Counted from the stretch's first letter, positions 1-28,561 are shown. The stretch is DNA of 28,561 nt from Okeania sp. (GCF_035285525.1 NZ_JAYKGW010000033.1:1-28561), one strand, 5' to 3'. Notes: a model not told the origin generated them from the letters alone. Made by a program: numbers and translations.

Positions 1-162
1 TACCAAGTTTTAGATAAATGGTTGAAAGATAGAAAAAAAGTTGACCGAGAATTATGGGATGAAGAAATTCATCACTATCAAAAAATTATTTTTGCTCTGA
101 GAGAAACTAGAAAAATAATGATAGAAATAGATAAAATTATTCCCAGCTTTCCTTTTGGATAG
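1..162 (+). CDS. 3' end (last 53 codons) of a large restriction-modification-type enzyme. The C-terminal domain resembles type ISP / type IIG enzymes. Partial, runs off the window start
   Basis: The frame is open from the window edge: YQVLDKWLKDRKKVDRELWDEEIHHYQKIIFALRETRKIMIEIDKIIPSFPFG, with stop TAG at 160-162. From memory, the YQVLxKWLKDRK...HYxKIxxALxETxxxMxEID tail matches the C-terminal domain of type ISP-like R-M enzymes. This was not verified by search. Confidence 0.5.
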   Translation, partial: YQVLDKWLKDRKKVDRELWDEEIHHYQKIIFALRETRKIMIEIDKIIPSFPFG

Positions 163-1245
163 TCAGATATCTATATATAGTTATGATTTTATCTACCTAG
201 AGATGAGGTGGGAAAATTTACCAAAATTCTCCTTGATTGCCAAAAATCATAATTTATCTATCCCCAACTGATGAATCGGCAAAATCATTTTTGCTCTGGG
301 AGAAACTAGAAAAATAATGATATAAATAGATAAAATTATTCCCAACTTTCCTTTTAGATAGTCAGACAGAAAAATTGAGTATGAAATTTATTTATCTATA
401 TATATAGTTATGATTTTATCTACCTAGAGATGAGGTGGGAAAATTTACTAAAATTCTCCTTGATTGCCAAAAATCATAATTTATCTATCCCCAACTGATG
501 AATCGGCAAAATCATTTTTGCTCTGGGAGAAACTAGAAAAATAATGATAGAAATAGATAAAATTATTCCCAACTTTCCTTTTAGATAGTCAGACAGAAAA
601 ATTGAGTATGAAAATTTATTTATCTATATATATAGTTATAATTTTATCTACCTAGAGATGAGGTGGCAAAATTTACCAAAATTCTCCTTGATTGCCAAAA
701 ATCATAATTTGCTTATCCCCAACTGATGAGTCGGCAAAATCATTTTTGCTTTGAGAGAAACTAGAAAAATAATGATATAAATAGATAAAATTATTCCCAG
801 CTTTCCTTTTGGATAGTCAGATATCTATATATATAGTTATAATTTTATCTACCTAAAGATGAGGTGGCAAAATTTACTAAAATTCTCCTTTATTGCCAAA
901 AATCATAATTTACCTATCCCCAACTGATGAATCGGCAAAATCATTTTTGCTTTGAGAGAAACTAGAAAAATAATGATATAAATAGATGAAATTACTCCCA
1001 ACTTTCCCTTGAGATAGTCAGACAGAAAAATTGAGTATGAAAATTTATTTATCTATATATATAGTGATGATTTTATCTACCTAGAGATGAGGTGGGAAAA
1101 TTTACTAAAATTCTCCTTGATTGCCAAAAATCATAATTTATCTATCCCCCAACTGATGAGTCGGCAAAATCATTTTTGCTCTGGGAGAAACTAGAAAAAT
1201 AATGATAGAAATAGATAAAATTACTCCCAGCTTTCTCTTTCGATA
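85..1245. repeat. Tandem array of about 5.8 units, each 199-201 bp (short) or 227-229 bp (long). Each unit holds a copy of the last ~75-95 nt of the upstream CDS plus its downstream spacer
   Basis: The anchor GCT(C/T)TG recurs at 94, 293, 520, 748, 949 and 1178, giving spacings of 199, 227, 228, 201 and 229. Long units carry an extra ~28 nt (ACAGAAAAATTGAGTATGAAATTTATTTATC). Copies at 293, 748 and 949 have TAA where the gene has GAA (MIEID becomes MI*ID). Confidence 0.9.
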
Positions 1246-1250
1246 GTGAC

Positions 1251-1667
1251 GATCTTCCCTTCACCAGCAATAATCAATTATTCCAAAAATTAACAACTAA
1301 AGGCGAATTATTAGTTAATCTACATTTACTCAAAAATTTACCAGTTTTCCATCCAGAAGAAAAAACAACTATTAATTATCAAAGAAATGGTAAAAATCTA
1401 GTTAAAGAAGTTAGAGATGATTCGACCAACGAAAAAATATGGATTAACAAAAATTGTTATTTTACAGGAGTTAGTCAGAAAGTATGGGAATTTAAAATCG
1501 GTAGCTACCAAGTTTTAGATAGATGGCTAAAAGATAGAAAAAAAGCTGACCGAGAATTATCCGATGCAGAGATTAATCACTATCAGAAAATCATTTTTGC
1601 TCTGAGATAAACTAGAAAAATAATGATAGAAATAGATGAAATTATTCCCAGCCTTCCCCTCAAATAG
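1251..1667 (+). pseudogene. Promoterless, start-less second copy of the last ~138 codons of the same R-M C-terminal domain, with an in-frame TAA
   Basis: Translation reads DLPFTSNNQLFQKLTTKGELLVNLHLLKNLPVFHPEEKTTINYQRNGKNLVKEVRDDSTNEKIWINKNCYFTGVSQKVWEFKIGSYQVLDRWLKDRKKADRELSDAEINHYQKIIFALR*TRKIMIEIDEIIPSLPLK*. The premature TAA is at 1608-1610 and the final TAG at 1665-1667. Positions 1506-1667 are about 88% identical by eye to 1-162. Stops lie immediately upstream at 1244-1249. Confidence 0.8.
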
Positions 1668-1867
1668 TAATTTCATTTACAGCGCTTTCCGTTGTTATGA
1701 AATACACACGCGCAGGCAAGATTCCCGCACTACAAGATTTTCACTATTTACTCTGTACATCGTTTGATCAAAATCTGCTATAGATTTTCTGAATAAATTT
1801 AATACTAAATTTAGTAATATTAGTAAAAATTAAGTATAGAAACTAGGTTTGTATTAGCTTTATTGCC

Positions 1868-2690
1868 ATACTAACCAAAAAATAAAGGAGTAAACTTCAG
1901 TATTATAACCATCCTACTTCAGTCGGAGATGATGACAACTAATATAATAGTAGTATTAGTATAAATAACCTATGAGATTTTCATTCATATTAGATATCCT
2001 ACAATACTAACCAAAAAATATAGAAATAAACTTTAATATTTCCAGTCTTCCTATTCCAGGAGATACTAATAACTTAAAATTGATAACTGAAATAATATCT
2101 ATCTTTGATAAACTCAGTTGATTATTATCTTCCAAAGCAAAAGTATTTGATATAACTTAAAATTTGCTTCAAAAAAAGTCTGGTAAAATGTCATTTGTCA
2201 GCCATTAACTCTCAAGAAAATAGGCAAAAATTAATACCTAAGAATCATTGCCATAATGACTGATAGTGCTTATTATTAACGCGGTAGCGATCGCCAACTT
2301 TTAAATCCTTATTTTTAGGGTGTGAAGCTTAACCAGAGCTTAAACTTATTGATCAATAATAAGTGTTGGAAAAAAACAAATATTTACTTGTAGGGGTTTG
2401 GTCTCCAAACCGATATGAACTTGATAGTTACTACTTACAGCTAACTAGAAAATCAGGGTTCAAGCATCTTTTTGAAAGGAAATAAAATCGAAAAATTCGT
2501 ATTTATAACTTTCCTATTGTCGGATATACTGATAACTGATAACTGTTAAATGATAACCCCCAAAAATCACTTTTTAAGCATCTCTTTGAAAGGAAATAAA
2601 ATCGAAAACTTAGTATTTATAACTTCCTTATTCTTAGAGATACTGATAACTGATAATTGTTAACTAGAAAATCAGGGTTTAAGCATCTTA
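1868..2690. repeat. Degenerate direct repeats in a 1.4-kb non-coding tract
   Basis: ACTAACCAAAAAATA...GGAGAT(G/A)CT..ATAAC motifs occur at about 1868-1940 and 2003-2072. An ~87-nt unit AAGCATCT(T/C)TTTGAAAGGAAATAAAATCGAAAA...ATACTGATAACTGATAA(C/T)TGTTAA occurs at 2462-2548 and 2576-2662. CTAGAAAATCAGGGTT(C/T)AAGCATCT occurs at 2445 and 2664. Confidence 0.7.
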
Positions 2691-2843
2691 TTTCCTATCA
2701 ATAAATTAACATATAATTGTATAGCTATTTGCGTTTAATATTTCTGTTTATCATGCTACGAAAATAGCTTTTTTTTTTGGTTCTTGCTGCTTCAAAATGA
2801 TAAAATTGTTAAGGTAGGGAGTAGGAAGTAAACTCACCCCTAA

Positions 2844-2943
2844 TATAAAATCCGGTTAAATACTTATTATATAGTTGGGGAAGTAGGGGTAATTGAAGTG
2901 TAGATAGAATTATGAACATAGACACTTGTAACCGGATTCTATA
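2844..2943. mobile_element. MITE-like element, family E (termini ATA(G/A)AATCCGGTT), inverted relative to the copy at 20728-20843
   Basis: The inverted termini are TATAAAATCCGGTTA ... TAACCGGATTCTATA. The internal sequence (GAAGTGTAGATAGAATTATGAACATAGACACTTGTAACCGG) is the reverse complement of 20733-20780. Confidence 0.75.
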
Positions 2944-3133
2944 TAACTCTTCCCAGGAGTAGAAGTTAGGAAGAATTGTCTCTTAATTTTTCTCTCAAGG
3001 GTGAGGCATTTATTGCTAACTTTTTTTAACTTTTTGACCTAAAAGCTGCTACTCTGTTTCCTGTTCCCTTATTTTTCAGCAAACCCTAATTATTAATTGT
3101 TAATTATTAATTATTAACTATTAAAATAAGCAC

Positions 3134-4090
3134 TTAATATACTAAACAACACTGATTTCTTCCTTGTTGTTTTGCTTGATAAACTCCTTGATCTGCCCTT
3201 AGTATCATATCATCTATGCTCTGATCATTAACAGAATATGTAGTCACCCCGATACTAACAGTTAACTGAAGATTCCCTGGGTCAGTTTTAATAACGCGAT
3301 TAGCTACAGTTTTTCTAATTCGCTCTGCCAATATCAGTGCTTGTTCTCCATGAGTTTCAGGTAAAATAGCTATAAATTCTTCTCCACCATATCGACCTAA
3401 AAAATCCACTTTGCGAATGGTATTTTGAATAGTTTTAACTACTGTACACAAAGCTTTATCTCCCACTTGATGACCGTAATTATCATTAACTTTTTTGAAG
3501 TTATCTAAATCCATTAATAAAATAGAAAAAGGGGGACCATATCTACGAACACGATTAAATTCTTGATGAGCAGCATTAAATAAACTACGACGATTTAAGA
3601 CTCCTGTAAGTGGGTCAGTATTTGCAAGTTTTTGAACTTCTGCTAAAGCATCTTCCAACTCTATTTGTGTAGATTTTAATTCATCTATTGTATGTTTTAG
3701 AAGTAGATGATGACGAATTCTCGCAAACAGTTCGGCTGTTTTAAATGGTTTATCAATATAATCAACGGCTCCTAATTCAAAAGCATTGACTATGTGTTCC
3801 TGTTCATTACTAGCAGTGAGAAAAATAATGGGAATATCAGCATATTTTGGTTTGCTTTTTAGCAGCTTACAAACTTCTAATCCATCAATATCAGGCATCA
3901 TTAAATCTAGCAAAATTAAATCCGGTTTTGTACCTTTAATAATTTCTATAGCCTGATGACCTCCCTGGGCAAAAGTTAGATTATAACCTACAGGTTCTAA
4001 GATTAATCTTAACAACTTCAGATTAGTAGAAATATCATCGACTATCAGGATATCAAAATTTTCAGGTTGAAATGTTTCTGTTTTCAGCAT
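3134..4090 (-). CDS. Response regulator (REC) fused to a GGDEF diguanylate cyclase, PleD/WspR-like
   Basis: REC motifs are present: ILIVDD, the phospho-acceptor context LILLDLMMPDIDG, and IDKPF. A coiled linker follows, then a GGDEF domain with an intact GGEEF active site. An RxxD I-site (RKVD) lies 5 residues upstream of it. Confidence 0.9.
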   Translation of the reverse strand: MLKTETFQPENFDILIVDDISTNLKLLRLILEPVGYNLTFAQGGHQAIEIIKGTKPDLILLDLMMPDIDGLEVCKLLKSKPKYADIPIIFLTASNEQEHIVNAFELGAVDYIDKPFKTAELFARIRHHLLLKHTIDELKSTQIELEDALAEVQKLANTDPLTGVLNRRSLFNAAHQEFNRVRRYGPPFSILLMDLDNFKKVNDNYGHQVGDKALCTVVKTIQNTIRKVDFLGRYGGEEFIAILPETHGEQALILAERIRKTVANRVIKTDPGNLQLTVSIGVTTYSVNDQSIDDMILRADQGVYQAKQQGRNQCCLVY

Positions 4091-4105
4091 ACTCTTAACA
4101 ATTAG

Positions 4106-4222
4106 AGATAAATGAATAATGAATAATTACCTCTCTCTTTTAGCCATGCTTTATCAACATCTTTTTTAAAGAAGAGGCTTTTAACTTGAATTATTTAATT
4201 ATTAATTATTAATTATTCGGTA
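4106..4222. mobile_element. MITE-like element, family C (AT-rich heptamer arms of AATTATT type around a GAGGCTT..AA core)
   Basis: It shares the ...AAGAGGCTTTTAACTTGAATTATTTAATTATTAATTATTAATTATTCGGTAAA architecture with 9789-9925, 24058-24212 and 26455-26650. Boundaries are approximate. Confidence 0.45.
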
Positions 4223-4661
4223 AAAACAATTGAAAAATTGAGAGAGAATAAATACTGCTTAAAGTAAGCCCGTTTGACCTCAAAAGGAATTATTCTATTT
4301 GCTGTTAACTAAGTTTCTCCATATAAAGGCTAGCTGATTGGTAAGAGCGGAGTGCTGACAATGGAGGAGCCTGTTTTAGCATTTTTTTCACATTTTTTCA
4401 AATATATATAACACTTAATATAGCCATCCTATTTTATTCATTTAAAAAATATTGTCACTTTTTGGTAATTAGAGAATAGGTAACAGATAATGTGCAAGAA
4501 TTTTAAAGATAATTAATAATCACTTCAGTTATTAATATCTCTTACTAAAATAAGAAGTATTAATAACTGAATTTTCTTTTTTTATCCCCTTCTTTCATAG
4601 CAGAAAGCTTGAGACATTTTTATTAGTCATTTTTGTTTAAAATGTTAGATCGAATTTTATC

Positions 4662-4800
4662 TATAGCAATCCGTGCGGAGGTTGCGGGTAATCAAAAAGT
4701 AAATAAAAAAAATAGAAACTCCTCCCTGTTCCCAGTTAAGTGTTCCCTTTTCCTTAAAAGCGGTAAGATTTTTATACACAAATAAAATAAGATTGCTATA
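4662..4800. mobile_element. MITE-like element, family A (termini TATAGCAATC / GATTGCTATA)
   Basis: The terminal inverted repeats are TATAGCAATCC ... GATTGCTATA. The interior (..TTATTTACTTTTTGATT.., ATTTGTGTATAAAAATCT..) matches 10099-10254 and 12695-12836 in reverse orientation. Confidence 0.7.
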
Positions 4801-4842
4801 TTTGTAGTAAAGATTTGAATTTACTACAAGGATTGATTTTAA

Positions 4843-5550
4843 ATGGTTGTCAATCCAGTATATTTGAAGTATAATTGTAATATAAAAAAGGCGCTCATCC
4901 GATCAGCTTTTTCAGAGAGCGCCTGGAACAAAAAGCTAAATCACAAGGGGGATTATATCATGGTTAATTGCATTGGTATTAAATCCACTCATTTTTTCGG
5001 CAAAAATCATGAAAAAATTCAGCCATTATTACCATTAGAAATTAAAATTGAAAGTGTTACAGTTGTTGGGGTTAATCAAGTTCCCCAAATAGTGTATAGA
5101 ACTTCAAAAGGAAAGTGTAGCACTTTTTTATCTAAAGCAAAATTGATAAATTGCTTACTCTGCTTTCTGCAAATTAAGCATCCTAATTTTAGCAAAGTTA
5201 TGAGTTATAGTTTTCAGATTTCTGGGATTAATATAGATACAGAAAATGGCAATTTTTTTATTGCTAATTCTGAAATAAACGCTTTTCTGGAAAGATATAA
5301 TCGAGCTACTTTAGAAAAGTTAGAAGTTAAGTTAACTGCTGTTAGTTCTCTGGTAATAAATCGAATTAAAGGAACTGTAGCTGAAGTGAATAATATTGGT
5401 TGTAGTTGTGCTGATATGGTTTACCGTCACACAATTTGTAAACATCAAATTGCTACTCATTTGTATTTACAGTTAAATGGATGGGATTCTTTTGCAGAGT
5501 ATTTACAACAAAATACAGGGAAAAAGTGGGAGGAAAAATTTAGAATTTAA
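4843..5550 (+). CDS. SWIM zinc-finger domain protein of unknown function. The true start is probably ATG 4960
   Basis: The C-terminal CSCADMVYRHTICKH fits the SWIM CxC-x10-CxH signature. A strong SD-like AAGGGGGA lies 8 nt before ATG 4960, whereas ATG 4843 sits just after a MITE end. Confidence 0.6.
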   Translation: MVVNPVYLKYNCNIKKALIRSAFSESAWNKKLNHKGDYIMVNCIGIKSTHFFGKNHEKIQPLLPLEIKIESVTVVGVNQVPQIVYRTSKGKCSTFLSKAKLINCLLCFLQIKHPNFSKVMSYSFQISGINIDTENGNFFIANSEINAFLERYNRATLEKLEVKLTAVSSLVINRIKGTVAEVNNIGCSCADMVYRHTICKHQIATHLYLQLNGWDSFAEYLQQNTGKKWEEKFRI

Positions 5551-5743
5551 GAAGGAAGAGGGAAGAAGGAAGAAGGAAGAATGGTTGAGAAAAACCTCAA
5601 AACGGGGGCGGGTTGAGTACAGTTGAAGAAAGAAAGAAGAGGGAAAAAGGAAGAAGGAAGAATGGTTGAGAAAAACCTCAAAACGGGGGCGGGTTTAGTA
5701 TAGTTGACTGCTTTTTAACTGAGTTAACTCAAAAACCCGCCCC
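5551..5743. repeat. Composite repeat in a convergent gene gap: a (GAAGGAA)n heptamer run, two ~81-nt direct copies and a long GC-rich hairpin (family F)
   Basis: The GAAGGAA run at 5551-5581 starts right after the SWIM stop codon. ATGGTTGAGAAAAACCTCAAAACGGGGGCGGGTT occurs at 5581 and 5662. The hairpin GGGGCGGGTTT (5686-5696) / AAACCCGCCCC (5733-5743) has an inner TTAAC/GTTAA stem. It may also act as a bidirectional terminator. Confidence 0.75.
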
Positions 5744-5758
5744 TACTTTTTGTAGGAC

Positions 5759-7066
5759 TTAGGGGAAAAGAATATCATTTCTCCGACTATCTCCCAAACC
5801 CAAGCGATCGCCATGTATCTGAGGAAGAATAGCTCTAGGTGGTTTAGTTTCCCCCCATCTTTTTACTAATTTCTGTAAAAATTTATCTTGCTCCACTCGT
5901 GTTTCGTCCCAATAAGGACTCCGGTTAACCATCGTAAACCAAACTAAACCCTGTTCCTGGGTTGGAAAAACTCCCGCCAAAGCAATAACATCATTCAAAG
6001 TACCAGTCTTAACCATCGCTCCCTTCGGAATATTCCGTGACTGCTTTACCAAAGTTCCCGTATCATAGCCAGATACTGGAAACAAGTCAGCAATAACCCA
6101 TCCAGAATTTTGCAGACCTCGTTGAATAGCTACCAACATTGCAGTTACCGCTCTTGGGGAAATCTGATTTTCTACTCCTAAACCAGAACCATTAATTAAT
6201 TTTATTTCCCTTTCTGGAACTCCAGCACTCCAAGCTGCTTTTTTAGCGACAAGTTTTGCTCCTCCCAAATTTTTTGCTAATCTCTGAGCTAAGTCATTCT
6301 TACTTTCCACATTCATGGTTTTGAGAATATATATCAGCGGTAATGATTTGTGTCTAATAATTGGAGTTTTCTTGGATACAGATTTTTGGGATATCACAGA
6401 ACCACCTATTACTACTTTCGGCATCCCTGTTCCTGGTGGCATTTGGTTATAAATACTTCTGACATTTCTAGACCAAGTTGCTGAATTTATACTTTCTTGC
6501 AAAAACTGACCAGCTACTATAGGGTCATACCTATTATTTATCCCAAAATCCCCTACTATAACTAAATTACCTGTCACCTGATTAATACCTAATTTTTGTA
6601 TGGCGTTACCCAAGGCGATCGCTTCTTCCCAGAGAAAATAAGGGTCACTACCACCATTAACAATTAAATCTCCTCGTAAAACACCGTTGGAAATTTGACC
6701 TGTGGTACTAATTAAGGTTTCAAATTGATGTTGAGGTCCCCAAGTTTCTAGTGCAGCTAAGGATGTAGCGATTTTTGTTAAAGAAGCACTGGGAATGGGA
6801 GTTGTACCTTTGTGATTATGTAGAGGTCTGAGCTCTGACTGTATCCAGATACCTTGAGTATCGGCAGTTAGTAATCCTTTTCTTTTTAGACTTTCTAAGT
6901 ATTCATCTATTTCTAGGGTTAATGTTTGATCTGAATTTTTCGGCGAAATTAATTCGGGTACACCTGCTTGCCATTTAAGGATAGCTACAGTATCCTGCCC
7001 AATATTTTGTATTCCTGCCATTTCGAGCCACAAATTTATGACTCCGTAGCTAAATAATTCCCACAT
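5759..7066 (-). CDS. dacB: D-alanyl-D-alanine carboxypeptidase/endopeptidase, PBP4 (peptidase S13) family
   Basis: It has the SxxK active-site motif (SASLTK), a KTG box (VKTGTL), and a length and layout typical of PBP4. The start may be the internal MAGIQ. Confidence 0.8.
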   Translation of the reverse strand: MWELFSYGVINLWLEMAGIQNIGQDTVAILKWQAGVPELISPKNSDQTLTLEIDEYLESLKRKGLLTADTQGIWIQSELRPLHNHKGTTPIPSASLTKIATSLAALETWGPQHQFETLISTTGQISNGVLRGDLIVNGGSDPYFLWEEAIALGNAIQKLGINQVTGNLVIVGDFGINNRYDPIVAGQFLQESINSATWSRNVRSIYNQMPPGTGMPKVVIGGSVISQKSVSKKTPIIRHKSLPLIYILKTMNVESKNDLAQRLAKNLGGAKLVAKKAAWSAGVPEREIKLINGSGLGVENQISPRAVTAMLVAIQRGLQNSGWVIADLFPVSGYDTGTLVKQSRNIPKGAMVKTGTLNDVIALAGVFPTQEQGLVWFTMVNRSPYWDETRVEQDKFLQKLVKRWGETKPPRAILPQIHGDRLGLGDSRRNDILFP

Positions 7067-7158
7067 ATATCAATTTGATGTTTCTCAAATTTTTTCATCA
7101 CAGCGAATTGAAATATAGCACTAGACAATGATTCAAAAGCTAATTTAATTATGTTATT

Positions 7159-7502
7159 GGAAATAGAAAATTTATTCATTACTATTGCGCAATAGTTAAA
7201 TCTCTAACTTTAGTAAACTCGTAGTAGGTAATTTAATTGTGATTTTGAAAATAGTTAAATCTCTAACTTTAGTAAACTCGTAGTAGGTAATTTAATTGTG
7301 ATTTTGGAAATAGAAAATTTATTCATTACTATTGCGGAATAGTTAAATCTCTAACTTCGGCAAATTCATAGTAAGTAATTTAATTGTGATTTTGGAAATA
7401 GTTAAATATCCAACTTCGGCAAATTCATAGTAAGTAATTTAATTGTGATTTTGGAAATAGAAAATTTATTCATTACTATTGCGGAATAGTTAAATCTCCA
7501 AC
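7159..7502. repeat. Higher-order tandem repeat of about 2.3 copies of a ~147-bp unit (A-B-B), where B is itself a 58-nt duplication
   Basis: Module A, GGAAATAGAAAATTTATTCATTACTATTGCG(C/G)A, starts at 7159, 7305 and 7452. Module B, ATAGTTAAATCTCTAACTT..GTAA..TAATTTAATTGTGATTTTG(G)AA, occurs twice after each A. The second pair is a diverged variant (CTTCGGCAAATTCATAGTAAG). Confidence 0.9.
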
Positions 7503-7622
7503 AATAATAATTTAATTTTATATTTAAAAATAAAAATATTATTTTTTGTAATACATTAAAAATTATAAAAAATTGACTAATTATTTGCTAAAATTGCTTA
7601 CCAAATATGCTAATCATGGAAA

Positions 7623-8228
7623 ATGAGCAAAATTTCTATAGGAAAGGCTGCCGAACTACTAGGAGTAGCAGAAAGTACCCTGAGAAGATGGGAACGAGAA
7701 GGCAAAATCCATTCAGAAAGAACCAAAAATGGACATCGCCGATATGATGTTGCCACCCTTCTGGGACTAAAAGCTGGAGAACGTAAAACCATTGGTTATG
7801 CCTGCGTTTCTAATTCTGAGCAAACAGCCAATTTAGACAAACAAATTATGGTATTAGAAGCCTACTGTAATAATCAAGGATGGCTAGTAGAAATTATCCG
7901 AGACTTAGGTTCAGGAATAAATTATCGAAAAAGAGGACTTGTCAGATTAATCAAAATGATCTGCTCAGAAAAAGTAGAGCGTTTAGTATTAACAAATAAA
8001 GACCGTTTACTAAGATTTGGTGCGGAACTAATATTTACCATTTGTGAGATTTTTGGCACAGAAATTGTGATAATTAATCACTGTTCTGAATCCACAGAAG
8101 AAGAAGATTTAGACAGAGATATCTTAGAAATTATCAAAATTTTTACAGCTAGACTATATGGTAGTCGTAGCCATAAAAATCAAAAAATAGTAGAAAAATT
8201 GCAAGAGGCAGTTAATCAAATAAATTGA
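7623..8228 (+). CDS. tnpA: IS607-family serine recombinase/transposase (MerR-like HTH plus resolvase catalytic domain), solo with no tnpB
   Basis: The N-terminal HTH reads IGKAAELLGVAESTLRRWEREGKI..RTKNGHRRY. The resolvase core is GYACVSNSEQ (catalytic Ser63) and KDRLLRFG. The 529 nt downstream contain no ORF. Confidence 0.8.
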   Translation: MSKISIGKAAELLGVAESTLRRWEREGKIHSERTKNGHRRYDVATLLGLKAGERKTIGYACVSNSEQTANLDKQIMVLEAYCNNQGWLVEIIRDLGSGINYRKRGLVRLIKMICSEKVERLVLTNKDRLLRFGAELIFTICEIFGTEIVIINHCSESTEEEDLDRDILEIIKIFTARLYGSRSHKNQKIVEKLQEAVNQIN

Positions 8229-8530
8229 TAAGTAAGCATTTAACAATTAGCTTATAGCTGTCAGCTATTAATTTATGATCTTGAGAATCATAAAATACTT
8301 TTTTGCTTCTATGAATTAGCATAATTTGATTAATTGGTCATCAATAGTAGACAATGAAAATTATATCTCATTACAGCATATTTATGCTAAATTATGTACA
8401 AGATATAAACAGTAAAATTATTGTATGGCAGACATATTGTCCGCGATAATTGTACTTCATAAAAATAGGAACGCTGTATCAATTATTAATTAGTAAATCG
8501 CAATTTTTCCTAAGTAAAAAGTCAATAAAT

Positions 8531-8703
8531 GTAAGCATTCAGGAGTCAGCTATTTATTTGAGTTTGAAATAAAGGCTTGGCTTTCTTGAGGTAAATTGAA
8601 TCTTATTATCAAAGGCGACTTTAAAGGTGATATTCATTTAAAGCTATTTTCATATCTTAGATAGGATTTGGTGACGGCTGATGACTAATAGCTGAATGCT
8701 TAC
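8531..8703. mobile_element. MITE-like element, family D (termini GTAAGCATTCAG / CTGAATGCTTAC)
   Basis: GTAAGCATTCAGGAGTCAGCTATT ... GACGGCTGATGACTAATAGCTGAATGCTTAC form inverted termini. Related ends occur near 8228-8275, 11478-11685, 11905-11985 and 20346-20541. Confidence 0.65.
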
Positions 8704-8757
8704 CAATAGATAATCAATTAACTGATAAAATATTGAAGGTTTCTGTAACTTTGAAAA

Positions 8758-9792
8758 ATGGGAATAACACCTACACGAATCGCAATCGACGCTATGGGTG
8801 GGGACCATGCCCCATCAGAAATTGTTCAGGGAGCACTCAAAGCTCAAGAAGCTTATGGTGTTAAAGTATTGCTAGTTGGCAACCCTCAACAAATTAAAGC
8901 CTGTATAAATCACCAATCAAATCAACCTTTTCCAGAAATAGTTCCTGCCGAGGACATAGTAGAAATGGATGAAGAGCCTTTGACTGCCATTAGGCGCAAG
9001 TCCAAGGCATCAATTAACGTTGCTATGAACTTAGTCAAGGAAAAAGAAGCAGATGCTGTAGTTTCCGCAGGCCATTCAGGAGCTGCAATGGCCTCTGCTT
9101 TGCTGCGTTTGGGACGAATACCAGGAATTGACCGTCCAGCAATTGGGGCAGTTTTACCCACTATTGTTCCCAAGAAACCAGTCCTGATATTGGATGTGGG
9201 AGCTAATGTGGACTGTCGCCCCAAATATTTAGAGCAGTTTGCAGTTATGGGGTCAATTTATAGTGAGTATGTTTTGGGGATTTCTGAACCAAAAGTAGGA
9301 CTACTTAATATTGGGGAAGAACCATCAAAAGGAAATGATTTGGCACTAAAAACTCATCAAATATTGGCAGAAAATAATCAAATTAAATTTATTGGTAATG
9401 CAGAAGGTCGTGATGTTTTATCTGGTGAATTTGATGTGATAGTTTGTGATGGTTTTGCAGGTAATGTTTTATTAAAGTTTGCAGAAGCAGTGGGTGATTC
9501 TGTACTCCAAATGATGAAGGAAGAATTGACTCCTGGTCTAATTGGAAAGATTGGCACTGCTATATTGCGCCCTAATTTAAAAAGGATGAAACAAAGAATA
9601 GATAATGTGGAGCATGGAGGAGGATTATTGTTAGGAGTAGAAGGGATTTGTATTATTAGTCATGGTTCCTCTAAAGCACGAACTATATCTAATGCAATTC
9701 GTTCAGCTAAAGAAGCTGTTAAAAATAGAGTGCTGGAACGAATCAATTCTAAGTATATACCTGAAGAGAAAAAGTCAGTAGTTGTTAATTAG
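8758..9792 (+). CDS. plsX: Phosphate:acyl-ACP acyltransferase PlsX
   Basis: The N-terminal IAIDAMGGDHAP, the SAGHSGA block, GFAGNVLLK and the ~340-aa length are typical of PlsX. It lies upstream of fabH as in many bacteria. Confidence 0.92.
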   Translation: MGITPTRIAIDAMGGDHAPSEIVQGALKAQEAYGVKVLLVGNPQQIKACINHQSNQPFPEIVPAEDIVEMDEEPLTAIRRKSKASINVAMNLVKEKEADAVVSAGHSGAAMASALLRLGRIPGIDRPAIGAVLPTIVPKKPVLILDVGANVDCRPKYLEQFAVMGSIYSEYVLGISEPKVGLLNIGEEPSKGNDLALKTHQILAENNQIKFIGNAEGRDVLSGEFDVIVCDGFAGNVLLKFAEAVGDSVLQMMKEELTPGLIGKIGTAILRPNLKRMKQRIDNVEHGGGLLLGVEGICIISHGSSKARTISNAIRSAKEAVKNRVLERINSKYIPEEKKSVVVN

Positions 9793-9925
9793 ATAAATTA
9801 ATAATTAATAATTAATTCTCCTGAAAAGGTAAAACGAGAGGATTTACTAAAAGGAAAAAGTTTATTTTTTTCCTTAAAAGGTTTAACCTGAATTATTTAA
9901 TTATTAGTTATTCGGTAAATAATTG
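9789..9925. mobile_element. MITE-like element, family C, abutting the plsX stop codon
   Basis: TTAGATAAATTAATAATTAATAATTAATT...CCTGAATTATTTAATTATTAGTTATTCGGTAAA parallels 4106-4222. Boundaries are approximate. Confidence 0.45.
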
Positions 9926-10098
9926 ATGATTTATGCGCGATAATTAATTTTACTTATGATCAACAGAAAGAATTAGTTTTTAAGGAGAAGAAAAATTTAT
10001 AAAAAAAAGCGAAGGGCTAAAATTAGTAAATTTTACTTTTAGGGATTTGTTTGCCTAGGATAACCAAGGAAAATCTGAAAGCTGACTTCTACTTCTAG

Positions 10099-10254
10099 TA
10101 TAGCAATCCTCTAATATATTTGTGTATAAAAATCTCACTGCTTTTCAGTATGGAGACAATGGGCAATGAGCAATGGCTAAAACTTACGCTTCCCGAAAAA
10201 TCGGAGTTTATTTCTAGTTTTTGATTTGTCAGAACATAAGCATGGATTGCTATA
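10099..10254. mobile_element. MITE-like element, family A
   Basis: The termini are TATAGCAATCC ... GGATTGCTATA. The internal ATTTGTGTATAAAAATCTCACTGCTTTT and TTTCTAGTTTTTGATTTG match the other family A copies. Confidence 0.7.
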
Positions 10255-10447
10255 GCTGAACTCTATAATAACTTTTTTTAGCAAAATTTTGAATTTTCAT
10301 TATTCAATATTTCTGTAAACTCATAGCTTGAAAAAGATGAGAATTGAGAATTGAACTGTTTCAATTTAATTCAGTATAACCTCAGAATAAGGTTAATGAA
10401 AATTAGAAAGTAATATGAAAAAAACAATAATAATTAAAAACTAACAG

Positions 10448-11443
10448 ATGACAAATATAGGTGTTTCTATCACAGGAAGTGGTTCTGCTATACCAAAACT
10501 ATCTCTAGATAATCAACAATTATCCCAAATAGTAGAAACTTCTGACGAATGGATAAGCTCTCGGACTGGCATTACTAAACGACAACTAGCAGATACCACA
10601 GAATCATTATGTAGTCTAGCAACTCAAGCCTCTCTAGCAGCTCTTGACCAAGCAAATATTACTCCTAAAGATATTGACCTGATTATTTTGGCTACATCTA
10701 CTCCAGATGATTTATTTGGTACTGCTAGTCAAGTACAATGGGAGTTGGGTGCCGAGAAAGCAGTAGCCTTTGATATGACCGCAGCTTGTTCTGGTTTTGT
10801 ATTTGGTTTAGTTACAGCAGCACAGTTTATCCGTAGTGGAGTTTATCAGAATGTCTTATTAATTGGAGCAGATATTCTTTCTCGTTGGGTAGACTGGGAA
10901 GACCGAAGAACTTGTGTTTTATTTGGAGATGGCGCAGGTGCAGTGGTTTTACAAGCTTCAGAAAGCGATCGCCTCCTGGGTTTTGAACTTCGCAGTAATG
11001 GTAGTCAAAATGACTGTTTAAATCTTCCTTTCCAACCCCAAGAAAAGAAAATAATTGAGGGAGTAACTGTTAGTCAAGGTACTTATCAACCAATAATAAT
11101 GAATGGTAAAGAAGTCTATCGTTTTGCGGTACAAAAAGTACCAGAAGTCATAGAAAAAGCTTTATTTAAAGCTAATATTAGTGTGGATAAAATTGACTGG
11201 TTATTATTACATCAAGCCAACCAAAGAATCTTAGATGCTGTTGCTAGTAGATTGAATATTCCCTCAGAGAAAGTTATTAGTAATCTCCAAAATTATGGCA
11301 ATACTTCTGCTGCTTCTATACCTCTAGCTTTAGACGAAGCTGTTAGGAAAAATCAAGTTAAATCAGGAGATATTATAGCTGCTTCTGGTTTTGGAGCAGG
11401 ATTAACTTGGGGAGCAGTAATTTTTGAATGGAATGGTATTTAA
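10448..11443 (+). CDS. fabH: 3-oxoacyl-ACP synthase III (KAS III)
   Basis: The Cys-His-Asn catalytic triad contexts are present: AACSGF, LLHQANQRI and NYGNTSAASIP. The C-terminal GFGAGLTWGA is also present. Confidence 0.93.
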   Translation: MTNIGVSITGSGSAIPKLSLDNQQLSQIVETSDEWISSRTGITKRQLADTTESLCSLATQASLAALDQANITPKDIDLIILATSTPDDLFGTASQVQWELGAEKAVAFDMTAACSGFVFGLVTAAQFIRSGVYQNVLLIGADILSRWVDWEDRRTCVLFGDGAGAVVLQASESDRLLGFELRSNGSQNDCLNLPFQPQEKKIIEGVTVSQGTYQPIIMNGKEVYRFAVQKVPEVIEKALFKANISVDKIDWLLLHQANQRILDAVASRLNIPSEKVISNLQNYGNTSAASIPLALDEAVRKNQVKSGDIIAASGFGAGLTWGAVIFEWNGI

Positions 11444-11477
11444 TTAAGTCAAAAGTTAAAAATAAAATCTTTTTAGT

Positions 11478-11685
11478 AGTAAGAATTTCCTGCCGAATGA
11501 TCCGCAAACAGCCGTCAGCTATAAGCTACCAGCTACTACTTTTAGTTTTTGATAAAAGCTTGATTATTCAAAATTAAATCTGAGTAAAAAATTCAGTTTT
11601 CAAGTCTATAATTCATTCAAACCTCCTATCTATTTAAGATTAAAATTTTATAGCTAAAAGCTGACGGCTAAAAGCTGAATGCTTA
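11478..11685. mobile_element. Probable degenerate family D MITE in the fabH-plsC spacer
   Basis: The right terminus AGCTGACGGCTAAAAGCTGAATGCTTAA is clear. The left side (GTAAGAATTTCC...CAGCCGTCAGCTATAAGC) is degenerate. Confidence 0.4.
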
Positions 11686-12007
11686 ATTTTAGTACAAGTA
11701 TCTGGCCTGGGATAATAAAGGTTAAATAGTTGATAAAATCCTTTGTCAACTTCTAATACTTTTTTCTGAGTAAGATTTTTCCAAAAATTTAGATTTGTGG
11801 AACTTTTGAAATAAGGTACTTACTGGTTTAATTAAACGTACCTGTTCAAATATTGAATTGGTAAATATCAATAGTTGAGAGCAGATTCCAGTTTGACACT
11901 AAAAATAAGGTAAGCATTCAGCTAAAAAGAGGGAAAAACTATAGAGATAACTTTCAGTATTCAGCTATTAGCAGTTATAAGTTTGGAAAGTGGTATAATT
12001 TCTCTTG

Positions 12008-12045
12008 CTCCCCTACTCCCCTACTCCCCTACTCCCCTACTCCCT
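12008..12045. repeat. Octamer tandem repeat (CCCCTACT) x ~4.5 immediately upstream of the plsC start
   Basis: CTCCCCTACTCCCCTACTCCCCTACTCCCCTACTCCC ends 9 nt before GTG 12054. TATAAT at 12045-12050 lies between them. Confidence 0.9.
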
Positions 12046-12053
12046 ATAATACC

Positions 12054-12689
12054 GTGACTAGAAATCGTGAACCAGTTAAGAATTTAGTTCTTTATCGCTT
12101 ATTAAAATGGTCAGTAATAGCTCCCATACTGCGTTTTTATTTCCACAGTAATACTTACGGCATCGAAAATGTTCCACAACAAGGACCTCTAGTCATAGTT
12201 AGTAACCATGCTAGTGATTTAGATCCTCCAATTTTATCTGTTTCTGTCAGAAGACCCGTTGCTTATATGGCAAAACAGCAATTATTTGAAGTGCCAATTT
12301 TGAAAGAAATAATTACTTTATATGGTGCTTATCCTGTAAACAGGGGTTCAGCAGACAGAAGCGCTATTCGTTCAGCTATGAATAGTTTAGCAGAAGGATG
12401 GGCAGCAGGTATTTTTTTACAGGGAACTCGTACTCCTGATGGTAAAATTACAGAACCAAAGTTAGGTGCTGCTTTAATTGCGGCCAAAGCAAAAGTACCA
12501 TTATTACCAGTGTGTATTTGGGGTACTCATCTAGTCAAGCGTCAAGGTTTGATAGCTAATTCTGTACCAATAACTGTCAGAATAGGAGAAATTTTACCTC
12601 CTCCTAAATCAACTAAAAAAGAAGAGTTACAAGAAGTTAGTCATAAATGTGCAGATATAATTAATAAAATGCACGATTTAGGAGCTTAA
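12054..12689 (+). CDS. plsC: 1-acyl-sn-glycerol-3-phosphate acyltransferase (GTG start)
   Basis: The H(X)4D acyltransferase motif VSNHASDLDP is present, along with the FLQGTRT block. Its position after plsX-fabH fits. Confidence 0.85.
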   Translation: MTRNREPVKNLVLYRLLKWSVIAPILRFYFHSNTYGIENVPQQGPLVIVSNHASDLDPPILSVSVRRPVAYMAKQQLFEVPILKEIITLYGAYPVNRGSADRSAIRSAMNSLAEGWAAGIFLQGTRTPDGKITEPKLGAALIAAKAKVPLLPVCIWGTHLVKRQGLIANSVPITVRIGEILPPPKSTKKEELQEVSHKCADIINKMHDLGA

Positions 12690-12694
12690 CTAAC

Positions 12695-12836
12695 TATAGC
12701 AATTCTAATTTGATTCCTGTACAAAATTTCATTACTTTTAGGGAATAGGGAACACTTAACTAACTGGAAACAGATCAGAATTTCAGTTGTTTTATTTACT
12801 TTTTGATTTGTTGCAACCTAATTTAGGATTGCTATA
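12695..12836. mobile_element. MITE-like element, family A, 6 nt after the plsC stop
   Basis: The termini are TATAGCAATT ... GGATTGCTATA. The interior GGGAACACTTAACT...TTTATTTACTTTTTGATTTG matches the other copies. Confidence 0.7.
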
Positions 12837-12970
12837 TTAGCTATTAGCATTCAGCATTCAGATTTTTGAATTTTGGTTAATCCCCAGTTTCTTTCAACCT
12901 GATGGTATAGAGGTTAAAATACTCATTAGGAAACTATAAAAAATATTATCCTACTAATGGCTGAGTGCTA

Positions 12971-13011
12971 ACTGATAACTGATAACTGATAACTGATAAC
13001 TGAAATAACTG
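12971..13011. repeat. STRR-like heptamer array (CTGATAA) x ~5.7
   Basis: The run reads ACTGATAACTGATAACTGATAACTGATAACTGAAATAACTG. Shorter runs of the same heptamer occur at 2530-2550, 2641-2660, 17041-17065 and 17266-17290. Confidence 0.9.
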
Positions 13012-13041
13012 CTTTATTTAATAAATTTAATTAAAAAGAAA

Positions 13042-13350
13042 ATGCAACATACTAGAGAACAATTAACTGAAAATTTGGATGTAGCCGAATGGAATTGGTT
13101 AGTACCCCATGTGAAACGTGATTCTGTTGTAATTATAGACCAAAAATTGGATTTGTTAGATGTAGGAGTAGCGATCGCTTCTGATCACAAATCTTCTGTA
13201 CAAGATTGGATTAGTCAAAAACTTATTTATAAACCTTCAGCAGAACAATTATCAATTTGGAATAATAACGATACTAAAAAGTTTAATGCTTTAATAGTAC
13301 AACCTTTTGTTTTAGTTCAAGAATCTTTAGAACCTGAAGCAGAAAATTAG
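13042..13350 (+). CDS. Small conserved hypothetical protein (DUF2288-like from memory)
   Basis: This is a clean 102-aa ORF with composition unlike the flanking repeats. The ...VQPFVLVQE C-terminus and W-rich pattern recall DUF2288. Not verified. Confidence 0.5.
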   Translation: MQHTREQLTENLDVAEWNWLVPHVKRDSVVIIDQKLDLLDVGVAIASDHKSSVQDWISQKLIYKPSAEQLSIWNNNDTKKFNALIVQPFVLVQESLEPEAEN

Positions 13351-13441
13351 AATTATTGCAAAGATTAGGAATAATAAATAGGCAAAATACTTTCGAGAAA
13401 AAGGTAAGAAAAAATCTTTAAGTTTTACTTTTTCCAGAAGT

Positions 13442-14023
13442 CTATTGATGGCAAAAATTTGCCCCTGTATAACCAGTAGTTAACCAAATAATTCCTCTTA
13501 TTCCATCTCGAATTGCCTTTTCAATAGGTTCCGGCGATCGCCCAGAAGGAACTGGTAGGGGTTGAAAATTAATTCCCCTACTACCCAAAATAATTTGGCC
13601 AATAACTCTAGCGCGACGCATGTGGTCATCGGAGGTAACTAAATAAACACTGGTAATACCTTGAGATTTTAATTTATCAACTGTTGTAGTAAAATTAGTA
13701 ACAGTATCTACAGCATCATAATCTAAATGTAAACGAGTTTGGGAGATTCCCGCCTCAGAAAATAACCATTCTGCATATTCTGGGTTAGTACCAGAAGAGA
13801 CCCAAACATCCAGATGAGGATGTTGTTGAGCAAATTCTGCGGCAAATACTTCTCTTTCTATAGAGCCACCAAGTACCAATAAAGCTTGAGGAGGTTCAAT
13901 ACTACCTACAAATTGCTGGTAACCAATCCAAAAAGTTACCAAAAATCCTGCTAAAAAATAGGAAATTCGAGAAATTTTCAATTCCTTATATAATTTTTTA
14001 CTAAGAACTACTCTGAAAGTCAT
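13442..14023 (-). CDS. YdcF/ElyC-like DUF218 domain protein with an N-terminal membrane anchor
   Basis: ALLVLGGS..RE, the VWVSSG block, DTVTNF and LVTSDDHMRRA are characteristic of the DUF218 family. A hydrophobic helix spans residues ~20-37. Confidence 0.7.
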   Translation of the reverse strand: MTFRVVLSKKLYKELKISRISYFLAGFLVTFWIGYQQFVGSIEPPQALLVLGGSIEREVFAAEFAQQHPHLDVWVSSGTNPEYAEWLFSEAGISQTRLHLDYDAVDTVTNFTTTVDKLKSQGITSVYLVTSDDHMRRARVIGQIILGSRGINFQPLPVPSGRSPEPIEKAIRDGIRGIIWLTTGYTGANFCHQ

Positions 14024-14276
14024 AATATCTAAAATAATAAAAAACCATCTGTAAAACTACAGATGGAGAAGTTGTCTATTATGAATATTCAGAAAGTATT
14101 ATGTACCATCCGGAGTAGCTAATATGTCGGGTAAATAATTCTATAATTTGGGAAGCCTTTGACAGTAAACCTTTTAGCATTTTAAGAATTAGAATCACAA
14201 GGATAAAATCTTTTCCCTATAAGTAAAGTATGTCACACAAGATATATATTAAGCTTCTATGATCGTTAAACATAAG

Positions 14277-14592
14277 TAGGGTTTGCTGAATTATTGATGA
14301 AAGCGTTTACAAATGAAGGTTATAGCTTTTTTAGGTAGGTCAAAAGTACCAGCTTTTAAGTCTTGAAAACTAAAAAGTCTAGGATTTTCTGCCATAATTA
14401 GCCGATTTGGTGGGAACCGTAAATCAAGGGATAATTCTTTCTCGTACCTTTTCTGTAATTCTTATTCCTTCAGGATTCACCGATTTTCGATTCTGGCTTC
14501 TCCCTGCTACTAAAAGACTTTTTCAACCAGCCCTAAGTAAGGTTTGCTGATTAAATCTCAAAGCGTTTACAAATGAAGGTTATAGCTTTTTT
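14277..14592. mobile_element. Family B MITE-like element (termini TAGGGTTTGCTGA / TTCAACCAGCCCTA) followed by the start of a second copy
   Basis: TA(G/A)GGTTTGCTGA..AAAGCGTTTACAAATGAAGGTTATAGCTTTTTT occurs at 14277 and 14538. The inverted end CTTTTTCAACCAGCCCTAAG is at 14516-14537. Confidence 0.6.
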
Positions 14593-14772
14593 TTATGTTG
14601 AAAAAAGTTGCAGGTTTTTAGCTGTTGTAGTCTCAAAATGGTAAAGTTTCGACCCTAACTATCAGAAAATTTGGCCGTAACATATAGTATAAACTGTTCC
14701 CTGTTGCCATTTCCCTATTCTCTTCCTATAATAAATAATATAATTGTTACATATTAATAACATATACTACTG

Positions 14773-15621
14773 ATGGTTAAAGCCTTATCTCTAGATTTAC
14801 CTTTTCAGCTAATTCAAAGTATACGTTTAGCTCATGCAATAATGGAGACAAATTATGAAGTTTACTTAGAACCTAAAGACGAAGAAAAATTTCTATGGCC
14901 AAAGGAAAAATTTGGTGTTAGATATAAAGTCAACAACGAGCTACCCCCAAAACTGTCTGGAATTGTAATTGTACATTCAAAGCCTCAAACATCTATTGGC
15001 TTTATAGAACGTCCGTTAATTTTTCCTCACTCAATTTTCGCTTACTCTAAATCACTTTGGTGTCAGCCTAGAAATATAAAATTCTCATTTGCTGGACTCA
15101 TAACTGAGAGTCGAAAAGATTTCTTTCAAAGAGTTATAAAACTTCAATATCCCCAATCCCAAATTAACTGGAAAAGATTTGGCAAGCCTAATTTATTTTC
15201 AAGAATTAAATCAAAACTTGAGCATAAGTTAGGTATTCAGGATCGACTAAAGCCAATTAAGTTTAGATATAAAGATATACTATTTTGGTCTTCAAAACGT
15301 GGTAGAAATTTCCCTATTAAAGCATGGGATGACGAATATTTTAGGCTATTAGCAAATTCACAGTTTGTACTTTGTCCCTCTGGAGATTACACCTGGTCTT
15401 ATCGTTTCTTTGAAGCTGCTATGTGTGGAGCAATTCCTATTGTTGAAGAATATTGCTCAGTTTATGATGGATTTCGGTTTAAAACAACTGAGGAAATGAA
15501 AAATAATCTGAATTGGTCTATAGAAGATGCTGAACATAATTATAATACTTGTCTTCAGCGTTTGACTATACCATTAGAATCATTACAAGAAGAAATTGGG
15601 AGATTATTATTGGAACAGTAG
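14773..15621 (+). CDS. Exostosin (GT47)-like glycosyltransferase family protein
   Basis: The C-terminal LLANSQFVLCPSGDYTWSYRFFEAAMCGAIPIV matches the exostosin signature (FCLxPxGD..S.R.FEA...GCIPV). It is an isolated gene flanked by MITEs. Confidence 0.55.
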   Translation: MVKALSLDLPFQLIQSIRLAHAIMETNYEVYLEPKDEEKFLWPKEKFGVRYKVNNELPPKLSGIVIVHSKPQTSIGFIERPLIFPHSIFAYSKSLWCQPRNIKFSFAGLITESRKDFFQRVIKLQYPQSQINWKRFGKPNLFSRIKSKLEHKLGIQDRLKPIKFRYKDILFWSSKRGRNFPIKAWDDEYFRLLANSQFVLCPSGDYTWSYRFFEAAMCGAIPIVEEYCSVYDGFRFKTTEEMKNNLNWSIEDAEHNYNTCLQRLTIPLESLQEEIGRLLLEQ

Positions 15622-15785
15622 GTACTTCCGACAATTAAGATGTAATAACCTTTTGCCAGAGGTTTTAGGTAAATTATGAGAGATGTCTAATAGCCATCTT
15701 CAGAAATAAAAAATTAAATCAATTATCGTACAAAAATTATCAATTCTTTCTTCCTATAAAACTCCCCTAAATCCTAACTCTTAAC

Positions 15786-15967
15786 TAGGGCTTGCTGATT
15801 AAAGATAAATGCTTTTAGGTCTCTCAAGCACAGTCCCCGAACAATCAAAAGTCAGGATTTTACGGATACTAAGGGTAGAAAAATTAAGGAAAAATTATTC
15901 CTCTTAGGTCTCTATCTTCCCACACTTCCCACCCAGACCCCACTCTGATTTTTTCAGCAAACCCTAA
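15786..15967. mobile_element. Family B MITE-like element ending 4 nt from the 3' end of the tRNA gene
   Basis: The termini are TAGGGCTTGCTGA ... TCAGCAAACCCTAA. The interior AGGATTTTACGGATACTAAGGGTAGAAAAATTAAGGAAAAATTATTCCTC is also seen at 26393-26450. Confidence 0.65.
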
Positions 15968-15971
15968 TTAA

Positions 15972-16291
15972 CGGGACTGGCGCGATTCGAACGCGCGACC
16001 TAGCGCTTCAGATTTGTGTGAGTTTCCCCACTCTCCGGACTATCCCTTCACCATAGCTGTAATAGCTTTAGGTGGTGGCCTAACGCTTAGGGAGAATTGT
16101 AGTTACTCCTTAACACTCTAGTCTCTGCACCTTCTTTACCAAAAATTTAGGTAAAGCTTGGCTCAAGATTACCTTATCTGTATAAAAGACTTAGGCTTCC
16201 TTGAGTTTGACCACATTCACTCATGGAGTTTCCTCTCATAGTGCCCGATACTTCAGGAGGCGCTTGCTCTATCCATCTGAGCCACAGCCCC
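15972..16291 (-). tRNA. tRNA-Arg(CCU), interrupted in the anticodon loop by a group I intron
   Basis: The minus-strand exons are 16291-16255 (GGGGCTGTGGCTCAGATGGATAGAGCAAGCGCCTCCT) and 16008-15972 (AAGCGCTAGGTCGCGCGTTCGAATCGCGCCAGTCCCG). Joined, they give a 74-nt cloverleaf. The acceptor stem is GGGGCTG/CAGTCCC and the D arm is GCTC/GAGC with A20. The anticodon stem is AGCGC/GCGCT with loop CUCCUAA. The T arm is GCGCG-TTCGAAT-CGCGC. CCA is not encoded. Confidence 0.9.
16009..16254 (-). ncRNA. Group I intron (IC3-like, 246 nt) inserted after U36 of tRNA-Arg(CCU)
   Basis: The intron follows an exon U and ends in G. P1 can form as CCU|GA / UCGGG with a U-G wobble at the splice site. P2 is ATGAGAG-GAAA-CTCCAT. 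Several core strings match the Anabaena tRNA-Leu and Azoarcus tRNA-Ile introns as I remember them. They are GTCAAACTCAAGGAAGCCTAAG, GAGCCAAGC, GAAGGTGCAGAGACTAGAG (plus-strand 16116-16134) and GGGATAGTCC (16037-16046). P7 is GACTA/TAGTC and P9 is GAGT-GGGGAA-ACTC. Confidence 0.85.
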
Positions 16292-16615
16292 ATGTATAGC
16301 TAGAAGTCAGAAGTAATTTTTGACTAAGTTTGAATATTATAGCTATATTTTATTATCTTAACGTCTGGTTAGATTTTAAACAAGACTTTTTTAACAATTA
16401 TGAAAATTTACCCTTATTGTAATATTCTCTTTGATATTGAATCAGCTAGTCCTAATTAGGGTTTGCTGAAAAAGTATTTTTAAGGAGATAGGGTGATGGG
16501 GTGATGGGGAGTAATTTTGTTGTCCAACGATGTGCGGAAAATGGTAAGATGCGTGAGCATTCAGCAGCTCAAAACCAGGTACTTTTCACGAATTAAAAAG
16601 CCTAAAAGCATTAGT

Positions 16616-16720
16616 ATAGCAATGTACGCACTTATATATTTATAAATTGCCGGAGGTGTCCAATAGCTAAAAACCTTATATTATAGGCTATTCATTCTTC
16701 CTCCATACCTCCATACCTCT
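16616..16720. repeat. ~105-nt dispersed repeat, copy 1 (starts with a family-A-like TATAGCAATG end)
   Basis: TATAGCAATGTACGCACTTATATATTTATAAATTGCCGGAGGTGTCCAATAGCTAAAAACCTTATATTATAGGCTATTCATTCTTCCTCCATACC is nearly identical to 17139-17232. Confidence 0.8.
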
Positions 16721-17138
16721 CTTGGTTGATTGGATATGGTTAGGGAACCTATCCATCCCACCCTTCGGGAAGCTCCGCTTTTTCCTTTGGAATACTTCGC
16801 TTTCCATGTCGCGCAGCGTTTTCGTATAGGGAATGCTGCGCTTTCCATGTCGGCTCAAGCGCCGAAAACAACCGCTGTTGCCTGTTCCCTCAAGCGCTAT
16901 ATGTAAATACTTTTAGATTTATTTAGCTAATCTTAATTACCAAAAAAATGAGGTATAAAGCTTCCCCTTGTTCGGGGATGAAAAAATATTTAACTCAGTA
17001 TTTCCAGCCTTCGACTAAATTCGGAGGTTCACTCTCTACTTATAACTGATAACTTATAACTGAAATGACATATTTTGTTGAAGAAAAATAAGGTCTCAAG
17101 TGCGTCGGTAGCGGAAGCCAGAGGTATTGATAACTGAT

Positions 17139-17232
17139 ATAGCAATGTGCGGACTTAATATTTACAAATTGCAGGAGGTGTCCAATAGCTAAAAACATTA
17201 TATTATAGGCTATTCATTCTTCCTCCATACCT
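17139..17232. repeat. ~105-nt dispersed repeat, copy 2 (direct orientation, 523 nt from copy 1)
   Basis: The sequence is TATAGCAATGTGCGGACTTAATATTTACAAATTGCAGGAGGTGTCCAATAGCTAAAAACATTATATTATAGGCTATTCATTCTTCCTCCATACC. Confidence 0.8.
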
Positions 17233-17441
17233 GTTCCCTGTTGCCTGTTCCCTAAAAGCAGCGTTATAACTGATAACTTATAACTGAAATGACTCTCTGT
17301 TATCCGTTTCCTATTCCCTTTTCCCTCTCTCAACTAGCAAATTTATTTTCACGAAACTTACTAAAAAATATTAAATTCGAGAGTCATTGTTGAAATTTAT
17401 AGAAGTTTTTATCTGGAGAAATTTCTAGAATGAGGATAGGT

Positions 17442-17762
17442 TTACCCTACCTCCTGTTTAATTTCAAATCTTCGGTCTAGTCCAGTTAACTCTAAACAAT
17501 ATTTAACTGAATCATTCAAATTAATTAGATATAGGTGACAATTATTTTTCCTAGCTATACGATGCAATGCGACTAAAGTCATTAATCCATAATTATTAAT
17601 AGAATTTAGAGTAGCAAGATCTACTACACAATAATTTTCTGACCTGGTAGTTAGAATTTTTTCTAACTGTTTCTGTAATAGAAAACTATTTTTTTGGTTA
17701 AAGTTATCTGAAGGGCGAATTAATAGAGCCATATTTTTTTCTATCTCCCTAATCTGGAACAT
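17442..17762 (-). CDS. STAS-domain protein (anti-sigma-factor antagonist / SpoIIAA-like) lacking the canonical phospho-serine
   Basis: It is 106 aa with the STAS layout ...VVDLATLNSINNYGLMTLVAL...LINLNDSVKYCLELTGL. Aligned to the B. subtilis SpoIIAA DLSFMDSSGLG block, the DSSG motif is NNYG here. Confidence 0.7.
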   Translation of the reverse strand: MFQIREIEKNMALLIRPSDNFNQKNSFLLQKQLEKILTTRSENYCVVDLATLNSINNYGLMTLVALHRIARKNNCHLYLINLNDSVKYCLELTGLDRRFEIKQEVG

Positions 17763-17895
17763 AATATTATTATATGTTATTGTAATTTATTGACTCAGTG
17801 ACTTATTCCTGGAATAATTGGTGATAATACTGAGATTTGCTTGTGATTCTAGTATGCTATAAATAATGATCTAGATCACAATTAATGTTAAGATA

Positions 17896-17949
17896 AGGAA
17901 GAAGGAAGAAGGAAGAAGGAAGAAGGAAGAAGGAAGAAGGAAGAAGGAA
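17896..17949. repeat. STRR-like heptamer array (GGAAGAA) x ~7.5 between the kinase and STAS genes
   Basis: The run AAGGAAGAAGGAAGAAGGAAGAAGGAAGAAGGAAGAAGGAAGAAGGAAGAAGGAAA has perfect 7-nt periodicity. Confidence 0.92.
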
Positions 17950-18034
17950 ATTAGATGAGTCTATGAGATTGATACCTTATGAATTTTGGTATTATATGAA
18001 CCGTGTTTTTATATAACCGAATTATATGTAAAGT

Positions 18035-19540
18035 TTAATTTTTAATTAAGACTTTTTTAACAACTAAAGTACCAGCTATCTTGTCATGTAATGCTTGCTT
18101 TTTTTTGGTAAAAGCTGCCATAATAAACCCTATTAGCAGAGTTATTAAGGAAATTGTTTTAGCGAAATACCTGGTATTAGCACGACCAAATGATATGAGA
18201 TTTCCATTTAAGTCTGTGACGACAATTCCCATTATTTTTTTCCCAATAGTTGCTTTTGCTGGTGAACTTTCACGTCGCGTAAAATAAAACCAATTTAATA
18301 CAGTAGTGAATAAGACAAAAATTAGAGTTACTATATATGATGAATCGTCAAATACTCTTGCCTCTAATCCTATAAAAATCATCAAAATAATACCGAAAAT
18401 TTCTGTAGTTATACTAAAAGAACTCCAACCTATCCACCATCCAAAACCACCTATTGAATTGATTATTTGATCGGGCAAAAATTGATTACCTAGAAAGATT
18501 CTACCTAATAATCCCGTTACAATTATCAGAATAATATTATCTAAAGCCAAAGCGAAAAAACGCCTCAAAAATACTTCATATTCAGGAGCAGAGGAAACTA
18601 CTGTTGATTGATTTTGTTTCTGATTATTTTTAGGCAAACCAGAACTATGTTTTCCCTCATTTATATTGTTTAAATAGTTGAAAATATCTTGTGTATTTTG
18701 AGGTCTATTCCCTGGAAAAGGCTTCATTAAATAATCTATAAAATCGCCCAAATCTTTTGATATCTTAACACTATTTCGCCAAATTAAATCTCCCGTATTC
18801 CGGTCTTCAGGAAAATTATTAGGTTGCTTACCTGTTAATAAATAAACAAAAGTTCTCCCCAAAGCAAAAAAATCAGATTGCTGCACAGCTTTTCCATTCA
18901 CTTGTTCTAATGGTGTATAACCAGGGGAAATAATTCCTGTTACTTGTTGCCCTCCTAGTTTTTGTAGATAAGTTTGAGTGACTTCTCTAGCTGTACCAAA
19001 ATCAATTAATACTAACTGACCATTTTCTCTAATCATAATATTCGATGGTTTAATATCTCTGTGAAAATATTCTTGTTGATGAACTTCATGTAAAATTTCT
19101 ATCAACTGTTTTAACCATCTAAATGCTGCCTTTTGAGAAATAGGTTCAGAGTTCCGTTGCTGCATATATTTTTCTAAATCCATCCCGGCAATTTTTTCCA
19201 TCACCAAACAATGCAAATGTTGTTGATTATTTCTAGGTCGAAAAGTGAAGTAACTGTCAGCTTCAACTCTAGGAATACCAGGATGATTTAAACTACTTAA
19301 AACCTCAGCTTCTTGTCGAAATAATTCAACTGCTTTAGGATGATTATTATGCAAAACTTTTAATACTTTAGGAATGCCACAGTCTTCCACTTCAAATGTT
19401 TTACCAAAACCACCGCCACCGAGAGGTTGAATAACTCGATAAATGTCTTGCAGCAACAGTTGGGAACCACAGGTTTGACAAAATAAAGGAGTGCCACTAT
19501 TTTGAGGATTAGGACATTGAGGATTTATGCAATAACTCAT
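18035..19540 (-). CDS. Hanks-type Ser/Thr protein kinase with an N-terminal 4-Cys zinc ribbon and a C-terminal RDD-family membrane domain
   Basis: The zinc ribbon is CINPQCPNPQN..FCQTCG. Kinase motifs are GGGGFGKTF, VLKVL, HRDIKPSNIM, DFGTA and PGYTPLEQ. The C-terminal ~170 aa have multiple hydrophobic helices bounded by RRFFALALDNIIL and RYFAKTIS...ALHDKIAGTLVV, which is typical of the RDD family. Confidence 0.88.
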   Translation of the reverse strand: MSYCINPQCPNPQNSGTPLFCQTCGSQLLLQDIYRVIQPLGGGGFGKTFEVEDCGIPKVLKVLHNNHPKAVELFRQEAEVLSSLNHPGIPRVEADSYFTFRPRNNQQHLHCLVMEKIAGMDLEKYMQQRNSEPISQKAAFRWLKQLIEILHEVHQQEYFHRDIKPSNIMIRENGQLVLIDFGTAREVTQTYLQKLGGQQVTGIISPGYTPLEQVNGKAVQQSDFFALGRTFVYLLTGKQPNNFPEDRNTGDLIWRNSVKISKDLGDFIDYLMKPFPGNRPQNTQDIFNYLNNINEGKHSSGLPKNNQKQNQSTVVSSAPEYEVFLRRFFALALDNIILIIVTGLLGRIFLGNQFLPDQIINSIGGFGWWIGWSSFSITTEIFGIILMIFIGLEARVFDDSSYIVTLIFVLFTTVLNWFYFTRRESSPAKATIGKKIMGIVVTDLNGNLISFGRANTRYFAKTISLITLLIGFIMAAFTKKKQALHDKIAGTLVVKKVLIKN

Positions 19541-19709
19541 AAAAGGTTGCTAAATTTTATAGCGCTATGGGCTAGGGAATAGGGAGTAGGGAACAGGCCA
19601 GAGTTAGGGTTCCCGAAAAATCAGTTTTTTTACTTACTTTTTGATTGGTGAAAAGAAACTGTACGGGTTTGGTCTCCAAACCCCTGTGATTAAATTTCCA
19701 AAGATTAAA

Positions 19710-20309
19710 TTACCAAACTTCTGTTAAATCTAAAGCAAATCCAGGCAATACATTTTCTCCGGATAAACTATCAGGATTTTCATATATTTCTATTTCCTGA
19801 TTTTGCCAATAAGTCTCTACTGTGCGGTTTTTACTATTAATTAACCAACCTAATCTTGCACCATTTTCCTGATACTCTTTCATCTTTTTTTGTAATTCTA
19901 AAATAGTATCATTTTTAGAACGTAATTCTACTACAAAATCAGGGCATAAAAGCGCAAAAGTTTCCTGTTGTTCTCTAGTTAAAGCATCCCATCTTTCCTG
20001 TTTTACCCAGGCAGCATCAGGAGAGCGATTACTACCATTAGGCAGATGAAAACTACTAGAAGAATTAAAACTTTTCCCCAATTTTGTTTGATAGTTCCAT
20101 GACCAAAGTTGCCCTATAATACTTGAGTTGCGATTTCCTGTAATGCTTCCTTTTGGTGCCATAATAATTAATTCTTCTGTAGCTGTTCTTTCTAATTGTA
20201 AATCTCGGTTAACCAGTGCTAACTCAATAAATTGTTCGTGGGTAATTTTCAGTTTAATTTCTTTGGGAATATTAACTGGTATTGTCTTAATTAAATTAGT
20301 TGTTGTCAT
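19710..20309 (-). CDS. Uma2 (DUF820) family putative restriction-endonuclease-like protein
   Basis: EQFIELA...NRDLQLERTATEELIIMAP, SPDAAWV and PDFVVELRS match the PD-(D/E)xK-like Uma2 pattern common in cyanobacteria. The start is set at MTTTN (ATG 20307-20309) because the longer ORF track start (20366) runs into a family D MITE. Confidence 0.8.
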   Translation of the reverse strand: MTTTNLIKTIPVNIPKEIKLKITHEQFIELALVNRDLQLERTATEELIIMAPKGSITGNRNSSIIGQLWSWNYQTKLGKSFNSSSSFHLPNGSNRSPDAAWVKQERWDALTREQQETFALLCPDFVVELRSKNDTILELQKKMKEYQENGARLGWLINSKNRTVETYWQNQEIEIYENPDSLSGENVLPGFALDLTEVW

Positions 20310-20345
20310 AACTTTTTTACCTTTGTTGAAGATAATGATAAAGTA

Positions 20346-20541
20346 TAAGCATTCAGCTATTAGCAATCAGCAGTCAGCTCAAGCACAATAAAAATGAATG
20401 AAGCAAGCACTTTTTTAACTTCTACTTTTCAATCATGTATCTGAGTTGTCAACCCAATATAATGGCCGGAAATTATAGATTTGTTTCATAAGCTGAGAGC
20501 TGACTGCTGAATGCGAGCGCATTTCCCAGGAAATGCTTACG
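20346..20541. mobile_element. MITE-like element, family D
   Basis: The left end is ATAAGCATTCAGCTATTAGCAATCAGCAGTCAGCTCAAGC. The right end is AAGCTGAGAGCTGACTGCTGAATGC[GAGCGCATTTCCCAGGAAAT]GCTTAC, with a 20-nt interruption inside the terminus. Confidence 0.6.
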
Positions 20542-20652
20542 TTTTATTCTACCAAAATCAAAAAAATATTGCTATTAGCAGAAGCTCAATATTTGGTATA
20601 ATGGGGACTTACGCAGTACCGCTATACCCAGTATGAGGGTGCGCGATCTCAT

Positions 20653-21074
20653 GGGGGACGGGTTTAGCTAACTTATCGGTGAAGACTCGTTAACTTAATA
20701 ATGAAACCCGCCCCTACAAAGCCTGATATAGAATCCGGTTACAAGTGTATATGTTCATAATTTTATCTACACTTCAATCTCTTCATATCCCCATATCCCC
20801 ATCTCCGACAACTATATAACGAGTATTCTACCGGATTTTCTATGATTCCCTAATGCGCACTCATTAGATGAAACAGTCCAGTAGTAGACTGAGACACCTT
20901 AAATGGTGCATGGGGTAGGGGCGGGTTTGAGCAGAAATTTTCATGGTTACTCTAAGGTTTACATAAACCCGCCCCGTTAGAGAGTGCGCGATCTCATGGG
21001 GGCGCGTTTAGCCAACTTATCAGTGAAGACTCGTTAACTTAAATAATGATTTTTCGGGAACCGTAACCCGCCCC
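20653..21074. repeat. Cluster of three family F GC-rich hairpin elements (GGGG(C/A)(G/C)G(G/T)TT ... AACCCGCCCC)
   Basis: The hairpin units are at 20653-20714, 20918-20975 and 20998-21074. Units 1 and 3 share GTGCGCGATCTCATGGGGG...TTAGC(T/C)AACTTATC(G/A)GTGAAGACTCGTTAACTTAA. The same stem sequence occurs at 5686-5743. Confidence 0.8.
20728..20843. mobile_element. Family E MITE inserted into a family F repeat, flanked by a 3-bp GAT duplication
   Basis: The filled site reads CTACAAAGCCTGAT[ATAGAATCCGGTT...ACCGGATTTTCTAT]GATTCCCTAATGC. The empty paralogous site at 21075-21097 reads CTACAAAGTTTGATTCCCTAATGC. Confidence 0.85.
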
Positions 21075-21162
21075 TACAAAGTTTGATTCCCTAATGCACC
21101 ATTTTCAAAGTCCGTGTTTATTAATCCAGTTTGCCTTCCTATACTCCCCTACTCATCTAACC

Positions 21163-22974
21163 TTAAACTGGAACTTTAACCACCTCATTACCAGATAAAC
21201 CAAAAGCTTTGTGAATAGTTTGCAATGCTTTCACGCTATCCTCCTCTTCTACCACACAACTAATTTTAATTTCTGAAGTCGCAATCATCAAAATATTTAT
21301 TTGACTTGCTGCCAATGCTGCAAACATTTTTGCTGCTATTCCTGGATGAGAAACCATTCCCGAACCAACTACACTCACTTTCGCAATACCACTCTGTAAC
21401 TCTACTTCTCCCCAACCAAACTCTGCTGCTGCATTTCTCAAAATTTGATATGCGGTTTCCTCTTCTGATTGAGATATGGTAAAAGCAATATCACGAGTCA
21501 AAACTCCATCCACACTATGACAACGTTGGGATTGAATAATCATATCCACACTAATATTCTGTTGCGCCAACAAACCAAATATTTTAGCTGCTATTCCTGG
21601 GCGATCGGGAAGGTGACGCACCGCTACCCTTGCTTGCTTCCTATCTAAAGCAACTCCTCGCACTGGTGGCAAAACTTCTGACGACTCAGTAGCAGAACTA
21701 CTGGAAATATCTGCTACATCTACCTCAAATGCTTGACACAAAGAATTAACTGCCTTTTCTCGGTCTTCTGCATTAACCACACAACTTACTTTAACTTCGG
21801 AAGTCGAAATCATTAATATATTTACTTCTGCTGCTGCCAAAGTTGCAAACATTTTTGCTGCTACTCGTGGTCGCCCGATCATTCCTGCACCCACCAGACT
21901 GACTTTGGCAATAGCTCTTTCTTCCGCTCTGACTTCTGGTTCCCCTAAACTGGGGTCAGAATTTTTCCCTAAAGCAGGTAATATAGCATCCGCTACTGCT
22001 GCTGCTACTCTCAATGTATCTTTTCCGACAGTGAAAGCAATATCATTAGTGTTACCTTCGTGAATAGATTGAATAATCAAATCTACATCTATATTTTTTT
22101 CCGCAATACCAGAAAATAATTTGGCTGCTACACCAGGGCGATCAGGAACGTGCAATAAAGAAATTGCCGCTTGGTTAGTATCATATTCTATGGCATCTAC
22201 AGGTTTGGTTAATTCTAAATCTTGTAATGCAGGACGTCGAGGGATTTCAGAAACGACGCGAGTACCCGGTGCATCACTCCAACTGGATAACACTACTAAT
22301 GGCATTCCATAATTTCGAGCAATTTCCACTGCCCTGGGATGCAACACTTTTGCCCCTAGACTTGCCAACTCCAACATCTCATTACAGGTAATTTCTGACA
22401 TTAACTGTGCTTCCGGTACGATACGGGGATCGGTTGTTAATATTCCAGGAACGTCTGTATATATTTCGCATTTTTCTGCTTGGAGTGCTGCTGCTAAAGC
22501 GACTGCGGAAGTATCGGAACCACCTCTACCTAATGTGGTGATTTCCTGATGACGAGTCTGACTAATACCTTGGAAACCTGCAACAACTACAACTTCCCCC
22601 AGTTGCAGATGTTCTTCTATGCGTTCGGTTTGAATGTGTAAAATACGAGCGCGGGAATGTTGAGCTTCTGTGACTATTCCCACCTGCGCTCCAGTCAGGG
22701 AAATAGCTGGTACTCCCAACTCTTTTAATGCCATACTCATTAGAGCAATAGTAACTTGTTCCCCTGTGGATAGTAGCATATCCATTTCTCGGCGACAGGG
22801 GTTGGAGGAGATTTCGTTTGCTAGTTTGACTAAACCATCTGTGGTTTTTCCCATTGCGGAAAGCACTACGACTACCGAGCGATCGCTGGCTGTTTTAGCG
22901 ATCTTTTGGGCCACTGCTTTGATTCTTTCTACAGAACCGACTGATGTACCACCATATTTTTGGACTATTAGCAT
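21163..22974 (-). CDS. lysC: Aspartate kinase, cyanobacterial long form with two tandem ACT-domain pairs
   Basis: The N-terminal VQKYGGTSVG kinase motif, GRGGSDT, and TDVPGILTTDPR are present. The C-terminal regulatory region is duplicated (PDRPGVAAKLF.. and PDRPGIAAKIF.., each followed by VSLVGAGM/VSVVGSGM). Confidence 0.93.
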   Translation of the reverse strand: MLIVQKYGGTSVGSVERIKAVAQKIAKTASDRSVVVVLSAMGKTTDGLVKLANEISSNPCRREMDMLLSTGEQVTIALMSMALKELGVPAISLTGAQVGIVTEAQHSRARILHIQTERIEEHLQLGEVVVVAGFQGISQTRHQEITTLGRGGSDTSAVALAAALQAEKCEIYTDVPGILTTDPRIVPEAQLMSEITCNEMLELASLGAKVLHPRAVEIARNYGMPLVVLSSWSDAPGTRVVSEIPRRPALQDLELTKPVDAIEYDTNQAAISLLHVPDRPGVAAKLFSGIAEKNIDVDLIIQSIHEGNTNDIAFTVGKDTLRVAAAVADAILPALGKNSDPSLGEPEVRAEERAIAKVSLVGAGMIGRPRVAAKMFATLAAAEVNILMISTSEVKVSCVVNAEDREKAVNSLCQAFEVDVADISSSSATESSEVLPPVRGVALDRKQARVAVRHLPDRPGIAAKIFGLLAQQNISVDMIIQSQRCHSVDGVLTRDIAFTISQSEEETAYQILRNAAAEFGWGEVELQSGIAKVSVVGSGMVSHPGIAAKMFAALAASQINILMIATSEIKISCVVEEEDSVKALQTIHKAFGLSGNEVVKVPV

Positions 22975-23226
22975 ATTAATTTGAGAATTAGACTATTTAG
23001 ATCGTATTAATTTTAAATTCTTGGGTTAAAAGTTGTTAAGTAGATTAATTAAAATATACATTTTTATATTTGGTTTGAAGAGGTAATTTTAATTTCAAAG
23101 CATTAATATCAAGTCTCATTAATTAGCTATAATAAATCCGTTATTTTTAATGTAAAAGCAATTTCACAGGCATAATTTTTGCAATAAAAAAACCTAGATT
23201 TGGCAATTGTTCATTTATTTTATCTT

Positions 23227-23724
23227 TTAAAGATCACGAAATACAGCATCAAAAATAGAACGAGAAATTCTAAATTTGATGTTGACAAGATTTTCATAAA
23301 ATTCATCTTTATTACCTATTTCTATTTTCCTCTCCACAGCTAACTTTTTCAAAATCGCTAAAGTTCCCTTAAGATTTAATCCTAAATTAGTAGCCATTTT
23401 TCTAGCAGCTAAATCGTCTAAAATTACAAAATCGGCTTGTAACTCGGTAGCTAGAGCAATAGTTTCTGATTCATCCTGGCTAAAACTCTTATGTAACCGA
23501 TTAAATAAAGAAGTTAAATTAGTGCTTTGTACTGTTAACTTTTATAGTGTTAATACAGGAGTCAATGCCCGACTAATATTATCACTTTTAGGATTAATTT
23601 CAGTCACAACAGAGGGCGTTATATAAAATTTATAATTTTCATTAAGAAATAATTCTAAAGCTGGCAACCTGACTAACAAGATAAGAGGAGACGAATTAAT
23701 TACAATTTTCAAAATTTTTACCAC
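23227..23724 (-). pseudogene. PIN-like (DUF3368-type) toxin gene interrupted by one in-frame TAA
   Basis: The 60-aa ORF 23542-23724 (..VINSSPLILLVRLPALELF..) continues in the same frame after the TAA at 23542-23544. The continuation reads KLTVQSTNLTSLFNRLHKSFSQDESETIALATELQADFVILDDLAARKMATNLGLNLKGTLAILKKLAVERKIEIGNKDEFYENLVNIKFRISRSIFDAVFRDL, ending at the stop 23227-23229. Confidence 0.7.
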
Positions 23725-23957
23725 CTTTTTTCCTGTTCTATATCTTCATAAGAAAGATAGGAAAATTCAATGCCTAATAAATCCAAAATTTGCAACAATT
23801 CCTCAGCATCAATTTCCATTATTTCTGTACCTTTTTTCAAACTAATTAATCTAGCCATTAAAGCACCTAAGACAAATAAAAATTTTTCCTTTTGTTCGGA
23901 TTCGACAAAAATTGGTAAAGCACCAGTAATATCTTTTAGATCGAGAGTAGTTATCAT
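23718..23957 (-). CDS. UPF0175-family antitoxin-like protein
   Basis: It is 79 aa. The ...LISLKKGTEIMEIDAEELLQILDLLGIEFSYLSYEDIEQE pattern is typical of UPF0175. Its stop overlaps the start of the PIN-like gene by 7 nt. Confidence 0.65.
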   Translation of the reverse strand: MITTLDLKDITGALPIFVESEQKEKFLFVLGALMARLISLKKGTEIMEIDAEELLQILDLLGIEFSYLSYEDIEQEKRW

Positions 23958-24057
23958 TTCAGTTATCAGTTATTAGTTATTAGTTAGAGACATTATTTAT
24001 TTTGTTATATTTCCTGATTAGTTTAGATTCTTGATTATTAGAGTCGTATGTTTTATT

Positions 24058-24212
24058 TACCAAAATAATTAATAATTAAACAATTAAATAATTAAATAAT
24101 TCACACCTTGAAGCCTCCCCTTTCAAGGGTCAAAGATTTATTTTTTCCTTTTAGCCCATCTTCTCCTTTTTAGAGAAAGGTAATTATCAATTATCCATTA
24201 TCCATTAATGAA
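24058..24212. mobile_element. MITE-like element, family C, ending at the stop of the endonuclease gene
   Basis: The arms are AATAATTAATAATTAAACAATTAAATAATTAAATAATTC, the core is CTTGAAGCCTCCCCTTTCAAGGG, and the right end is GAAAGGTAATTATCAATTATCCATTATCC. The same core occurs at 26540-26565. Confidence 0.55.
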
Positions 24213-24214
24213 TA

Positions 24215-24790
24215 TCATTCTGCTAATCCTAATACTAAAACAGGAATATCAATATTTGCTACTCCTCGATGTTCTAAATCCCAAACAAATTGTTCAAAAT
24301 AAGAAACTCCTGTTGACATCATATCTGCAAATTCTTTAATAGGTACTATTTCTATTCCTACATCAATTATATTTTGATTGTGAAAAATAGTCATTTTTGC
24401 ACAGACATTGTAAACCATAAAAGCATATTTACCAAATTGAACTTCTACTCCTACTTTACCTTTAACAAAATCCATTTCTCGATAAGGTCTTGGCTGACGC
24501 TCTGGAGTCATAGGTTGATAATTATCTGTATAATATCTAGTAGGATATTCACAATATATTTTTTCTTTTTTCCAACCCATCAATTCAAACTCTTGTCTAT
24601 AAGCAGTATTAAGGGAACTAGGTTTATATAGCATCCTACCAGCCATTGTTTTTTCTTGACTAATCTTTGTTTTATGTTGTTTTGCATCTATTCTAGAAAT
24701 AACATTTTTAACCTGATTAAATTCATCACTGAAGTTTTGCTCAATAACTTCTAACCCAGAGTTAAAAGAATAAATACCAGCAATAATCAT
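24215..24790 (-). CDS. Type II restriction endonuclease, BglII-like fold
   Basis: EMDFVKGKVGVEVQFGKYAFMVYNV reproduces the BglII catalytic D-x8-E-x-Q block (DIDFGKRDTLVEVQFSNYPFLLNN as I recall it). The C-terminal IPVLVLGL resembles the BglII VPIRLVGL. It starts 5 nt after the methyltransferase stop. Confidence 0.75.
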   Translation of the reverse strand: MIIAGIYSFNSGLEVIEQNFSDEFNQVKNVISRIDAKQHKTKISQEKTMAGRMLYKPSSLNTAYRQEFELMGWKKEKIYCEYPTRYYTDNYQPMTPERQPRPYREMDFVKGKVGVEVQFGKYAFMVYNVCAKMTIFHNQNIIDVGIEIVPIKEFADMMSTGVSYFEQFVWDLEHRGVANIDIPVLVLGLAE

Positions 24791-24795
24791 TAATT

Positions 24796-25773
24796 TTATT
24801 TCTCCTCTTGTTCTTCAAATAAATTCATTTGTTTATGATCCTTCCACTCATCAGGAATTTGACTAACTTTTTCTTTACCGGTAGGAACATAAACAGGTTT
24901 ACCTAAAGGTCTCGTGCGTAAAGTTCCATTGTAATAAGAATTAATTCGATTTCTAGCTATTTCAATATAATCAAGTTCTTTCTCACTTCCCATTGCTTTT
25001 CTATTATTTTTAATAGCTGCAATTAAAGAAGTACCTGTTCCGGCATAAGGATCGAAAACAAAATCATTTTCATTTGTTAAAGCCAAAACACATCTTTCAA
25101 CTAATTCTACTGGATATTGACAAGGATGATTTGTTTTTTCTGGATGATTAGATTTTACATTAGGAATATCCCAGATTCCTGCTTCCCAATCTTTAGCTAA
25201 AATTTCCCAAACATCAGAGGGATTTTTACCTTTTTTATTTCCCGATAATTGACCTTTCTTTGCTCCTTTATAATGTCGCTTACCAGGATATTTTGCCGGA
25301 ACTCTAACCGGGTCTAAATTAAAAATATAATTATCACTTTTACTAAACCAAAGAATTGTTTCATAACGACCAGAAAACCTTTTTTGGGCGTGTAAACCAT
25401 GACCATAATGCCAGATAATTCTATTCCGCAAAAACATTTGTAATTTTTTGAATATTTGGTAATAAAAAATATCTAAAGGAAACACTTCACCTTTTTGAAT
25501 AAAATTACCAACTTGCCAACAAATACTACCATCCTCTCTCAAAATTCGGTACATTTGATTCAGCAGTTTTTCTTGAGTTTCTAGATAGTCTTCTAGGGCA
25601 ATTTTTTGCTCATAATTTTTACCAATATTGTAGGGAGGAGAAGTGATAATTAAAGCTACAGAATTATCAGGTATTGTGTTGATAAAATCTGCTGCCTCTC
25701 CGGGATAAAGTATTAAATTAGCTTCAAAATTAAACTCTTCTGAAATCAACTGTTGAGATGAGAAAAAATTCAT
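24796..25773 (-). CDS. Beta-class DNA methyltransferase, probably N4-cytosine (SPPY), cognate to the downstream endonuclease
   Basis: Motif IV (IITSPPYNIG) near the N-terminus precedes motif I (VFDPYAGTGTSLIAA) near the C-terminus, which is the beta-class order. SPPY rather than DPPY favours N4C. Confidence 0.85.
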   Translation of the reverse strand: MNFFSSQQLISEEFNFEANLILYPGEAADFINTIPDNSVALIITSPPYNIGKNYEQKIALEDYLETQEKLLNQMYRILREDGSICWQVGNFIQKGEVFPLDIFYYQIFKKLQMFLRNRIIWHYGHGLHAQKRFSGRYETILWFSKSDNYIFNLDPVRVPAKYPGKRHYKGAKKGQLSGNKKGKNPSDVWEILAKDWEAGIWDIPNVKSNHPEKTNHPCQYPVELVERCVLALTNENDFVFDPYAGTGTSLIAAIKNNRKAMGSEKELDYIEIARNRINSYYNGTLRTRPLGKPVYVPTGKEKVSQIPDEWKDHKQMNLFEEQEEK

Positions 25774-25799
25774 AGAGAGACTTTAGTAAAAAAAAATAT

Positions 25800-26030
25800 T
25801 ATAGCATTTCCCAAACTAGCGAGGTACAGATATTATTGATAATTATAGCGGATTCCAGATACATCAACCTTGGTGAAGTATACCCACGCGAGCAAGATGC
25901 TCGCTACTTATGAAAATTAAATTATTAATATCTGTACTTCATATACTTGGAATCTGCTGTAAATGTTCTTAGTGCCATTTTTCGCGCGGGTGTACCTCAC
26001 CAAACTAGAACCTGCTATACCAAAATTTTT
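25800..26030. mobile_element. Nested inverted-repeat (MITE-like) block upstream of the R-M operon
   Basis: Concentric inverted pairs are visible. TATAGC...GCTATAC form the outer ends. GGTACAGATATTATTGATAATT pairs with AATTATTAATATCTGTAC. TATAGCGGATTCCAGATAC pairs with ATACTTGGAATCTGCTGTA. The core CCCACGCGAGCAAGATGCTCGCTAC resembles 1718-1742. Confidence 0.55.
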
Positions 26031-26454
26031 AGGTTTAATTATATCAAAAATTTCCTTTGATTTGAGAAAAATAATTATACTTGAGAGAGGGAACAAAAAA
26101 GGGGGAAGAAGAAGTCAATTTAGGATGTATAATTAATTTTGCTTATGAACTTAAAAGAGATTTGTATTATTGTAGGCAAATCAGTTGCTCCCCAAATTTT
26201 TGTATGGGTCATTTCAGTTATCAGTAGAGAGTGAACCTCCGACTTTAGTTGGAGGCTTTAAATACTGAGTTAAAAGAGTTTGCGAATGGAAATAGAAAAG
26301 CTTTTACAGATAAAAACTATAGCCTTTTAAAATCCAGAAAAAGTGCTATTTTTTCATCATATAACTACCAAAAAGTACGGTTCCCCAGAAATAGGATTTT
26401 AGGCAGACCAAGGATAGAAAAATAAAGGAATAATTATTCCTCCTGCTTTCTCTT

Positions 26455-26650
26455 TATTCCCGAATAATTAACAATTAAAAGTTGATAATTAATAATTAAA
26501 AGTTGATAGTCAATAATTATTTATTCAACAATTTATCCCTGGAAGCCTCTCCTTTTCAAGGGATAAATAAAAAATTTTTATGATTAGTCAATCCCCTTCT
26601 TTGAAGAAGGGGTAATTATTAATTATTAATTGTTTATTATTAATTGCTGA
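26455..26650. mobile_element. MITE-like element, family C
   Basis: The left end is CCCGAATAATTAACAATTAAAAGTTGATAATTAATAATT, the core is CTGGAAGCCTCTCCTTTTCAAGGG, and the right end is GAAGGGGTAATTATTAATTATTAATTG. Confidence 0.5.
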
Positions 26651-26850
26651 ACACCCTGCCCACACTTTGCTTTTTTCAACCAACCCTAAATATTTTTTCA
26701 TTCCCTGAAAAGGGGAGGCACATACCCTCATTTTCTGGTAAAAAAAAGGTAACTCAACTCCCTCAAAAGGAACAAAAAGTGTAAACTTTCTATTGAGATA
26801 TTGATGGGTAGCAGAGAGAATAATTCATTGTTAAAATAACAGGAAAGAAA

Positions 26851-27273
26851 ATGATACAAAAATACCTCGAATATTTACAAAAACCTAGACTTGAGTTAGA
26901 TGGACACCCAATATGTCCATACGCCAAAAAGTTCATAGAAAATATCTCAGTATGGAACGCTGAAAATATGGTGGAGTCAGTCAAAAAATATGTCAACAAC
27001 TTTCCTGTAAATAAGAAGGTTATCATACTGATAGCTGACCCTAAAAAATATTCTATTGAAGAACTCCAAACTATCTGCGATGAAAATCAAACTGATAAAC
27101 TTTGGCTAGTTCCAGACCACCCAAACCAATACAATGAGATAGGTGGAGTGAAGACTAATAATGAAGATTATGCAATGATATTAATCCAAGATAGAGAAGA
27201 GTTGAAAAAATATTCTGATAAATTGCAAAAAACATCTTATTACAATTTTTGGTCTGAAGAATACTATAAATAG
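26851..27273 (+). CDS. Hypothetical protein, 140 aa, no family recognised
   Basis: This is an uninterrupted ORF with GGAAAGAAA upstream of the ATG. The sequence (..LDGHPICPYAKKF.., ..LWLVPDHPNQY..) matches nothing I can name. It is convergent with the sulfotransferase gene. Confidence 0.5.
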   Translation: MIQKYLEYLQKPRLELDGHPICPYAKKFIENISVWNAENMVESVKKYVNNFPVNKKVIILIADPKKYSIEELQTICDENQTDKLWLVPDHPNQYNEIGGVKTNNEDYAMILIQDREELKKYSDKLQKTSYYNFWSEEYYK

Positions 27274-27436
27274 ATAGTTGAGGGAAGATAACTTTCTGTA
27301 TCACTTCAGTTATTAGTTATTCTTTCTTTTATTATTGAAATAAATTAGTTTGTCTATTCTTTTTCCACTTCCTATTTAAAGTTCCATTGTAATAATAATT
27401 AATTCGATTCAATTATTTTCCTTTACTTCCTACTTC

Positions 27437-28315
27437 CTACTCCTTACTACCTATTTTAGGAATTTCCCATAAATTTTCGGCTTCAGTTCCAGCAGTTCTC
27501 ATCCTCAATTTTTCACTTAATCTCTGAATTTGAGAAACTGAAAAATGTAACTTCCAATCTCCCACTTTTCCTTTACGAATAAATGGAGTCATATTATTAG
27601 GACGTTCACTACACCAACGACTTTGATTTTTGCTCATGCTAGCAAAACTTGTATGGTGAATAATACTTTCTATAATTTGGGGATTAGCGATTTTTTCTAC
27701 ATAATTATCACCTAAAAATTCTGCTATAGCAGTAATATTTATTTTGGGGTTCTTTTTCATAGATTCATAAGTTAAAAACAGAACATTTTCATCATTTTTA
27801 TGTTGTACCCAACCAACTAAATGCTCGAAGTAATCTCCCCAGTCTACTTCTCCATTAATAAAACATTCAAAAAAATCATCAAATGTACCTTCAGCAAAAT
27901 TATAATGTTTGACAAATCCTTGAGTATGATAATAAAAAGAAACAGCACAATCAAAAGGATTACGAACTACATAAATATATTTTGCATCAGGATTATAGGG
28001 AGTTAAATCATAAGTTAAATGAGTTTTGATAAAACGAGGTTCCGATAAAGATTTGACAAAATCACCTCCCACTTCTTCGAGATGAGGAACTTCTAAATTA
28101 ATATTTTTATCTAAAGGCAATGGTTTACCATCGTGGGATAACATCCAAACAATATGTTGAGTCCAAGTTGTTCCACATTTAGGATAAGTAACAATAAAAG
28201 TGTCTGTTGTTTGAGCTTGATATGTCAGTCCAGAGTCAAAATTTTCTGGAGGAAATCCCATTGGTAGGCGAAAATTTTTGTGCAGTATATAGCTGGGTTT
28301 TATACTTGGTTTCAT
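27437..28315 (-). CDS. Cytosolic (SULT/Sulfotransfer_1)-type PAPS-dependent sulfotransferase
   Basis: The 5'-PSB loop is TYPKCGTTW and the catalytic-His context is FIKTHL. YVVRNPFDCAVSFYYH and the 3'-PB motif FIRKGKVGDWKLHFS closely mirror animal SULT motifs (TYPKSGTTW, KTHLP, RKGxxGDWKxxFT). Confidence 0.85.
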   Translation of the reverse strand: MKPSIKPSYILHKNFRLPMGFPPENFDSGLTYQAQTTDTFIVTYPKCGTTWTQHIVWMLSHDGKPLPLDKNINLEVPHLEEVGGDFVKSLSEPRFIKTHLTYDLTPYNPDAKYIYVVRNPFDCAVSFYYHTQGFVKHYNFAEGTFDDFFECFINGEVDWGDYFEHLVGWVQHKNDENVLFLTYESMKKNPKINITAIAEFLGDNYVEKIANPQIIESIIHHTSFASMSKNQSRWCSERPNNMTPFIRKGKVGDWKLHFSVSQIQRLSEKLRMRTAGTEAENLWEIPKIGSKE

Positions 28316-28471
28316 TAAGTTATACTCTCATTTTAGTTATCAATTATTATTTATAAAGTTGAGCTGATCTTCTACTTCAATTATTTAGAAAATTAAGTAG
28401 GAATTGACCAAATATTTTTTTTGATAATATTGTTACCATAAATTAATAGATTCAATTCTCATATTTTGATT

Positions 28472-28561
28472 ATGGTTTATTATCGCAAAACGTTAAATTC
28501 ATCCAATATTCAACTTTCTTATCTAGAATGGCAAACAGAAGAAAGTCAAGAAAAAAAACAA
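28472..28561 (+). CDS. 5' end of an ORF running off the window, possibly an alpha/beta hydrolase
   Basis: It starts at ATG 28472 and reads MVYYRKTLNSSNIQLSYLEWQTEESQEKKQ, open to the window edge. The I.LSYLEW pattern is common at alpha/beta-hydrolase N-termini. The evidence is weak. Confidence 0.3.
   Translation, partial: MVYYRKTLNSSNIQLSYLEWQTEESQEKKQ

Follow-up and report, generated by a model that had tools for sequence, protein, structure and literature searches.

The window analyzed in this work is the whole of a 28,561 nt stretch of Okeania sp. DNA (GCF_035285525.1, NZ_JAYKGW010000033.1:1-28561), which has a G+C content of about 32% and encodes PlsX- and FabH-like proteins, an acyltransferase, DUF2288 and DUF218 proteins, a glycosyltransferase-like protein, a STAS protein, a Ser/Thr kinase and an aspartate kinase. 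An ORF at 7623-8228 (+), surrounded by sequence of low coding density, joins a MerR-type HTH to a serine-recombinase (resolvase) N-terminal domain, an architecture typical of IS607-family transposases. A BglII-family restriction endonuclease adjoins an N6/N4 DNA methyltransferase at 24215-25773 (-), apparently constituting a type II restriction-modification pair, and a Uma2-family putative endonuclease is found at 19710-20366.

The subject of this work is a 74-nt tRNA-Arg(CCU) on the minus strand, which is assembled from positions 16291-16255 and 16008-15972 once the 246 nt between them (16254-16009) are excised. The 5' exon (16291-16255; 37 nt, GGGGCTGTGGCTCAGATGGATAGAGCAAGCGCCTCCT) supplies the 5' strand of the acceptor, the D arm, the 5' strand of the anticodon stem and the loop bases CUCCU; it terminates in ...GCGCCTCCT on the minus strand, and its last base, U36 at 16255, is position -1 with respect to the insert. 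The 3' exon (16008-15972; 37 nt, AAGCGCTAGGTCGCGCGTTCGAATCGCGCCAGTCCCG) begins with AAGCGC and supplies A37 and A38, the 3' strand of the anticodon stem, the variable loop, the T arm, the 3' strand of the acceptor and the discriminator G73, while the CCA end is not encoded. The insert starts with GAAG, ends with TCTG and is a group I intron of the IC3 type in the setting known as "Arg.5Ug". AGG accounts for 20 of the 202 arginine codons in the ORFs of the window, so that a tRNA-Arg(CCU) has codons to read.

The boundaries of the insert were established by independent means. Run with default parameters, ARAGORN called no tRNA at all in the window, just as the initial annotation had warned that standard callers might do; on the sequence with the insert removed it called tRNA-Arg(cct), and its intron mode independently selected the identical 246-nt intron with the junction ctcct|aagcg. 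Both exon halves and the insert are thus exactly where the initial annotation had placed them, and its further claim of an insert which follows a U, ends in G and forms a P1 helix with a U-G wobble is borne out by U16255, G16009 (the final base of the intron) and the pair U16255·G16246. The covariance-model search that it had suggested alongside the tRNA call on excised sequence gave a match of Rfam RF00028 (Intron_gpI) to 16267-16016 (-) which covers the full model (1-253 of 253) with 68.0 bits and E=1.8e-15, against a curated gathering score of 50; Intron_gpI was the sole Rfam family to reach its gathering score in the whole window. The insertion lies between U36 and A37 (36|37), so that the fifth base of the anticodon loop precedes the intron (CCU|A), and any shift of the boundary would cost the 7-nt anticodon loop, the U at -1 or the final G of the intron. 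The strings which had been quoted as familiar from IC3 introns, GAAGGTGCAGAGACTAGAG at 16134-16116 (-) and GGGATAGTCC at 16046-16037 (-), are both present and match seeds of the Azoarcus-type tRNA-Ile2 and Synechococcus tRNA-Leu introns. A combined pattern of anticodon and core has a single match in the window and none in 100 shuffles. These results support an interrupted tRNA-Arg(CCU) with an IC3-type group I intron placed after the third anticodon base. There is no homing endonuclease ORF within the intron, the longest ORF overlapping the locus being of 39 aa, and the element is consequently not autonomously mobile by homing. A distant-mode BLAST search of the locus against plasmid and phage collections returned no match, and a scan for promoters and terminators near the gene gave no signal above chance.

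Relatives of the intron were sought in species-representative genomes (one per species, 596 Gb) with the pattern CTCCT-N(100-130)-GGTGYAGAGACTA, which gave at least 120 matches. The pattern is short enough for many random matches in a collection of this size, and about 55 of the 120 listed matches were rejected as chance occurrences in coding DNA, examples being those in Rhizobium (L111), Hyphomicrobiales (L005) and Nostoc (L071 and L113). Archaeal group I introns were likewise rejected, the matches in archaeal-labelled MAGs (L049, L058, L072, L089, L090, L099 and L115) being chance matches in coding sequence. Among the matches listed, ARAGORN intron mode identified at least 43 further Arg(CCU) genes which are split at the identical CCU|A site. 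The resulting 44 split tRNA-Arg(CCT) loci have introns of 201-323 nt and always show U at -1, a terminal G and a GGG guide. Hosts among the matches listed are cyanobacteria, Chloroflexi, represented by a Chloroflexia MAG with the intron on two contigs, and many beta- and gamma-proteobacteria. At least 22 cyanobacterial or cyanobacterial-type genomes carry the intron; listed cyanobacterial hosts are Trichodesmium erythraeum IMS101, whose genome is complete, Okeania, Dapis, Waterburya, Hyella, Xenococcus, Gloeocapsa, Prochloraceae, Leptolyngbyaceae and several MAGs. Since the pattern required GAGACTA it is blind to the alphaproteobacterial Arg introns, which have GAGACTG, and for these the seeds of a preprint supplement were used.

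Some of the scan matches merit separate mention. At four loci (L048, L077, L094 and L121) the same arrangement is visible and ARAGORN intron mode miscalls it as Leu(aag) or Arg(acg) with the wrong loop position; automated split-tRNA calls therefore need checking against the rule of U at -1 and terminal G. At four others (L014, L047, L060 and L063) the taxonomic label and the exons disagree: a "Paceibacteria" MAG has Herbaspirillum-type exons, a "Sphingomonas" record has the Comamonadaceae type, and a "Sphingobacterium" MAG and an "uncultured bacterium" have cyanobacterial-type exons and introns, mismatches which likely reflect mis-binning or contamination. IC3-like introns were also seen with other putative hosts, as judged from ARAGORN calls or from reading the upstream flanks (L004, L007, L073, L023, L079, L088, L050, L031, L036, L084, L117, L035, L057, L076, L024 and L039). 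These putative hosts are tRNA-Leu(UAA) in Bacteroidota, tRNA-Phe(GAA) in CPR bacteria, tRNA-Asn(GUU) in Planctomycetes and Sedimentisphaerales, and CAU tRNAs in Nitrospira, Omnitrophota and CPR, in addition to introns of Saprospiraceae to which no host was assigned. They seem to fall among the settings described as "new" by Williams 2020.

The 44 introns, each with 12 nt of exon on either side, were aligned, and RNAalifold recovered from this alignment the anticodon stem, P1, P2, P3, P4, P5, P6, P8 and P9; the pseudoknotted P7 was added to the model by hand. The resulting model has 60 pairs in 13 helices, and 96.4% of its cells across the 44 sequences are standard pairs, as compared with 31-41% when the partners are slid by one to three columns. 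Changes on both sides were found in 40 of the 60 pairs, and none of 500 shuffles reached any of the observed pairing measures. No variation occurs in the U·G pair at the splice site, in the two C-G pairs next to it or in any of the six pairs of P7, a helix which covariation therefore neither supports nor contradicts; this invariance is in keeping with the catalytic roles that such pairs have in group I introns. All 60 modelled pairs are standard in the copy of the window.

Taken from the 5' side (all coordinates are on the minus strand), the fold begins with P1 (16244..16257), in which exon CCU and intron GA (16257-16253) pair with the UCGGG guide (16248-16244) through C16257-G16244, C16256-G16245, U16255·G16246, G16254-C16247 and A16253-U16248. 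The 5' splice site falls between 16255 and 16254, at the wobble U16255·G16246. The C-G, C-G and U·G pairs of P1 do not vary in the 44 sequences and its two intron pairs covary (GC/AU/GU). The Rfam alignment offers another P1 register, pairing U(-4) with G, which was rejected; it gives a 4-nt anticodon loop, and the comparative alignment favours U(-1)·G. The P2 hairpin (16222..16240) is capped by a GAAA tetraloop (16232-16229) and has double changes in all seven pairs. The 5' strand of P3 (16209..16214) pairs over a long range with 16080-16075 (GGCCAC), forming a pseudoknot with P7, and this helix is 100% paired in the alignment with double changes in four of six pairs. The P4-P5-P6 domain (16129..16204; alignment helices 5-9) comprises P4 (16204-16199 with 16168-16163), P5 (16195-16188 with 16178-16172) and P6 (16162-16152 with 16138-16129).

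The 5' strand of P7 (16119..16125) reads G-A-GACUA with a bulged A and pairs with UAGUCC at 16042-16037; by likeness to solved group I introns P7 would be the guanosine-binding helix. An extra hairpin occupies 16085..16116, between P7 and the 3' strand of P3 (16075..16080), in a P7.1-like position; it is referred to below as the J7/3 hairpin. P8 (16049..16074) pairs 16074-16064 with 16058-16049 and shows double changes in six of seven pairs; J8/7 and the 3' strand of P7 follow at 16037..16048, with the GAAGGGAUAGUCC core in columns which are nearly invariant. The P9 hairpin (16031-16018) again has a GAAA tetraloop and double changes in five of five pairs, and the 3' tail, which lies within 16009..16031, consists of ACAAAUCU and a final omega-G at 16009. 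Positions 16009 and 16008 flank the 3' splice site, and the last base of the intron is G in all 44 sequences. Across the intron, the anticodon stem (16264-16260 with 16006-16002) is 98.6% paired with double changes in four of its five pairs. P10 is weak in the cyanobacterial form, in which the guide can pair with no more than one of the first three bases of the 3' exon, and alignment of the exons therefore probably depends on the anticodon stem. A role of this kind in the Anabaena pre-tRNA is reported in the title of Zaug et al. 1993 (listed in PMC3984707).

The J7/3 hairpin varies between lineages. Compared with the shortest cyanobacterial and all proteobacterial forms, the clade of the window has a net insertion of about 35 nt directly after GAGACUAG at 16118-16081 (-). 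Members of the Trichodesmium/Okeania/Dapis clade have 35-38 nt inserted here, between P7 and P3', and those of Pleurocapsales and Prochloraceae, like L063, have 54-83 nt; the insertion occupies the same alignment position at L019, L109, L091, L025, L033, L075 and L063. It is missing from the shortest cyanobacterial introns (201-212 nt; Gloeocapsa and Leptolyngbyaceae) and from all proteobacterial introns aligned. Folding of the individual sequences gave a hairpin in each lineage with the insertion, the stems differing in sequence and remaining complementary. The intron of the window thus departs from the compact arrangement of the Arg.5Ug and Ile2 seeds, in which no peripheral helix stands between P7 and P3. 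Elsewhere among bacterial tRNA introns, some seeds do have optional helices at this point. On these comparisons the J7/3 hairpin is a peripheral elaboration of a known scaffold and not a feature of the core.

Conservation of the locus was addressed by comparison with related genomes, among which BLAST puts the window with the marine filamentous clade of Trichodesmium, Okeania and Dapis. BLAST showed that the block of tRNA and intron is 90-95% identical to its counterparts in the genomes of Trichodesmium, Okeania and Dapis, the best match being Dapis sp. BLCC M229, and that the flanking genes are about 79-91% identical and retain their order in the same genera; the gene order around the locus is also common to a Microcoleaceae MAG. 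In a comparison with six relatives, exon identity is 100% (94.6% in L030) and intron identity 87-95%, whereas the 150 nt on either side show 38-60% identity and are essentially unalignable. This difference demonstrates selection on exons and intron alike, and shows the intron to be conserved as a functional sequence. Among cyanobacteria the anticodon stems change in a compensatory manner (AGCGC/GCGCU, AGUGC/GCACU and ACCGC/GCGGU), and so do the T stems (GCGCG/CGCGC, GCCAG/CUGGC and GCUGG/CCAGC).

Uninterrupted counterparts of the gene were identified by scanning metagenomes with an exact 50-nt ligated-exon sequence. Nine contigs (L122-L130) carry an uninterrupted tRNA-Arg(CCU) which matches the predicted ligated exons over this 50-nt core and the adjoining bases, with one D-loop base differing from the ligated exons of the window in L126 and L130. 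Intron-plus and intron-minus genes thus coexist among cyanobacteria, and the match of the uninterrupted genes validates the exact exon junction. The contigs have a G+C content of 43-54% and flanks unrelated to those of the window, and so come from other cyanobacteria and not from the clade of the window. In L128 (1580-1666; 5400-6400) the acyltransferase and DUF2288 known from the window are likewise neighbours of the gene within about 5 kb, in inverted relative orientation, and this contig holds an intron-minus counterpart of the locus. No intact tRNA-Arg(CCU) paralog belonging to the clade of the window was present among the metagenome matches to the 50-nt sequence.

Introns of this kind are already known from bacterial tRNA genes. 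The survey by Williams (bioRxiv 10.1101/2020.01.27.920355) gives four classical tRNA settings, all IC3 (Arg.5Ug, Leu.3Ug, fMet.2Ug and Ile2.5Ug), covers 80,413 genomes and presents cyanobacteria as the richest phylum, with 0.69 split tRNA genes per genome. The tRNA-Arg(CCU) intron family was first described in Agrobacterium (PMC7717549), and the CCU|A site which the initial annotation had ascribed to that genus is indeed the classical Arg.5Ug site. Members of this class (Agrobacterium tumefaciens, later also other alphaproteobacteria such as Bartonella, with BbgpI; seeds Rur1 and Bbo3) share with the intron of the window the tRNA, the anticodon and the CCU|A site, as well as U at -1, the terminal G, the GGG guide, the IC3 core and the lack of an ORF. 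The alphaproteobacterial seeds can be aligned with it throughout the core at 58-60% identity, but the host phylum differs and their P7 is GAGACUG/CAGUCC, in contrast to GAGACUA/UAGUCC in the window; furthermore, proteobacterial Arg forms have an extra helix of 25-35 nt before P9 and no hairpin between P7 and P3', while in the intron of the window the converse is true.

The Azoarcus-type tRNA-Ile2(CAU) intron (seed Aol6.Ile2.5Ug, the crystallised model IC3 ribozyme) has the same loop position, near-identical J6/7-P7 and J8/7-P7' strings, the short 3' end CCAG-GAGUGG-GAAA-hairpin-ACAAA-G and GAAA loops on P2 and P9. It differs in its betaproteobacterial host, in having CAU/GUG where the window has CCU/GGG, and in being shorter by about 40 nt, a difference due mainly to the missing hairpin between P7 and P3'. 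The cyanobacterial introns of tRNA-Leu(UAA) (Leu.3Ug; Anabaena and Synechococcus) and tRNA-fMet (fMet.2Ug) are alike in their hosts, their IC3 core, their location in the anticodon loop and in being missed by callers; unlike the intron of the window, they interrupt another tRNA and sit at loop position 3 or 2 instead of 5. An ancient origin and vertical inheritance are ascribed to the Leu intron (PMC3610870), and some fMet introns contain an endonuclease ORF (PMC5733544), in contrast to the one studied here. The papers on cyanobacterial tRNA introns that were searched, PMC5733544 and PMC3610870 among them, name just Leu(UAA) and fMet, and the Trichodesmium primary-transcriptome paper deals with group II introns only. 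Introns of 22-49 nt which a 2017 paper assigns to group I, in tRNA-Arg(ACG), Gly and Lys of cyanobacteria, were discounted as prior art, being far too short for that group and, in the arginine case, concerning another isoacceptor. We found no published description of a cyanobacterial Arg(CCU) intron lineage in the literature searched; automated surveys have very probably already counted its members. The intron class is therefore known, it is the cyanobacterial sub-lineage that is without a description in that literature, and its existence is unsurprising to a specialist.

The descent of the intron was examined with neighbour-joining trees (189-190 well-aligned intron columns, 200 bootstraps, with seeds from the supplement of the Williams preprint), which are crude. 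Over 190 columns the intron of the window is 64% identical to the Azoarcus-type Ile2 intron, 62% to that of Synechococcus Leu (Sel1), 58-60% to the alphaproteobacterial Arg seeds and 55% to the fMet seed (Tpc1). The cyanobacterial Arg introns were monophyletic in 87.5% and 92% of the bootstraps, and their sub-clades correspond to host groups, namely the Trichodesmium/Okeania clade, Pleurocapsales and Leptolyngbyaceae. Closest to this branch, at no more than 62% support, are the Chloroflexia Arg introns together with the Azoarcus-type Ile2 intron, and the alphaproteobacterial Arg seeds fall elsewhere. This topology speaks against a recent gain from a donor of Agrobacterium type; it favours a long presence in cyanobacteria, with losses or sporadic spread inside the phylum. 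Inheritance within cyanobacteria seems to have been mainly vertical, many lineages being without the intron, and the trees hint that the Azoarcus intron may belong to the same sub-lineage, with which it has the short 3' end in common. The initial annotation had called for such a phylogeny and had presented the intron as bearing on lateral transfer versus ancient inheritance. On this question, monophyly, host tracking and synteny all oppose recent gain from an Agrobacterium-type source; the significance attached to it was overstated, given the presence of the intron in at least 22 genomes and the classical status of its class.

We consider it very probable that the locus is a functional minus-strand tRNA-Arg(CCU) gene, interrupted by a compact, ORF-less IC3 group I intron which is self-spliced and has been inherited mainly vertically in cyanobacteria. 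Conservation is what points to catalysis, and we infer the chemistry, splicing in vivo, any need for a protein helper and the tetraloop(-receptor) contacts by analogy with introns already studied. Transcription would yield a precursor of about 320 nt, in which the two exons would pair into the anticodon stem and so keep the splice sites together. Pairing of exon CCU with the GGG guide would form P1 and present the 5' splice site with a U·G wobble at the site of cleavage, while the intron would fold into its P3-P9 and P4-P6 domains with the additional J7/3 hairpin at its periphery; by analogy with the Azoarcus intron, GAAA tetraloops on P2 and P9 would probably brace this fold. A free guanosine bound in P7 would then attack after U16255 (U36) and be replaced in P7 by the terminal G16009, whereupon the 3'-OH of U36 would attack after G16009, ligating the exons into the loop CUCCUAA and releasing the intron. 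The tRNA, able to read AGG codons, would then be completed by RNase P, by trimming at its 3' end and by addition of CCA. The gene may be non-essential, since tRNA-Arg(UCU) might likewise read AGG.

Other accounts of the locus can be given. One is that the gene is a dead tRNA pseudogene with a decayed intron that no longer splices, AGG being read by another tRNA. The CCU isoacceptor can be dispensed with in the presence of a UCU isoacceptor, and ARAGORN finds no other tRNA in the window, both of which would suit such a pseudogene. We nevertheless regard it as very unlikely indeed, in view of exons that are 100% and an intron that is 87-95% identical across species between unalignable flanks, of 60 out of 60 modelled pairs intact in the window, and of anticodon and T stems that change by compensatory substitution across cyanobacteria, a pattern which decay would not show. 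Hardly conceivable is removal of the insert by protein enzymes in the archaeal or eukaryotic style, or the existence of two separate half-genes, with no self-splicing in either case. Location in the anticodon loop is common to all types of tRNA intron, but the site used here is 36|37 and the canonical one 37|38, the group I covariance model is matched over its full length with an invariant catalytic core, and the halves are contiguous on one strand, 246 nt apart. Moreover, the splicing endonuclease is not known from bacteria.

The last alternative leaves splicing as proposed above and concerns the origin of the intron, which would have been acquired recently and laterally from a proteobacterium in the form of an Agrobacterium-type tRNA-Arg intron. 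The identical insertion site is indeed used in alpha-, beta- and gamma-proteobacteria, other cyanobacteria have intron-less genes with identical exons, and the title of Paquin et al. 1999 (cited in PMC7717549) describes the family as sporadic and horizontally transmitted in alphaproteobacteria. Set against this, the cyanobacterial Arg introns form one clade (neighbour-joining bootstrap 87.5-92%) with sub-clades that match host groups, and the locus is syntenic across Trichodesmium, Okeania, Dapis and the Microcoleaceae MAG. Identity to proteobacterial Arg introns is 55-65%, the 3' architecture of the cyanobacterial form differs, and the intron contains no homing endonuclease gene. We therefore judge such an acquisition very unlikely, and prefer mainly vertical inheritance of a functional, self-splicing intron.

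It is also conceivable, though we hold it to be somewhat less than evenly probable, that cyanobacteria possess in Arg(CCU) a third old and mainly vertical tRNA intron lineage beside those of Leu(UAA) and fMet, distinct from the alphaproteobacterial Arg introns, marked by a lineage-specific hairpin between P7 and P3', and maybe nearer than any other natural intron to the Azoarcus tRNA-Ile ribozyme. If true, a transfer of the Azoarcus intron, or of its ancestor, from one tRNA host and one phylum to another would be implied. A practical consequence concerns annotation: because callers miss the gene, Trichodesmium, Okeania, Dapis and many other cyanobacteria appear to be without a tRNA-Arg(CCU) unless group I introns are sought. 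For the family itself, a monophyletic cyanobacterial branch whose sub-clades track their hosts is added to the classical Arg(CCU) introns, and the genes with and without the intron, which have identical exons at a related locus, provide material for the debate on vertical inheritance with loss versus lateral spread. The same introns provide a natural series of Azoarcus-type IC3 scaffolds, some bearing the extra J7/3 hairpin and others lacking it, and leave the accepted mechanism of these introns unchanged. The value of the finding is thus practical for genome annotation and modest for the understanding of intron evolution.
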